DNA of 63,988 bases, counting the filler, from Licmophora abbreviata (lineage: Eukaryota), in assembly GCA_900291995.1 (NCBI GenBank). It is 11 parts of 11 records of this genome, joined end to end, with 100 filler letters (N's around TTAATTAATTAA, not from the genome) between each part and the next. Parts side by side here need not be neighbours in the genome. Positions count along the whole stretch, not along the records: positions 43,775 to 51,063 come from OLMU01005368.1; 10 more parts are not named here. The stretch is one strand, 5' to 3'. The position numbers were made by a program, and so were the translations under genes. The notes beneath the pieces were generated by a model. The model ran no database searches. It had not been told where the DNA came from and worked only from the letters and a program-made list of their open reading frames with translations. Of this stretch, positions 1 to 63,988 are shown in pieces (position 1 is the stretch's first letter; each line of letters starts with the position of its first letter).

Positions 1-32
1 ATTTGATTCATCATGAAAGCAGTATCATAGCA

Positions 33-874
33 ATGAAAGCAGTACTCTTCCTGTTCGCCTGGGTGGCGTCCCGCACTTCCGCGGTTGCATTTCAGCAGAA
101 GAACGGCGGGGAGACTCGACCCTTGCCCCGTCCAGCAGCGGAATCGCCTAGCGGTCCAGCGCCTCTCGCCGGGGGTGGCACTCCAGGCTGCCGCGGAGGA
201 TCCGGCTTCAGTCCTTTCAGCCATGGATCGCCTCTCTTCTTTTCTTAGGATGATGAGTGCAGAACAGCAGTCTGACTGGAAGACGTTCGTGCAAATCGTA
301 CTCGTGACGATTCCTTTTACTGGTGTGCTGCTATTCGGGATCAACTTGATACTCATAAGGCTAGAGGACAAAATCGAGTCGAGCTTCAAGAGTCTGAAGG
401 CCGAAATCGAGACGAGTGCCACGACTCAGAAGTCCGAAATAGATTCGAGATTGGACAAGCTAGACAACAAGCTGGTCAATCAGACCACCTTCATCGAGTC
501 GAGTCGAGTCGAGCGTCAAGATTCAGAAGTCCGAAATCGAGTCGAGATTGGACAAACTGGCCAACGTCATCGAGTGGACAAACACCAAGGTTGATGGTCT
601 TGCGCAAGTCATCAATACTCGTTCAGGTCTCGAAGACGCGGCTAGAAAAGTGTATGCGGATCGATTGGACAACCAAGAAGTTGCTATGAAATTGAAGTGG
701 GAGAAGATGGAAGATCAGATGGACAAGCGAGACTTTGCTGTAAAATCGAGATTGGAGAAGCTGGAGCATCAGATGGACAACCAAGGCGACGCTTTGAAAT
801 TGAGTTTGCAGAAGCCGGAGCGTGCGGCGGAAGAGCACCCCGACCGGGATCATTGGGAGAAGCTGGATGAATGA
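33..874 (+). pseudogene. Frameshifted gene for a putative plastid-targeted single-pass membrane coiled-coil protein
   Basis: ATG at 33 gives a signal peptide (MKAVLFLFAWVASRTSAVAF). A transit-like segment, TM helix (IVLVTIPFTGVLLFGINLILI) and heptad repeats follow in frame 85..594, then the repeats (SRLDKL) continue in frame 548..874. The second shift coincides with (TCGAG)4 at 494-513. Confidence 0.55.
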
Positions 875-1120
875 AGATCTTGCCACTATGCTGCAATATC
901 AGGTAGCCACACGGTGTTCTAGGGGATCTACATTGACTGGGAGCGCTGCCTTAATTTTGTTGGGACTATTACACTTTAGGGTTTGTCTGGCAGAGCAAAA
1001 CTCAGAAGCTAGAGAAGCAATACGAGTATTTCCATAAACTATACAAATGATCTCTGATTCCATAACTAGCTATCAAGAAGAGGGCGAGGCATATTCTTGG
1101 CAAGTCGTACCGTTGTTGCT

Positions 1121-1220
1121 NNNNNNNNNNNNNNNNNNNNNNNNNNNNNNNNNNNNNNNNNNNNTTAATTAATTAANNNNNNNNNNNNNNNNNNNNNNNN
1201 NNNNNNNNNNNNNNNNNNNN
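1121..1220. other. Artificial scaffold spacer (44N-TTAATTAATTAA-44N), first of ten
   Basis: Identical 100-nt spacers with stops in all six frames at 1121, 2819, 8293, 24308, 27367, 28751, 34545, 39626, 43675 and 51064. Confidence 0.98.
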
Positions 1221-1521
1221 GTTGTTGTTTCGCAACAATAGACCTTCACATCCAGAGTTCAACCTGATTGGGTGATTTGTCACTACGGTAGAGACGCCTG
1301 GCCTCTTCTGACATCTCTCGGAATCACGAGGAGATCTTGCTGATGCTCCGTGGGAATGGCAATGCGAAATCCGAAATCCGAGCGCTCGCGCCTTTCGCCC
1401 CCCACCGCGCCATACCGGTACCTGGTACCTTTACATCATGTCTGAAACGTCGACAATTTTGGAACACCGCGTGTCCATGACCATCGCTGAGGCACACACC
1501 CACCGGCTCAAACCATAAATC

Positions 1522-2735
1522 ATGTTCCGCTCCCACCTGATGCAACAGTTTGCCTCCGTAGCTAGGACACAATCGCGTCCTCCATTGGCCTTGACATCGA
1601 TATCGACCTCTCGGCCATCCGGAGACGCGTCCAGCAGTGATGCACGACTCATTGGAGCCCCACAACGCGCTGCTAGAAAGGCAACGCAGACTTTGCCTCG
1701 TCAACGACGACAGGTAGCAGTGTCGATATCGTCATCTGCGAGTCAAAACAGCACTGCACGTTCCTCATCACTTGGTAGAAGGAGTCTGTCAGGGCCTGCG
1801 GAGTCCTCGTCAGCAGATGTCTGGACGACGACTAGCACTGCACCTCCAGAGCGGTCGGACACTGAGAGCCCCACCCATTCAGTAGACGAAAAGAGTCACT
1901 CCTCGACTCTTCTTCCTTCGCCTTCCGCGCTACACTTTCAGTCTCTCCTGCAGTCTCGCACTACAGCATCGAGATGGAATCACGACCTTAACAGCTCTGT
2001 TTCACCGCGACTGCTCTCCGAATCCCTCGACCGGGCCATTCTCTGCGCACGGCACGCCCCAAACCACAAGCGGACCGAACCCTTTCGCTTTGTTCGTATG
2101 CTGCGTCGTGCAAACCGTAACAGTAGTATTGAAGCATTGGCTGATATCTGCTATCATGTCACGCTGCATCAGCGCAGTAAGCTATCACCGAAGGACCATG
2201 CAGAAGTGCAGGCGGCTTCCAAGCGAGACAAGTGGGCAAAGATACCGGCGTATCTAGTTGTGCTGGTCGATACTACTTCTACTACCAGCTCAACTGAGAG
2301 CGACACAACTCCAGGCCATGGCAGTATCGGGGAGTATGAGGAGCTTCCGTTTGAGCCACCTCGGACAGAGCGACAGCTCGAAGATGTAAGTTTTTTTATT
2401 GTTGCTTTCACTATATCTAGTAACATGACCACCCTGCTCACCACTTTCTTTTCTCGCTCGTTCGTGTATGAAACTATTTTCATTATTACTAGTACGCATC
2501 TGCATCGGCCGCAGTCCAGAATGTCCTCTTGTCACTTCACTCCGAGGGCCTCGGCACCAAATGGGCGACTGGGCCAGTAATTCATACTCCAGCATTTCGA
2601 ACCCTCTGTGGCGTCCAACAGACGGAGCGCGTCGTGGGCTTAATCATGGTGGGAATTCCGGTGGATACTGCGGCATTCAAGAACAAACCACGGAGGTATC
2701 GGCGAAGCTGGGATGATCTTGTGCACGATGTGTAA
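1522..2735 (+). CDS. Nitroreductase family protein (2 exons: 1522-2385, 2493-2735), probable organellar presequence
   Basis: SRTT, APNHKRTEPFRF and, after splicing a GTAAG..TAG intron, EDYASASAAVQNVLLSLHSEGLGTKWATG: typical FMN-dependent nitroreductase motifs. The N-terminus is Ser/Arg-rich. Confidence 0.85.
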
Positions 2736-3169
2736 TATAGCAAGAGACAATGATACCTCGTCTCTATAGGAGTCTCGTCTCTCGTATCGTACGACCTGCT
2801 AACCGAACTTGAAACTGTNNNNNNNNNNNNNNNNNNNNNNNNNNNNNNNNNNNNNNNNNNNNTTAATTAATTAANNNNNNNNNNNNNNNNNNNNNNNNNN
2901 NNNNNNNNNNNNNNNNNNATTTCCCGGCGACGTACCATCATGCGAGCTATTCGGTCAGCTAACGCTCTCAAAAAGCGCGAAACCTGAAGCCGCCCAAACT
3001 CCAAACTCAGAACAGATTTCGACAATCCAAAACATCGGCGACCCACAACCTACGAACATGATGCTCTGACCATGTTCCGTCGTTTCTTCTTGACACAGCA
3101 TGCTCAATTTCTACTCGACGACAGCCGCTACATGCCAACAGAGTGCTATCCCGGCAACACGCCACTCGG

Positions 3170-4217
3170 ATGAATTGTCGTCATCGATCACGACGACACG
3201 CATCTTGTACTGCGTTCCTCGGGTGTTCTGCAGCGTCCGCCCCAGCGCTGCTGCTGCTGATTTCACAGTGCGATGCTCCCCGTCATGATGAGGATGAAGA
3301 CGATAATCCCCTCTGGCCTTCTGGTGTGTCTCACGACATGGTCAATCGCTACGTTGATCAGATTTTGGCCGATCCGGCCATCAACATGCGCAGCATACCC
3401 GACAGTATGGAGCGCGTCATTTACGTATCGACGGTACGAGTCACACTCAACGCTGTGTATGAAACAGTTTCGACATTGCATGGAACCGAACTACTAGGCC
3501 ATCGTATGGTGTTGAGCAGAAGTACCTTGCAGGATGACATTGTTGCGCTCGACTTTCAACACAATTCGGGAAAGATTGATGTTTCGGTACTCCAAGCACT
3601 CGCCGACGAGTTGCTAAAGAGCAAGGCCATTAATCAGCGGTGGTTGCCGGATCGTATCGAAAAGCAAATCTATACCAACTGTCTGCGCATCGTTTTTCAA
3701 ATACTGGACAAGATTGCTGATACTGTCTCCTTTCGCATGTGCGGACATGAACTCAGTCTAAGCTTTGAGCCCGTGAGCGAAGAGAAAGCGCAGGAATTGG
3801 CAAAACGACAACAATCCAAACAGTTGTCAGATCATCGAGAGATCGACGCGATGGTACTCCGCACGCTGGTAGAAGAAACTATACGGGAGTCGCAGCGGGC
3901 ATCTTCGATTGGTGCAGCCGTCTCATACCTGCCATTCTATGAGTCGTTTCTCCGAGCACTGCACCGGACGCTCTGTGAGTCGAGAGGATGCGGCGACAAG
4001 AGCACTTGATGTATCATGATGTTTTTTTCTCTCTGACATATCTTCTTTTACTGCACCGTCGTGCGCAACAGATAGTCTGATTCTTGGAATCGTAGACGAT
4101 ATATTGCAAAAAACTGAAATCATTATTCTGGGAGAGATTGTTCGTATCAACTTGGTCCCCGAGAGAGTCTATCAGAGCCGGCGGGGGCAGGTGACTCTTG
4201 AAAACGACACTGATTGA
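3170..4217 (+). CDS. Hypothetical protein with internal helical repeats (exons ~3170-3974, 4072-4217); 5' end uncertain
   Basis: Long ORF. A GTGAGT..CAG intron restores the frame (LYSLILGIVDDIL). Repeats VDQILADPAINMRSIPDSMERVIY / ADELLKSKAINQRWLPDRIEKQIY. Confidence 0.65.
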
Positions 4218-4596
4218 TAAACAGGTCGTGTCAGAGGATCGCAGTAGAGGTAGCACGAAAATGATGGTAGAGACCATGTCGTGGGCGATGATCGTCTCAG
4301 CTTTCATGTACTACGCTTGTCCCACGTTGTGTGGTGCGGAACGCGGCGACGTGACATGTTCAATGTGACGTCCTACCCCGGTATCACATGGATTCTTGCC
4401 TTGCGGCTCAATCAACGGTTGAAGCGGAGCAAGTTAGACAATGTCAATAACAATGATGGTAACTCTCTACTCGACTCTTTTTATTGCACTGTATAAGTCG
4501 CTACTGGATGTTTCCCCGCCTGGACTTTTACTAAGATTTCGTCACATCTCGGTTGGGAAGTATGTATCATGAAGGGAAGCCGTTCCCGATGGGGTT

Positions 4597-5271
4597 TCAA
4601 CCCAGGGCCACACCAATCACCGAAATACGATCCGTGCACTTTACGCTCCCGTACTCGGATAGTCCTTTGACAACCATCTTCTCGTCAACTTTCTGGCCGG
4701 GCAGGGCAAACGAAGAGGGTCCATTGTTCAGGGACTCGGTGCACGTGTACGTTTCACCCGGAGCAAGTGGACCCGTAGGTTCGGGGCATAGGCTTCCAAA
4801 AAGCTGTTCAATCCTTCCCGTCTTTTCGTCATTGACAAAGACGACAACATCCATTTCGGTGAGTGTGACACTAGACTCGGATTCGTTTGCAATCTCATAC
4901 GTGAGGGTTAGGTCTGAGTTCGGAAACAACACAGTCGGAGACACGGTGTACGTGCAAGATATTGGTGATTTGCAGGTATATCCGGTGCACCAGGGTTTAC
5001 CCTTGTCAGCACATGCGCCAGTGCACCAAGCTTCGCCAAGACAAGGGCGGAATGAGCACGAACTGAAGGCGAGGTCGCGGTGCTCTTCGTCTCTCGAATA
5101 TCGAAGGTGGGGACTGATGCCGTCGGTGGCGTCAGAGCCAGCCTGGCGGCCCTGGCGTCTACTTTCATCCTCGACCAGCTCCGCATGTTCCTTCGAGCTC
5201 GATCCATGAGTCACGCTCAGTAGGGCGAAACAGGTCAAGATAATGGCAATGATGTGATTGTAGAACTTCAT
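4597..5271 (-). CDS. Secreted Cys-rich protein: signal, acidic pro-region ending RDL, 6-Cys module, Ig-like C-terminal domain; paralog of 41238-41927
   Basis: Signal MKFYNHIIAIILTCFALLSVTHG; CSFRPCLGEAWCTGACADKGKPWCTGYTC; LTYEIAN...LAPGETYTC. Clear colinear similarity to 41238-41927. Confidence 0.8.
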   Translation of the reverse strand: MKFYNHIIAIILTCFALLSVTHGSSSKEHAELVEDESRRQGRQAGSDATDGISPHLRYSRDEEHRDLAFSSCSFRPCLGEAWCTGACADKGKPWCTGYTCKSPISCTYTVSPTVLFPNSDLTLTYEIANESESSVTLTEMDVVVFVNDEKTGRIEQLFGSLCPEPTGPLAPGETYTCTESLNNGPSSFALPGQKVDEKMVVKGLSEYGSVKCTDRISVIGVALG

Positions 5272-5951
5272 GATGCTTTTTTTCTGTCTGTGTAGAAGAG
5301 GAGGTGATGTTCTGTAAGGTATTTTCAAACGAACCGAGCTGCATCGATTCCTCATCACACATGGAAAAGAATGAGATCCTGCTAGCGACTTAGAAGGTAG
5401 CTAGCGAGCCCTAATGCACGACATACCTTGCTCTTGTCTACCCTCAGATAAGTTGTTGTGTGTTGTGTGTTGTGTGTCTTCGAGTGTCGATCCCACTTTT
5501 TGTGTGAGGCCATACTGAGAGTCGTGACGCCATCGCCAATTTGTATTTTGATATGCTCAAGGCTGAAGTACTACAAACAATTTGAAGTATTGAAATTTAT
5601 TCAATCATGTTCATCCTACACACCCCTCCTGGCAGGCTTTGGCGTTGTGGACAGGTAAGTCACGCGGGACTCGATCGGGACTCGTTGGTGAGAACGACGC
5701 GTCTGGCCATCGCGCCGCATCAATTCGAAACCGGAGCGCACACAACACACCCAAACCGCGGCGACACCGCTGTCGCAAACGAGTTTCATTGCAATTGACG
5801 GGCTAGTGGATGACGCTCTGTCTGGACTCTCTATTGTAGCAATGTCGATTCAGGTTGACGGCGACGCGCAGCAGCAAGACACCAAAACCAGTGATGATCC
5901 ACCCGTCCACGACGACACGCCGACAGCAGCTCGACGAGCACGCAAGACTCA

Positions 5952-6980
5952 ATGCCGCCGATACAGGAACAAGGCGATGACGACATTCAAGCGGGAGATC
6001 ATATCTATCAGTGGAAATCTTTTGCTGGGATCCCTGGAATGGTACAGCATCATGGGATTGTACTCGAAAGAAGGCGGCGGCGCAATAATGCTAGTAGCAA
6101 TACTTCAGAGCTCGACGAGGAGGAAGAAGAGTGGACGATTGTCGACTTTTCGGTCATGTTGAGCACTGCTACTGGTAGTAGACAAGAGGATAAAGAAGAG
6201 ACAAATGAGCATGTTGACACGAAACACGAAGTGGAATCAAGTGAGACTGTCGAAGTTAAGGATCATGACGAGCAAAACGGGTCCAAAAAGTCTGCCGCTG
6301 ACGCAATCGATGATGAAGCATCACCCCCCTCCCACGCTGGTACTGACCAATCGCATCGCAGGACCCTCGTTCGAAAACGCCCAGGCAGTAGAACTCTTGT
6401 CGAACAGTCAAATCCTCACAATCATTGGCATAAGGTGCGCTACCAAGCGCCCTTTTGGAGACGACACTTGCATCGATCTGGCACTTGCACGGCTGTACCA
6501 CCGGACTCTGTCGGAATGGTCCTTTCACGAGCTGCATTTCTACTCGACAATCCATCGGCTCTCCCTCCCTATCACTTTCTCAAAGCCAATTCGGAATGTG
6601 TCGCAGTATGGTGTAAAACCAACACGTGGGCAACGCTACAGGCATCGTCATTTCTGGAACTGACCGCGGCCGGTCAAGTCAAGAGTGCTGGGACTCTGGC
6701 CATGGCGGCGAGCAGTACGCAGGTGACCGTTCCGGCGGCTGGTGTCTGGGGGTGGTTGGGATTCACGACCAAGGTGAGCCTCTTGGCAACACAACCATGG
6801 TTGGTACCGGCTCTCGCGGGATATGGATTGCTCAGCGTCGGTGGACCGGTATGGATGTTGGCACGATGTAAGTCTGTCTGGAACGAAACAACGCAAAGAC
6901 TTCAAGAGGAACTATGGCAACATGCGCTAGAACGACCCGATGAGTTTGCCGAGCATATGACTGAGTGGAGCGAGCTGTAG
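5952..6980 (+). CDS. LRAT/NC-domain (permuted NlpC/P60) family protein
   Basis: GDHIY..QHHGIV and YHFLKANSECVAVWCKT match LRAT-domain motifs, followed by a hydrophobic C-terminus. A possible N-terminal extension from ATG 5842 lies in another frame. Confidence 0.75.
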   Translation: MPPIQEQGDDDIQAGDHIYQWKSFAGIPGMVQHHGIVLERRRRRNNASSNTSELDEEEEEWTIVDFSVMLSTATGSRQEDKEETNEHVDTKHEVESSETVEVKDHDEQNGSKKSAADAIDDEASPPSHAGTDQSHRRTLVRKRPGSRTLVEQSNPHNHWHKVRYQAPFWRRHLHRSGTCTAVPPDSVGMVLSRAAFLLDNPSALPPYHFLKANSECVAVWCKTNTWATLQASSFLELTAAGQVKSAGTLAMAASSTQVTVPAAGVWGWLGFTTKVSLLATQPWLVPALAGYGLLSVGGPVWMLARCKSVWNETTQRLQEELWQHALERPDEFAEHMTEWSEL

Positions 6981-7170
6981 GCACAGCTTACACGATGTAA
7001 GGAATGAAACTGGGCGCGTCTTTAAGGGACGATCGATTGCGCCTCGAATTTTCGTTGAGTCTTGAAATTTTTGCCAAAAACATCCAAAAAACCAAAAGAC
7101 GACCGAACCGTCCTCACAACAGCGACGATGGCGCACCGCACCGACGCTCTATGTTGACAAAGCCCTAGCC

Positions 7171-7419
7171 ATGCTGGACCGTTTCCGTCCTCCACCTTCG
7201 CCACTTCCTCCTGTTAAACCTTCTGGATTGGCAATTGCGGCCTTTGTCTTGTCCATCGTAGGTATCGTCTTTGCGATTGCCGCACTTGTGGTCGGTATCG
7301 TCGCGCTCGCTCTGGTTGGAAACACGAGGAGACGGCTGCAGCGAGCACTAGAGCAAACACAAATAGAAGAGAAGCAGGAGACAGCGAGCATTACAGATGA
7401 GCACACGAAAACTGAGTGA
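7171..7419 (+). CDS. Small single-pass membrane protein (82 aa)
   Basis: ATG, Pro-rich start, ~30-aa hydrophobic helix followed by RRR, then a charged tail; AT-rich region downstream. Confidence 0.45.
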   Translation: MLDRFRPPPSPLPPVKPSGLAIAAFVLSIVGIVFAIAALVVGIVALALVGNTRRRLQRALEQTQIEEKQETASITDEHTKTE

Positions 7420-7549
7420 GGGTGGTTGAATAAAAAAGTAACGATTTACTTATAAATTTAACTGAAGCATTCATTCAACGTTTCAAAGCAATCCAGAACG
7501 GGTGTTCGCACGCAGCTGATAATGTGCAAGTCGTGTGTTTCGAGAAAGA

Positions 7550-7915
7550 TCAATCGACCCAGTGGTCAGGCTCCACATCATCTGGCGGCTCTCCTTGCAT
7601 GACTTGGGTGATTCTCCTCATGAGCGTGGGGCTGTCTGGATCCTCCATGTCGTGCGTCTTCAAATCGTCCTGGGCAACGAGCAACGTTCCGACAGTCACT
7701 CGTTTCTTCAAGTTGACCTCTGGAAACTCGGGCTTAGGCGCATCGGAGAGTTCCTTCACACTATTAGACTGCACCAACAAGGATCCCACGCACTCGCTAT
7801 TACTCTTGCCACTAGCCATCACGTTCGGAATAGACGACTGGGAGAGCTCTTGAACGTCGCGGGACGGAATGAGCAAGGATCCGATGCATTCTACAGTCGA
7901 TTCTTTGCTTGACAT
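7550..7915 (-). CDS. Hypothetical 121-aa protein with 2-3 short internal repeats
   Basis: ECIGSLLIPSRDVQELS / ECVGSLLVQSNSVKELS / VTVGTLLV. Repeat conservation at the amino-acid level supports coding. Confidence 0.55.
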   Translation of the reverse strand: MSSKESTVECIGSLLIPSRDVQELSQSSIPNVMASGKSNSECVGSLLVQSNSVKELSDAPKPEFPEVNLKKRVTVGTLLVAQDDLKTHDMEDPDSPTLMRRITQVMQGEPPDDVEPDHWVD

Positions 7916-8563
7916 GGTTGCTTCGTACTATGTATGGAAGACTGACTACGGGTCAAGAGAAGGTTTGCACTTCAGGATGACATCAAAGTTCCAACGACGA
8001 CAAGTGACACGGGAGTTCTCATTCTCTTCGTTTTGAGTTGCGAATTGGCAGTTCGGGATTGCGTTTTTGCGCGCCAACCTCCTGATAGTTTAATTAACAT
8101 AGAGCTCGAGTAAGCACTTAGTATTGCTAGCTTTGTGCGAGCTCAATTCCACAAAGGTATCAAAACATGCTTGAAGACTTTGGAGGGGGAGACGAGTGTT
8201 AGAACGAGAAGGGGGAGCAAAGAAGCTGTTGAAATGTCCAAATGCAATTTCAGATCAAAGTTGCGTTTACCAATTCTTACTCGTATTTCGCTNNNNNNNN
8301 NNNNNNNNNNNNNNNNNNNNNNNNNNNNNNNNNNNNTTAATTAATTAANNNNNNNNNNNNNNNNNNNNNNNNNNNNNNNNNNNNNNNNNNNNAGATCAAA
8401 CGTTGCGTTTATCAATTCTTACTCGTATTTCGCTCCCCAACACGATGAGCAACAGAGATCCAGGTACAGACCGTCCTTGGAGTCAGCTAGCGTTGAGGGA
8501 CACTGTTGGAAGACTGGCGTCGACTAGATAAACTACGCCCGCGGGCTTGCAATCGCTACATCT

Positions 8564-9652
8564 CTATTGAACGCTGACGAGCTTGTCGGCAAGCACCTGC
8601 GAGTTGACGCACCACTCGCGATCGTGTCTTCCACGGATAGGCCCTTTCTGAGTCTCTTGCTGCTTCGATATTGTATTGGACACCACCATACACCGACTCG
8701 TCGACCAGTCCAGTGATTGCAAACACTGTACCACGAGCGCCGCCACATCTTCGCGATAGACGGCGGAACTTCCGCCGCCACTGCTGTCCTCATTAAAGTC
8801 CTGCATCCAATCACCAGGCTGATATCCACTCGCTGCTGCGTAGTCACCAGCTAGTGTAAAACTGTCAAGTGCCAGCTCACCCTGAACTCCCTTGATGTAT
8901 GTGTAGTCCGGGAAGCTTTCTAACTTTCCTTGTATTCGCACATAGGTGAATGGCAATCGAGATGAGTCAAGTAGCTTGGCACACGTCTCCTGCAGTGAGA
9001 GTGGAGTACCAGGTGCCTCAATCACTACAACATGTTTCACAGTATCAGCCTGCCGACACGCTTCTATCGTATTGGTCAGAATCGTTTCGTGCACAGCATC
9101 ATCTTCGCAACCAACTCCGAAAACTCCTGCCCGTGGTTTATCCATATAGAACTCATACGTTTTGTCGTTGGGGGTGCGTCCATATGTATTGCCCGTGATA
9201 GGTCGCTCTTCCAATGTATATAGCGTTGAGCATATCACCGCATCCGTGTTGGACAGCCGTCCCGCAATATGAGTTGAATCTTGCATATTACACAGCCTCA
9301 CCTGATCTTCGGACGCAAAAGCCAGTACAAATTGCTTCGAGAGGATCTTATTGAGACAGGTAGAAGCCACTGACGTAGCTCCCATTGCAATAGGTCTATT
9401 GGAGAGTCCAGTTCCGTACAGACTCCCGGCTCGCTGCAAGAAACCAAACAGCGTGGCTCCCAGGACCCCGCCGCATCCCAAGACGCCGACGCGCTGTTTT
9501 TGGACGGGGGAGCTGGAGGAGCCTCGATTTTGTTGTGGTGCTACTGGCAAAGACAGTGCATATGTAGTTTGAAGAATGCAGCAGTGGAAGAGAAGAAGGA
9601 GGAGAAGAGAGGATGCGCCGAAGCGTCGTTCGGGGAGCGTCGTTGCCGCCAT
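8564..9652 (-). CDS. Plastid-targeted atypical SDR / NAD(P)-binding Rossmann-fold protein
   Basis: Signal peptide (LLLLLLFHCCILQTTYA-LS), VGVLGCGGVLG dinucleotide-binding motif, FTYVR and VYREDVAALVV (atypical SDR-like). Confidence 0.7.
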   Translation of the reverse strand: MAATTLPERRFGASSLLLLLLFHCCILQTTYALSLPVAPQQNRGSSSSPVQKQRVGVLGCGGVLGATLFGFLQRAGSLYGTGLSNRPIAMGATSVASTCLNKILSKQFVLAFASEDQVRLCNMQDSTHIAGRLSNTDAVICSTLYTLEERPITGNTYGRTPNDKTYEFYMDKPRAGVFGVGCEDDAVHETILTNTIEACRQADTVKHVVVIEAPGTPLSLQETCAKLLDSSRLPFTYVRIQGKLESFPDYTYIKGVQGELALDSFTLAGDYAAASGYQPGDWMQDFNEDSSGGGSSAVYREDVAALVVQCLQSLDWSTSRCMVVSNTISKQQETQKGPIRGRHDREWCVNSQVLADKLVSVQ

Positions 9653-9711
9653 GGTCGAAATATGAAATGTGAAATGTATAATGGCAGATCTTTTTCATGC
9701 CATCGTATCAC

Positions 9712-9719
9712 TGACGTCA
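9712..9719. promoter_or_regulatory. TGACGTCA (bZIP/CRE-type palindrome) in a bidirectional promoter
   Basis: Exact palindrome in the 235-bp gap between divergent ATGs at 9652 and 9888. Confidence 0.35.
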
Positions 9720-9887
9720 TTTTCCGGGTCTCTATCTTTCGGCCCGATAAAATCAGTCTCATAACCCATTTTGTGGACCTCCATTCATCTTTGCTACGTG
9801 AAATTCACGTAGGTTTCTGGTATGGTACGCACCACGAGTTCGAGCCGTCAAACAGAACAATCCATCACTCTGCCGACATATGCGACC

Positions 9888-11605
9888 ATGATGATGCCTC
9901 GACGATTGCTCCTCGTCTTCGCGGCCCTGGGCTGTACCAAGTACACTCAGTCCTTTGTCCCGTGCACTCGTAGCTTCCTTCCGCGAATTGCTTCTGCCTC
10001 CAACGATCATGCCCTGCTGCTTTCCGCCTCGGCATCTAGTAGCAGCAGTACTAGTAGTGAACTCACTAAATTGCCCAACTCGGCAGTGGAATTGACTCTG
10101 ACCGTTCCCAGTGCCGCAACTCAGGGTGCATACGACAAGGCCTGTGCCGAACTGTCGAAGCAAATTAGTATTCCGGGCTTTCGCAAGGGCGCCAGGATTC
10201 CACCGCAAGTGTTGGAACAAAGCATGGCGGCGAAAGGGGGCAAGAATGCGTTGCGGGAGGAAGCCATCAACTCACTGATCCAGCAGTTGATTGAACCTGC
10301 CATAAAGGAAGAACATGGACTCGAGCCTATCGGTCAGCCGACTCTTGTCACACCGGTGGACGAACTTGCGAAAGAATTTGTACCCGGTCAGGACTTTCAA
10401 TTGGCGGTCAAGTGTGATGTCTGGCCGGACATCAAGTGGAATGGCGGAGAGAAACCGTACATGGGATTGAAGGGAGAATACAAGCGTCGACCGTTCAATC
10501 AACAAAAGATGGACATGGCCCTCAAGGATTTGCGCGATCGGTATGCTACTCTGGAACCTCTTCCGGACAATCAAGCTTTGAGTACGGGAGATGCCTGTGT
10601 CGTCAACATGGAGGGATTCATGGCCAACGAGGATGGGACTAAGGGAGAACCGCTTCCCAATGCGGCGTCGGGAGATCACGTGGAGGTCATTTTGGGACCG
10701 GGACGGTACATGGAGGGACTTGTCGAAGGCCTGGAGGGCGCTAAAGTGGGAGATACAGTCACGGTGACCGTCTCGTTCCCAGAGGTGAGTGATTCTGAGA
10801 CCGACCTTTGGACTGCATATTCTGAAAGCATCAAGGAGTTCTTGAGACCAACTTGCCACGCTCTTGCTCTCTTTGTCGTTCGCAGAAACTGAAAGACAAG
10901 TCGCTCGCAGGGAAAAAGGCACTATTTGATGTCAAGGTCTTGGAGGCATCGAGCCGAACACTGCCAGAAGTGACGGATGAGTTTGCGGAAAAGGTCCGCG
11001 CCGGTCTCACCGCCGAGAGTTTGAAAGCAGAACTGCGCAAGGCAGTCGACCAGGAAGATTCACAAGAGTTTGCGGGTGCTCGCAATAGGGCCCTCTCTCT
11101 TGCGCTCGCGGAAGTGATTGATGTCGATGTACCCGATACGCTCGTGACGAACCAGGCCCGTGAAAAGTTCGCCATCATGATGACAGAGATGCGCGATAAT
11201 GGAGTGGCGGATGATGTTATCAAGCAGCAAATTTCGACAGAAAACTTTTTGAAATACAAAAACATTGCCAAGGATGATATTGTGAGGGACTTCCGTGTCA
11301 GCATGGCGACGGATGAGATTGCGCGACTGGAGAACATCCAAGTTCCGGATTATCAAGTGGAAGAGCAACTGCAAGCCATCAAGAAGGACGCACAGGGATC
11401 GGAAGAGGAGTTTGATGAGAACATGGTGCGGAGTAAGGTGGAAGCGACGCTGGAGCGCCAGGCGGTTATGGATTTCTTGGCAGAGAACGCTGACTTGACC
11501 GTCGAATATACGGACGAGCAAGAGTTCGACGAAGCTATGATGGAGAAACTCGCGCAAGAATCTTTGGAGCGCGAGCAGAAACTTGCCGAGGAGCAATCAG
11601 AATGA
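9888..11605 (+). CDS. tig: Plastid trigger factor (exons 9888-10784, 10886-11605)
   Basis: IPGFRKGA ribosome-binding signature, FKBP-like middle domain (GDTVTVTVSFPE|KLKDKSLAGKKALFDVKV across a GTGAGT..CAG intron), C-terminal chaperone domain, bipartite presequence (TQS-FVP). Confidence 0.95.
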
Positions 11606-11712
11606 AAGGAGTGCACTAGAATATAAACAAATAGTGGTCCTTTGAATCTTCGCGCACAGTATGAGTAGCGTGGTAGCGGCCGCCCTGTTCACGAAACGAT
11701 TCATATCAGCAA

Positions 11713-13659
11713 TCATATTGTAAGACTGACTCCTGTTCCATTCGTGGACGTACTGTCATAGCCACGCACTCCGCTCGTCTCTCTGCTGCTTTCCACCAGC
11801 GGTTCATACTCGGAGAAGGAAACAGACCCCGACGACTGCAGCAGACCCTTGCCTAGCTTGGAATGCCGAATGCCGTATAGAAAGTACAAAGCGACCCCGA
11901 TTAGGACCCACGTGAGCGTAAAGGCCCATGATGATGCTGGAATTGATCCCATCATGAGAGCATTGCAAGCAATACCAATCAAGGGCACCAGCGGTACTCC
12001 AGGGCAGCTAAAGGTTTCAGGGGCAGCTGATCTGGGAAGAATCATCAGGTACAGTGTTGATCCGATCACAAGTATCGCACAGAGCCATACAATACTCATG
12101 TTCCATTCGTTGGTGACTGCAATCGTCCCAACTAGTGAAGCACCAGTAAAGAGAAGAGTACAAACGAGCGGCTTGGAACCGTTGCTGTACACATCTCTTC
12201 CACGAACCTCCTCTGGCACCAATGATTCGGATATGCTTCTCTTCGCGGTTCCCACCACGAACGGATCGTCGCCGTCCAAGAAGGCCGGGGGGCTCCATCG
12301 AAGGATGATAACACCGGCGTCGACAAATGTAAAGACCATTAGGGTTCCTAATGATATCATATTGGCCAAGGCTTCCAAGTCGACAAAGCATGCCAGCAAC
12401 GCCGTCACGACGCCGGTTATAATGATCCCGGCAGTCGGCACATGAGTCACCGGATCGACCCTGCCAAAGATAGGAAGCAACAGCCCGTCTTGGGCCATTC
12501 CATAAAAGATACGCGGCTGTCCCATCAAACTGGTGAAAGTTCCCGAAGTCAGTCCAAATATTGCTCCGAACGACACGAACCGACTCGCGTACGCCAGTAG
12601 ATGGTGCAAAATGGGCGCACACAACGAGTTCAAACACGTGTCATGGGCGTCGCCCAAGAGCTGCTGCTCGTGTGTACAACAAGCATTCGCCAATAAAGCA
12701 TTCGTAATGGGTGTATCGCCTCCCAACAAGTCAATAGGCGCCATTCCAATCACTGCCAGAGACACGGAGACGTAGATCAATGCGGAAATGATCAACGATC
12801 CGACAATCCCCAGCGGCATGTTGACTTCGGGCTGGATGACTTCTTCCGAGAGACATGCCACCATGTCGAATCCGATAAAGGCAAAAAAGACCAGCCCTGC
12901 TCCCTCCGCAATGCCTACAAGCCCATGGGGTGCAAACGGGACGAGATTATCCAGTTCGATTGACTCCGCACCCACGATTATAACAAACATCAAGACGGAA
13001 ATATTGAGAACTGTCATAAAATTGTTGAATCTTGAGCTTTCCTTGGTCCCAGTCACCAAGACAAGGGTGCAAAACGTAATAATCACAGTCGATAGAGGCG
13101 AACACGTATAGTCCTTGCCAATCCAAGGAATGGGAAACTTGGTCCAGTAGTTCGTCGGCGTGGTCGTTGAACTCCACAGCCTCTGTGCAAGACTCTGAAA
13201 GAAGCTATAGACATACTCGGCCCAGGACCGTGCTACCACTGAGGTTGTAAAACCATAGCCCAAAGTCAAGTTCCACCCCACCAGCCACCCCCAGAATTCC
13301 CCAAAGGCCACGTAGGCATAGACATAGGCACTCCCCGTTACTGGAAATCGTGCCGCAAATTCCGCATAGGCCAAGGAGGTGAACATGCAGGCCAAACCGC
13401 ACGCCACGAAGGAAAGGCTAATGCCCGGCCCGGCGAGATTGGCACCAATGCCCACCAGGCTGTAAATTCCGGCTCCGACGCTGCAGCCGACGCCGTAGAG
13501 CATCAGGTCAGCCGCTGTGAGGGTGCGTTCCAGATGAGCCTCGCTGCGATTGCGGTCTGTGGCGTGGTCCAGTGGCTTGCGGCGTAACATGGAGCGAAGA
13601 ATAGTATTTAAGTGGGGAGAAGAAGAAGAGAAGACCGAAAGCAGTTTGGGAAAAGGCAT
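11713..13659 (-). CDS. Cationic amino acid transporter (APC superfamily, CAT family)
   Basis: GVGCSVGAGIY, YAEFAARFPVTGSAYVY, FFAFIGFD, GQPRIFYGMAQDGLL, SLGTL and C-terminal FSCPGVPLVP...YFLYGIRHS; ~14 TM helices. Confidence 0.92.
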   Translation of the reverse strand: MPFPKLLSVFSSSSPHLNTILRSMLRRKPLDHATDRNRSEAHLERTLTAADLMLYGVGCSVGAGIYSLVGIGANLAGPGISLSFVACGLACMFTSLAYAEFAARFPVTGSAYVYAYVAFGEFWGWLVGWNLTLGYGFTTSVVARSWAEYVYSFFQSLAQRLWSSTTTPTNYWTKFPIPWIGKDYTCSPLSTVIITFCTLVLVTGTKESSRFNNFMTVLNISVLMFVIIVGAESIELDNLVPFAPHGLVGIAEGAGLVFFAFIGFDMVACLSEEVIQPEVNMPLGIVGSLIISALIYVSVSLAVIGMAPIDLLGGDTPITNALLANACCTHEQQLLGDAHDTCLNSLCAPILHHLLAYASRFVSFGAIFGLTSGTFTSLMGQPRIFYGMAQDGLLLPIFGRVDPVTHVPTAGIIITGVVTALLACFVDLEALANMISLGTLMVFTFVDAGVIILRWSPPAFLDGDDPFVVGTAKRSISESLVPEEVRGRDVYSNGSKPLVCTLLFTGASLVGTIAVTNEWNMSIVWLCAILVIGSTLYLMILPRSAAPETFSCPGVPLVPLIGIACNALMMGSIPASSWAFTLTWVLIGVALYFLYGIRHSKLGKGLLQSSGSVSFSEYEPLVESSRETSGVRGYDSTSTNGTGVSLTI

Positions 13660-14247
13660 GGTGGAAAACTCGGGTGTTCTGGGATCAGGGTTCGCTTCGA
13701 TGGTCTTCACTCTTGATAGAGAGTACGACTTCGATAGACGGTGGGAAAACGCGGTGAATTTCGGCAATTCAAGAGTAGCAGCGCTTCATGAAACAGGAGC
13801 AGCACGGTTTCATCTGTTTTCTTCGCAAATTAGTGGCAAGAGTGTTTGTCTCAATGAATGGTGGCTGAACAATGACGCAGGAAGCGTAACAAGATAGACT
13901 ATGATAGCGCCAAGCAAGATGAAACGACACTCTCGAACGACGCATCCGAAACCTGTGCTTAAAAAAGCGCGGGAAAAGCAGCCAAAGATACCCACAAAAG
14001 AGCTCGAAGAGATAATTATATATATTCAGTCTTTTATAGAAGTTCGCGCTACATCCCTTTCTAAAACAAATTTGCAATTTCCAAATCCGAAGCCCGCCGA
14101 CTTCAAACTTTCAAAGCTTTCTTTGAAACTTCTCGACACCCCTCGTCACTTTTCTTTCTCGATGACAACACCCAAGCCTCTCACGTCACTTTGCCTTCTT
14201 GACACTCTTCCCCTCTGATCCAACACCCCGCTAGTATCTATTTTACA

Positions 14248-15177
14248 ATGCCTCAGAGTTTGACCCCCTCGAACAACGAAAACCAGACTCTACTGTCTTC
14301 GAACGGCAACAAAAGCTACTCTGCATCACACGGCACCGAGAACAACATGGCGGACCGCCGTGTCTTGCGTCGTCGCCGACAGTGTGTCTTTGCCACCTTT
14401 TGGGCACTCTTTGCTCTTTCCATCATCATTTGCATCGTCGTAGTCTTTCAAGCCCAATCTCGAACGCCTGTCAAACATGACGCTCTCAACGCCATCCGTA
14501 GTAGTGGCAAGGATGGTGCGGGTGTCATGCGTGGATGCGAAGCGACGGTTCTAATCATGCGGCACTGTGAAAAGTTCGGACCGTCCATTCGAGACTCGGT
14601 GCACAATCAACACTGCTCCTACTTGGGCCTGGAGCGGGCCAAGTACATTGGTAGAAACCTATTTGGGAAACGCTGGCCTCTGCCGTCCTACCTGTATGCC
14701 TTGTCTCCCACCCGACCGAGGCATTTGAATTTTCGTGAAGTCGAAACGTTGCTGACGTTGAGTGAAAAGGTGGGATTGGATATCAACAGTAATTATACGA
14801 ATAATCAGCGTGCCGATCTGGCAGATGAAGTCTTTGACAAACTGCGAGCGGGTGATCTCTGCGGACGCGTCGTGGCCATCTCGTGGGATCAGGCGGCCCT
14901 GCCCCTACTGGCCCGCGAATTGGGGTGTGGAGAGGATGAGGGATGCCCGGCACGTTACACCCAGGATTCCTTTGATGATGTGTGGCAGCTCAAGTATGTG
15001 TACGGGCCGCCGATTCTGTATTCTGCCAAAGAAGAGACGGGTGTGAGGCGCTTGAGACGCAGCGGTGTCAAGAATATGTGGTTTGTCTATGGCAGCGTCA
15101 CGCATATGAATTTTGATCCCCTGGAGTTTAGTATGAAGCATGGGGACCACTATACCATTCCAGGAACGCCTCTTTGA
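14248..15177 (+). CDS. Type II membrane histidine-phosphatase-superfamily protein
   Basis: N-terminal TM anchor, LIMRHCEK (RHG-like), GLERA, REVETL, C-terminal FDDVWQLKY. Confidence 0.65.
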   Translation: MPQSLTPSNNENQTLLSSNGNKSYSASHGTENNMADRRVLRRRRQCVFATFWALFALSIIICIVVVFQAQSRTPVKHDALNAIRSSGKDGAGVMRGCEATVLIMRHCEKFGPSIRDSVHNQHCSYLGLERAKYIGRNLFGKRWPLPSYLYALSPTRPRHLNFREVETLLTLSEKVGLDINSNYTNNQRADLADEVFDKLRAGDLCGRVVAISWDQAALPLLARELGCGEDEGCPARYTQDSFDDVWQLKYVYGPPILYSAKEETGVRRLRRSGVKNMWFVYGSVTHMNFDPLEFSMKHGDHYTIPGTPL

Positions 15178-15828
15178 GGAGAGCTAGTTTTGAAGCTTGC
15201 TTGTACGAGTGGTAAAGAAATCGGTTCGGTGTCATGTGTATCGTTGCCTGTGGTCTACGAGTATTCCTGATCGTCGGGCTGGGAGTGCTTTGCTTCCAGC
15301 TACACGGCGTTTCTATTACAATGCACATATCAGATAAAAGTGATTACAAGGATGATGCTGTCTGTTGCGCTCTGTTCTTCTAAGATCAAATTAAATTAGT
15401 CGTTCATTCCGTGCAGAGCGTTCCCTGTGCATCTCTGAACAGGCATGGGGGAACGCATTGGAATTCGTACCTGGTACTACTACTGGTACAGGGTATGTCG
15501 ATACTGCGCGAGGGGCTGTCTCCGCCCAATCATCTTGTCCGGGGCCTCTAGCAACGTAGGCACCAGGTACCTTTTTACAAGAGGGCGTCTACCTGGTAGC
15601 GGATGCATAAATTGGTTCAATGATACCGTAACTGTTCCGAGCGAGAAGTAGCCATCACGCATCACCCGCAGAGCAAGCCATGCGCGGTGCGTTACTTGCT
15701 TGTAGTCTACTCCTGATCGTTGGGATGGGAGGGCTTTGCTTGGTACACGACACTTCTGTCATGATGCGCGTATCAGCTAGGAGTCGTGTAGGATGACGTT
15801 GTATGTAGCTTTTTCCCTAAAAGTTTAG

Positions 15829-16650
15829 CTAGTTGTTCATTCTGGGCAGTGCCCCGCTTTGTATCTTTTCCTTAAATTGCTGGTGTGCCTCTGACCAAGC
15901 TTTGGAAAAAGCATCGGAAGTCGTACTATTACTGAAACAAGGTGTCTCTGGATACTGTGCGAGGGGCCGTCTCCACCAAATCACCATGTCCGGCATGGGC
16001 GCGGCCTTGAGTAGTGTAACTATAAGATGGCGCCCGACGGATGGATGTGACTCAATGATCCAGTCTATTTGCTCTTCGTCGTCGTCTTCGGTATAATGAC
16101 ATGGATGTGGCAAGGTTCCGGATAAAAGTGTGGTATCCGAGTCATATAGAATCTCAATAGAGCTTTCTGCTCCGACGGCATGGTTGCGATCCCGATACGG
16201 CACGAATCCGTTTGTTGTCACTTGGATCTTCTTGGCAGTAGGAGCGGTAGTGATATTTCTGTCGTTAGATTCAAGGGTGAGTCGAAAGATAAGGGCATGG
16301 CGATCCTGTGACCAATAGAGCGTGTGTCCGGATTCCGTTTCGACCTGACCACCCCTGTCTGTCCAGTCGTCGATGCACGTGTCGTTTGAACTTCTCGTCG
16401 TCGGCGGCGGCGGCTGGGTGGACTCTTGCACCGATTTTAATATCGCTGAACTTTCTTGCATCCCATCATTTCTCTCGCTGTCGCTACTTGCCACAACAAT
16501 GGATCCGTCTGGATTTGTCGTAATTTTGCTGGGAGCGTCCAAGCGTGTTACTCGTGGCCAAACTGTTGACGACTCAGTTTTACTGTGCTCGTCCTCATCA
16601 CTGCTATCGCCAAAGTGATCCCATTTCGAGTAGTCGAGGCCCCGCGACAT
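15829..16650 (-). CDS. CS/p23-like (NudC-type) co-chaperone domain protein
   Basis: N-terminal LDYSKWDH..DSSDE motif; YWSQDR...LLSGTLPHP...IDWII...LIVTLLK...WWRR fits the CS-domain pattern. Confidence 0.65.
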   Translation of the reverse strand: MSRGLDYSKWDHFGDSSDEDEHSKTESSTVWPRVTRLDAPSKITTNPDGSIVVASSDSERNDGMQESSAILKSVQESTQPPPPTTRSSNDTCIDDWTDRGGQVETESGHTLYWSQDRHALIFRLTLESNDRNITTAPTAKKIQVTTNGFVPYRDRNHAVGAESSIEILYDSDTTLLSGTLPHPCHYTEDDDEEQIDWIIESHPSVGRHLIVTLLKAAPMPDMVIWWRRPLAQYPETPCFSNSTTSDAFSKAWSEAHQQFKEKIQSGALPRMNN

Positions 16651-17944
16651 GACAGCTAGAGTCGTAGTGAGAATGATGTGATGCAACGACGGAATGAATA
16701 CAATGAGCCTCTCATCGATGGTGATATGAAATGAAAAAAAGAAAATCTCAAATCTCAGTTTTGGACGAGATGACGAGCACCGCGCGTCAGTCATCCGCGA
16801 CACACGCGTACCTTTATCCAAGACTCACTCGTAAATGACAAAACCACAAGCAAGACTGAGGAACCCGGCGGCACCGGTGACGACTTGAGATGGCGTTTAC
16901 ATGCTCGATGGGACCACATGATTGCGTGTCGGAGACAAGATTCTCATCGTAAACCACACCTCCGGGAGGGGTATGCGATCTGAAGAAGTTATTCGACCCG
17001 TGAAAGAGGCAAGAGTTACAGCACTCGACGTTTGAAATAATGAAACCTCTGCGTCAACAACGACAAGGAAATGCGAGGGCAGCTTTTGTTCACAGGATAC
17101 GTGATGACCTGTTAGCCATTATTGCCTGGAGGGCTGTGAAAGTTGAGTGAAAGTGCGTATCCATTCGTTTCTTGAACGGGCGAGCGAGCGACGTGGACGG
17201 AGACGACGTATTGTGAGCTGGTGGACGAGCGACGAGCGAGAGCGCGACACAGGCGCCCCCCGCGGAGAGCGCGCTGATGCACACACACATCATCGTGGCG
17301 CAACGCACATAGAAATGACGACGAGCGACGGCACCAGCGCACCCAGTCTATGGCGCCTTGTATTGATGCCCATGTCGATAACTCCGAGTAGCTTCTAATG
17401 AACTGAGTTATGTGAAATTATTATTTAATAATCAGACGTGTCTGATCGTCAAAGTCTTATGTCACACACGACATGCTTACTGTGTCACAGCGTCTCACAA
17501 AATTCCGCCCCAACCATGGAACTTTGTTTATCACACGTACTATTTCTGTGTCGCTACGACATCCTTTCTGTGGCACTTCCCTCGCTATTGCCCCCTCTTC
17601 CCTTCTCGTCCCTTGTTCAATCATCATCATCCTTTTTCAAAGTTTCTGCAGCAACGAGAACCGCTGGCGGTATACAGTTTCATTTGATTCTCTATCGATA
17701 GCGGCGATGACATCCCGCTCCACAGTATTTGCACTGCACTAGAAAGTCAAGCGCGAAGAAGCGTTCGCAAGACCAAGGATAGGTTTTGTTCCGGCACTTT
17801 CTTGGAGCGTGACGCGTTTTTCTAGTACCAGGTTCGGTACGGTGGTATACGCGGTAGCATCAAGGCTGGATTGAACCGGTACGCCTTTGATCGTGTCTTG
17901 TTGACTCTGAAAGGAAAGGATCGTAAAGAAGAAAGTGGTACACA

Positions 17945-20587
17945 ATGAGTGATCTCCCTCCTCCTCGGAAAAGTCGACTTTTAGGCCGATCCAAGTCGAC
18001 AAGCGGCGCCAACGGTAATAAGCAGCAGCGAAACTCCTCCTCCTCCCCACCCGACGATGCCCCACCCTACCCACTTATCCCCCCGGCCTCTCCTAGTACC
18101 ACACCGCACAGAAAGACATGGGAGCGTCACTATCGATCCTTCTTGACCCGCAAACAAATGGGAAACGGAAGCTCTCCCGACAGTGCGCCTCCGGCATCAG
18201 CTCATCACGCGGAGGACAGGGCAGCCATGTCTCCTAGTACACAATCGAGGCGAGTCTTTCTTCCTGGATCGAGACGACTCTTTCGGAATCCAAGTCGAGG
18301 AGGCGGTAGTAAAGATTCACTTGATATGAGTCGAATGCCACCCATGCCAGTCTTGGCCAAGACAAAGACGGACGAAGAATCAGCAGTGCGAGGAGGAAAC
18401 TTGTTTGCTTCCGTCTTTCAGCAAAATAAAGCCAAACCGATTGTACATGACACGCACTCAGAGCCACATCGCCGTGTCAAGTCGGTCGATGCACTGGATA
18501 GCACCATGCGGCGTGGACAGGACAAGAGCCACTCCTCCTCTCCCGCAACACCCCGCAGTACCAAAAAGGTACCGGCCGACGATCGACCGGTGCGTGGGGG
18601 TGAGACGACGCATGTGGGCATGAGCAATCTACCAAAAGCATTGAGTGCGTCAGGAAATAAGACAAAGGAGATGAAAAAGGCCTTCACGGCGTTTCACAAC
18701 TCGTCGAAATTCGCACCGGATTCCACCTCGGCCTATCTGGGCGACGAATTGAGCGTCAAGCGAAATACTTACTTTGCGGAATACAACCAGGGCGTGATGC
18801 CTCACAGTGGAGCGTGTAAGTTCAGATACGACCAGGGATGAATGTATGGGAGGTCCTGTTGTCATGCGGTACGAGAACTAACACTTTTGAAAATTCTCGA
18901 CGTGCCACACTAGCCTTTTCACATTCGGAACGAGTCCATCCAGGAGCAAAAGTAATGTCTTCACGAAACAGTCTCTCGGCATTAGATACAGTGGACGAAC
19001 ACGTTCAGGTTCGTCGAGCTATGCGAATGCTACGACAAGTTCAGGGTCCAGACAAGTGGGAGTCGGGGAGACGATACCTCATTGCCCCTGCCGCCTTGTC
19101 CTCTTGTCCATTAAAAGTCTTGTCGATACTGTCAGGTTCCAATCGCATTTTGAATGACTACAACGACACACCATTTGGGATTGTTGAGTTGGGTCAAGCG
19201 ACGGTGACATTTGAGGGGGGAAGATCCTCGGGGTGGTCAACTTGCAAGTTTGTATTGCGTCAGAACTACTTGATGGAGTACGATACAGATGGTAATATAC
19301 ATGGACGACCGAGAGGATTTGCCCACTTGCAGTACGCTCGGGCCTACCAGCATCCTGATTTCCCCGATGCACTGGAACTGGCATTCTATCTCAGCCCATG
19401 TGCCAAGGCAGATAAGCGCGTTGTGAGTATGGAGTGGAATCATTGTTGCCGTCATTGGAGCGAGACGAGGGTTTTCATCGCTCTGACATGTTTGTTTGTG
19501 TATTCTCTTTCAGCTGTTTATGCGAGTAGAGTCCCAGGAGGAGCGTGATCGTTGGGTCATTTGCTTGAACGACGCGGCGAATCTAACGATTCTCGATTTT
19601 TACGATTTTGAGGAGGGGACGGAGTTTGGCAGAGGTCGGTACGCGGCTGTATATCCAGCCCGCCGTCGGACTATGCAGGAATTGACGAACCACCCTTCGG
19701 ATCCGGATTTGAAGAAGCGTGCCCTCAATTACGACTGCGCGTTAAAGATTATCGACAAGAATGAGTTTTGGAGGCGTGTCGTCAAGGGCATTGAACGAGC
19801 CGATACATTGGTGCGGGAAGCGTCGGTGCAGGCGACTCTAACGGCACATTGCCGTCATCTGCCGGCATTTTTGCAGCTGAGAAGCTTCTTTGAAACATCA
19901 ACTCATCTTATTATGGAAGTTGAGCTCTTGCAAGGGAAAGATTTGTTCCGATACGTAGCGTCGAAAGGATGTCTTTCGGAAAAGGAAGCGGCCGAGATCA
20001 TGTGTGACTTGTTGACATGCTTGGAGGCGATGCGTCGTATCGGTCTGGCCCACCGTGACATCAAGCCAGCCAACATTCTCATGTGTGATAAGAAGAAAGA
20101 AGGCGTCTGTATAAAACTCGGTGATTTCGGCATGTCGACTTTCGTGGGAGTCGATGGTCTCGTCCGTGGACGATGTGGGACGCCTGGCTATGTTGCGCCC
20201 GAGATTTTTGCGGCTGGAGTGAACGCGGGCTATGGCAACAAGGTCGATGTCTTTTCTGCTGGCGTGACTTTGCATGTGATGCTCTGTGGGTACGAGCCGT
20301 TTTATGGCGAATCAGATACTGAGTTAATCGCGGCCAATAAAGAGGCTCATATCGAATTCCAGGAGGACGACTGGGGAAAAGTCACCGACGAGGCTCGTGA
20401 TTTGGTAAAGCGCATGATGGAGGCTGATCCTAAGAAGCGAACTGATGCAAAGGATGCCTTGAACCACGCATGGATTCGAAAGCATGTTGCTGGCTCGCCA
20501 TGGCTGGATGCCCTCGAATCCTCCATGGATCGAATGGCCTTGTCCTCGGACGATGTGCCGAACGGAATTGCATGCACGGTGAGCTAG
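17945..20587 (+). CDS. Ser/Thr protein kinase (CAMK group) with PH domain (exons 17945-18815, 18914-19422, 19514-20587)
   Basis: PH-like GWSTCKFVLRQNYLMEY...ESQEERDRWVICL; kinase motifs FGRGRY, ALKIIDK, HRDIKPAN, DFG, GTPGYVAPE, DVFSAG. Two canonical introns keep the frame. Confidence 0.92.
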
Positions 20588-20973
20588 TAGAGGGTAGCAT
20601 CGCGTGGAGGGGATGTACAGTACATAGATTTTGATTTAAAGTGGCTGCATGACATACCGGTACATTTGATTTCACTCAGAAGTACGCATGGAACATGTTG
20701 TGTGGCTCGCATTGACAGAGGACCGCCTTCCTCGATCCGCGCGATGAAATCTGCTTCGCGGAGGGCTCATGTCTGCCCCCTTGTGGCACTCTTGCAGAGG
20801 GTTGCGGTTCGTCGAGATGGAGATGGCGGAATGAAAGTGATGTTGTTGTCTCTCTCAACGGGGTTTGTGGTCTATTCGACGCGTTTTGCAGCAAACCGTG
20901 AGTACCGGACGTCCATGTCACTGCGACATCACAAAGTTTTCAAAATTCAGATCCAAGTTTCATCACATGAACC

Positions 20974-23265
20974 ATGAGCTACCATGGCGAGCGGTCACCG
21001 CCGCTCGTCGCAGGCAATCGAAAGAGACGACGTCGGGATCATAACTCTCCACCTTCATTTCATGTACTGACAGATGGCTCGGAACATACGGGATCGGGTA
21101 GTGTCTTTCTCACGGTACAAGAGACGGCCACGTCGTTGCGGAGGTACGCTGTGAGCGGACTTCCGGAGATATCCGCACGCCTTGCCGCCGATCAGTCTTT
21201 TCCACTGCATTCCACCAAAGTTCTGTGTTGTCCTACAAAAGAATCTGCAGCAGGACTGCCGTCGCTCTTGTTGACATTGTCACAGTCGGGGGCGGAGAGT
21301 TTGACGGTGATTGGAGGGACTGGAGTGAGCGAGTATGTCGAGCTAGTCACGGCAACCATACTGGGGCGACGCAACTATCCCCATGTGCAGATCTGCGAAG
21401 TTCCATACAGTCATACAAGCGGAGACTCCGATAAGCGTGAGAAGAACGAGTGGTATCGGGTGTACCAGGATACGTGCCTGCTAGTTCATGCCAAGTCACA
21501 GCCTTGTCCAAATGGAGTTTCCAACGATGATGTCGTCGATCCATCGTCGATTGTACTGCTCTACACCATACTACCGCCTGTCCACGACAAGGCGGAGGGC
21601 GAGCGTGGACAGTCATTTATGATACTTCCGCCCGGATACGACAGCAGCAACGTCTTTTCTATGTTGGAGCCATTGCCGGACATGGTGGTTGGCGATTCGG
21701 GGTGGCAACAAACGGCCACTCCGCTCGACTTTGTGCTGAAGTTGAATCCGCAGGAAGGAGCTGCCCTGAGTACTAACAGTGCCCGTTTACAAGTTTTTAC
21801 CCGATGCGTGTATGTTACAAGTCCTTGCAACGATATACGTGATGACGGACTGCTCATTCGAGCGTCGCAACAAGCACAGGTCTTACAGAGGCGTCTTCCA
21901 TTTTGTGTGTCGTTTCGGCGTACTGCAGAGAACCATGACGACTATAAAGCAATCTCTAGCTACACTCGACTAAGGACTTGCACGACCTGGAAGCTCGGCG
22001 AAGATGTGGTGGACGACACTAGCTATAAGGAGGACATACTGGGCCGTTGCCATGTCTCGTCTCAAGCTGATTGCAAAGCATTCGAGACCGACAATCTCAT
22101 AGTGCTGCGGGCAGCCCTGTGTGAACCAGCCCGGGTACACGATGAGAATGAGATTGAATTGGATGATGAAAGTGAAGAAAGGAATGTAACAGGAACAAAG
22201 CTCGACGATCCACCACGCGATAGTTCTGAAAACGCAATGCCATCTCCTACACTTCTCGTGCTTGGGACTGGTTGCGCTTCTCCGTCTCCTCAGCGCGGGT
22301 CTTCGGGCTACGCACTGTTGATGCCAACCCTCGATTCGCTCGGTTCCAAGACGTTTGCGATGGTAGGACTCCTGGAGTGTGGCGAAGGAACATTGACGAA
22401 TCTCTCCCGTCATCTGCTGCCGCTTGACTTGCGCCAGCAGCTATTGAAATTGCGTTTTGTTTGGATTTCGCACGGCCATCTTGATCACTACGGAGGTCTC
22501 CCTACGTTGGTCCGAGCTGTCGGCCGGGAGCGAAAACATGACTCGTCCCCGCTATTGATCATTGCGCCGTCCAAGGTGTTAGCGTTTCTCGAGGCATCGT
22601 TGAGTGGAGATGCGGAACGTTTGTTCGTTGGAGCGACGCATCAAGACATGCAAAGCCGGTTTGGAAATCGTATACTGGATATGAGGCTATCGCATCCTGA
22701 TCAACCGAGTAGTGAATATCGCCCAGTGACCTTTCTGAGGAGCATTCCAGTGGAACACTGTCCTCATTCACACGCCCTGCTCTTGGGTCTATACGACTGC
22801 CAGTTCGAGACAACCACTCTTCTCTGTTTCAGCGGCGACACGCGCCCATCAAGATTGCTGGTAAATGAGTTTTGTCGTGCTCGACAATATCTTGGTCCGG
22901 CGGTGTCAGTGCTCCTCCACGAGGCCACATTTGACGATGACGAGCGCGGTTGTCAAGAAGCGAAACAGAAACGGCATTCCACAGTATCGGAGGCTCTTTC
23001 GATTGCGCACCACATGCAAGTGGATGCATGTCTGCTGACTCACTTTTCCCAGCGCTATCCAAAGGTACCCCCCGGTCAAACCAGAAGTATGACCGGTACG
23101 CAGGCGACAGCGCGTTCAACCTCGACGGCCATCGGGTTTGCTGTGGATGGCATGCGACTGCCGTTGACACCGGCGGCACTGTCGAACTTGCCTGGACTGA
23201 GCCAGGAACTGATTCATGTGCTACAAGGACCATCCAGGGCGGCAGCGAAGCAAGATACAGCATGA
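20974..23265 (+). CDS. Ribonuclease Z, long form (ELAC2/Trz1-like)
   Basis: LGTGCASPSPQR, ECGEGT, SHGHLDH, FSGDTRP, HEATF, HST and LTHFSQRYPK motifs; N-terminal NLS RKRRRR. Confidence 0.88.
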   Translation: MSYHGERSPPLVAGNRKRRRRDHNSPPSFHVLTDGSEHTGSGSVFLTVQETATSLRRYAVSGLPEISARLAADQSFPLHSTKVLCCPTKESAAGLPSLLLTLSQSGAESLTVIGGTGVSEYVELVTATILGRRNYPHVQICEVPYSHTSGDSDKREKNEWYRVYQDTCLLVHAKSQPCPNGVSNDDVVDPSSIVLLYTILPPVHDKAEGERGQSFMILPPGYDSSNVFSMLEPLPDMVVGDSGWQQTATPLDFVLKLNPQEGAALSTNSARLQVFTRCVYVTSPCNDIRDDGLLIRASQQAQVLQRRLPFCVSFRRTAENHDDYKAISSYTRLRTCTTWKLGEDVVDDTSYKEDILGRCHVSSQADCKAFETDNLIVLRAALCEPARVHDENEIELDDESEERNVTGTKLDDPPRDSSENAMPSPTLLVLGTGCASPSPQRGSSGYALLMPTLDSLGSKTFAMVGLLECGEGTLTNLSRHLLPLDLRQQLLKLRFVWISHGHLDHYGGLPTLVRAVGRERKHDSSPLLIIAPSKVLAFLEASLSGDAERLFVGATHQDMQSRFGNRILDMRLSHPDQPSSEYRPVTFLRSIPVEHCPHSHALLLGLYDCQFETTTLLCFSGDTRPSRLLVNEFCRARQYLGPAVSVLLHEATFDDDERGCQEAKQKRHSTVSEALSIAHHMQVDACLLTHFSQRYPKVPPGQTRSMTGTQATARSTSTAIGFAVDGMRLPLTPAALSNLPGLSQELIHVLQGPSRAAAKQDTA

Positions 23266-23402
23266 TATCGAATGGCCATTCATTCTTTCTACATTGTACG
23301 GTACGATTGATTCTACGACTCTAAGAAACAGAAAGTGACCTCTGCAGTAAAATCTTGTCGATTTGTTTTAGACAAGCCATCTTTTTAAACTTCTCTGTCT
23401 TC

Positions 23403-24170
23403 TCAACGGAACCGCCGAAGCCTAGATTTGGAAGTCGATGTCGTCGTGGTCGCAGGCGTAGGTTCTTCCAGGTCCTCGTCCTCGTCGCCAGGATCACTGC
23501 GAGGAGTCCGGAACGCCTCTTCCCTAGCACTCTTCGTTTGAGCCTTGTGACTAGGATCTTGAGTCTTCCGACTCAGCAGCAAATGATCACTGAATGCTTG
23601 ATTGACAAAAGACTGAATCATACAAATTTCCAAACTCCCCACGCCCGTAATTTCAATGAGCGGCAGCGTCGCATTCTGCGTGAGCGTCGAGGCGCTGAGC
23701 TGATGCAGATTCTTTCGAATCTTATCGGCACGCACTGCTTCAATGTCGGTGAGGAGAATATGCACCGCTTCGGGGATCGCACTGGCGCGAGTCAAGACGG
23801 GCAGCAGCATGCGTGACAAGACCTGGTAGTGGAAGGGCAGGTCGTCACTGAAGTTTTCCTGTTCTTGTTCGAAACGCAGAATACGTTGGAGAAATTCAGT
23901 ATCGCACCACTTTGGGGCGACCAGACGAACCAAGGAGCGCTGGTGTAAGTACAGAGCGAGCCAGATGGGCACGGCACATTCGACACCGGCCGTAAAGGGA
24001 CCGATGCTGTTGCTGCACAGCAATGACAGCGGTTTCGAGTAAGTAAACAGAGGAACGACGTGAATCGCGTCATCTCCGGCCAGGAAGGCCGTAGAGGCAT
24101 GTCTCTGGAAGTCGGAGGTGTGTGAAGAAGCCGCAGTCGAGGCGGAAAAGGACGTGGACGTCGCCATCAT
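23403..24170 (-). CDS. PSF2: GINS complex subunit 2 (Psf2)
   Basis: FLAGDDAIHVVPLF...IGPFTAG...VPIWLALYL...PKW...LPFHY...DIEAVRADKIR...EI: the Psf2 pattern. Confidence 0.88.
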   Translation of the reverse strand: MMATSTSFSASTAASSHTSDFQRHASTAFLAGDDAIHVVPLFTYSKPLSLLCSNSIGPFTAGVECAVPIWLALYLHQRSLVRLVAPKWCDTEFLQRILRFEQEQENFSDDLPFHYQVLSRMLLPVLTRASAIPEAVHILLTDIEAVRADKIRKNLHQLSASTLTQNATLPLIEITGVGSLEICMIQSFVNQAFSDHLLLSRKTQDPSHKAQTKSAREEAFRTPRSDPGDEDEDLEEPTPATTTTSTSKSRLRRFR

Positions 24171-24226
24171 GGTCAAAGCTGCCTTTTGTTTTTTGTTGAA
24201 GTCTTGAGCAAACAGTTTCAATTTGA

Positions 24227-24236
24227 TTTTGGCGCG
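24227..24236. promoter_or_regulatory. E2F-type site TTTTGGCGCG upstream of PSF2
   Basis: Matches the TTTSSCGC consensus, ~60 bp upstream of the ATG of a DNA-replication gene. Confidence 0.5.
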
Positions 24237-24407
24237 AGTGAGCTGGGACTATCTTTAAATACTGAAAGAGCTCGTGGATGCGATATTGAGTCCGAGAAAG
24301 TAATCTCNNNNNNNNNNNNNNNNNNNNNNNNNNNNNNNNNNNNNNNNNNNNTTAATTAATTAANNNNNNNNNNNNNNNNNNNNNNNNNNNNNNNNNNNNN
24401 NNNNNNN

Positions 24408-24989
24408 GCCCAGAATAGGTTTATCGAGATACATGGTAGTCTGGTTCATCTTCTCGTAAGGGTGGATTTTGACTTCTCCGAACATCGAGAGATACTCACG
24501 AACAAAAGGCATTTCACTGCCCCTTGCGGTACTAATCATGTGAATCACAAGCTTCTTGTTAGCATGGCGCACCGCGTCCCACAGCGGCGCCACACCATTG
24601 AAAATGAAATGGCCGTACTGAGTAGTCTTCGTAGTGAAAAGGACGTGTGTCTTATTTGTATCGGGGCGGAGATTCTCACAGCATGAGGGAGATCCCCCAG
24701 GCTGAAGATATATTTTTCCGTCGTAGAAGAATGGTGAGGCGAGATTTATAGGCTCTGTGCTATCAACGACATGCCCATTGCAAATACATGTCGGTGGTCT
24801 CGAAGAATTCTGCTCCACTACTAGTTTTGGTTTCACCTGAGAGGCTATTCGACCTGCCGCTCTCCATGGCTCTGAGGAGTGTGGTGAGTCTGGAGCGAGG
24901 TGCTCAAGGGCATATTCAGATTTCAGGATCAGAAGGTACCATAGTTCCACCAAAAGCAATGAAACGAAAGCCGACCGAAGCTTGATCAT
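24408..24989 (-). CDS. GT61-like glycosyltransferase, 5' part (3' end lost in the gap); tandem paralog of 25686-26908
   Basis: N-terminal anchor; PTCICNG, YLQPG, QYGHF.FN..APLW and REYLSMFGE are shared with the adjacent copy. Confidence 0.7.
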
Positions 24990-25685
24990 GTTTCAGCACT
25001 AGTCGTCTTTATCTCGTTTGACGCTCTTCGCACAAGAGAAATTGCTCTGCCCCGATTGCACCAATAACACTTCTAAACCAAAGAAAATGCTTTCAGGGTT
25101 GCGTGATGAGTGATCACGTCTATGCGTGAATGCAACTATGAACTCTCACATCAAAAATGTCGTTGCGGCGCGCGCTTTTTCCGCCGGACATCACGAGCGA
25201 AACGCGGCGATCCGTGATGCGGATTCAGAACGAGAAGCTGTAGTCACGAACGTGACGTCATTTGATACACAATGAGTCACCGTGAAACTGTTTTCCATGA
25301 ATTTCACACGCTCACGTCCGGAAGGGCTTACCTTTACCTACCGGTAGGAGATGCTTAAACATATAGAAGTACGATAGGATACTGTACATCTGTATCCTTC
25401 GAGCGTTAAAGCTGGCGACCGACATGTAGGTCCTATTGATATAATACTGGTAGACCTATTGGGAGTTCTCGCTATTGTTGTCGATTCGTCGTCACGACAA
25501 AGCGAGTTTACAAAAATAGACATATCATTCCGCTCTCTCGTTCGACGGAATTCAGTACGATACATGAAGGTAGTAGAATAGTTTGATCCATCATCCCGCT
25601 GAAATCAAAATGTGTGCACCAAATTAGTACTTCCTTCTCCGCAGCAGGCGTTAGTCGCTCACTACAGCATCCCACCAAGACATCA

Positions 25686-26908
25686 TCATGCGAGCTGAGA
25701 AGACGTGGTTTCGAAACAACCGCGTACAGCTTGGAGCAACTTCGCGTGATCCACCCGTATGTCCTGGTCAATCAGAAAATACCGGTCGCAACATTTCGAG
25801 GGCAGCTGCTCGGCTCGACGATACAGCTCCGTCGACCCATTGACTGGTAGGGATCCGAACTTGACATACTTCATGTCAAGCTTCGAGAAAAGCTGCTCAA
25901 AGTTGATACCTTTGTCCGGAATCAGCTGCTGGACTCCATACGGCAAGATACTAATCACACAGCTATTCGTCGGCATGTAGATGCCGTTGAAAAGACCTGT
26001 TCCGTCCGCCCCGATTAGTACGTCCGTTTCACTCATCACTCTTGCCTGCTCCGCCACTGTGGCGCCTTCGAACTCAACCACTTGAAACACCGGCCGCTTA
26101 CCTATTAGCTCAGCGCCAAGGGAGGCTTGTAGTTTCGCCACCACAGCATCCAGCTCGAGAATCTTGCGATCGGAACTTCTTGGGCGACCCGAAGAACCTC
26201 TCTGGATGATGGTAAACCGCAACTCGTTTGCCGACTGCCGTGGTTCACTCAGGCGGTTTCCGGCAAGGAGGAACTTCCGAAACCCATGCCACTTCTTGGA
26301 TCCGATTTCGGGTTGAAATGGTCGAGTGTTGTATTGGACAGTCCAAGCACGGGCGAGTCGAGATACAACGTCGTCTTGTTCAAGCTCTCACAGGAGTATA
26401 CATGTGCTTCTCCAAACATGGAGAGATACTCACGCATATATGGTTGGTCGCCCATGAGCTTCAAAAACAGATGAACCACAAGAGGCTTCTGGTTTCGTCG
26501 GACTTTCTCCCAGAGAGGCGCTATGTCATTGAAGAGGAAGTGACCGTACTGTGACGTCCTTGCGGAGATGACGACGTGCGTCCTATCAGTATCCAGCTGC
26601 AGACCCGCGCAGCAGGACGGGTCAACTGACTCTCCTGGTTGTAGATACATTCCGTCACTAAACCATGGTGAAGATAGGCTGATCACTTTTGTTCCACCAG
26701 CAACACTCCCATTGCAGATACATGTCGGTAGCCCTGTGACATTCGCTTTCGCCATCATGATTGGTTGTGGCGTCGGCGCTCTTGAAGGTTCGACGAGCTT
26801 TTGAGATCGTACGACTTGATGCGAGTCGAAACTTGACAGCTCGAACAGGATGACATTGACCACACCGAGGGAAGCTAGGGCGACGAAAGTAAGCGGGTGA
26901 GTACCCAT
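25686..26908 (-). pseudogene. GT61-like (DUF563/EOGT-like) glycosyltransferase with a 1-nt frameshift near 26297
   Basis: ORF 26249..26908 joins ORF 25686..26222 if one base is added at GAT CCA AGA (giving DPKKWHGFRKFLLAGNRL...LRFTIIQR). The C-terminus has IIQR..RKI, EQARVMSETDVLIGADGTGLFNGIYMP and DIRVD, typical of GT61. Confidence 0.7.
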
Positions 26909-27523
26909 TGGGAGATTGAGTAGAACGATAGATCGTCGACAGAACTTCGTCGTTCTGATATATAGCGAGTGGCAACAGGCTGAGACCTGAAGGGAATGTT
27001 GTAGTTGCCAGACACGATAGCTTGCGAAAACATTAACTCCTTCTACAACGATCCGCGAAGGTTATCGACTTCGTCTCCGAAAGTGACTGCATGTGTGTAC
27101 GAATACTGATGCATTGCGTCGCGACGTACGCCAAGACAAAATCTCCTTGCGTGATTGTAGAGTATCACGCGAGCCACATCGTCACATCAGCTTTTCTCCT
27201 CGTCGTGTATCATACAGATGGTCTCCTTCGTGTTGCATACCACTCTCCTACAATAGCAGAATGAGTATCGTGACTGAATGGGTGACGACTCACTCGACTC
27301 CTTCGACTTTGGAAAAGTTCGAGCTCCGTTCATTCATCGAGTTCCAAATTCCAAACCGTCTCCAAANNNNNNNNNNNNNNNNNNNNNNNNNNNNNNNNNN
27401 NNNNNNNNNNTTAATTAATTAANNNNNNNNNNNNNNNNNNNNNNNNNNNNNNNNNNNNNNNNNNNNCCCGATAAAAACGATGTAGAACAAGCCTCGATTC
27501 ATCGATTCAGTGGTCTTCAGCTA

Positions 27524-28741
27524 ATGAGACGCCGTCGCGTCGGTGATACTGCAGAGGAGGAGTGTGTGGCACTGCGCGAAGCCTTACTGAGATCTATTCG
27601 ACAGTTCAGCAGTGCTGAGGGCGACGATGAGTCACTACTGGAAGAGTGTATACTAGCGCTGCAGTGCTGCTGTCCTCAAGCCCATCGTCGTGTGATGCTG
27701 ACGACGCGCAACCGTGGCAGCGATCTGTCGCCGTCGCTCCGCGAACGACTTGCTCGACGAGGCATTTCCTGTCGACCCGGTGAACACCATCACACGTTAC
27801 AATTTCCATCTTACGATGACTATGCCCTGCTTCAGTACTACCTTGACGGCACCTGTACTACTTCACCGCTGCTACTCACACGAGAACGACTCTCCAATGC
27901 TCCCGCTTCGCTGCGATCCCTTACATCACACCGACATCACGACGGAGTCGACAATACTGGAAACACCTGCGTTTGGGACAGTGAAATGACATTAAGCTAC
28001 TGTTTGGTAGAGGCGTGTCGAGACGGTACGAGTCAACTGTGTAAGGTGTTGGGTGTTGCGTCGTTGTGGGAGATGCGATGTACTACTACGCTTACGCGTA
28101 TGCCACTTCGAGTATTGGAGTTGGGAGCTGGCATGGCGGGACTGGCCGGATTGTCACTGGCACAAATAGCTTCGTGTCAATATGAGCAGTCTCTCGAACT
28201 TCTCATCACAGACGGGCATATCGACGCTGTTCATCACAATCGAGTATCAAGTCGGATCAATCGAGTACGGAACGGCGATGGAACGAATAAGAATGTCAAG
28301 GTCTCGTGTGAAAAACTCCTGTGGACCGATGATGTGAGCAAACTGTCGCCGCAGCAGTTTGATATCTGCTTAGCTTCCGACTGCACACACTTTCAAGAGT
28401 ACCATGCATGTTTGGCGTTAACATGTGCACGAATGCTACGAGTCGGTGGTGTGGTTGTTTTGTGTCAACCAGCACGAGGGCGATCGTTGCAAAATTTCAT
28501 GTCGCTGATCCAATGTAGCCTGTCGACCGTGTTGGAAATTGTAAAGTGGTGGCAAGATCCAGACAAGGATGTGTACGACGAGAAAGTGTACGGGCGCCAC
28601 CGGGAAGCAGTACAAGATGAGCGCCACGCGTACGATCCAAAGATTCACTATCCGCAACTCATCGTGCTGCGCAAACTCAGAGAGTTGACCGAGGATGATC
28701 GACGACGCTCCCTACAGCAGATGCAGGAGCGGAGCTTGTAG
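27524..28741 (+). CDS. Calmodulin-lysine N-methyltransferase-like (Methyltransf_16 family)
   Basis: GVDNTGNTCVWDSE, VLELGAGMAGLAGL, ITDG and FDICLASDC motifs. Confidence 0.85.
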   Translation: MRRRRVGDTAEEECVALREALLRSIRQFSSAEGDDESLLEECILALQCCCPQAHRRVMLTTRNRGSDLSPSLRERLARRGISCRPGEHHHTLQFPSYDDYALLQYYLDGTCTTSPLLLTRERLSNAPASLRSLTSHRHHDGVDNTGNTCVWDSEMTLSYCLVEACRDGTSQLCKVLGVASLWEMRCTTTLTRMPLRVLELGAGMAGLAGLSLAQIASCQYEQSLELLITDGHIDAVHHNRVSSRINRVRNGDGTNKNVKVSCEKLLWTDDVSKLSPQQFDICLASDCTHFQEYHACLALTCARMLRVGGVVVLCQPARGRSLQNFMSLIQCSLSTVLEIVKWWQDPDKDVYDEKVYGRHREAVQDERHAYDPKIHYPQLIVLRKLRELTEDDRRRSLQQMQERSL

Positions 28742-29167
28742 TTAGAGAAGNNNNNNNNNNNNNNNNNNNNNNNNNNNNNNNNNNNNNNNNNNNNTTAATT
28801 AATTAANNNNNNNNNNNNNNNNNNNNNNNNNNNNNNNNNNNNNNNNNNNNGAGCATGAAGTATTTAGAGACAGCCACGTGACAATTTGTTTCCTAATGAC
28901 TGCATATCATTTTGTATCACCTCGGAGCTGCGACTCTCCGTTCTCACACGTTTTGATACACCACATCGTTCGCTTCGCGTGAATGCCTTGTGGATGTTCT
29001 GTTGAGTTTCTCCTGTTGTTGACCACCAAGGACACCGGCGACCCTTCGTATGCTTCCTTGAGTGTCTGAGACAGGTCGGGAGGCGTCTTGAAATCGATCC
29101 GTCGGTCCAGAATTGCATTTTTTCTTGCTCGCTACATTCTACACGACTCTTTACGGCGTGACCAAAA

Positions 29168-30202
29168 ATGGGGGAGACCACGTATACGCTCTCGGCGGAA
29201 CCGTCGGCGTCGAAAAAGCACAAGAGAAGGTCGTCTTCCAAGAAACGCCATCGAAGAGGAAAAGGACAGGCGGGCAGTGGCTCTTCCAGTGAACAAGAAG
29301 ATGCGACTGCCGACGGCGCCAATTCGCTGACGTACTCTGCCACCTCGAGCATTGCGAGTTCGGCGGCGGGGGAATCGACGGATTCGTCCTTTGCCGACAT
29401 TATGCGAGTACTGGACTTGCAGGATGACAATGAACTGGCGGCGTACATGAGAAAGGAAGGCGTCGTGGACCCAGTGCGGTATGCGCAACTGCAGAAACGA
29501 CACTTGCAGGTTTCGAATGCCTCTGTAGCGGGGGAGTCGTTGGTGTACTCGACGGACGGAGATTCGGCGCTGGGGGGAGAGCATCTGCTTCAGACCATTA
29601 CAGGGTGAGTAGAAGGTAGTAGGGTGTATACATGTAGAGTGGGTGCTGGCTGAGCGAGTAAAGGAAAAGGATTCGGGTGCTGTTCCCCCAGTACCGGATT
29701 TGGACGAGGGTTGCCGTGTTTTCTTTTGGAATGTGACGCGCACTCACACGCCGGTCATTTATCACTTTTTTTTTCTCCCCGCAGTCAACCCAGTGACAGT
29801 TTTGGGCCAGATGGAGGGGGTCTACGTTCCACCGTGGTACAGAATCGCGCCGACAATGAAGACGATATTCTCTTTGCCCCAGCGGAACCCACCGAGTTGC
29901 GCGGCAAGACTTCCAAACGCCATCGTCATCGATCGGGGAGCCACACTAGTAGCAGTGGGACACCCAAGAGCAAGAACCAACGCCGCAGTAGTGGGCGTCG
30001 TACTATCAGGGACAAGACTACGTCCTCCTCTCGAAGCAACAACTTGCATCGATCGGACTCGTCCAATTCGATCGCAACGCCGCCTCCTGTGCCACCACCA
30101 CGACATTCCTCACTCCTACTGGAAGATGAGGATGTGTGGTATGCCAAGTGGTGGATGTGCGGCTTTACCGATGCCTTTCATGATTTAGTTCCCAAGCGTT
30201 GA
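29168..30202 (+). CDS. Hypothetical low-complexity protein with Trp-rich C-terminal motif (exons 29168-29604, 29785-30202)
   Basis: A GTGAGT..GCAG intron joins two ORFs in frame. Basic NLS-like tracts; ends DEDVWYAKWWMCGFTDAFHDLVPKR. Confidence 0.7.
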
Positions 30203-30525
30203 TGAAAGATTGTAATGATTGTATATGCGTGTGAGTACGTACGGGCATTCACGGCCCTGTGTACGTGTGGCGTTATTATAGTGAATCTATGATTTTGGAA
30301 GCACTGCAGCAAAAGACGGTGGCAACGACAACGAATGCGTTTACTATAAGTATTAGGCCGACTTTGCTGTGTAAATGGTGCAAAAGTGAACTCCTTTCGT
30401 CCCCCAAACCGTATGATACATAAAGCGATTGCGTCTTTCTCGTCAGTCGCATGTGCTCAGCCTGGTAGCGAGTAGAAAGCAGGAAAAATGGGTTTTGCTA
30501 ACAGAGAATCAATCGCCCTCTACTT

Positions 30526-31420
30526 CTACCGATCCATACTGGCATCTCGTGTCAAGACCTCCGGCGAAAACTTGACCAAAAAGACCGTCTTGTCCTTGCG
30601 GGGCGGCAGGGTACTGGAGGCCGTATTCGTCGTCGCACTCGTTGTCGTACTCGTGGCAGTAGGCGCCGACTCTCCCTCTTCCAGTGGCACACTGTGTGCC
30701 GTGACTCGTGCCGTAAATCCCGCACCGTCCAATACGCCCGCCACAATTCCACTCATGTAGGCATCGACGCTGAGCTGTCCCAAGTCGCTCGGGACGCTGA
30801 TGAAGGTGGATGTGAGGGGTTCGTAATCGACAATCATGAACTCGTCGGCGTGGTCGATGCTGCGTTCGAGAGAGTCGGCGGGTTTTCCAAAAAGAGACTT
30901 CCAAACGGAACTGCTGACAAACTGCAATATGTTCATCAAGCGGGTTTCTCGTTTTGTCTGGATTTGAAGAGAGGAAGGGAGAGAGGTAGTTGTGGTAAGT
31001 GTCTCCTAGCACAGTACACAGTCTCACTGAAAGTGCATTCGTTCTTTCTCAATACTACTCACTTCTTTACTTCGATACGCCAGAAGCTCCAATACCTTGA
31101 GACCCACTCCGTATCCACTGCTCTCCAAGCGACGTTCCAATTCACTAATGCTTTGTACGCGCGACTGGTGGTACTGCACCAGCTCGGAATACAAGTACGC
31201 AAAGCTAGACAAGGACACGACCTGTTCGGCAGTTCTATAGAGCGAAAGAGAGAACATACGATGAGTGAAACAGTTAAGCAAGAGGCAATCAAGCATAACA
31301 AGACCACACACACGCGTCTAGATTGCAAAATCAAAAATCACAGGGTCCTCCATCCATATCATACCTGGATCCACGCCCTCCCAAAGGACGATCTAAAATA
31401 TTCACAGGTGTTCGACTCAT
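30526..31420 (-). CDS. TRAPPC5: TRAPP complex subunit 5 / Trs31 (exons 31420-31365, 31234-31063, 30957-30526)
   Basis: Spliced product MSRTPVNILDRPL...VSLSSFAYLYSELVQY...LERRLESSGYGVGLKVLEL...KRETRL...VWKSLFGKPADSLE...GIVAGVLDGAGFTARVTAH. Confidence 0.93.
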
Positions 31421-31757
31421 GCTTTCGTTAACCGCAGAAATGGAGGTCTAGGAGAGTATGCTATCTAGTGGAGAGGAGACAAAGGGTCGCGGGGTGCAAA
31501 CTATGTGCACAGGAGCTATCTCTCAACACGGGGTGCGGTCGTCTGTCGTGTTGTCGAGTTTCTGTCATTGTGTCGTTGTTTTCGTTTCAGGAACTCGCGA
31601 GCTCGACACCCCGATCCCTACCTTGAGTCGAATGAGTCACACCTTTCTGACTCAGTTCCCCCAAAACCAACGAGGACAGTGACGAAAACGACAGAGCATG
31701 AGGAAACACAAAAAGGACACAAGACACCTTTGTCTTTGTTGCAATCATCATCACACC

Positions 31758-32720
31758 ATGGATAGAAATCCATCCGTCTTTATATCCTGCGAAGATGACA
31801 TGCCAAGGCGTCTCGGAGTCTTCAACATTGCCTGTACCGTCACTAGTGTTTTGATTTTGTGGGTGCCGCTCCGCACACTGCGACGCGTCATGTGGACTGC
31901 TACAACCAATACGAAACCTACTACTACTACTACTAATACTACTTCTGCACCGACAAGAACAATAGCAACGCCGCAAACCAAGCTATACGCGATATCGCTA
32001 CTTCTGCTCTTCCTTGGAAATTTGGTAGAACATGCAAGTGGCTACGTAGGACCTCCTTCGCTCGATGCCTGCGCGACCCTTCACAATTTAGCCCTCTTTG
32101 CAATGATGTATCAAGAGTTCCTCTGCAATGACGAGTATCATTGGCATCTTTCTGCAAACCGATTACTTCCATCTCTCTCTTCGGTTTCGTTTATTGCCGT
32201 CATTCTAGGGATACAGCTGCTTCTCTTGGGATTCACAAGGTCCTCCCAGGATGAAGCCTTGTTTGTCAAATTCATGCAGCCTGTGAATCTCCTCAATGTC
32301 GGCATGATGGGGTGGATGAGCTATCATCAAGAACATCAGCAAGCATCAACTCGTACGGACGCAAGTCTTCTAACGAAAGAGTCATCATCGGTTCGCCTGT
32401 CTCCGTGGTTCTTGTTTCGCGCCAGTTTGGTCGCTGTCGTGCTTGTGGTGGTGTCGGTAGAATGGGAAAAGACGCACTGCGACGAGCTCATGTGGATGAC
32501 CCAATCATTATCATCATCACTACCATGGAAACTATGGAGGGGTGACGATCTGCGACGAGTCTATCATGCCGTCTATGTGCATACCATTATTTCATTCCTC
32601 TTTTGGGGTGCGTCGGAGTGTGCCTTGCGGCTCGTGGAAGGAACGAGGATAACAACAGTGCCGGGAAAGTCAAGTCGTACTGCCGCAGGTAACTCCAACA
32701 TCAATGTGAAAACGCACTAG
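31758..32720 (+). CDS. Multi-pass membrane protein, possibly a divergent alkaline ceramidase/CREST family member
   Basis: ~7 TM segments. SCEDD near the N-terminus, GNLVEHA, WEKTHCDEL and YHAVYVH resemble CREST motifs. Confidence 0.55.
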   Translation: MDRNPSVFISCEDDMPRRLGVFNIACTVTSVLILWVPLRTLRRVMWTATTNTKPTTTTTNTTSAPTRTIATPQTKLYAISLLLLFLGNLVEHASGYVGPPSLDACATLHNLALFAMMYQEFLCNDEYHWHLSANRLLPSLSSVSFIAVILGIQLLLLGFTRSSQDEALFVKFMQPVNLLNVGMMGWMSYHQEHQQASTRTDASLLTKESSSVRLSPWFLFRASLVAVVLVVVSVEWEKTHCDELMWMTQSLSSSLPWKLWRGDDLRRVYHAVYVHTIISFLFWGASECALRLVEGTRITTVPGKSSRTAAGNSNINVKTH

Positions 32721-32974
32721 CATAAATCAACCGTACACGAACGAACAATGGCACGCACACACGAGTCGACCCTTGTCGCCAAGCTTGTCTAAAACAAAAA
32801 GAGGTTGGCCCTCATGACTGCAATACACCTTCGCACTCGTTCGTCCTCTCGGCCACACTCTAGTCTTGTCTTTTAAAGCATTAGCACGCACCGTCCATAA
32901 ATACATCCGCATCAATCTTCACAAGCAAGTTCTCTCCTTCTTCTACCCACATCAGACACACTACTGTATGTTCT

Positions 32975-34524
32975 CTACACAGTTTCCTTTTTCTTTTCTT
33001 CCACCACCTCTTCCGTCACTTCAATCTTGACACTACTCGGGTCAATCGACGCACACTCTTCCGCTCGCTTCTTGTTCCAGAACGACGCCGGCAAGATCTT
33101 GGCAGGATTGCATCGACTCTGATACTTCTTTACAACTTCCGTCACTTCATCAAACAATCCCGTATCCAACGTGATGGGGTCCAATCCCAGACTGCAAAAC
33201 TTCTGATTCGCCACGTCCAACTCATTCTCGGCTGCCTCCTGACGAGGATTTGGAATCTTGTTCACTTCTACGCCCGTCATGTCGGCCACCAGCTGGGCAA
33301 TGTCGCGGACGCGGCGTGTCTCGGCGACCTGATTGAAAATTTCGACGCGGTCGCCGCTGGCGGGAGGGTTGTTGATGGCAATTTCGATGCACCGGGCCGT
33401 GTCGGTAATGTGAATAAAGGCGCGAGTTTGTCCGCCGGTGCCGTAGACGGTGAGCGGGACGCCCATGGCGCCCTGCATGAGGAAGCGATTCAAGACGGTG
33501 CCGTAATCTCCATCGTAGTCGAATCGGTTAATGAGACGTTCGTCGAGAGCGGTCTGAGGTGTGTTGGTACCCCAGACAATGCCTTGATGAAGATCGGTGA
33601 CACGAAGTTGATCGTTCTTTTGGTAGAACTGCCACAGCAAGGCATCAAGACACTTGGTGGCATGGTAGACACTTCCAGGGTAGGCCGGATGCAGAATGTT
33701 AGCTTCCCTTCCTCCCGGGAGGGTGACGTCAATGTATCCTTCCGGGATTTCTCCTCCTGAAGTGCCGTAGCCATAGACTCCCATGGTTCCAAGATGAACA
33801 ATATGAGCATCCACCTCTGCGTCAATGACGGCACAGCAGAGATTGTTGGACCCCGAAACGTTGTTGTCTACCGTGTAACGCTTGTGCTTGGCCGACTTCA
33901 TTGAGTAGGGAGCGGCACGCTGCTCTGCAAAGTGGACAATAGAATCGGGCTGCTCTTCCTTGATAAGCTGAACGAGGAGGTCGTAGTCTTCCGCGACATT
34001 GAGATTGACAAAGGAAATATCCTTGCCCGAAACTTCCTTCCATGCTTGCACGCGGACCTGACAGAAAGTGGAGAATAAACATGAGAGAGGCGGTGGGGGT
34101 GATATGATCTACAGGACCAAAGATACTCGCTGTAATCCGAGAATTAGTGCATAGAGTAGTGCACAGCTTCTGTAATTAGTCTACTCACCTCCATGGGTTG
34201 AATGGGCGTCAAGGAGTCGCACCCCAGTTCGACATCAATGTTTCTTCGACTCAAATTGTCCACCACGACAACATCATGTCCCTGGTCACTCAAATACAAG
34301 GACGTGGGCCACCCGCAAAAGCCATCGCCTCCCAGCACCAGCACCTTTTTCTTACTAGCAGTGCTTCCATTCAGGCCGCCGTTGACAGCGTCGCCATCGA
34401 CTGCCATTCTTAGTGTCGTCATCGTTGTAGGAGAGCTCAGTTTGGAACCGACAAAGGAGACGGGCTTGGCTGTAAAGGCCGCCGACAGAGCCGGGAGAAG
34501 CGATAAGACACACAGCAACTTCAT
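32975..34524 (-). CDS. SQD1: UDP-sulfoquinovose synthase, plastid-targeted (exons 34524-34189, 34057-32975)
   Basis: LGGDGFCGWPT, DNLSRR, SLTPI, HFAEQRAAPYSM, LGTMGVYG, YHATK, DLHQG, YDGDYGTVLNRF; signal + SAAF presequence. Confidence 0.97.
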
Positions 34525-35182
34525 CGTCAGTGTATTGAAATTCTNNNNNNNNNNNNNNNNNNNNNNNNNNNNNNNNNNNNNNNNNNNNTTAATTAATTAA
34601 NNNNNNNNNNNNNNNNNNNNNNNNNNNNNNNNNNNNNNNNNNNNGTGTATTGAAATTCTCTTTTGGACTGTGGAGGGATCCACGGCCACACCTGCAAGTA
34701 CGAGTAGTCAACGAAGTGAACGAGAGAATGGCAGGTGTTGTCCCGATGATCGCACTCGTTGCTCTACAAACGACGCGCGCGCCCTGATTTGCGGAGGTGC
34801 GTTTTTCCGAGATTCTACGGAGATTCACTACCAAAGTCTACGGCGATCTTGAACTCACTTCAACAAACTGACAACACTTTGGAATGCGTCCTCGTAGCTT
34901 TGATATGGAGATGAACGAAGATCAAAGGACGGCCACTCATTTCTCGCAGGGAAACGTCAGAGCCATCAAGCGATGATGTAGGAGCGCGAAGAAGAGCTCG
35001 TGAAAACCATGGAATCTGGAACTTACCAACTTTCAAAGTTAATTTTCGCGAGAAATCCGTCAACTTTCCACTACGTTGTCTATTCGACCATGTTGATGTG
35101 ACGGTCCACAAACGGCGGCGGCTCTGGGCGAAAACTGTTCTCCCTGCTGTGACTGAGACATCTGTTTCGCCTCCAGTCATCG

Positions 35183-36709
35183 ATGAGAAGCGAAAGAGCC
35201 TGGGAAGGGAGCGTGGAAAGAAAACAGCAATCTATGCACCAGAGTCGAGGACGGGTCGTTTTTTGTTTTCGTTCTTCAACACTACTACTGGTACTACCTG
35301 TAGTCTGGTTTCTGGGGTCTTGCTGCTGTTTTGTTGTCCCTCCATCATCGGCGTTTCTCATTCTTCCATCCATCCAAGAATCCATATCTACAAAACGATT
35401 CACGACAAGCATGTCCAAGCAAACGCCATCGCTCTCTTCTTCGTCGTCTTCATTGGCGGCAGCGACAGATCGTTCGTCCCGCTCATCCTCATCACCATTG
35501 CCATTGTACATAACCATTGGACCTCCCTGTGCTGGAAAGACTACTCTATTGAAAAATATGCAAACAGGCACTTTCAAAATTTTCGACGTCGCGATCGACG
35601 ACCAACGCGACATTTACATACCAGTCCCCACCCGTCTCTTTCTGGCCGACGACAGCAGGTCGGCACTCCATACTAGTACAGCTCTTACGTTTCAAAAAGA
35701 CACTCGCTTCCTGAGGCGACGTTTTCACTCCAAGACCATGGAGAGTCGGATTTACGGTGACGAGAATACAGAACTACGAGCCGTCTTGCAACGATTCAAT
35801 GGTACCATGTCGGCACAGGAGTTTTGTCACTGTATGGAGAGGCTATATCAAAGTTATCGTGGTGACACGGAGCATGCATACACGCAAGCCTGTACTGATT
35901 TGGTGGACGTGGTGGAAGAAATCATCGACAAAGCTGCTTCTACTGCCACTCCGCTGACACTCCACAACACGACGGATGTATTTTGCGTAGAGAGTATCTT
36001 TCGACCGCATCCCCGGACCAACTACACGGGCTTGGAAATGGCCAGGCATCATCTGCTCAAGTTTGCCACGCGGTCGCCCCGGCATGCAGTGGCGTGGGGC
36101 AATACAAATACGCGACCACACGAATATAAGGATGCGATGGAAGCTGCACAACGTACCGGGAGGCCTGTGCACTTTATTGTCTACATGAGAGGAGAGTGTG
36201 TAGTGGACGGTAGTGATGAGTGTCTGGATCAAATGAGTTTCAAGGATCTGCTGCAGCGGAGTCTGTATCGGCTGTTGGCAACGGGCAGATATGTTCCAGC
36301 CAAGGCTATTTTGGACTTGTCGAAGAGAGTTGAGACTTTGGTGGAACGGGCGATGAGCGAGTTGGAGCAAAATGCGGGGGTAGTAAAGATTGTCAGTAAG
36401 AAGGATGGTCGTGTCGACGATGACGAACAACAAGTAGAGCCGGTGAACACAACGTTTACCAAATTAGAACTGGATGTCGTTTTGGCGAAATTCATCAACT
36501 TTGAAATGCAGCCCGATCGCACCGTTCGTTATGTCGCCCAACTTTCCGATCGCAAGAAACAAGTGGAAACTCGGTATGGGAATGGCGAACGAGGACAGGG
36601 ACAGCAAGCTCGTTCGAAAAATAGAGGGACGCAACAGCAAGCGACCGGATCAGAAGGCGTTTCATCGACGAGACGACCGCATTACAGTCGATCAGAAGCA
36701 ACACGTTAG
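35183..36709 (+). CDS. P-loop NTPase/kinase-like protein, probable plastid presequence
   Basis: YITIGPPCAGKTT Walker A; WGNTNTR motif; hydrophobic signal plus Ser-rich transit-like region. The start codon is uncertain. Confidence 0.65.
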   Translation: MRSERAWEGSVERKQQSMHQSRGRVVFCFRSSTLLLVLPVVWFLGSCCCFVVPPSSAFLILPSIQESISTKRFTTSMSKQTPSLSSSSSSLAAATDRSSRSSSSPLPLYITIGPPCAGKTTLLKNMQTGTFKIFDVAIDDQRDIYIPVPTRLFLADDSRSALHTSTALTFQKDTRFLRRRFHSKTMESRIYGDENTELRAVLQRFNGTMSAQEFCHCMERLYQSYRGDTEHAYTQACTDLVDVVEEIIDKAASTATPLTLHNTTDVFCVESIFRPHPRTNYTGLEMARHHLLKFATRSPRHAVAWGNTNTRPHEYKDAMEAAQRTGRPVHFIVYMRGECVVDGSDECLDQMSFKDLLQRSLYRLLATGRYVPAKAILDLSKRVETLVERAMSELEQNAGVVKIVSKKDGRVDDDEQQVEPVNTTFTKLELDVVLAKFINFEMQPDRTVRYVAQLSDRKKQVETRYGNGERGQGQQARSKNRGTQQQATGSEGVSSTRRPHYSRSEATR

Positions 36710-37162
36710 AGTCGCAAAACAAAACATCGCCAAAACGATGGAAGGACGCCTCTGCTCAGAGTAGTACTGGATCATCGTCTAGGAGAAATCAGAGCTAACG
36801 TTGTCAAACACAGAGTCAGCGACGTAAAGGCCGTGCGTCGTCGCGAGATACCAACGTAGGCGAGCTCGGCTACGTTGTATGATCGAATGAATCCTGCGGA
36901 TGAGACACCACACCAGTCGTACTTTGGGAGGGGACCGTCTCGCAATTTCTAAAATAGTGGCACAAGCAAGCAATTGGCAACAGTCGTGCGAGTAGTTCTC
37001 ACGACAATCAAAACGTCGAAGCAAAGAAGCGCTACTATGACGATCGTTCGGCAACGACTACGACGAATAGCACAAAGCTTCCTTCGAGTGCGTGTTTCAA
37101 AGGAGGTTTTCGTTTCTCTTTCCCTCACACTCGCATGGCTAGTCTCTCTCGCGCACCATAAC

Positions 37163-38722
37163 TTAGTTCAAGTCTGCCAACAATGGCATCCACAATGGAT
37201 AACTCCTCGCAAAGTCCTCCCGGTCAATATCATCACACAAAGCCTGCACCTGGCTCATTTTACATTCTTCCGTCGTAATACAAAAGTCCGCTTCGGCTCG
37301 GTTCTTGATCGGATTCTGCAAGACACTGTGAATCGACACACCCTGATTCTCGGCGAGCTCACCGACCCGCCGAATGATGCCCAGCGCATCCCGGAACGGA
37401 ATACGAATGTAAAAGGACGATGTATAGTCATGATCCAAGTCCAATTCTGACTGCATTGGAAAAGGATTCCTAGTGGCAGTACCAGTCGCAATCCGCATGA
37501 CATCGGCCACGACACTGTTGGCAGTAGGAAACCGCCCTGCTCCAGGACCTGTATAGCTACTGATCCCCATATTGGCCGATTGTATCGCTACAGCATTCCC
37601 ACTGCCCCTCGCACTGGCAAGTAAATGCGTATTGTGCACCACATAGGGCGCGACATAGACTGACAGGGCCCCATCGTGTTCCCCATACTGACTCATCCGC
37701 GCAGCCGTGCCGACCAATTTGATGGTACAATCCAGCGACTTGGCGTATTCAAAGTCGACCGACGTGATACTCGAAATGCCCTTGCAAGGGATGCTGTCGA
37801 CTGGCACGGTCGTACCAAAGGCGAGTTTTGCCAAAATACTAATTTTGGCCCGCACATCATGGCCCTCGACGTCGGCCGTGGGGTCGGCTTCGGCATAGCC
37901 CAAGTCCTGAGCTTCCTTTAGCACTTCATCGTAATCGTAGCCTTGTTCCATCTTGCCAAGCATGTAATTCGTAGTGCCATTGCAGATGCCCTACGATACA
38001 ACATCATCAAGAACGACAATTAGGATGAGTGAGAACTGAACCACACACACACTTCCCGCAACGACCGAGCGATTGAACACTTGAGTAGTAGAGTCAGTCC
38101 GTCCATCACTCTTGAATATCAAACTACAGCAACGACTCACCATGACTTGATGAATGACGTCCCCCGCATAACACGTGTGCAGTGTCTGAATAATGGGAAT
38201 CCCACCACAGACGGCCGCCTCATAGGCCAGTATCGCGTGGTTGTCCAAAGACAACGCATGGAGTTCTTCCAAATGCTCGGCCACCAGTGCCTTATTGGCG
38301 GTAACAACATGCTTGTTCTTGGATAAAGCGGTCTCGACAACCGTCTTGGCCAGCGTCGTCCCGCCCATGACTTCCACCACGACATCAATGTCGGTGTCGT
38401 CGGTAATATCCTTGACGTCAGTGACCAGTTTCGTGAAATTCGGGTCGAGGTGGAAGTCCCGTGGTTTGTGAATGTCGCGGACACAGACTTTGGTAACAAG
38501 GAGACTGCGGGGAAGAGAGGGCGACGATGATGATATACTAGTAGCAGCAGTGTTCGTAGAACTGCCACTTCCACTAGTACCTGTAGTAGTAGTAGTGTTA
38601 GGACTGCAGCTTCCCATCAAGCGGCCCATGATGAGTTCGTAGACTCCTCCGCCCACCGTCCCACCGCCGATCATGCCAATGCGAAGGGGTGCGGAGCGTG
38701 TCGAAGCCGAAGAAGTAGACAT
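37163..38722 (-). CDS. hom: Homoserine dehydrogenase with C-terminal ACT domain (exons 38722-38141, 37990-37163)
   Basis: GGGTVGGG, VVEVMGG, VVTANK, YEAAVCGGIPII, GICNGTTNY (formed after splicing), GYAEADPTADVEGHD, GPGAG..PTANSV and an ACT-like tail. Confidence 0.95.
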
Positions 38723-39276
38723 GATGTTTTATAAATCTAATGGAGACAAATAGTAGTGTCTTTTGTGTGGTGGTTGTTGTGTGATTTTGAGATTGCAATG
38801 AATGATTGTTGTTTCGAACTTCTGTGATTGCAATCCTAGTTTTGTTGGGTTATGAGCGTGCGGGAGTAGCTTGTGCGAGGTCTTTCGTCTTTTTTTCAGA
38901 CTGGCTCGTGGAAGAGCATAAAGTATTCATATATATTTTTTAAAATATATATATCACCCTGGCGGGGTTCGGTTCAAATCGAGCACACTCTACGAAAAGT
39001 AAGAAAGAACGGAAACTGAGCGTACATATACACATAATAACACATTGATACTAGTATATCCAAAAATTTCCAATTTCACCCTCCCCCGCTCGGAACATCC
39101 AGCGAGCACAACGCTCCCGGACACGACGACGACGAGCATAGCAAGAGAGTGAGTGAGAGTGTTGCGTGACCCCGTCGAGTGAGTCTGGTACAGTACTGTA
39201 TCATACGCTCTCTCGCTGCTTCATTGATTAAAGTTGCTTCTAAAGAAGCTCACAAGGACGTCAAATTCTCATACGA

Positions 39277-40232
39277 ATGTCGTCGCCCTACGGAAAGTCG
39301 TACGGAACCACCTCCTCCACTCCGCTGCAGCAGCGCAGGCCTCCGCCGTTTGGAAGCAGTCAGCAGCAGCAGGGCTACTACTACTTCGACACTGAAAATG
39401 AGACTCATCAGACTTCGGACGGCACTGTCTTTTCCATGAAACGACGACACCGAAAAAACACTACCTCTGCTGCTGCTGCTTCTTGGAGGAGGAATCTCCT
39501 GTGCATGTCGCCTCTCCTGGTCTTGTTTCTCTGGAGTGCGGCTGTCGTGACGCACACGACCAACAGCAGTACGAGTAGTGCTACGAGCACTGTGCAGACT
39601 ACAGATGCCATGACGAGTACTTCTTNNNNNNNNNNNNNNNNNNNNNNNNNNNNNNNNNNNNNNNNNNNNTTAATTAATTAANNNNNNNNNNNNNNNNNNN
39701 NNNNNNNNNNNNNNNNNNNNNNNNNCTTCTACTACTGCTGCAAATATGATTCCACTACAGCAGGAGACTGCACAAGCACACAAGGCGCACGCCAAGGAAG
39801 TCCTGCTTGCCAAGCATCATACGCGACATGCGCAGCAGCAGCAACAATCGACAAAGAGCGACATTCCCGTATTGACGCCATTGGGGGAGACCATGCAACA
39901 ACCAGCAGCTGCTTCGTTACAACAGCTTGTAGTAGTCCAACCGCAACAGCAAACCCTATCGGACCAGACTGTGCAGAATCCCGCAACGACGACGACGACA
40001 ACGAACCCAGCCATGGAGACGGCTCCAAGCGCACAAGTCGTCTTGCAAGAACGGACGCAAGCCATGACACAGCAACTTCCACAGACGGTCTACTATTACG
40101 ATCCCGCTCAGAATCAGGGTGGCCTTCCGACGGTGGTCTATGATGCGCAGGGTCGGGCTGTCGATGTGGCGTCTCTGGCGACTCCCCAGACGGAAATTTA
40201 TCTTCAACGACCACTCCAACAACAACCACTCC

Positions 40233-40269
<37 letters not shown>

Positions 40270-40594
40270 GTCGCTCGAGTCCTCCTCTACTACTACTCTG
40301 GAGTCTCCCGAAACACGCCAGTTGGCCATGCAAGAATGGGGCAAGAGTGCCTCGCAGGATCAAATGATTATTGTCAGTACCGTTGCCGTCATGGCATTGT
40401 TGGTGGGAGCCTTGACGGCACGACGCCTTCGATCCAAAAACTTTTTGTCCAGTTGCATTGAAAATGAATCGCTCCAAGACGAAGTGCGCTTGGATGCGGC
40501 CTATACGACTACGGATACAGATGGATATGCACACCACCAACTGGACTACGACGCAATGCCATGGAAGGGGGATTTGGAAAAGTTTGACGTCTAA
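39277..40594 (+). CDS. Gln/Thr-rich membrane protein with two TM segments, spanning the spacer at 39626-39725
   Basis: Contig ends overlap by CTTCT and join in frame (MTSTS-TTAANMIPLQ). N-terminal TM (LLVLFLWSAAVV), C-terminal TM (IIVSTVAVMALLVGAL), tail ending WKGDLEKFDV. Confidence 0.7.
40232..40270 (+). repeat. (CAA)12CAG microsatellite encoding polyQ13
   Basis: Read directly from the sequence. Confidence 0.95.
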
Positions 40595-41237
40595 GTGCTT
40601 CACTGCTGGCAATACTTGTGGGAGAGACGAGTTAACAGACAGAGTAAACAAACTTGCACTGTGGGACACGGGACGACGGTTGTGTGTGGGATTTCTCTAG
40701 TTTCTATTTTACACACGAGTATGAACGACGGCCGAGTGAGTGAGTGAGTGAGTCTATAGTATATGAAATAGAGAGTCAATCGTTGTCTCCTCGTTGTTGT
40801 GTGTATCAGGGCGTATGTGTGAGCTCGTGCACCAGTAAGTAGTAGCGCAGTGCCGGCAGTCGTTCTTTGGTTTTGGCATACCGGTATGATACATACATCT
40901 TTGACGGTGGGCCCTTCTCGCGTGGTGCTTTCGTTGACTCGAATGTTTTGCGAGTCTGGTGAGTCCATATTGGGTCAGTTATCGCTCTCTTTGGAGTTAA
41001 GACTTGGACGGGGAGTGATGAGTCGAGTCCCCTCAGCGCAAGATCCTTCTACACGTCGTCCGGAGTAGTTGCAAAATTACTACTACGCAATTACTTCACG
41101 AGTCGATTAGCTTATTTCTACTCATTCAAGGCATTGGCTACGCACTACTATCACTCACTATCAATCACTGTCAACAACAAGCACATATTTCTCTCTTTGG
41201 TGCGCCGTGGGATAATTATATGTACCTAGGAGACTAC

Positions 41238-41927
41238 TCAAGCAGATGGCACGCCGACGACACTGGAGCTGTCTTGACACTTTACAGCCACATCTCCAGA
41301 TTTTGCTCGGACACGCATGAGTTCTGTGCGGACCTCGCCTGGGTCGACAAACCGAACACCTTCAAGTCCCGAATTCGGGAATGATTCAAGGCAAGTGTAG
41401 GACTCGCCTGGGCCGATCGGACCGGTAGGCTCCGGGCAAAAGTTTCCGAGAATCTGATCGAAGCGAACTAGAAATTCGCCGTTGACAGAAACTTCAAGGT
41501 CAATCTTTTTGAGATCGATTGGAGTTTCAGAGTCATTCGTAACGACGTAGTCGATGGTAACATCCCCCTCCGGAGAAAGGAGGCCCGGGGAGATTGTATA
41601 CGAACAGGAAAGGGGCGACTGACACACAATTCCCTTGCACATGGGACGACCTGCATCTTGGCACGCCCCCAGGCACCATGCATCACTCAAGCAGGGGCGG
41701 AAGCTGCAACCGAGGTTGAGAAGGTCTCGGTTTTCCTCGTCTCCTCCATGGCGAAGGTAGGAGGAGTCTTCTGTTGCGGCCTCCGGAGTCGTCTCGCGGT
41801 ACCGATGGTCAAAATGCTTGGAGGTGTTGTCCGTCTCGGACGCTTCCATGGAGATGGACCCTTGGGCCATGTCCGAAAGGGCCAAACTGGCCAACAGTGT
41901 AGCAAGGGCGGCGATGGAGATCTTCAT
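41238..41927 (-). CDS. Secreted Cys-rich protein with Ig-like domain; paralog of 4597-5271
   Basis: Signal MKISIAALATLLASLALSDMAQG; YLRHGGDEENRDL; CSFRPCLSDAWCLGACQDAGRPMCKGIVC; CPEPTGPIGPGESYTC. Confidence 0.85.
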   Translation of the reverse strand: MKISIAALATLLASLALSDMAQGSISMEASETDNTSKHFDHRYRETTPEAATEDSSYLRHGGDEENRDLLNLGCSFRPCLSDAWCLGACQDAGRPMCKGIVCQSPLSCSYTISPGLLSPEGDVTIDYVVTNDSETPIDLKKIDLEVSVNGEFLVRFDQILGNFCPEPTGPIGPGESYTCLESFPNSGLEGVRFVDPGEVRTELMRVRAKSGDVAVKCQDSSSVVGVPSA

Positions 41928-42488
41928 GGTGTCTTCTTTGTTATGCGAAGAGACAAATTAGCGAGAAATGAAGAGGCCAAGGGCACAGCAATCCCGCAAT
42001 GTCTATCGCCGATCGCCAAAACGACTTCAAATTATGCAATCATATTCGTGTACGAATACGCGTTATATATACGCTGTCAAACGGGACACGACCGGGACTG
42101 AAAACACCAAGACACGGCGCGCCAAAACCAGAACGACGTCGGAAGTCTTGGAGTTCCATCAGCGGATGGCCAGTCTGGTTCGAGATCAGCAGTGAAAGTC
42201 TTGACAGAATGACATGTACCGGTATGACACGTCGCATCCTTCCATGGGGCATCATATCATAGCTTGTGGGCTTCCCGTCCACGAAAAGAGATCTACGAGG
42301 TTTGCCGAAAAGATACCGTCAAATTGACTTCGTAGAGTTCGCATCCTCCAAAGTGCGTGTCCAAGCGTGACGAGTTCTGACGTACTTCATAGGCGCCCTA
42401 TGTACTTTGACATCATCGAGCCGCGACCGATGGGGAAATCCCGATCCAGAATTCCCATGTCGATGACACAAAATCAAAGAGCTCGGAA

Positions 42489-43376
42489 ATGAAAATGAAG
42501 ATCCATGGTGGAATTCTGGCGCTAGGCGTCTTTCAATGTATCGGCTGGGAAAGTAGTGCCTTTGTCATTCCTACAGCCGGAACACTGTCTAGGCCGCAGA
42601 TAGCGCTGAGCTCCACAAATCAAAATGAGGCCGTTGGGATGCGCGTGTCCGCTGGGCCACAACCGACGGGCGGGGCGCCTCTAGTAAGCAGTGCACCGAA
42701 ATCAGTGGGGAAGAATCTCGACCTGCCGACTTCCAGAATCTGGGAATCGGCGGAACCAGTACGAGTGGAGGGAGCGTCGCTCCAGACATGGCCTGTTCCC
42801 ATCGAAATGGACGCAATGCACGTGTCCATGATGACCGAGGGACGCCCGCTCAAGTCCAATATCGAATTGTGGCAGGGACCAGACTACACTCCGTCGAAAT
42901 TGCGGATCTACTCGGAGGATGGGAGTCTGCGTCCTTTCAATGCTTTGGTGTATACTCCAATGGGTTCTAATACAGTCGCAATTTACAACACTGGCTCATT
43001 GGAGTTTCCCTTTACTGCTTGTGTTGAAGGCGACAGTCCCGGAAGCCTGATGGAAGCTCCTATGGTGCTCCAGGAAATGTCAAATCCAAGATTAGTTCAG
43101 GGTGGTATGGTTGTCACAGAGCCTTTTGACTCCTCTGTCGAAAGTGTGCAGATCATGTTGAAGACTGACGGACGTCATCTCAAGGCGAGAATTGAGCTGC
43201 TGCAAGGACCAAACAACAACAAGCAGATACTCGAGTACTACTCCTCTGACGGGTATAAGCGCCCCTTCTTTGCTGTGATTGAGACCCCTGGGAGCGGAAA
43301 TACGGTGAGAATTGTCAATGAAAACACGGTCGAGTACCCCTTCAAGGCGTCTATTGAGCCCTATACTACCTGGTAG
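42489..43376 (+). CDS. Algal protein of unknown function with tandemly duplicated domain and plastid-type presequence
   Basis: Signal + SSAFV. Two repeats: V.M.TEGRPLKSNIELWQGP..YSEDG..RPF..TP..NTVAI.N...EFPF and V..KTDGRHLKARIELLQGP..YSSDG..RPF..TP..NTVRI.N...EYPF. Confidence 0.85.
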   Translation: MKMKIHGGILALGVFQCIGWESSAFVIPTAGTLSRPQIALSSTNQNEAVGMRVSAGPQPTGGAPLVSSAPKSVGKNLDLPTSRIWESAEPVRVEGASLQTWPVPIEMDAMHVSMMTEGRPLKSNIELWQGPDYTPSKLRIYSEDGSLRPFNALVYTPMGSNTVAIYNTGSLEFPFTACVEGDSPGSLMEAPMVLQEMSNPRLVQGGMVVTEPFDSSVESVQIMLKTDGRHLKARIELLQGPNNNKQILEYYSSDGYKRPFFAVIETPGSGNTVRIVNENTVEYPFKASIEPYTTW

Positions 43377-43802
43377 CTAGGGACAACAAGACGCACTGAT
43401 GAGGTCGCATCGCTCAAAGACGATCGGCGCCGTCGGACAGAAAGGGGACTCTATTTTATCCTATAGTATTTCAAAGTATTGTATGCATACACAGCCCTTT
43501 TAAGTCATACCGTACAGGAGGAAGTATTGATAGCGCGGCCAGCAGATTCAAGTTCGATCAAGAAAATGGTTCTCTTGGGAGTGTCGCCGCGTTCGCATTC
43601 ACACGACAAAAGTTGAAAGTCCCTCGCGTGCTCTCTACCACCAGTAGTTGACGCTGATACTAGTGCTCAAGGATNNNNNNNNNNNNNNNNNNNNNNNNNN
43701 NNNNNNNNNNNNNNNNNNTTAATTAATTAANNNNNNNNNNNNNNNNNNNNNNNNNNNNNNNNNNNNNNNNNNNNCAAAAGTTGAAAGTCCCTCGCGTGCT
43801 CT

Positions 43803-46800
43803 CTACCACCAGTAGTTGACGCTGATACTAGTGCTCAAGGATCGCACATAGTGCCACATGCCGGACGGTAGGAACAGCGCATCGCCTGGTCCGAGCAAAG
43901 TCTCTTGGTATTTCGCTACCTTGGCCAAGGGATGCAAGTTGTAGTCTTCTCTTTCGCAGTCAACGGCACTCATATTGTTCTGAGCGGCGTACGAGGATCT
44001 CTTATGGTCCGTTCCGCCTCGAATCACGTACAGATTTTTCGATTCGGAGGCGCCGTAGACACGCACGTACTTGTATCCCAATATCTGGACCAACATATTG
44101 TCGTAACTATCGAAATGAAGAGGTGTGCGAGTCCCGCCGGTCCCAATCCAGACGTTGCGATGCAAACAGTGGCCATTGCAAAGCAGAGGAGACTCCAATA
44201 CGTCACTAGACAGGCCAGTAAACTGATCGAGTAGAGGGTGCTGTGCGAGGTAGGCCACGTGTGATGCTGCCAGCTGTGTCGCATCTTGCAACGACCAACG
44301 CGAGCGCCGACAGCTGGGGACCAAATACAACGAGACAAACGAGCGAAACGTCATGAGACATTCCTTCATCCCATCCTTTTCGGTGCTACCCATCATGGAA
44401 CCTAGCTCGATTGGAACTAGCCGGTGTCCGTATAGTCGGACGAGGTTGGTGAAGTCCCTGTAGCAGGAGAGAGTGAGGCAGGTCAGCGACGGGGAGTACT
44501 GAGTACCGACGACGTAGACATGATCGTTTAAACATAAAGAAAGACATGCCGATGGACTCACCGCCATTTGGATATAGCAGGCCATCCATCTGCCATATTT
44601 CTGATCACAACTGGCTCTCCTCGGTCGAAAAAGTTGGAGTTGAACTCATCGGTGTCCATCGCGGCATGGCATTCTGCGATGGGATACTCAATCGCACTTG
44701 ACCAGTCCCTGTTTTGAACACTTTCTGCGGTGGGATGCATCAATTCTGAGCCATTATCGATAACAGGTCGACAGGGACCACAGGAGGCCTGCCACGCACA
44801 ACGTTCGACGTAGTCGCAGAAGTCTCGAACTTTGTCGCGAGGCATTCCGAGAACAACGGCCTTGTCGATCATATTCTGTGCGAGAAGAAAGCTCCCAACG
44901 TGAGCGTAATACAAGGCACTGGTGAATGCACCGCAGCCATAAGCTTCCCGGTAAGAGGTGGTCTCCCACGAAGCATTCTTCTCTAGCTTTGCAAAGAGGT
45001 GCTTTTCCAGCAAGCAGCCAGCTTGCTTACAGAGGTCAAACCTCGAGCTTCGAGCGGCTTGAACGCATCTCTTTAGCATGTCGATGGTTTCGCAATCTTC
45101 CTGAATGTTATCTAGCGCACCCGATCCGATCTGTATGACAAACGCTCTCGCGATTGCCAGCATGCGAATCGGTATCGCGCCGACGGGATTTTCATTCGTG
45201 TCGACGTTCAAAGCCTGCAAGCGGCACTGGAGTGACGCCTCGGCGTCCATTTCACTACCGCCACTAGAAAGACTGTCCGAATCTTCGTCGTCCTCGCTTC
45301 CGCCGAATAGATCATCAATCTCGTCACGAACATTGTTATCGGAGGATTCATCAGCTGGAAAGTCACATTCCCTGATGCACTTTGAGCACGTGCATTCGAA
45401 ACCGTAGTTTCGCAACGCAGCCTGTCGCACCGCAAGAGGCTCATCCGACGCAATGTAACTAATACAGAGTTCCTCACTAGGCTCAATGTCCCGTAGCGCG
45501 ATACAGTGTATCGTCAATGGTGCTCCCCGGTCTACTATTGGTCGATACAACGCTACCACATTGGGATCGCATGAATGATTCATTTTGCATGTAGTTCGGT
45601 ACATAGCGGTGCCGTCCAGCGGAGGAAACAGACGATCCAAGTCGTCGCCTCTATCGTCATGCCCCAGCTCGTCCATATTAAGGCCACACAGAAAGGCTGT
45701 GATCTCCTCGTCAGTATAATCCGAGTCACCGTCGCAGATGCGAGCCTCCATACCAGTGTTCAACGTCGCGTCGGCCTCTTGCTCGCCAGTGTCTGATTCG
45801 TCACATCGACTGGCATCATCCTCGTCTTTCCCAACCATTCCTGCTCGTTCCAGACACTTAATAATATCATTTCGATGGCGATATCGCCAGTCCCTGTCAA
45901 ATATCTCTCGACTCAACGGATTTCTTTGTCGAATGCCAATGGCGTTCTGTTCAAACGACCCAATCACTCTTGCGAATGTCAGTTGCGTACAGAGTCGATC
46001 AATGAGACTCTGGTTGCCTTCAGACTGCACTATGAGTGCATGTTGCTTCCATGCCCGTCTCAGGTAGCTGGAAGATTCCTCACAGAGTCGTCGCAGGATG
46101 GTGTCCAACTGCTCGGCCTCGGTAATGCCAGCGGGGCTCGTCAACACGGGTGCAGTTGCCACGTCCCACCAAGGATTCGACAGAAAGTCCCAGTGGCGTT
46201 GCAGTAGCGAACTTTCGTCGAAGATCTTATCATTGTTTCTCTCATTAACACTAGTTCGCCTTGCATGCATCCTTTCCTCGACCAGTATCTGTGAAAGGAC
46301 ATCGGCAACCGCCAAGAAGATTTCATTGTTCTGGATGGCATGCATCTTGAACTGTAGCAGTGGATGCATCGAATCTGACTGCGATATCTCGCCAGTACAA
46401 AGTAACGAATGAGTCTGCCAGTGATCCTGTTCGCACTCCGGACTACAGTAGATCTCCCCACAGTCGTTTCGACAAGGGACACGCGTCGAGGAGCCACAAT
46501 TGCCACCTACATTCGCCTTGTCGTTTTCTTCCCAAAGGTGACTTCGGTTGATACTCCCAGCAGCCAGTTTGATACTCAGACTTCTGCTCCTGACAAACGC
46601 TCGACAGTAACGACATACAAGCGTGCCAGACTGCACATTGTCGAGCGACTGGAGAGATATAGCTGGGCGCTCAACGAAAATCACGGCATGTTTGCTGATG
46701 CGCTGTACGGCGACCAAATGCCGGCCTTTCTCATCGTCTATTCTGTGCTCAAACAGCTGAGGAGTAGAGGAGGGTGCGGAAGGACGAGAAACAAGGGTAG

Positions 46801-46855
46801 AGTGAGAAAATTGGTCTTGAATGGCCGAAACGCCCCCTTCGTCCGGCCTCATCAT
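43803..46855 (-). CDS. SET-MYND (SMYD-like) methyltransferase fused to a JmjC (JMJD5/KDM8-like) domain (exons 46855-44562, 44457-43803; ~982 aa)
   Basis: KGRHLVA, MYND finger CRYC..C..C..YCSPEC..H..HSLLC, MNHSCDPN, ELCISY, YGFECTCSKC; then PVVIRNMADGWPAISKWR|DF, YLAQHPL, TPLHFDSYDN, GYK, WHYVRSL, SISVNYWW. Confidence 0.9.
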
Positions 46856-47174
46856 GGTTCATCGGTGTTTCAAGTTTCACGCCCAGTTTCGAAAGAAGTT
46901 GTTGAGTGGCGCTCAAGCAACGTCTGCCATGCCTGATGCCCGGGACTGTCAGTCACACTTGTAACACAACGTCATCATACATGACTGAAGACGCGAGCTC
47001 CGGGTTTTGGTCATGCCAGACTTATTCGCCAGACAGAAGGCCGACAGTCATTCTTACACGAATAGTCAGAGACACAACAGGCCCATAGGACATTCTAGTC
47101 ATATAAAAAAGCAGTCACATTGCCACACTTTTTCCCGTGGCTCAAGAAAGCAGAAAAGAGACGAAAGACCAACC

Positions 47175-50100
47175 ATGACGGGGCAACGCCACCACATTCG
47201 GCGACCTCATCACACTAAGGGCTCTTTCGCGTCAAAGATCCAAGCTCGTAGGCTCTTAGAGATTGATGAACTGGTAAAGACAGACTTGGAGGCGCAGAGT
47301 ACGGCCGGAAGTCGACGTCATGGGCGGAGGGGCTCAGACGGCTTTTCCGTCCGAAGTCGACAAGCGAGTTCTTCGGGTAGCAGAGAAGGACAACAGTTAC
47401 TGTACGCCTCCAAGCATGCCAAAAGACGGAGACAGCGTGTGGCAAAGAAAACCAGCGCACGCCATGGACGTGTGAGATTGAATGACTCGTCGATTCAGCA
47501 ACGGAAGAGGTTTACTCTTGCAGCTTTTGGACTTGCCATGGTGCTATGTCTTGTTGACGACATGAGGTTTGCCAAGGTCCTCTACGGCTTTGGTCGCCGC
47601 TTGTGTGGCATAAACGAAGTAATAGACCGAGACAGCTTCACAGGATACTGGGAGAACAAGCAAGAGCCGGTCTATACCTACATTTCCAGTCCTCGTGAGT
47701 TGAACGAGCCCGACATCAGCAGTGAAGTGGCTGTGGCGTATGCTGTCACACTTCGAAGTTGCCCCGAAAATCTCAATGGCTGTCATCATGATCCCGGTCA
47801 TGCCTTCTACGAGGCCTCGGCGGTGCTACAGCACCACATTTGCGGGGCACATCAAGGGACGAGTGGCAGGTACGACGACTGCGTGTTTTATGCATTGGTT
47901 CATAGAGAGGCAATATACTGCATGACACCCAGCGGAGAGCGATATGACCGCGTCCAGATCCTTGAAGACCTTGGATACTTTGTAAAGATTTGGGGAGCGC
48001 CAATGGCACGCTCTGACTTTCAGTCGAATTTCCTGCAGACGTACATCGAAAACGATGCCGGGGTCAATGACTACACTGTTCTCAATGCCTGGCGTCTTCA
48101 GCTTCATGACATTATTGTGCTGGTCGACTTTTCGACGCTCATGCTCAACCGACCAGATGAGCTGTACGACGAGTTTGTAGCCAACACAACTCTTAAGGCC
48201 ATGTACACTCGAGATTACGCAAAGACTATATCGAATAGCGCCAATATGGGGATCAATCCTGGATTCTTTCTACTGAAGCCTTCCAACGACACCTTTTACG
48301 ATCTAAATGCGTTGATCACATCAAGTTCGTACGATCATATTAATGGCTGGGAAGGGAGCGGAGTGACAGGTTTTGACTGTGCAATGGGATCGAGAGGCGC
48401 CTTGACGTACACGTACGGTGTGCTGAACCAGTCGGAAGCTAGAGAGATCGATCGATGCTTGTACGGGAATGCCAACGAAGATCCCATTGACGAGGACTCT
48501 GGAAGCTGCCGAGACGGGACAGGTCTTGCCCCCTGCGAAGAGGACTGCCGCAACATGAATTCATCTAACATATTCGTGGCCAACCCGCGCATAGTATGCG
48601 GAGAGCCATGGGACTGCTACTATGACGACGAGTGGGACAATGTAACCAAACCGCTATGCGAGGAGTATCATCGGACATGGTACCAGCACCGATTGGATTT
48701 TGAGGATGCGTATATGATTCTACCATCCATACGAAATGGAACGTACCATGACGATATATTCCTTGGGTATTGCAGCGAGAAAGGTTGGCGAGGCTATGAA
48801 ATGATGCTTCCAGACAATGGAGAGTGTGTCGAAGGCGAAACCGTAACCTCAGAAACCACTCAGGAAGTGCAAGAACTAACTCAAGGATTGTCGATTACGG
48901 CTGGTCAGTGGAGTGGAAACGAAATGACTTGTATCAGTGGCTTTGTTAGCACTCCGAACTTCCCACTGGCGGAGCATCTGGTCAGATTTCAGGTAACAGT
49001 GAATGGGGTTTTGCAGGAAGGGACCAACGAGACAGCAGTGCAATTTAACTCCAGTGGCTTCTTTTGGAATGACGTTGTAGTCTCGGGACTCGATTCAGCT
49101 TTCGGGTCGAGCAACGTCGTAAACGTGACGGCAGAGATCGGTCAGGACACTTCTCCCGAGGGGCCGAACTATCATTACATTCTCAGTGTTGAGGTCGTCG
49201 TGTACGGGAGCGTGACCAACATGATGTACCCCAGCGCATCCCCAAGTACCGCGCCGAGTGGTAGTGTCGCTCCAAGCATTGCCCCCAGTGGATCCCCGAC
49301 GCATCTAACAAGTGCCACGCCGAGTCAAAGTCCAGCGCCCAGCGCTACTCCAAGCTCAGGGCCGAGTCAAAGCGCTGCGCCTAGCCTCGCCCCAAGTAAA
49401 AGCTCGGCTCCAACCACGTTCGGTATGTTAGCAATTTGCTTCTCTGCAACAATCGATCGATTGCAAGCTAACTTTTCTCCCGTTTTACTTCTTTCTTGGG
49501 TGATCTCAGTCTCGTATGGGCTTCAGCCGCAATGTAATAATTCCGACAGTGATGCCTTCGTAATGTGCCTTGACCTCAGATCTACAACTGGACAAGTAGA
49601 GGATTGGATGGATCACTTCGCAAGCGCGAGGCATTTCTACGAATCGATCATTGTTGGCGATCTAGAAGATACGCCAGTTGACGGGCTCGAGCATGCACCG
49701 GCTTGTGAAGGGGGCTACCCTGATACTGTCGATGATGTATATATTTGTGGAAGTGACGCAGTACTGGACGGGGCGGGCGGCGATGTCAACGTGCTCGGTA
49801 CTGCAGGCCCATACTGGCTAAGAAGAAGCGGAACTAACAATATCACCGGAGACAACTACTATACTGCCCTAACAGGGTCCATGACGTTTGATACATACGA
49901 TGTAGCTCAAATGATTTCCGAGGGATCGTTTCAAAGCGTTGTCCGACACGAAATGGTAAGTCAAAGATTGGCAGAAAGTTAAGCTTGCTTTTGTTGCTAT
50001 CAGGTTCTGCTCTCACGCTTTCGGTAAATTGATCTCGTCCTCCATCCTCGGCAGGGACACGTACTGGGTTTGGGTACCCTGTGGGGGTTGAACGGGCTCT

Positions 50101-50737
50101 ACAACTCAACGACCTCTCCTGGCGTCTACACCTCGGGAACCAAGGCCGAAGAAGCGTGGCACAATCTTGGATGCACGGGCACGCTTCCTGTAGAGACAAA
50201 CTTTGGAGAAGGAACCGCTCACCGCCACTGGGATGAAGCATGCTGTACGTATTGTCTCATGTGTGATCAGGACTGTCGAGTAAGGTGCGCGTGGAGTGTT
50301 CTGACCCAGTGCAACTTTTCTTTTGAAAAACAGTGGATAGAGAAACAATGACTGGGTTCGCTGACCCTAACATGGCCTTCTCTCTCGTTTCGATATGTGC
50401 GCTGGAGGATCTAGGATACACCGTCGATCATAGCCAAGCCGACAATTATACGATTGACGATCTGGGAGAGTGCGGAAGTCACTGTCCTGCTGCTTCGGGA
50501 TCAAACCGTAGAGCGCAACAGAAGCCGCAGTCACGGCGCCGATTGCCGAGTACATGGCAAGGAGAGACGGAGGTCAAGAACTTTGCCAAAGCGCACCTTC
50601 AGCAAAGACGAGCGATCGGCGCACAGTCGACGGTTCCAGAGGGGACATTGTTCGTAGGAGGCGACTACGTTGACGTTCTCTATAGAGAAAATGGCGACAT
50701 TCGCGTGGTAGGGCTTGCCTGGGAAGAAGTTCAGTAG
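47175..50737 (+). CDS. Type II membrane fusion protein: GT8-like domain + beta-rich domain + Pro/Ser stalk + M8 (leishmanolysin-like) zinc metallopeptidase (exons 47175-49422, 49510-49955, 50055-50244, 50334-50737; ~1095 aa)
   Basis: TM FTLAAFGLAMVLCLV; GT8-like AYAV, LNAWRL..HDIIVLVD, INPGFFLLKP; PSxxPS repeats; LGTAGP, HEM|GHVLGLGTLW, HWDEACLDRETMTG, ALEDLGYTVD. The spliced length is divisible by 3. Confidence 0.8.
49230..49419 (+). repeat. Coding tandem PSxxPS (Pro/Ser/Ala/Thr) repeats forming a stalk
   Basis: PSASPSTAPSGSVAPSIAPSGSPT...PSQSAAPSLAPSKSSAPT. Confidence 0.85.
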
Positions 50738-51488
50738 CCGTGCTACAGCGTCGTATACTTATGTATGTAGTGGAAGGCTAGTCATTGACATTTGATCGTC
50801 GTCCTGGCTTGTAGCAGTCGCGGAATGTATGATTCTGTCGAAGTGGCACCACCAGTGGAAAGGAAGGCTTCTCGCACGCTTTTGCATTGACTAGAAATAA
50901 GATCTACATGTAGAACCGAGAATCCGTCCAGCACGTTCAGCATCCAGCGAGTCGAGTCAAAGCTGGAAGAAATCGTGCCGGCACGAAGCAGCCTACCTGG
51001 ATTTCATCATAGTCCATGCTCATTAGAAATCAACGGTGAGAAGACTCAAATGTTAAACAATCANNNNNNNNNNNNNNNNNNNNNNNNNNNNNNNNNNNNN
51101 NNNNNNNTTAATTAATTAANNNNNNNNNNNNNNNNNNNNNNNNNNNNNNNNNNNNNNNNNNNNTGACGCCGAACGTCGAGGCCTGTATATTGATGACCAG
51201 TGAAGAAGAAGATAGAGACAATCGAATCGTATGCTCGACGCGGTGGTCGTCAATACATCAAATATCATACAATAGCCAAGAGCCGAAACAAATTTGTGAG
51301 CAGTCAGGGTGCGCACCCACCGTAGAATGCGTAGAAATTGTACTGAGACACCCAAACTTCGCACAAAATCAAAACATCAGCCGGCGACGTCTCGCTGTGG
51401 CCTTTCCATTGCATTGCCACCATACCGGTACCGGTATCCATCACCTTTTCCTCTCTCTTGTTCCCTTTGTCATTGCAAACATCACACA

Positions 51489-52112
51489 ATGATTCCTCAT
51501 CCAAACATCCCATTGCTGGAAATTCGTACGTTGGACATCTGGCTGCTCCTGGGCACGGGCGTGATTCTCGAGCTCGCGACTCGCACCGCCACGGGCTTCG
51601 CTAAGCTGCCAACCAAAGAGCAGGCCATCCTGCAGCGCGATTTGAAGCTTCTACAATACGAAACGACTCAGAAACGTCGTCTGGGACCGTCGGCCTTTGT
51701 GGAAACTTCCAAGCTGGAACGCAAAGTGCTGGGGCACGAAAAGGACATTGAGCGGCTACAAGAGGAGCGAACCAAACGTATCAAGGATGTCGCCAAGGTC
51801 GTCCGCAATGGCAGTCTCTTGCTATACTTTTTGGTTTTCTTATTGTACTATGGAATTCCCATTATTTCACTGGATGGATTCAAGATTATCAGTGACAATC
51901 CTCTCGATAGCGAAGAGTTGACGGCCCATGATCGAGCGACGCATTTTTTGCAAGGATTCATGTTTCCCATTTCCTACGTCGGAATGGGAGTTAAGATTGC
52001 CAGGTTTGGAGTTCCGAATCCTACGAGTAGTATTGGAGCACTTGTGGTCTTGTGGTCCAGTCAGGTGACGGTCGGAAAAATTCTGGACTGTGTCGAGGCC
52101 ATTGCCGCATAA
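51489..52112 (+). CDS. GET1/WRB-like membrane protein (tail-anchored protein insertase receptor)
   Basis: TM1, cytosolic coiled coil (LQRDLKLLQ...AFVETSKLERKV...IERLQEER), then TM2 and TM3: GET1 topology. Confidence 0.6.
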   Translation: MIPHPNIPLLEIRTLDIWLLLGTGVILELATRTATGFAKLPTKEQAILQRDLKLLQYETTQKRRLGPSAFVETSKLERKVLGHEKDIERLQEERTKRIKDVAKVVRNGSLLLYFLVFLLYYGIPIISLDGFKIISDNPLDSEELTAHDRATHFLQGFMFPISYVGMGVKIARFGVPNPTSSIGALVVLWSSQVTVGKILDCVEAIAA

Positions 52113-52150
52113 TTCGAATCGACAAAAGAGAGAGCAAGTATGCTTTTCAG

Positions 52151-53365
52151 TTAGCACGGTGTTCTACCTACTTGTACGATCTTCGTCTTGGTGACATCGT
52201 TTCGCTTCTTCGTTGCTACATTGCTTCTCCAGTACTCCTCCGGATAGTCTAGTTCCAGAGTGACAGACTCAGTCGGCGTCAAACAATTCGTCGCTCGAAT
52301 CACAGGTCGGACCTGCAGTCTCGCATCGAAATTGGTCCACACACGGCGTAGCAATCCTTCCGTCACCCAGACACAGTTGCTAACATCCAGAACTCGCAAA
52401 CGGGGAAGTATCTCATGTAGCTGTACCATCACATCTGGTCCAGAATCATAACCAAGAGACTGCGAAAGCGACAGGTGAGATAGCAGAGGACACTTTTGCA
52501 GCAACGTAAAAATGGCATCTCCCGACACGTGAAGCAAACTCCCAAGTTCGATGCGTTCCAGTGGAAGACAAGCCTGCCACAATGGAAAGTCATCCAGTAG
52601 TAAAGTTCTATTCGCAGGTTTGGAGGGATCGTCATAGTGTTCCCACGAGTCGGGCACGTGCGGTCGAAGCCAGTGTTGAGTATTGGAGGGCCTTAGGTTG
52701 AGTATTCCTTCGTCTCGAATAACAGCGTCCTCGTCCAACATCCGACTTGCACCACTGCCACCATTGGAGTGCCCCCAGATCGAGAGTCGCTTGACGTGAA
52801 CATGATGACATACGACAAAAACTAGGTCGTTGGATATCGAGTAGTCTTGTTGCGACATGAGTACGGACATGTCGGTCAGAATTGGACCTGGCAGGAGCGA
52901 CAACAACTCATGCAGCTGGTCGCGACCGAGCGATTCCAGATAATCGGGCAACGCCGGAACAAGCGATTGCAAGCAAAGTGAAACCAGAGAAGGAATACCC
53001 GGTTGAGAGTCGGCGTAGCCGTGTACTTGTCTATTTTCCTCCCAGAACACCAGGTCTCCCGGCGAGTGCATCTGTGAAGACGGACACGAGGAACACTGCT
53101 GTTGCTGCGTTCGCCTTCGTTCTGTCTGACATTCAATTCGATCGCGATATTCTCGTTCTTGGAGAAGTCCTCGCAACTGCATTAGATGCGTGAGCTTGGG
53201 TCGTTCCTTGATACTGGCGTGCGGTGTGTTGTTGGCGTTTTGGTGTTGTTTTCGTCGCCGTCGTAGCGGTACTTCTGCCGCTCGTGTTTGCCATTCCGCC
53301 ATGAAGGCAGCTTGAAGCTTCTTGGAGCCAAACGATCCCGCCTGTCGGCCTTTTCCTTTCCCCAT
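52151..53365 (-). CDS. RNI-like leucine-rich repeat protein with basic N-terminus; paralog of 58103-58891
   Basis: IPSLVSLCLQSL, LERIEL, CPLLSHLSLS and LPRLRVLDVSNCVWVTE. Confidence 0.7.
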   Translation of the reverse strand: MGKGKGRQAGSFGSKKLQAAFMAEWQTRAAEVPLRRRRKQHQNANNTPHASIKERPKLTHLMQLRGLLQEREYRDRIECQTERRRTQQQQCSSCPSSQMHSPGDLVFWEENRQVHGYADSQPGIPSLVSLCLQSLVPALPDYLESLGRDQLHELLSLLPGPILTDMSVLMSQQDYSISNDLVFVVCHHVHVKRLSIWGHSNGGSGASRMLDEDAVIRDEGILNLRPSNTQHWLRPHVPDSWEHYDDPSKPANRTLLLDDFPLWQACLPLERIELGSLLHVSGDAIFTLLQKCPLLSHLSLSQSLGYDSGPDVMVQLHEILPRLRVLDVSNCVWVTEGLLRRVWTNFDARLQVRPVIRATNCLTPTESVTLELDYPEEYWRSNVATKKRNDVTKTKIVQVGRTPC

Positions 53366-54015
53366 GATGACGATGAAGCTGAGAGAGAGCAAGAATGAAT
53401 CAATCGAGTCTTGATTTTGGGGGGCGAATTATGTTTCGCTCAAGTTGTAATTTCTCTCTAATCTCTGGACTTCTGTCTTGGTCCCTAGCTCGATCTTCTA
53501 CGGGTTTTAAATGTAGACTTCAGCTTGCCCCTCACAATTTTCAAGCGATCATGAACGAAGCCAGTGATTCGCATGTAGACCTAGGAAAATCTCATGGTGA
53601 GTTTCTTGTATCGGCGTTCGGCGTTTGGTGTCGGCGATGCAGCGCCAAACGTCGCTCCAGACTGTGTTTTCCCTGCCAAAGAGCTCGCACTGTCAGTTCG
53701 CCATAGTGACGTATATGACGTTTTGTACTCTAGTCAACAGACACAAGAGATACTTTTTGCAGCGCCAGGCGTAGCATTGTAGAGCGAGTCAACCATACAT
53801 TTTCGGAGAGTGGCAGATCACAAAGACTCACAAAGTGCGATTTGGTTCTGCCTGCGCGCCGCCGGCAAAACCGCAAAACATCACTTTCTTTCAAACTTCC
53901 CGCAAAGCGCCTTGACTTGAGAAGAAGTACCGGTACAGGTTCACTTCAACTGCGGTGGCTGTGTGATTCATTCTATTGAAGCGTCGTAACTGCTTTGTTC
54001 TCGTACACATTTTAA

Positions 54016-57000
54016 ATGTCGAACCCCAATGTGCCTCACGGCAAACGGTGGTTCACGTGGCGCGATGTTTCGGATATTTCCATGAGCGAAGACGATGCCG
54101 CCGCCGGCCTGCCACCCGCTGCGGATGATGACGTACCTCTCGATTACAGCGAGAGTGAAGATGATTTCAATGCACTTGTACCCCCTCAGCAACAGATACG
54201 GCAAAAGCAGTATGCTACGGGATCTTCTCACTTTCTTAAACGCCAAGAGAGCCGAGGCAGTCGTGTCGTACGATTCCAGTCTACTGGCGACAACATTGAA
54301 ACATACGACGAAGAAACACCGCCACTGCCGCGCAGCCCGCCGGATTCACCCCTCTCGACGTCTGATGCTTTCATGAGAAGCAAGAACAGACGGAAAGGAC
54401 GGTCGTCGCAATCCATCAAGAACGGCAGTGGAAAGCCGTCCTCGCCATCGAAAAAAGTCTGGAATGCAATGTCGAATCTCGCCTTGTCGGTACACCGGTC
54501 CCCTGGAAACAGCAAGCGCGGGGGCAACGTGAGCGAAAGGAAGGGAAGCGCGACCCAAGAATATCCGCATAGGGCACGCACGTCTGATTCCATTGGAGGG
54601 AGTGGAAGCAAGAAGAGCAATGCACTCGACCCTGGTTCGGCTGTCAAGTCCAAGCATGCTCACATGAAGCGCGAACGGGCCAACAGCTCCGGCGGAAGTG
54701 GCGGCGAGCGAACTCCACTATTGCAGCAGCCTACCAAACACCACAACGATGGAGAACGAAGTACATCGTTACGTTACCACAAGCAGCAGCATCGCAAAGC
54801 CGATGACTATGGCCCCTTTCATCACGAAAGTGCGCAGATCAAGCGAAAGGCGATTGACCCGGGAACTGGCATCGATTTATTCAAAGCCAGAAAGCAGCGA
54901 AGAGAGCGCAAAATGATTCAAGTTGCGTGCTCATTTCTTCGCGATTGTGAAAAGAGCCGACGCCCCTCGCTGCCTCCGGATCTCTCCAGTATCACTGACA
55001 CGTTGCTTTCCATGTGCCGTTGGAAGTACTCTTTTGTCTGGTGCACACTAGTCAACTTTGCCGTGATTGCCATGTTCCTCTCGTGCTTTTACGAATCCAG
55101 CCCTAATCAGTGGTATGCACATGGGCTGCACGTTTACGCAATTGTAATTTTTGTGTTGGACATGGCCATGGGCAGTGAACTACGAAAACATCAGCACCTC
55201 CTGACGCAGAACGATCCAATGTTACACTTGCGCGAATCGCGATTGGAGCAGTGGACTGTGCTGCTGGCTGGACTCATTTTCTTATTGACCCTGGAGATTG
55301 CATTGAGTGTGGGCACGAATCGAAGGAATCTATGGAGCAGTGCCCTGAAACCGATTGCCTTATTCTATGCGTCGAACCAGGCCAAGAATGCCCTTGAAGC
55401 CTTGAATCGCATTTCGCGGATTGTGACGCGTGTACTTGTGATGGAGCTCTTCGTCATTTTATCCTTTGCGGCTGTGGCCTGTCGACTTTACATGTCGTAC
55501 GACTCGTTCCGTAACCTGTCGACAGCATTTCTGTCCCTCTTTCAATGTAAGTTATGTGATGTGACCGTTTGAGCCGCGAGCATGGTGAAGCACTCACGTT
55601 TGTTTGTTCTTCTTTGACAGTATCTACTACCGTCGTAAACCCGAGCATGTGGATGCCCATGTACAACGATTCCAGGTATTCTGCTATCTTTTTTATCTTC
55701 TTCGTCATGACTAGTGTCTTCTATCTTCACTCCCTCGTACTGTCGGTCGTGTTCCAAACGTATGTTCAAGCGTCGACCGAGATTCACGAGCGTAGCATGA
55801 CGGATCGGGAGGATGCGATTCGACTGGCCTTTTTAGCACTGAAGAGTATGGAGGAACACGAAGAAGACAAGGTAGAGATAGCCGGTGATATCATCAAGAT
55901 GGACGATGTTCGAAAGACGTTGCGCCTTTTGAGGCCTCACTACAATGCAATGAAGGTACGATTTTGATCAACAATATCTATGCGATGGACCCGTCGCATC
56001 GTGATGTGGTCTCACACATTCCCGCTTTTGATATACCGAAAAGATCAATGCTCTTGTTGAGATTGTGGATCCTTCTAGCCAGACGGTGATTGATTACCCG
56101 TCATTTCGCACCAAGATTCGCCAAGCGCTGAATGCCTCGGTTCGGACAGCAAGGACACCGACAGCGTTGTCGCTTGGTGTAGAACTGGTGGCGGCCTCTG
56201 TCGCCGTAATCAATTTCATCTACGTTATTTTGTTCACGTCTGCTTTTCACGCAGATTGGTTTGACACGATTACGGTGCCAGCGGGTGCTTTCATTGCATT
56301 CGTGGGCCTGTTTGAGTTGACGATACGACTCAACCCGTGGCACGTGTTTCATTTCACTCCGATCACGCGACTCAACGCCATCTTCGACGGTATGGCAGCT
56401 ATAGCTGCGGCGATATCACTGCATGGGATATTGAGCTACTGGACCGGTGCCCCATTGGGTTTGGAACTGCTCCTCACAGGTCGTGCGGTCGACATGATCC
56501 GAGTAATGAGATTCTTTCCAATCTTTCGTGACGTGGTGCGTCGGAGCGGCGACGTATTTCCAGCCTTAGCTGGTCCAGTTGCCCTGGTCGTGTCCGCGAT
56601 TCACTTTTTCACCTACTTTGGCATTGCTCTGTGGGGTGGAGCTGTGGATGTGGGTGCGCATACGAACGAGATCACTCCACTCTACGATCTGAACAATTTC
56701 AACTCCTACAGCGAAGGAATGGTTACCATGTTTCAGGTTGTCGTCGTGAACGACTGGCATGCCATTGCGGAAGTCTTTCTATATGCCTCGCGGTGCTCGA
56801 GTCCGTACATTGTTTACCCATTCTTTGTCGCCGGTAATCTGATTGGCGTGAGCATTTTGCTCAACTGCCTCACGGCATTCTTTGTGGGAGGTGAGTAATG
56901 GCTGTGCGAACTTCACTGGTGTTTCAGCATGTCCTGTCCACTGATGACTTTTTGTGGCTTTCTTTCTTCATAGCATTCGTGACAAAACGAAGCGACGATG

Positions 57001-57726
57001 TGGACGTGGACAGTGAGGAAGTGACGACGGTGCGACCGAAATCATCGACAGAGTTCGCCTTCCGGCACTCCGAGAATAACTACCGCCGCACTAGTTCGCA
57101 ACGGAATCTTCGAGCGATACGTGACCACCGCGACAATCACGAAGAAGACGATGAGTTCAGTTCAAGTTCAAGTGAAGATTTGTTTGAATTTGATGTTTAC
57201 GAAAGAGAAGGCTATGATAAGATTATGCAGACAGTCGCAGGAATCGGCGGTGATGGATCGGACTACGCGCAGGAGGTTTGCGACTTTTTGGAGATATTCG
57301 AAAGTCTATCGCCTGGAAGGTACGCTTGCTTGACGTCCTATCTGTCAGCTGTGGATATCGAGTGATGATAGTATGGACGAGCCTCTCACGTTTCTCTTTC
57401 TTTCTGAAACACCTGCTTCAACCACGCGAAGGCGAAATGTTGGGTTCATGGTCTGCTGTCAGCAGACGTTGAGCCGGTTCGGGAATCGACGGTTCCAGTC
57501 GATTTCGAGCAACTACATCGACGAGAGTGCGTTGCACATGGTTGTTAGCGATATGCACGCGGAACTTCTAGCGCTTGCTGGAAAGAACGGGAACCGTTCG
57601 CTCATTCGCGAGTTTACGCATTTGAGTGAGCCTGAGAAGGTCTTGGAGCTATCAGCATCGCTCATTCGAAATCACCCGGCTGTCACCTTGTTCGTATCCG
57701 ACGTGTTATTGAAAACTGAAGCGTGA
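54016..57726 (+). CDS. Two-pore channel (TPC)-like cation channel (exons 54016-55546, 55621-55955, 56044-56890, 56974-57319, 57432-57726; ~1117 aa)
   Basis: Two 6-TM domains. Pore I SFRNLSTAFLSLFQLSTTVVNPSMWMPMY; pore II LNNFNSYSEGMVTMFQVVVVNDWH; EF-hand-like linker VDPSSQTVIDYPSF. Four introns keep the frame. Confidence 0.85.
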
Positions 57727-58102
57727 CGTGTTTGTACATGACTTGGGCGCTACTAGGTAGCTATGTAAATTGTTGAAAGCATACACTACAGTGACGAGAT
57801 CGGCTTTCGTACAAGGTAGGTCTACCGATTTCAGATTGATGATTTGGAACGACAAGCAAAGAGACCTCCAAACTTTCGACGTCTTGCCGTCGTCCAACAA
57901 CCCGAAAAGATACCATCTTTTTCTCGTGTGATGTTTTGATCTCTTTTTGTTCTTTGGGAGCACAGAGACGCGACCATGCGGGCTTGACCAACACTGAAAC
58001 ACAACGACATTCCAGATTGATGCTTTCAACCTACCAGAATAGTGCCTTACACCCCGCCTTCCAAGGGATACAACCTTACCAGTCCCGGTATCTGAAAAGA
58101 GA

Positions 58103-58891
58103 ATGTCAGCTCGACAGAAGGACACTCGTCGTGCCGCGACACACTTTCAGGACGCTAATATGGCGCTTTCGGACGAGAACGAATGCGAACTCGGGTGGCT
58201 GCTTCTGTGTACTTCACTGGGCGATGATAATGAAGGGACCCACGAGCACTTGCGAAATGTGCAGAAGGAGCTAGATACATCTGCCTCGTTACAGTCACTG
58301 GCGCTGCAAACACTGGCGCGGTCACTTTCTGCCTACGTGGAGCAGTGGGGCGACGATATGGTGCACTCGATCTTGTCGACACTCCCTGCGGAAACACTAA
58401 CAGCAATGTCCATTCAATCTAGCTACGGTACAGAACCATTGACTGATGATATTGCGTATGTTCTAGCGAGTCATGAGCATATAGAGCGACTTGCTCTACG
58501 AGCAAATCGACTCACCGAGGCCGGCCTACTGAACTCCCTTCGGACCAGTACACGACGGAAACTGCAAAGACTTGAGTTGTCGCATGTCGCTCTTTCACCA
58601 TCGGTCTTGTCACAAGTGTCTAATCTCTGTCCAGATCTGACCCATCTCTCACTCTCTTATCTATCGTGTCGTCGTCACGGTCAAGACAACGCCGATGTAG
58701 CCGGCGCTGGAGTGGAGTTGTCGTGTGTTTTGAGCCACCAGTTTCCGAGACTCCAAGTGCTGAATCTTTCCGGTTGTACCTGGCTGACCGATTGTATGCT
58801 TGCTGCTCTAGTGAGGGCGCGATGCAATGCACTAGACTGCATTTATGTGCTCAATTGTCCTACGTATCGCACGATTTGTGTTTATCGTTGA
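58103..58891 (+). CDS. RNI-like LRR protein, shorter paralog of 52151-53365
   Basis: SLQSLALQTL, ILSTLPAETLTAMS, LQRLEL, CPDLTHLSLS and FPRLQVLNLSGCTWLTD. Confidence 0.65.
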   Translation: MSARQKDTRRAATHFQDANMALSDENECELGWLLLCTSLGDDNEGTHEHLRNVQKELDTSASLQSLALQTLARSLSAYVEQWGDDMVHSILSTLPAETLTAMSIQSSYGTEPLTDDIAYVLASHEHIERLALRANRLTEAGLLNSLRTSTRRKLQRLELSHVALSPSVLSQVSNLCPDLTHLSLSYLSCRRHGQDNADVAGAGVELSCVLSHQFPRLQVLNLSGCTWLTDCMLAALVRARCNALDCIYVLNCPTYRTICVYR

Positions 58892-59057
58892 CGCTTCAAT
58901 ACCGATGTAGCCCCTTGGTGTGTTGGAAGCGGGCAGATTATGCATAACTACAGTGAGCATACGGTAAGGTGTCCAGATGGGCCGTTGGCGACAAGACATA
59001 TGATACGTTTTGCCGAATAAAAGGTTGTAGAGGAACCCTTTCTCTACTTGCATTATT

Positions 59058-62015
59058 TTATGCATACGTCGTAATAACCTCGATGCCAGACCCTCTTACG
59101 AGCAAGATGTTATCGATAGACTCGCACATCGCGTCGACATACTGAAAAAAGTCGACCCCCGGTTGATTCGGACGAAGTAGCGGCATGTTTGTGACTACCA
59201 AGCATGCCTGACTACTGTAGTGGTGCAGGGCTTGGTTGAATTTTCTTGCTGTTCGTAGTCGCTCGTCTGTGCTGACGCTCCGCTGAGGCTGCAACTCTAC
59301 ATCGACAAAGTGAGTATCCGACGTCGAATGCAAATCGTCCCCCGTGTCTACATTCGACTCCCCTGTTTCCAAATCTTCCAAAACTGTGTCGTAAAGGACT
59401 TCGTCTTCACTCAAGAATACTTCTCCGACCGTCATGTGCTGTGTATTCACGTCCGAAATCGTACCCCTGGACAGTCGCGGGACGGGTCCAGCCGAAGTGT
59501 TCGCTTCTCTCATATCTTGCGCTATCGAGGTATCGTTCAGATCCACAACTTGAACCGTCGCCGAGATGCGAACTCTGCGCAAGTGGTCCATTACGGCTGA
59601 ACGAAGGAGATCTGGATCCTCGGTCGCACTTGAGGTGACAGCAAACAATCGGAGACGACTCTTGGCATATCTCTCGTGCTTCAACAATATGTAAGGTAGC
59701 AGCAGCAGCAGTCCTCCGTCATGGACGACCCACCAAACATCAATCGTGGACGAGTTTCTGCTATTTGTAATCACGGAGTCTCGACTCGAGGGCAATGGTG
59801 CCGCACAGTAGTCTGGCGACCCTCGGAACAGAATCACAGCCTTCTCCAGATTCATTATTCCCTTCAGCGACATTACGTAGTCATCCATTCGTGTCGACGT
59901 ACGACCCATTCTCGGATACGACAGTAGAGCAGTGTTTGGACTCAACGGCCCAAGGCCCGAGTGAACGACGGCTGAGCACAGTGCTTGACTTGGACTTGTT
60001 GTCGTTGCAGCGACTTGCGCAAAACAATCGTCTAGTCCATTCATCGCCATGTGCCTTTCGAGTAGAGTCTTCGAGTGAGACATAAGCTCGCATGTTTCGT
60101 AACGATCCATTCCTACCGGACGCGTCATGATCGACGTGACCATGTGAATGCCGCCACCCCCATGCTGTAACTGCTTGGCCAAAGCGAGGACCTGCAAATT
60201 CGTCGGATTGCCGCAATCATCGGCATCGACTACGGAGAGAAGCTGCGGACGCCAGTTCTTGGCATGAAAATCGCTCGTCTGCGTCCCAGCCAGTGCACGA
60301 AGCGTAGCCGTGGCAACGGCGTAGCGGATCGCATTCCCGACGTCACCCCAGTTCTTCGACACTTTCTGCTGTTTCGTGTACAGATAGAGCAACACAAACA
60401 CCACCGACACGGCAAGTGCCGTGTACCAATGTGCTACAAGTGCAACGAGACCGAGGCACCAAATGCATCCAAGAAAGCTGATGGACCAATGAAAGTAGCG
60501 AAACGTCGGTCGGAAACCAGGACTCCTGAGAAACCCAAGAAAGAAGCAACTCAAATTGATGCCGCTGTACATGAGCAAGAAGAATGTCGTCACCAGTGGC
60601 GTGATATGATCCAGATTCCCAGCAAGACTCGCGAGGGATGCAAGTGCCCATGTGAACCATATTGCTCTAGTCGGCTCATCGTCGGCTTTTGCGGGTTTTA
60701 GAAACGACAAGAATGGCAGGACGTCGTCCATGGCAATCGCCACCAATACGCGTGGGGCTCCGGCGCAGGTCTGCAGTGCCGCACCAACCGACGAGAAAAT
60801 AACGCCCACCGCAACAATCTCTTCAAGTGGCCAAGCTACTGCCGCTACAACGAACTTGTCGTGAATCAATACTTCGTTTGCCATGACCATTCCAAAAAGC
60901 CACACAGTAATAATGTAAATGGAGGTCGTGAATGCAATCGAGCCCAGTGTTCCTCTCGGAATACTCTTGGCAGGATCCGCCAAGACAGCACTCCGATTGG
61001 TACCAGCCATAATGCCAGTGACAGAAGGGTAAAAGATGGCCAAGAGACTAAAGAATGTCGGAGTAATACCGGTAACCGGATCAGGCTGATAGTGTGGCCA
61101 CAGGTTGTCTCCAAAGACACGGTCTGTCGACTGCAAGAGTCCGTTGAAGACCCCCGCCGCAAAGAGAATGCACCCAAGAGTCATGCTGACGATGCTGACA
61201 AAGACCAAGACCAAGAAGGTACTACTCAGCATAGTGACATAACGCACACCAATACTGACGACGGATGCGACGAGCCACATCAAGACGAGCGCGGCCCATC
61301 TCGTATCGAACTCCCAGGAAATGGTCCGACGCAATGCTTCGACAGCTCCCAGCACATACATGGTGGATGCCAAGGTCGTACCAAGATAAAATAACAGACC
61401 AAGTGGACCCCCGATCTGCATCCCCAGCGTTCTTGAAATGACATAGTAGGGTCCTCCAGCCTGGATGGTACCATTGGTGGCGATCGCACTCAGGCTCAAC
61501 CCCGTGAGTAGGGTCGACGTCACAGCCGTGAGAATGATGAGGGTCGTATAGATGCATCCCGCCTGACCTGTAATACTAGTGAGACGCAGAAACAAGATGA
61601 CCCCAAGAATGTTTTGCAGGCAGGGAAGAAATACGCCGTGGAGCGTCCCCAGCTTTTTTTCGTTGGAAACGCTGTTGCGCTTGGACGAGCCTGACAAGGA
61701 ATTGGAAGCGTTGGAATGAGTCGAGTCCGAGTCCAGCGACCGAGCCGCTTGTAGGCGACTTCGAGAGTTGGTGGACGCAGTTGTGTCTCCAATGGAGACT
61801 TTCGAAGACTGAGATGCGTTGGAAGTCAGCGTTCGAGCCGATGATCCCACGCGACTGCTGGATCCCCTCTCGTGGTGCTGGTTTGCCGTCGTCTCCCCTC
61901 GTGCTGCTCTTCGACCGGTCCATGGTAGATTCGTCCGATACCGTCGTGACGCCGTCGTTGTTTGACTGCTTTGCGACGCGGGAGGAGGCTTGGACGGGCC
62001 ATTTGACTTTACCAT
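59058..62015 (-). CDS. Cation-chloride cotransporter (SLC12/CCC family, KCC/CCC1-like)
   Basis: KLGTLHGVFLPCLQNILGVILFLRL, SAIATNG, GGPYYVISRTLG, YPSVTGIMAG.NRS, KNWRPQ, IDVWWVVHDGGLLLLLP, LLVRGSG.EVIT. Confidence 0.95.
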   Translation of the reverse strand: MVKSNGPSKPPPASQSSQTTTASRRYRTNLPWTGRRAARGETTANQHHERGSSSRVGSSARTLTSNASQSSKVSIGDTTASTNSRSRLQAARSLDSDSTHSNASNSLSGSSKRNSVSNEKKLGTLHGVFLPCLQNILGVILFLRLTSITGQAGCIYTTLIILTAVTSTLLTGLSLSAIATNGTIQAGGPYYVISRTLGMQIGGPLGLLFYLGTTLASTMYVLGAVEALRRTISWEFDTRWAALVLMWLVASVVSIGVRYVTMLSSTFLVLVFVSIVSMTLGCILFAAGVFNGLLQSTDRVFGDNLWPHYQPDPVTGITPTFFSLLAIFYPSVTGIMAGTNRSAVLADPAKSIPRGTLGSIAFTTSIYIITVWLFGMVMANEVLIHDKFVVAAVAWPLEEIVAVGVIFSSVGAALQTCAGAPRVLVAIAMDDVLPFLSFLKPAKADDEPTRAIWFTWALASLASLAGNLDHITPLVTTFFLLMYSGINLSCFFLGFLRSPGFRPTFRYFHWSISFLGCIWCLGLVALVAHWYTALAVSVVFVLLYLYTKQQKVSKNWGDVGNAIRYAVATATLRALAGTQTSDFHAKNWRPQLLSVVDADDCGNPTNLQVLALAKQLQHGGGGIHMVTSIMTRPVGMDRYETCELMSHSKTLLERHMAMNGLDDCFAQVAATTTSPSQALCSAVVHSGLGPLSPNTALLSYPRMGRTSTRMDDYVMSLKGIMNLEKAVILFRGSPDYCAAPLPSSRDSVITNSRNSSTIDVWWVVHDGGLLLLLPYILLKHERYAKSRLRLFAVTSSATEDPDLLRSAVMDHLRRVRISATVQVVDLNDTSIAQDMREANTSAGPVPRLSRGTISDVNTQHMTVGEVFLSEDEVLYDTVLEDLETGESNVDTGDDLHSTSDTHFVDVELQPQRSVSTDERLRTARKFNQALHHYSSQACLVVTNMPLLRPNQPGVDFFQYVDAMCESIDNILLVRGSGIEVITTYA

Positions 62016-62261
62016 GGTGGCAGGGATGTCTCTTTGCGGTTGTTTTTGTGTCGAATGTCTTTTTTCTTTTTACTTTTTACGAGTACAGAACTGAGATGAC
62101 TTCGAAAAAGGATGACCGTCCCGCGAGAGAAGTTCAAAGTATCAGGATACATGGAAATGTCGCAATGACGCTCGGAATGTCTTGGCAGTCGTGCGCGCTC
62201 TTTTTCACATTCTCTCTCCGCCACGAACTCTCTCGCCACTCGCCAGACACACACACACAAG

Positions 62262-63988
62262 ATGAGGACGATAGGGCAGCTTTCCCTGTCTCCACCGCTG
62301 CGTTTCTTCTTCCTTCGTCGTCGTCCACTGCACGCCAGTAGCAGACATTCTACGTGCCAACGGCGTCTTCCAACGGTTCAGCCTTGTTCGCATCGTTCCG
62401 CGAGGAGCCCGTGGCGTCAGAGTACTTTTCAGCGCCGCAGTACCACGAGTGCAATGAGCACCGACACTACCAAAGAGATGCCCGCAGATCCAGCAGCGAC
62501 GGCAGCTACTGCTGAACCTGCGTCCTCGCCGACTCCATCCTCGACACACCAAACAGTCAGTATGAGTCAGCAGAAACGGAAACGAATTCAAATTCAGAAG
62601 AGCTCCACACAAGCAGGAGGAACGAAAAAGGAACGAAAGCACATCACTCGCAGACCACCCGAGAATGAACCCGAACAAGCCAAACCGCCTCACGAGGGAT
62701 CGTACGCGAGCGAAGCACAGCAGAAACTCTTTGATATCCAGCTCCCTGCTGACCCACCGGACGACTTGACGCTGCCACCCAAGAAGAAGGTGGCGATGCT
62801 GATTGCCTATACGGGGACGGACTACGGCGGCTTTCAGATCAACGCTGGGCAGCGCACGCTTCAGGCCGAGATCGAACTCGCCCTTTACAAGGCCCACCTC
62901 TTGTCGCAACGAAACTATGGATACCCCCACAAATATGGCTGGAGCACGTCAGGACGTACGGATAAGGGTGTTCACGCTTGTGCACAGGTCTGTAGTGTCA
63001 AGCTCAGCATGGGCGATACCTCTGTGGACGACGTGCGACACCGCATTAATGCACACTTGCCATCCACCATTTCTGTCTTGGACGTGCTTCGAACGACAAG
63101 AAACTTTTGTGCCAAGACTCAGCGTGATCGAGTACGATATCAATACATGCTTCCGACCTTTGTACTGATGGGCAGGGATGAACAACGAGCTTTGTTTGAG
63201 AGAGTGCTCGGAGTTTCTCCCGGCAATCAAGGGCGAAGCGCGTCGGATCCTTTTACACCGGACGAACTGTTGCAGCTGCATACTGCCTTTGTAGGCTATC
63301 GCTCCTCTCCCGAGCAACGACAGACCCTTCAAAAGACTCTACACGAATACGTTGGCACCAAGCCCTTTCACAACTTTACAAAGGGCATTACCAACACAGA
63401 TCCGAGTGCCTTCCGATACATTGTCTCGTTCGACTCGCACGACCCCATACTCCGTGGCAAGTACGACACGGAGTGGATTGAAACGCAAGTGATTGGGCAG
63501 TCATTCTTGCTGCATCAGATTCGTAAGATGGTCAGCATGGCCATTGATGTGGTACGCGGAGCAGCTACGCCAACGATACTGAAGCGTGCCCTCGATACGT
63601 CCAATAAGTTTCGATTGAATGTGGCGCCATCGGAGGGACTCTTTCTTGACATGAGTGTCTTTGATGGATACAACAATCGCATCAAAGAACGGAATGCCGA
63701 CGCAACGCCCATCCATTGGATCAGCGACTCGACGTCGCCGGCAACAGCACGATGGAAGGCCTTCAAAGAAGAAATCGTCATGAAGCACATTGTCGACGAG
63801 GAGGACAAGCTCGGTAACTTTATCAAGTACTTGTTCGTTCAGGAATACATTTTCGACGCCGAGTCGTGTTATCGAGTGGAAGATGGCAGCGGGGGTACTA
63901 GGGATGGCGAGGAATCACAATGGATGCTGACGGTCGTGTCGCCTCAGGCGACTCGTGATTATATCGATAGCTACAGTAATGAGGCAGT
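62262..63988 (+). CDS. PUS1: tRNA pseudouridine synthase (TruA/PUS1 family), 3'-truncated by the window end; second in-frame ATG at 62454
   Basis: Not in the ORF track because there is no stop in the window. Manual translation gives KKKVAMLIAYTGTDYGGFQ, GRTDKGVHA, RVRYQY, GTKPFHNFT and GQSFLLHQIRKMV. Confidence 0.92.
   Translation, partial: MRTIGQLSLSPPLRFFFLRRRPLHASSRHSTCQRRLPTVQPCSHRSARSPWRQSTFQRRSTTSAMSTDTTKEMPADPAATAATAEPASSPTPSSTHQTVSMSQQKRKRIQIQKSSTQAGGTKKERKHITRRPPENEPEQAKPPHEGSYASEAQQKLFDIQLPADPPDDLTLPPKKKVAMLIAYTGTDYGGFQINAGQRTLQAEIELALYKAHLLSQRNYGYPHKYGWSTSGRTDKGVHACAQVCSVKLSMGDTSVDDVRHRINAHLPSTISVLDVLRTTRNFCAKTQRDRVRYQYMLPTFVLMGRDEQRALFERVLGVSPGNQGRSASDPFTPDELLQLHTAFVGYRSSPEQRQTLQKTLHEYVGTKPFHNFTKGITNTDPSAFRYIVSFDSHDPILRGKYDTEWIETQVIGQSFLLHQIRKMVSMAIDVVRGAATPTILKRALDTSNKFRLNVAPSEGLFLDMSVFDGYNNRIKERNADATPIHWISDSTSPATARWKAFKEEIVMKHIVDEEDKLGNFIKYLFVQEYIFDAESCYRVEDGSGGTRDGEESQWMLTVVSPQATRDYIDSYSNEA

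Follow-up and report, generated by a model that had tools for sequence, protein, structure and literature searches.

A SMYD-like SET/MYND domain fused to a JMJD5-type JmjC protein in diatoms

A diatom protein that joins a SET domain to a JmjC domain was reported in 2011 in P. tricornutum (bd1647; PMC3145265, Maumus et al. 2011, Curr Genomics). In the accessible part of that paper, bd1647 is listed as 'SET+JmjC' and also under SMYD, its target is given as unknown, and a transcript carrying both domains is described from PCR on cDNA ('data not shown'). For T. pseudonana and Ectocarpus, the same part enters the fusion as 'not found', and it mentions a JmjC-SET protein of Neurospora crassa, which by this description also holds both domains in one polypeptide, in the reversed order. 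In a literature search, this was the only paper found to mention the fusion, and no functional study of it was found. An earlier note on this DNA had suspected that the architecture might be listed in diatom chromatin surveys, as bd1647 is, and had likewise known of no functional characterisation.

JMJD5 entered the literature as an H3K36me2 demethylase and has been described as a histone-tail peptidase too (titles cited in PMC10065073; abstract of PMC10424186; molecule names in the PDB). According to the accessible part of a later study (Wilkins 2018, PMC5862942), recombinant human JMJD5 (full-length and 183-416) gave no demethylation with H3K4/9/27/36 me1-3 peptides, and the enzyme is an arginyl C-3 hydroxylase in vitro on RPS6 and RCCD1. 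The protein is described there as having neither the loop with which JmjC demethylases bind methyl-lysine nor their chromatin-binding domains. Its 2-oxoglutarate (2OG)-binding residues are given as Tyr272, Lys336, Ser318 and Trp310, and a Tyr243-to-Ala variant is inactive.

The Licmophora abbreviata protein described here has the same layout as bd1647, with an N-terminal SET domain of the SMYD class and a C-terminal JmjC domain. Its best database homologue is 45% (SET half) to 60% (JmjC half) identical; bd1647 was not picked out among the unnamed matches, so its orthology with the Licmophora protein is drawn from the shared architecture. The gene is another orthologue of the family noted in 2011, and one annotated in public databases. 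Compared with the earlier account, the fusion is found here in many diatom genera, and the accessible part of the 2011 paper is silent on the JMJD5 type and on the ARM domain. What we add is modest: a whole JMJD5 appears to have been fused, apparently once, the fusion is spread among diatoms, its phase-2 intron seems to be variable, and 'eraser' is probably the wrong word for its second half.

A two-exon gene with both domains

The gene occupies the minus strand of the part from OLMU01005368.1, within an analysed stretch of 63,988 nt (the window), in which it is single-copy, with no second copy detected. Its features are as follows.

44562..46855, minus strand: exon 1, with the ATG at 46855; residues 1-764 and the first two bases of the Arg765 codon
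44562..44683, minus strand: first JmjC/cupin strands, residues 725-764, still in exon 1; aligned to JMJD5 orthologues across the junction
44458..44561, minus strand: intron of 104 nt, phase 2, GT..AG, with a GTGAGT donor and a CTACAG end (CAG acceptor)
43803..44457, minus strand: exon 2, from the third base of codon 765 to residue 982, holding the rest of the JmjC domain; stop codon TAG at 43805-43803
43607..43842, no strand: scaffold linker and flanking duplicate, the linker (43675-43774) being 44 N + TTAATTAATTAA + 44 N

The spliced coding sequence of 2949 nt has no internal stop and encodes 982 amino acids followed by a stop codon. Exon 1 ends in ...WPAISKW plus CG, and the first base of exon 2, G (44457), completes the Arg codon before the frame continues as DFTNLV..., whereas retention of the intron would bring an immediate in-frame TGA at the donor (CGG TGA). 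The best homologues of exon 1 and exon 2 have E-values of 1.5e-181 and 4.5e-70, respectively, which places the gene far beyond chance. A 100-nt linker, one of ten in the window, begins 28 nt beyond the stop and is flanked by an exact 68-nt duplicate (43607-43674 = 43775-43842) that covers the last 13 codons and the stop; because the two copies agree, the C terminus of the protein is unaffected by the linker. Translation and splicing reproduced the gene coordinates, the 104-nt intron and all of the motifs that the earlier note had given.

The JmjC domain straddles the intron, as indicated by a Pfam Cupin_8 match that is split over both exons: its positions 3-31 fall on the last residues of exon 1, 737-764 (E = 0.025), and exon 2 holds positions 76-246 (E = 2e-33). 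Since the domain starts about 40 residues before exon 1 ends, exon 2 by itself does not hold a complete domain; the earlier note was right to place the start of JmjC in the SET-containing exon. Twenty of 22 fused homologues align collinearly across the splice junction, and the other two have an in-frame insert starting RYV there, which looks like a read-through GTATGT intron. Among 42 environmental loci, 14 (12 distinct) give a single HSP that spans the junction in an uninterrupted open reading frame (ORF), and several of these lie on contigs 10-22 kb long. In five others (four distinct), the match is interrupted at residue 765, where the frame shifts across a gap of 71-91 nt that begins with G followed by GTAAG or GTGAG. 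From these alignments, the phase-2 intron of the fusion appears to occur in some lineages but not in others.

Could neighbouring SET and JmjC genes have been wrongly joined? Three observations point that way: the unspliced frame stops just past exon 1, 61 of 189 database homologues appear as SET only, and no run recorded as RNA was found to contain the Licmophora locus in a search of sequencing runs, in which one partial run of unrecorded kind (12% of words) gave two short contigs that cover 44807-45227 only and do not reach the intron. Against such a joining stand the roughly 40 residues of JmjC domain inside exon 1, the presence of both domains in 103 of the 189 fetched homologues, the 12 distinct single-ORF loci, a transcriptome-derived protein of Leptocylindrus danicus with both domains, and the cDNA PCR from P. 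tricornutum mentioned in the accessible part of PMC3145265. Moreover, 38 of the 61 SET-only entries terminate exactly at ..KWR, the intron site; we rejected these as SET-only orthologues and treat them as ORF calls naive to introns. By sequence comparison, the locus is confirmed as one two-exon gene, predicted to encode one polypeptide, and its fusion is not an artefact of the gene model, in agreement with the earlier note.

Two enzyme halves and a JMJD5 helical domain

The domains encoded by this gene are arranged as follows, from the N terminus.

46616..46765, minus strand: first strands of the SET domain (residues 31-80), which include the GRHLVA motif; aligned to SMYD2 from its residue 7
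46397..46615, minus strand: putative, atypical MYND zinc finger, residues 81-153
45644..46378, minus strand: enlarged helical SET insertion (160-340) and disordered acidic loop (341-404), from the AF2 model
45368..45643, minus strand: core SET and post-SET, residues 405-496
45245..45367, minus strand: acidic disordered linker, residues 497-537, with pLDDT <50 at 507-534
44771..45238, minus strand: helical domain (ARM/TPR) at residues 540-695, a homologue of the N-terminal domain found in stand-alone JMJD5/KDM8 proteins
43851..44117, minus strand: Fe(II)/2OG site, with His879 (44115-44117), Asp881 (44109-44111), Lys894 and His967 (43851-43853)

The N-terminal half, residues about 30-496, is a predicted SMYD-like SET/MYND lysine methyltransferase. 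Pfam SET matches at residues 414-467 (E = 6e-10), and the closest PDB relatives by sequence are SMYD2/3 (SMYD2, E = 8e-8). An AF2 model of this half (pLDDT 82, pTM 0.80) retrieves only SMYD1-3 in its top 39 Foldseek matches (E = 5e-11 to 2e-7). VIA-align places model residues 33-655 on SMYD2 chain residues 7-421 (Z 16.9, rmsd 3.6 Å, 281 residues), and the next other families are PEP-associated SET (Z 13.1) and SETD6 (Z 12.0). The predicted structure of the N-terminal half has the bilobal SMYD fold.

Like human SMYD2, SMYD3 and SMYD1, which give its best fold matches (Z 15-17), the protein has a split SET domain, whose first strands are followed by a putative zinc finger as an insertion. Also shared are NHSC (residues 426-429, 45569-45580), the catalytic tyrosine, Tyr467 (45455-45457), in ELCISY, and the post-SET CxCxxC, here CTCSKC at 488-493 (C488/C490/C493). 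NHSC, Tyr467 and the post-SET cysteines do not vary among the 103 fused homologues (seven motif residues compared). The first SET strands (35-69 in AF2, pLDDT about 90) show a median identity of 46% to 72 fused homologues.

The differences from SMYD1-3 are nevertheless substantial, with about 20% identity in structural alignment. The Licmophora MYND finger carries a 43-residue insert and CX3C spacing, its ligands being C81-x2-C84, the insert, then C128-x3-C132-x4-C137-x3-C141-x7-H149-x3-C153. All eight ligands are at the expected place and are identical in every fused homologue that covers them (75-83 of 75-83), and phmmer aligned residues 133-166 to the MYND half of SMYD2. Pfam scores fall below cut-off for both zf-MYND (16.3 bits versus 22.7) and MYND_ZMYND11 (19.5 bits), and zf-MYND matches 5 of 45 rescanned fused homologues at E<=0.05. 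Compared with SMYD1-3, the helical insertion is greatly enlarged, and an acidic loop follows it; AF2 predicts helices at 165-337 with high pLDDT and gives pLDDT <50 at 348-374. Median identities among fused homologues are 40% for the insertion, 29% for the loop and 26% for the acidic linker, whereas conservation along the protein is highest in core SET (60%) and JmjC (54%).

A further difference from SMYD1-3 is that the helical lobe after the post-SET region is, by sequence, a KDM8 ARM domain. When residues 536-700 were compared by hhalign with the first 190 residues of 19 stand-alone JMJD5 proteins, the match had Prob 99.3% and E = 1.8e-20 over 120 columns, and whole-length hhalign reaches JMJD5 positions 15-433 of 434. 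Pfam ARM_KDM8_N (PF24472) gave no match at E<=0.1 on the 982-residue protein and picked out 7 among 45 fused homologues (E<=0.05), below cut-off. The homology of these inter-domain helices indicates that a whole JMJD5 gene was fused, so that the partner would be a complete JMJD5 including its N-terminal ARM/TPR domain, recognised here for the first time. This domain had gone unremarked in the earlier note. In the divergent fused lineage L025-L029, no ARM domain was found at E<=10 with two HMMs.

The ARM/TPR domain may also have a place in the SMYD fold. The structural alignment with SMYD2 extends to model residue 655 (SMYD2 421), into the helical region, and phmmer of the SET half against the PDB returned no sequence match to the SMYD C-terminal domain. 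The JMJD5 ARM domain would then sit where the C-terminal helical lobe of SMYD proteins flanks the SET cleft, a placement defined by the first and last aligned residues in a structural alignment of a predicted model.

The C-terminal part is by sequence a JMJD5/KDM8 orthologue, with its JmjC domain at about 725-982. A PDB sequence search ranks JMJD5 (E = 1e-28) before FIH (2e-11) and TYW5 (1e-5), and stand-alone JMJD5 proteins of Dictyostelium, Prymnesium and Trebouxia are 40-44% identical to the JmjC half (among the matches listed). Human JMJD5/KDM8 (PDB 4gjy, 6f4p) and protist, algal and plant JMJD5 share with it a full-length alignment over ARM/TPR and JmjC, the Fe and 2OG ligands, Glu238 and a C terminus in ..FWW/..YWW.

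Specifically, His879 and Asp881 (HFD), Lys894 and His967 align to human H321, D323, K336 and H400, and are kept in 98/99, 99/99, 96/98 and 96/97 fused homologues, respectively. The 2OG site is represented by Tyr834 (Tyr272), Lys894 (Lys336) and Trp868 (Trp310). Between 96 and 100% of fused homologues retain the equivalents of H321, D323, H400, K336, Y272, W310 and E238, and Glu782 (Glu238 of the arginine-binding pair) is retained in 101 of 101. The catalytic residues of both domains are present here and conserved in some 96-100% of the 103 fused homologues, and both sets look intact, as the earlier note had read them. Two of the 103 have lost JmjC residues, P0043 (both His and Lys) and P0011 (Lys).

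In contrast to human JMJD5, the domain is fused behind a methyltransferase, Ser318 is replaced by Thr (Thr876, which retains the hydroxyl) as in protist orthologues, and Tyr243 is not conserved. Its position is taken by Met787 in Licmophora and varies among 53 aligned sequences (M 17, L 17, S 5, Q 4, K 2) in a loop whose alignment is gappy; this variation in the fused family suggests that the substrate pocket differs and that arginine may not be the target. The segment before beta-I is four residues shorter than in human JMJD5, not longer.

Spread and origin among diatoms

A search for the architecture, which the earlier note had proposed, shows that SET comes first in all 103 fused homologues. 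PF13621 and PF00856 occur together in 94 of 120 homologues (among the matches listed), and SET and Cupin_8 in 45 of 45 rescanned fused homologues. Most database homologues carry no source name; the fused ones that do are all from diatoms, namely Chaetoceros, Seminavis, Pseudo-nitzschia, Nitzschia, Fistulifera, Mayamaea, Epithemia and Cylindrotheca. With Leptocylindrus, the fusion spans diatoms from this genus to raphid pennates. Two later diatom chromatin papers (Veluchamy 2015, Rastogi 2015) reportedly list it as well.

A phylogenetic tree groups the fused JmjC domains in a single clade (UFboot 99, SH-aLRT 88), and together with a divergent fused lineage they are separate from the 19 stand-alone JMJD5 proteins (90/97). 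This topology shows common descent of the fused JmjC domains and a single origin of the fusion.

Five seemingly stand-alone diatom JMJD5 proteins (P0092, P0124, P0137, P0152 and P0160; 50-56% JmjC identity) were rejected as N-terminally cut fragments, because their similarity to the fused family sets in at the acidic linker and they nest inside the fused clade. An ESM Atlas search gave scores all <0.8, which we treat as leads only.

Coupled activities and their alternatives

The reading we favour, with somewhat better than even confidence, is that two once-separate genes, one SMYD-like and one a complete JMJD5, were fused, and that both halves are active, the JmjC half as a hydroxylase, and are coupled on one target. 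The SET half would transfer methyl groups from S-adenosylmethionine (SAM) to lysine. The JmjC half would be no methyl-lysine demethylase but a residue hydroxylase like human JMJD5, with arginine C-3 as the precedent. Both activities would be brought onto one substrate or complex, such as a histone or a ribosomal or nuclear protein, with the ARM/TPR domain of JMJD5 placed where the SMYD C-terminal lobe flanks the SET substrate cleft. The hydroxylase assignment follows the accessible part of PMC5862942, in which human JMJD5 acted in vitro as an arginyl C-3 hydroxylase and gave no demethylation. Points against this explanation are the Tyr243 position, which is not kept, and MYND and ARM scores below Pfam thresholds. 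The earlier demethylase and peptidase publications on JMJD5 weigh against the hydroxylase reading and leave a demethylase or clipping role some probability.

The leading alternative, which we consider unlikely, is a writer and eraser of histone lysine methylation, whose SMYD half methylates and whose KDM8 half demethylates the same or another lysine (for example, H3K36me2). In its favour, the architecture is confirmed and both catalytic sets are intact, exactly this proposal stands in the accessible part of the 2011 paper, JMJD5 has been published as an H3K36me2 demethylase (title cited in PMC10065073), several database sources name homologues 'lysine-specific demethylase 8', and loss of Tyr243 from the arginine pocket is compatible with it. 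The human enzyme, however, gave no H3K4/9/27/36 demethylation and lacks both the methyl-lysine-binding loop and the chromatin-binding domains (accessible part of PMC5862942), and the Licmophora protein is likewise without that loop; Pfam found no reader domain (PHD, Tudor or chromo) in its 982 residues. The earlier note had spoken of a methyl 'writer and eraser'. Its assignment to JMJD5/KDM8-type JmjC proteins stands, whereas the 'eraser' label is probably wrong. As JMJD5 hydroxylates arginine and shows no demethylation in vitro in that source, the earlier note's other phrase, 'demethylation or hydroxylation', is the better wording, and by analogy with the human enzyme 'writer plus second writer' is more probable than 'writer plus eraser'.

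It is improbable that one half alone is catalytic in vivo and the other serves as a targeting, scaffolding or regulatory module, with the SET/MYND half, for instance, docking JMJD5. MYND fingers are protein-interaction modules, and the JmjC residues lost in P0043 and P0011 would suit an inactive half. Yet none of the 103 fused homologues departs from the SAM-pocket and catalytic SET residues, the Fe/2OG ligands are retained in 96-99 of 97-99, and a pure scaffold would need neither of the two parts that are best conserved, core SET and JmjC. A wrong joining of neighbouring genes, finally, has so little probability left that it is close to refuted.

The favoured reading of two coupled activities can be taken further, in a version that we hold to be quite doubtful. 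The ARM/TPR domain would have taken over from the SMYD C-terminal lobe and formed a composite cleft, in which one basic tail of a histone or ribosomal protein receives both lysine methylation and a neighbouring 2OG- and oxygen-dependent hydroxylation or methyl-dependent processing. If true, the protein would be an oxygen- and metabolite-gated dual-mark writer, so far in diatoms only (among source-named homologues).

It is rare for a SAM-dependent methyltransferase to be covalently joined, and conserved as such, with an oxygenase that uses O2 and 2-oxoglutarate, and such a link hints that both modifications fall on one target. Because the physiological substrates of JMJD5 are unsettled in animals, the tie to a lysine methyltransferase in diatoms could reveal a shared substrate. 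Through the link, the state of oxygen, iron or the TCA cycle could gate a methylation pathway in major marine primary producers.

Structure of the gene and its surroundings

The gene encoding the SET–JmjC protein occupies the minus strand, and ORF, splice and Pfam checks recovered every element listed in the earlier note at the position it had given. Exon 1 is an open reading frame starting with the ATG at 46855 and extending to 44562, where the encoded protein reads ...GWPAISKW, followed by the bases CG. The intron begins with GTGAGT and ends with CTACAG 104 nt on, just before GGACTTC. With 44562 joined to 44457, the reading frame continues (CG plus G gives Arg765, then DFTNLV...) through a coding sequence of 2949 nt, or 982 codons, with a TAG stop at 43805–43803. 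The unspliced frame meets a stop immediately after exon 1 (CGG TGA). This single intron lies inside the N-terminal region of the JmjC domain, which begins in the SET-containing exon, both as proposed earlier: the Pfam Cupin_8 profile is split, with profile positions 3–31 at residues 737–764 of exon 1 and positions 76–246 in exon 2 (E 2e-33). A transcript retaining the intron (donor GTGA, 44558–44562) would give a SET-MYND-ARM protein in which the JmjC domain stops after its first 40 residues, and the same would apply to relatives ending in KWR.

Features of the gene and its surroundings
44562–46855, minus strand: exon 1, open reading frame from ATG
44458–44561, minus strand: intron of 104 nt, phase 2, GTGAGT...CTACAG
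43803–44457, minus strand: exon 2 with TAG stop, frame kept after splicing
43607–43842, no strand: linker with 68-nt duplicate flanks, an exact repeat beside 43675–43774
46989–49982, plus strand: divergent neighbour, 997-codon open frame, likely ATG near 47176

Between 1121 and 51163 the window, a scaffold, is interrupted at ten places by the same 100-nt linker (44 N + TTAATTAATTAA + 44 N). The exact 68-nt repeat on both flanks of one linker means that two overlapping contigs were joined there and left unmerged, and this duplicate includes the stop and last 13 codons of the SET–JmjC gene. The likely ATG of the neighbouring gene is approximately 320 nt from that of the SET–JmjC gene. Its product carries a long repetitive Ser/Pro/Ala-rich stretch and has the look of a protein that is secreted or displayed on the cell surface.

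Composition of the two halves

The first half resembles SMYD proteins. Pfam SET matches residues 414–467 (E 6e-10), and MYND matches at 119–153 are weak and fall below Pfam cut-offs. The closest solved sequences are SMYD2 (E 8e-8), whose MYND half aligns with residues 133–166 in a second, weak segment, and SMYD3 (E 1e-5). With an AF2 model covering exon 1 (63 sequences, mean pLDDT 82, pTM 0.80), the best 39 PDB matches found by Foldseek are SMYD1–3 only. VIA-align superimposes the model on SMYD2 with Z 16.9 and an rmsd of 3.6 Å over 281 residues (model 33–655, chain 7–421); SETD6 and a plastid-polymerase-associated SET protein come next, at Z 12–13. Compared with SMYD2, the MYND finger is atypical, having CX3C spacing and a 43-residue insert behind the first CxxC, and the modelled SET insertion (160–340) is large and helical, followed by an acidic disordered loop. 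The SET catalytic set is intact, in agreement with the earlier note: none of the 103 fused homologues departs from NHSC, Tyr467 or the three post-SET cysteines. The presumed MYND zinc ligands, eight in number, are invariant in every homologue covering them (75–83).

Among solved structures, exon 2 matches JMJD5 (KDM8) best (E 1e-28), ahead of FIH (2e-11) and TYW5 (1e-5), and is 40–44% identical to stand-alone JMJD5 orthologues of other eukaryotes. JMJD5 numbering was obtained as chain index + 181 and verified on H321, D323 and H400. In this numbering, H321, D323, H400, K336, Y272, W310 and E238, the residues named for human JMJD5 in PMC5862942, are conserved in 96–100% of fused homologues. The H-x-D...H motif and the 2OG-binding lysine are thus in place, as the first reading of the sequence had it. 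Q275 and L329 are also conserved, and V402 is present in the window protein and 88 of 97 homologues. Differences from human JMJD5 are Thr in place of S318 and Met at the Y243 position, which varies among fused homologues. Two individual homologues keep their SET motifs with altered JmjC residues (P0043, His to Gln, His to Leu and Lys to Ile; P0011, Lys to Glu) and may be decaying or non-catalytic copies.

The likeness to JMJD5 extends beyond the JmjC domain. In profile–profile comparison with 19 stand-alone JMJD5 sequences, the fused family, from query residue 561 to the end, matches positions 15–433 of 434. As a control against a match driven by JmjC, residues 536–700 alone were compared with the first 190 residues of the same 19 sequences, giving Prob 99.3% and E 1.8e-20 over 120 columns, with GSW..REAY and LDKA.ILG.P among the shared motifs. 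This match identifies the helical region between post-SET and JmjC, at the level of sequence profiles, as the N-terminal domain of JMJD5, and the JmjC half as a whole JMJD5. Pfam ARM_KDM8_N is present in the rescanned stand-alone orthologues and weakly matched in the fused family (7 of 45 homologues at E≤0.05). According to Fletcher et al. 2023 (PMC10065073), this JMJD5 domain is predicted to be of TPR type and is implicated in the binding of RCCD1. The model alignment, which reaches residue 655 against SMYD2 421 (range ends only), suggests that the domain occupies the place of the SMYD C-terminal lobe.

Distribution and origin of the fusion

The SET–JmjC fusion is real and general. We collected 189 homologues (88 by exon 1 and the best 120 of 249 by exon 2 among longer proteins, 19 being in both), of which 103 have a SET core and JmjC together, SET first in every case; 61 have SET only and 25 JmjC only. 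Precisely where exon 1 of the window gene ends, 38 of the 61 SET-only entries also stop, 27 of them with KWR, as would follow from intron-naive ORF calling in which a G/GT(A/G)A donor makes a stop codon. Five closer JmjC-only entries were rejected as stand-alone proteins; each begins at the acidic linker and represents a fragment of a fused gene. The window junction aligns without a gap to 20 of 22 fused homologues, and in the remaining two an in-frame insert starts there with RYV, as a read-through GTATGT intron would produce. Identity to the best homologues is 45–49% for exon 1 and 60% for exon 2.

Environmental DNA was compared by tblastn at 42 loci on metagenome contigs, loci being counted as distinct at 95% nucleotide identity. 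One segment spans the junction in 14 loci (12 distinct), several on contigs of 10–22 kb. Five others (4 distinct) break exactly at residue 765: the frame changes, and a gap of 71–91 nt follows the Arg codon, beginning TAAG or TGAG. Some lineages therefore have the same phase-2 intron and others lack it, and where it is lacking the fusion is independent of splicing. The window has the intron, as do the 4 distinct loci that break there and, presumably, the 38 short database entries; the intron's absence from the 12 continuous loci marks a gain or loss within the family.

Leptocylindrus danicus is a diatom of the class Leptocylindrophyceae, and its transcriptome-derived protein has both SET and Cupin_8. 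This protein, the two-domain homologues and the unbroken loci bear out the earlier contention that the fusion is no artefact. Among the matches listed, the architecture search that the earlier note had suggested found source-named fused homologues in diatoms only: Chaetoceros, Seminavis, Pseudo-nitzschia, Nitzschia, Fistulifera, Mayamaea, Epithemia, Cylindrotheca, Bacillariaceae MAGs and L. danicus. One Nitzschia inconspicua protein (P0161, 1196 aa) has an Acetyltransf_3 GNAT domain (residues 14–187, E 8e-15) ahead of SET and JmjC, and may be a protein with three enzymes in one chain, or else a gene model merged from separate genes.

JmjC-domain phylogenies built by maximum likelihood (two trees, both LG+G4) indicate one origin of the fused JmjC domains. 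A quick tree of 71 rows (the query, 45 of 97 full-domain fused proteins, 6 fragments and 19 stand-alone sequences) unites fused and fragment rows in one clade (SH-aLRT 100) and places the window protein inside the fused diatom clade. A careful tree of 56 rows (the query, 35 of 97 fused proteins, locus L028 and 19 stand-alone sequences) also has one fused clade (UFboot 99/SH-aLRT 88, the bootstrap not having fully settled). In it, the much more divergent environmental lineage L025–L029 groups with the fused clade against every stand-alone sequence (90/97), as sister to the diatom proteins. These marine metagenome contigs (for example, L028 83–3316) carry a single ORF of around 1060 aa, 27–43% identical in SET and 37.5% in JmjC, with catalytic residues present (NHSC, ELCISY, CDCIRC, HWD and WHHV) and a poly-(Gly-Asp) insert in JmjC; an HMM search did not find the ARM domain in them. 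In Ochromonadaceae sp., a non-diatom ochrophyte, a relative of the SET module stands alone: it is 466 aa long and stops 17 residues past post-SET, consistent with two complete genes having simply been joined end to end.

Precedents and possible function

The earlier note supposed that diatom chromatin surveys might list this architecture, and one does. Maumus et al. 2011 (PMC3145265) describe a protein of P. tricornutum that combines SET and JmjC, entered both in the SMYD group and as 'SET+JmjC, target unknown', confirmed by PCR on cDNA (data not shown) and proposed to have dual antagonistic activity. For T. pseudonana and Ectocarpus the paper gives SET+JmjC as 'not found', and it mentions a JmjC-SET protein of Neurospora. 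In public databases, homologues appear under the names 'Cupin-like domain/SET domain' or 'lysine-specific demethylase 8'. A full-text literature search, with most subscription journals and supplements outside its scope, found no functional study of the fusion, as the earlier note had also said. Rank 10 in the ESM Atlas (score 0.75), a 161-protein eukaryotic cluster commonest in Chlorophyta (SET in 66% of members, 2OG-FeII_Oxy_3 in 25%), may be another SET and 2OG-oxygenase combination, but is only a lead.

The core SET (60% median identity) and JmjC (54%) are the best conserved parts, with linkers at 20–29%. Both halves are taken to be active, given this strong constraint on both centres and JmjC ligand loss in two fused homologues only. 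We somewhat favour a reading in which a methyltransferase and a hydroxylase share a substrate or complex. Human JMJD5 is the best biochemical precedent for the JmjC half: it hydroxylates arginine C-3 of RPS6 and RCCD1, according to PMC5862942. That Tyr243 is not conserved counts against a simple transfer of this function, as do publications describing JMJD5 as an H3K36me2 demethylase and histone-tail peptidase (titles cited in PMC10065073; PMC10424186).

That variable tyrosine and the reported demethylase activity are also what would favour a writer and eraser in one protein, which we regard as rather unlikely: in PMC5862942, human JMJD5 did not demethylate H3K4/9/27/36 methyl peptides and lacks the methyl-lysine loop of demethylases, and the window protein, like human JMJD5, has no longer loop at that site. 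It is improbable that one half is non-catalytic, as the ligand losses in P0043 and P0011 might suggest, against the conservation of both centres. An artefact of the gene model is scarcely credible, with SET first in all fused homologues and 12 distinct loci continuous over the junction.

The window gene is a further member of a known, uncharacterised family, to which this analysis makes incremental additions: the ARM domain is recognised, the fusion is traced to one origin, its spread across diatoms and the history of its intron are set out, and a hydroxylase reading is proposed, wherein the SMYD-like SET half would methylate, and the JMJD5-type half hydroxylate, one substrate or complex.

Follow-up and report, generated by a model that had tools for sequence, protein, structure and literature searches.

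In Licmophora abbreviata, one nuclear gene, intron-containing and of algal type, probably encodes a type II protein in which a pseudo-glycosyltransferase carries a stalked protease that is either anchored or shed. The gene occupies positions 47175 to 50737 on the plus strand of the window, the whole stretch of 63,988 nucleotides that was analyzed, with its stop codon at 50735 to 50737. From the N terminus, its product would consist of a basic cytosolic tail, a signal anchor, an RRL-C motif, a lumenal or extracellular GT8-fold domain, a middle module, a Pro/Ser stalk, and an M8-like protease. The GT8-like domain would be a noncatalytic carrier, serving in Golgi or secretory-pathway routing or retention or in binding a glycan or an active glycosyltransferase partner, and the stalk would hold out the protease as the working end. 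Cutting at the RRL motif after the anchor may shed the entire ectodomain.

Gene structure

An open frame of 997 codons on the plus strand (46989 to 49982) contains an ATG at 47175, from which translation yields 927 residues terminating in VVRHEM. The frame runs without interruption from the anchor through the Cys-rich domain, the middle module, and the Pro/Ser stalk into the protease N terminus, as an earlier interpretation made without database searches (the sequence-only reading) had described. That reading had also placed everything in one gene and one frame, and the stalk and the first 170 to 250 protease residues do share exon and frame with the GT-like domain. The first Met of two homologues, P0017 and P0028, aligns with the ATG at 47175; an alternative in-frame ATG lies upstream at 47013 on the same strand.

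Two further coding pieces follow in other frames, GHVLG...HWDEAC (50055 to 50244) and DRETMTG...stop (50334 to 50737). Canonical GT..AG introns of 99 nt (49956 to 50054, plus strand; GTAAGT..CAG, containing a TAA) and 89 nt (50245 to 50333, plus strand; GTACGT..CAG, phase 1) join the three pieces in frame, giving 1124 residues with a single terminal stop. The first of these introns splits the zinc motif between HEM and GHVLG, where one had been suspected. In local phmmer comparisons, residues 778 to 1123 of the spliced protein aligned with residues 55 to 402 of P0075 (E 7.4e-84), unbroken over both joins, and the alignments to the intron-free homologues P0052, P0056, P0100, P0112, and P0129 were likewise unbroken; E values against intron-free homologues ranged from 1e-55 to 1e-84. 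The three exon pieces are also colinear in alignment A2. Since the alignment to intron-free homologues is colinear, both introns are regarded as confirmed. Three short contigs of another run (X1, of presumed kind) cover the locus; they contain no joints, one of them reads through the intron at 49956 to 50054, and the run is uninformative on splicing. A tblastn search found no paralogues elsewhere in the window.

The sequence-only reading had counted three introns. Two of them are those confirmed by homologue alignment; the third, a plausible in-frame candidate, is probably a stop-free segment of 87 nt (49423 to 49509, plus strand) that runs from a GTATGT donor to a CAG acceptor and contains a branch-like CTAAC and a pyrimidine tract; it was the sole candidate to pass our intron scan. 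Its GC content is 0.40, compared to 0.50 to 0.52 in the flanking exon; homology to P0075 begins at 49506, and the homologues have no counterpart of the segment. The predicted protein is 1124 residues long, or 1095 with the third intron spliced, and is encoded by three or four exons.

If retained, the 87-nt segment would encode 29 hydrophobic residues beginning at Met, and this bears on the idea that the locus gives two products, with the protease made also, or only, on its own, through an internal start in the retained segment or through stalk cleavage; by either route, the fusion would not work as a single protein. Read through, the segment supplies a Met and two hydrophobic stretches, resembling a signal peptide, directly before the protease start; standalone homologues such as P0075 begin with a hydrophobic leader, and the segment may be the leader relic of a once separate gene. 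We nevertheless consider two products unlikely: the segment looks like an intron in every respect and has the lower GC content, the frame stays open and colinear from the stalk onward, another protein, P0051, has the two domains directly joined, and in other relatives the protease follows stalks and other domains.

A GT8-like domain and its catalytic signature

Residues about 183 to 550 (47721 to 48824, plus strand) form a GT8-fold (GT-A) domain with Cys-rich insertions that is predicted to be catalytically dead. AlphaFold run on the single sequence gave an unusable model (pLDDT 31). The model built with alignment A1 reached a pLDDT of 87.9 and a pTM of 0.86; because canonical members are the largest group in that alignment, the model shows the fold of the family and not the active-site state of this protein. 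The best of 114 Foldseek matches at E <= 0.001 was glycogenin-1 (E 3.6e-9), and VIA-align placed 239 of 256 residues against glycogenin (Z 18.4, rmsd 3.5), its best 50 rows all being GT8 or GT8-like proteins (glycogenin, LgtC, LARGE1, UGGT, GlyE, and WbbM). In the ESM Atlas, the top cluster scored 0.96 and carried GT8 on 45% of its members; Bacillariophyta was the commonest phylum of one cluster. The W, G, P, and eight Cys residues that are nearly invariant in A1, and which define the fold, are kept in the window domain. As modeled, the N-terminal domain is thus of the GT-A/GT8 fold, in agreement with the GT-A assignment made from the sequence. The fold is common to glycogenin, LgtC, and other GT8 proteins, from which the window domain differs by about 100 extra residues with conserved Cys.

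Per-domain HMM searches, proposed in the sequence-only reading, gave a divided answer. Pfam was silent on the window pieces: scanned separately, the three exon pieces matched no family at E up to 1, and PF01501 had no match in the GT-like domain at E up to 1 or at 0.01. Within the GT8-like family, PF01501 matches only 5 of 84 members, and those weakly. Searches of the PDB by phmmer with the GT-like part or the N-terminal part of the protease returned nothing, or chance U-box matches at E of about 1. Profiles, in contrast, were informative, with the A2 profile matching 1LML (see below) and all 20 PDB matches of the A1 profile being GT8 chains (best E 4.5e-7); the match to glycogenin at this value covers the Lys...DxD stretch of the family.

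The catalytic signature is largely replaced. The K, DxD, Q, H, and K of canonical GT8-like members correspond to V, D-x-S, R, N, and E in the window protein; five of the six signature residues are changed (K302V, D320S, Q407R, H470N, and K477E), and D318 is kept. The Gln position (407) is one that we take to belong to the signature, from LgtC and glycogenin. All six positions co-occur in about half of the GT8-like family, K-D-D-H-K being found in 46 of 84 aligned members versus V-D-S-N-E in the window protein. The VDFS that had been noted in place of a DxD motif sits exactly at the DxD columns of the family, so that this claim holds and extends to the other signature positions: D318-F-S320 (48126 to 48134, plus strand) has Ser for the second Asp, in a region where the family aligns to the DAD of glycogenin. 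Of the 84 rows, 75 have D in column 318; in column 320, 54 have D and 6 have S. Residue-by-residue alignment to a solved GT8 structure covers the Lys/DxD stretch only (34 positions), and the assignment of the His and Lys rests on motif likeness to the GT8 motif HxxGxxKPW. At the corresponding H-x-x-x-C-x-K-P-W columns of the family, the window protein reads N470...C-G-E477-P-W (48582 to 48611, plus strand), with Asn for His and Glu for Lys; of 82 rows, 47 have H and 11 have N in column 470, and 53 have K and 6 have E in column 477. According to the available text of PMC7533613, HxxGxxKPW binds the metal and the NDP-sugar through its His and Lys. We infer that the GT8-like domain would no longer bind Mn2+/UDP-sugar or transfer sugar. 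That it may still bind a sugar, and that the protease may act on adhesive mucilage or wall glycoproteins, are proposals of the sequence-only reading.

Alternatively, the domain could be active with a noncanonical metal and donor site, such that one polypeptide both glycosylates and cleaves secretory-pathway substrates. Some GT-A enzymes function without a canonical DxD, and here D318 is kept, as are two acidic residues farther downstream, D328 and D332 (78 and 64 of the 84 rows, respectively, have D at these places), and the residues that define the fold. The four closest members share S320 and E477; such conservation suggests that the old active site is under constraint and makes a changed function, instead of a lost one, possible. 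Against this stand the five replaced signature positions, including the His and Lys of the HxxGxxKPW type and the Lys before DxD, and the presence of the signature His in 0 of the 33 members of the clade described below; we hold a bifunctional enzyme to be improbable.

Middle module, stalk, and protease

The GT8-like domain is followed by a conserved module of unassigned fold (residues about 552 to 684; 48828 to 49226, plus strand), which the sequence-only reading had called a beta-rich domain. It can be aligned to P0005, P0014, P0015, and the C-terminal part of P0004, in which it comes after a VWA domain; it drew nothing from Pfam and no usable match from the ESM Atlas. The Pro/Ser/Thr/Ala-rich stalk comes next (residues 685 to 749; 49227 to 49422, plus strand), with 14 Pro, 20 Ser, 7 Thr, and 11 Ala in 65 residues; in P0102, P0104, P0112, and P0145, too, a linker rich in P/S/T immediately precedes the protease module. 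The stalk DNA holds only degenerate 36-nt units of 64 to 75% identity, and neither a tandem array nor long repeats were found in it, which leaves no repeat basis for a chimeric assembly. That two Pro/Ser-stalk genes were wrongly joined, by the assembly or in our gene model, is highly unlikely even though the join falls in a low-complexity stalk, relatives exist as GT-like domain plus stalk (P0004) or stalk plus protease (P0102, P0104, and P0145), and a single other run covers the locus, with just three short contigs, since the stalk lacks a tandem array, the frame is intact throughout, P0051 represents an independent join of both domains, and the masked N runs fall outside the gene.

The first part of the M8-like module, from YGLQP to HEM, lies at 49510 to 49955 (plus strand), with H925 and E926 at 49947 to 49952 (two-intron numbering). 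The following exon (50055 to 50244, plus strand) carries the second zinc ligand, H929 (50058 to 50060), and the third His, H985 (50226 to 50228), and the last exon (50334 to 50737, plus strand) carries the Met-turn M996 (50348 to 50350), a conserved Cys pair, a basic stretch with RRL, and a conserved tail. The C termini of P0075, P0052, P0056, P0100, and P0129 lie within a few residues of that of the window protein. HExxH with its catalytic Glu is present across the intron at 49956 to 50054 and aligns to the HExxH of 1LML; H985, 56 residues after H929, and M996, within ETM, fall in columns that align to their 1LML counterparts, bearing out the third His (HWDE) and Met-turn (ETMTG) read from the DNA. 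Against the PDB, the A2 profile matched 1LML only (E 2.2e-10), over a span that includes HExxH, the third His, and the Met-turn. Of 10 protease-type homologues, 6 passed the cut-off of PF01457, and the spliced protein aligns to those homologues at E 1e-55 to 1e-84; the window pieces, scanned separately, gave no match. With a complete zinc site and this profile match, the leishmanolysin-like label given earlier stands: judged by its sequence, the C-terminal domain is a leishmanolysin-type (M8-like) zinc protease with an apparently intact site.

The module has in common with GP63/leishmanolysin (M8, PF01457, 1LML) the HExxH, a third His far downstream rather than in an HExxHxxGxxH motif, and the Met-turn. 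It is shorter, at about 345 residues versus 478 in the 1LML chain, and only its central part aligns to leishmanolysin (130 profile positions; Pfam positions about 192 to 369 of 529). Leishmanolysin carries a GPI anchor; here the protease is the C-terminal module of a predicted multidomain type II protein. M08 proteases with accessory domains also exist in stramenopiles, e.g., Phytophthora infestans M08 with an EGF-like domain (PMC8035641), and the available text of that paper does not mention a GT-like accessory domain. Among proteins of 1722 to 4915 residues, the range covered by the A2 profile search for longer proteins, relatives occur as modules within giant proteins, mostly bacterial, at 28 to 41% identity; four of these are named Planctomycete records.

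Anchor, carrier clade, and proposed role

The N terminus begins with a basic, Ser-rich tail, predicted to be cytosolic (residues 1 to 112; 47175 to 47510, plus strand), that aligns with P0017 and P0028. A short hydrophobic signal anchor follows, with RKR before it (residues 113 to 127; 47511 to 47555, plus strand). It is weak, with ~15 residues and a Kyte-Doolittle mean of 1.62, and is the only 19-residue window with a mean above 1.6; a hydrophobic stretch occupies the same place in 7 of 7 rows of alignment A3. We infer a type II topology. The RRL-C motif shortly after the anchor (residues 141 to 144; 47595 to 47606, plus strand) is a candidate RXL-type processing site. Along with tail and anchor, R(R/K)L after the anchor is found in all seven aligned N termini; Cys follows it directly in four, one residue on in one, and three residues on in one, and is missing from P0028. 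P0005 has RQLC at the RRL-C position. Both RRL motifs listed in the sequence-only reading are present, one after the anchor (141 to 143) and the other near the C terminus, at 1059.

In diatom biosilica proteins, RXL domains are removed proteolytically (PMC5525289). The RRL of the window protein, like the RXL of Sin1 and silaffins, lies shortly after an ER-targeting hydrophobic segment; those proteins, according to the available text of that paper, carry cleavable signal peptides and lack enzyme domains, whereas in the window protein the motif comes after a signal anchor. Cleavage at RRL 141 to 143 is a guess from a three-residue motif, and the RRL, with the conserved Cys behind it, may be simply structural.

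In a tree of 112 domain rows, the window domain belongs to a clade of 33 rows (SH-aLRT 100), none of which has the canonical signature or the signature His. At least 100 residues follow the domain in 16 of these 33 rows and in 2 of the 79 others, where tail lengths taken from database fragments are lower bounds; the two long-tailed rows outside the clade are both first copies of tandem GT pairs. In those rows of the clade that were scanned, the tails include VWA, DUF7640, and M8 modules. The payloads in relatives include VWA (P0004, P0021, P0022, and P0040), CAP (P0041), DUF7640 (P0010), and DUF1800 with DUF1501 (P0026 and P0049), and P0051, a database fragment, also joins GT-like and M8-like domains. 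Given P0051 and the other C-terminal modules in the GT-like clade, the fusion with a protease is one case of a wider pattern and not a lone oddity. On this tree, the link between payload and degeneracy is that of one clade, not of many independent events. A Fisher test relating tail length to signature (p 0.008) was dropped as evidence of repeated association, the trait being confined to one clade.

The sequence-only reading had known of no described protein with this architecture. None that fuses a GT-like domain with leishmanolysin was found in the titles and abstracts of the literature searched (diatom leishmanolysin; glycosyltransferase-leishmanolysin fusions), but the databases hold a second two-domain fragment, P0051. 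In word-indexed protein searches, P0004 was the sole match to region 115 to 927, and the protease part (770 to 927) found none among proteins of 509 to 1623 residues. Both domains belong to known kinds, but three points go beyond Pfam and the literature searched: a GT8-like family nearly invisible to Pfam, a clade that has lost the signature and in which half of the rows have long tails, and an apparently intact leishmanolysin-type protease as payload.

Under the favored reading, a protease carried by a pseudo-glycosyltransferase, the dead GT8 carrier bears other extracellular modules in relatives, such that the protease would be one interchangeable payload. Cosmc is a pseudo-glycosyltransferase with a defined noncatalytic role. 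GAUT5, GAUT6, and GAUT7 are, like the window protein as predicted, GT8-family type II proteins, and their role is to hold another enzyme, GAUT1, in the secretory pathway (available text of PMC7533613). Their partner is a separate polypeptide, whereas the payload here is covalently fused, and DxD and HxxGxxKPW, which the same text gives as conserved in all GAUT1-family proteins, are lost in the window protein. More tentatively, and with clearly less confidence, the whole clade of dead GT8 domains might be a general type II carrier in the algal lineage that routes interchangeable payloads (M8, VWA, CAP, DUF7640, and others) through the Golgi, perhaps lets them dock to a particular glycan or to an active glycosyltransferase complex, and perhaps releases them at RXL; the window gene would then be the glycan-addressed, sheddable protease member.

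If the dead GT8 is a targeting or binding device, it would join the short list of pseudo-glycosyltransferases with a noncatalytic role (GAUT anchors and Cosmc) and would offer a handle on the placing of proteases and adhesion modules at the algal cell surface. For annotation, the case shows that routine domain scans overlook genes of this sort, in which introns split the zinc motif and the GT-A domain is divergent; the GT8-like family is almost invisible to Pfam, the family library that we scanned.

Fold and catalytic signature of the GT8-like domain

The window protein had no match in Pfam and none in a PDB sequence search. In an exhaustive HMMER search, the 927-residue product of the first exon matched 855 proteins at an E value of ≤0.001, and most of the best 150 of these matches covered residues ~140 to 560. 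We aligned the GT-like domain with 83 of these homologues, selected for a length of ≤720 aa and at least 250 residues covered (alignment A1). The A1 profile matched 20 PDB sequences at E ≤ 1 (best E, 4.5e-7), all of them glycogenin-1, glycogenin-2, or Skp1 alpha-galactosyltransferase, in an alignment spanning just the 34 positions of the Lys...DxD region. AlphaFold modeling with A1 gave a pLDDT of 87.9 and a pTM of 0.86, versus a pLDDT of only 31 for the single-sequence model. Foldseek placed glycogenin-1 first (E, 3.6e-9; TM by target, 0.61 to 0.64), followed by LgtC, Gat1, XXYLT1, and UGGT. VIA-align matched 239 of 256 residues (Z, 18.4; rmsd, 3.5), and all 50 entries listed were GT8 or GT8-like. 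The ESM Atlas match (score, 0.96; 184/256 features) was a eukaryotic cluster in which 45% of the members carry PF01501 and the commonest phylum is Bacillariophyta; Pfam matched GT8 weakly in 5 of the 84 family members. The sequence-only reading had named the absence of a GT-A fold from the N-terminal domain as a point that would count against it; the fold was found by the A1 profile, AlphaFold, Foldseek, VIA-align, and the ESM Atlas.

The family consensus comprises a Lys, then DxD, a Gln within a QGLL stretch, and H-x-x-x-C-x-K-P-W. We take this Gln to match Q189 of LgtC. The consensus motifs correspond to the GT8 DxD and HxxGxxKPW, which are reported to coordinate Mn2+ and bind NDP-sugar (PMC7533613). 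The window protein retains Asp at position 318 (D in 75/84 rows) and has Val at 302 (family K, 60/83), Ser at 320 (D, 54/84), Arg at 407 (Q, 50/84), Asn at 470 (H, 47/82), and Glu at 477 (K, 53/82). K-D-D-H-K is complete in 46 of the 84 A1 rows, and x-D-S-x-E is common to the window protein and its three nearest relatives; when all the homologues collected were aligned to the A1 HMM, 50 of the 102 segments covering all five positions carried the canonical signature. Judged by these residues, the GT8-like domain looks catalytically dead, and we consider it unlikely to be an active, noncanonical glycosyltransferase.

Gene structure and the fusion

The gene occupies positions 47175 to 50737 on the plus strand, and the features described here for it lie on this strand too. 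A single open frame of 997 codons (46989 to 49982) contains the ATG at 47175, from which the first exon encodes 927 residues ending in VVRHEM. Two more coding pieces follow in other frames, one from GHVLG to HWDEAC and one from DRETMTG to the stop at 50735 to 50737, across confirmed introns at 49956 to 50054 (99 nt, GTAAGT..CAG) and 50245 to 50333 (89 nt, GTACGT..CAG, phase 1). Spliced by coordinates with a script, the pieces gave 1124 codons with the sole stop at the end; residue numbers refer to this model. In local phmmer comparisons, spliced residues 778 to 1123 aligned with residues 55 to 402 of an intron-free database homologue, P0075, unbroken over both joins (E, 7.4e-84), and the intron-free P0052, P0056, P0100, P0112, and P0129 matched the spliced product at E values of 1e-55 to 1e-81. 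The three pieces occupied adjoining columns in A2, a MAFFT alignment of the protease module, and the gene product and the homologues share their C-terminal end point. Both joins are more than plausible in view of the unbroken alignments, the column order, and the matching C terminus.

A third intron is likely at 49423 to 49509 (87 nt), the sole candidate from an intron scan of the gene. This stretch is in frame and stop-free, with GTATGT as donor, a CTAAC branch-like element, a pyrimidine tract, and CAG as acceptor; its GC content is 0.40, versus 0.50 to 0.52 in the flanking exon, and the two confirmed introns have values of 0.455 and 0.461. No counterpart of its 29-residue hydrophobic reading was present in the homologues, in which P/S/T linkers adjoin the conserved YGLQ protease start (A2), and tblastn homology to P0075 starts at 49506. 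Splicing it out leaves a protein of 1095 residues. If retained, it would encode a Met and two hydrophobic stretches immediately before the protease module, a reading that could be the relic of a signal peptide from a once separate protease gene. The alignment with the homologue P0005 over residues 141 to 684 lacks large gaps, and therefore a further hidden intron is not expected there.

A single exon, in one frame, encodes the GT-like domain together with the stalk and the initial portion of the protease. It is improbable that the protease and the GT-like part are separate products. That the fusion is an assembly artefact is very improbable, given this shared exon and frame, stalk DNA in which a tandem array was sought and none found (a repeat-driven chimera being unlikely, since the 36-nt units are just 64 to 75% identical), and masked N runs that all lie outside the gene, the nearest pair 330 bases downstream of its stop.

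Both the A1 and A2 HMMs were matched by 2 of the 185 proteins compared, the window protein and P0051, a 281-residue fragment in which the GT-like domain adjoins the protease start and the stalk is absent. The two are not sisters in the tree, in a region whose branching is not settled. A full-text literature search for a GT-like plus leishmanolysin fusion found no paper. In the sections consulted, one report describes only an EGF-bearing M08 protease as an accessory-domain case among stramenopile metalloproteases (PMC8035641), and another has leishmanolysin among the enriched families of a diatom secretome (PMC9054022). Each domain is separately of a known kind.

Protease module and predicted topology

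Ten of the best 150 matches (of 855) covered residues ~680 to 927. PF01457 exceeded its 21-bit cutoff in 6 of these 10 protease-type homologues; of the four without a hit, three break off before or inside the catalytic region, and the fourth, P0052, is full length. The sole PDB match of the A2 profile at E ≤ 1 was leishmanolysin 1LML (E, 2.2e-10), in an alignment covering HExxH, the third His, and the Met-turn. With H925, E926, H929, H985, and M996 in place in the window protein, the zinc site looks intact. The module has ~345 residues, whereas the 1LML chain is longer (478). Its relatives in the 1722- to 4915-aa band are parts of giant multidomain proteins (28 to 41% identity), P0154 to P0185. 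These have 1756 to 4833 residues, are mostly metagenome records, and include four named Planctomycete records and one from Batrachochytrium salamandrivorans; the presence of the short M8-like module in them raises the question of the algal module's origin.

A basic, Ser-rich tail (residues 1 to 112) precedes the sole clearly hydrophobic stretch, which is short (113 to 127), and then RRL-C (141 to 144). An upstream in-frame ATG at 47013, 162 bases before 47175, would add 54 basic residues to the tail; the first Met of the homologue P0017 aligns with 47175 in A3, an alignment of N termini, and favors 47175 as the start. All seven N termini in A3 have a hydrophobic stretch followed by R(R/K)L, with Cys immediately after it in four, one residue later in one, three residues later in one, and absent in P0028; the equivalent in P0005 is RQLC. 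This layout fits a type II signal anchor. RRL may be a processing site, since in biosilica proteins of diatoms the RXL domains that follow an ER-targeting segment are cleaved off (PMC5525289).

On balance, we favor a type II membrane protein that resides at the cell surface or in the secretory pathway and in which a stalk, probably glycosylated, would hold an active M8-like protease and a dead GT8 domain would act as carrier, with glycan binding, partner-GT binding, or mere routing as candidate roles. Cosmc is a precedent for a noncatalytic GT-family protein. GAUT5/6/7, which anchor GAUT1, are another (PMC7533613).

Related architectures and genomic neighborhood

A quick IQ-TREE analysis used 231 columns of the C-terminal half and the 112 of 151 segments that were at least 80% filled, leaving out split matches of P0022, P0026, P0041, and P0049. 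The window row fell in a 33-row clade (SH-aLRT, 100) in which neither the canonical signature nor its His occurs (0/33 each); a different clade of 54 rows (SH-aLRT, 98) is nearly all K-D-D-Q-H-K. Of the 33 rows, 16 have at least 100 residues C-terminal to the domain, versus 2 of the 79 elsewhere, each of these two being the first copy in a tandem GT pair; many tree rows are fragments. Because it is confined to one clade, the pattern of degenerate GT plus extension points to one evolutionary event rather than repeated association. The extensions scanned contain VWA (P0004, P0021, P0022, and P0040), DUF7640 (P0010), CAP (P0041), and DUF1800 plus DUF1501 (P0026 and P0049).

In P0026 (2495 aa) and P0049 (2925 aa), the degenerate GT8-like domain comes first and DUF1800 and DUF1501 later, another unrecorded pairing. 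Tandem GT8-like pairs occur in P0037 (938 aa; both copies full K-D-D-Q-H-K) and P0045 (962 aa; both K-D-D-Q-H-L, the last Lys replaced).

Ten sites in the window each contain two 44-N runs with 12 bases between them (1121-1220, 2819-2918, 8293-8392, 24308-24407, 27367-27466, 28751-28850, 34545-34644, 39626-39725, 43675-43774, and 51064-51163), a regular form that suggests masking and not assembly gaps. Divergent from the gene, with ~300 bases between, a 766-codon open frame on the minus strand (44558 to 46858) encodes a SET domain (PF00856; E, 6.3e-10); it also has a weak MYND zinc-finger match.
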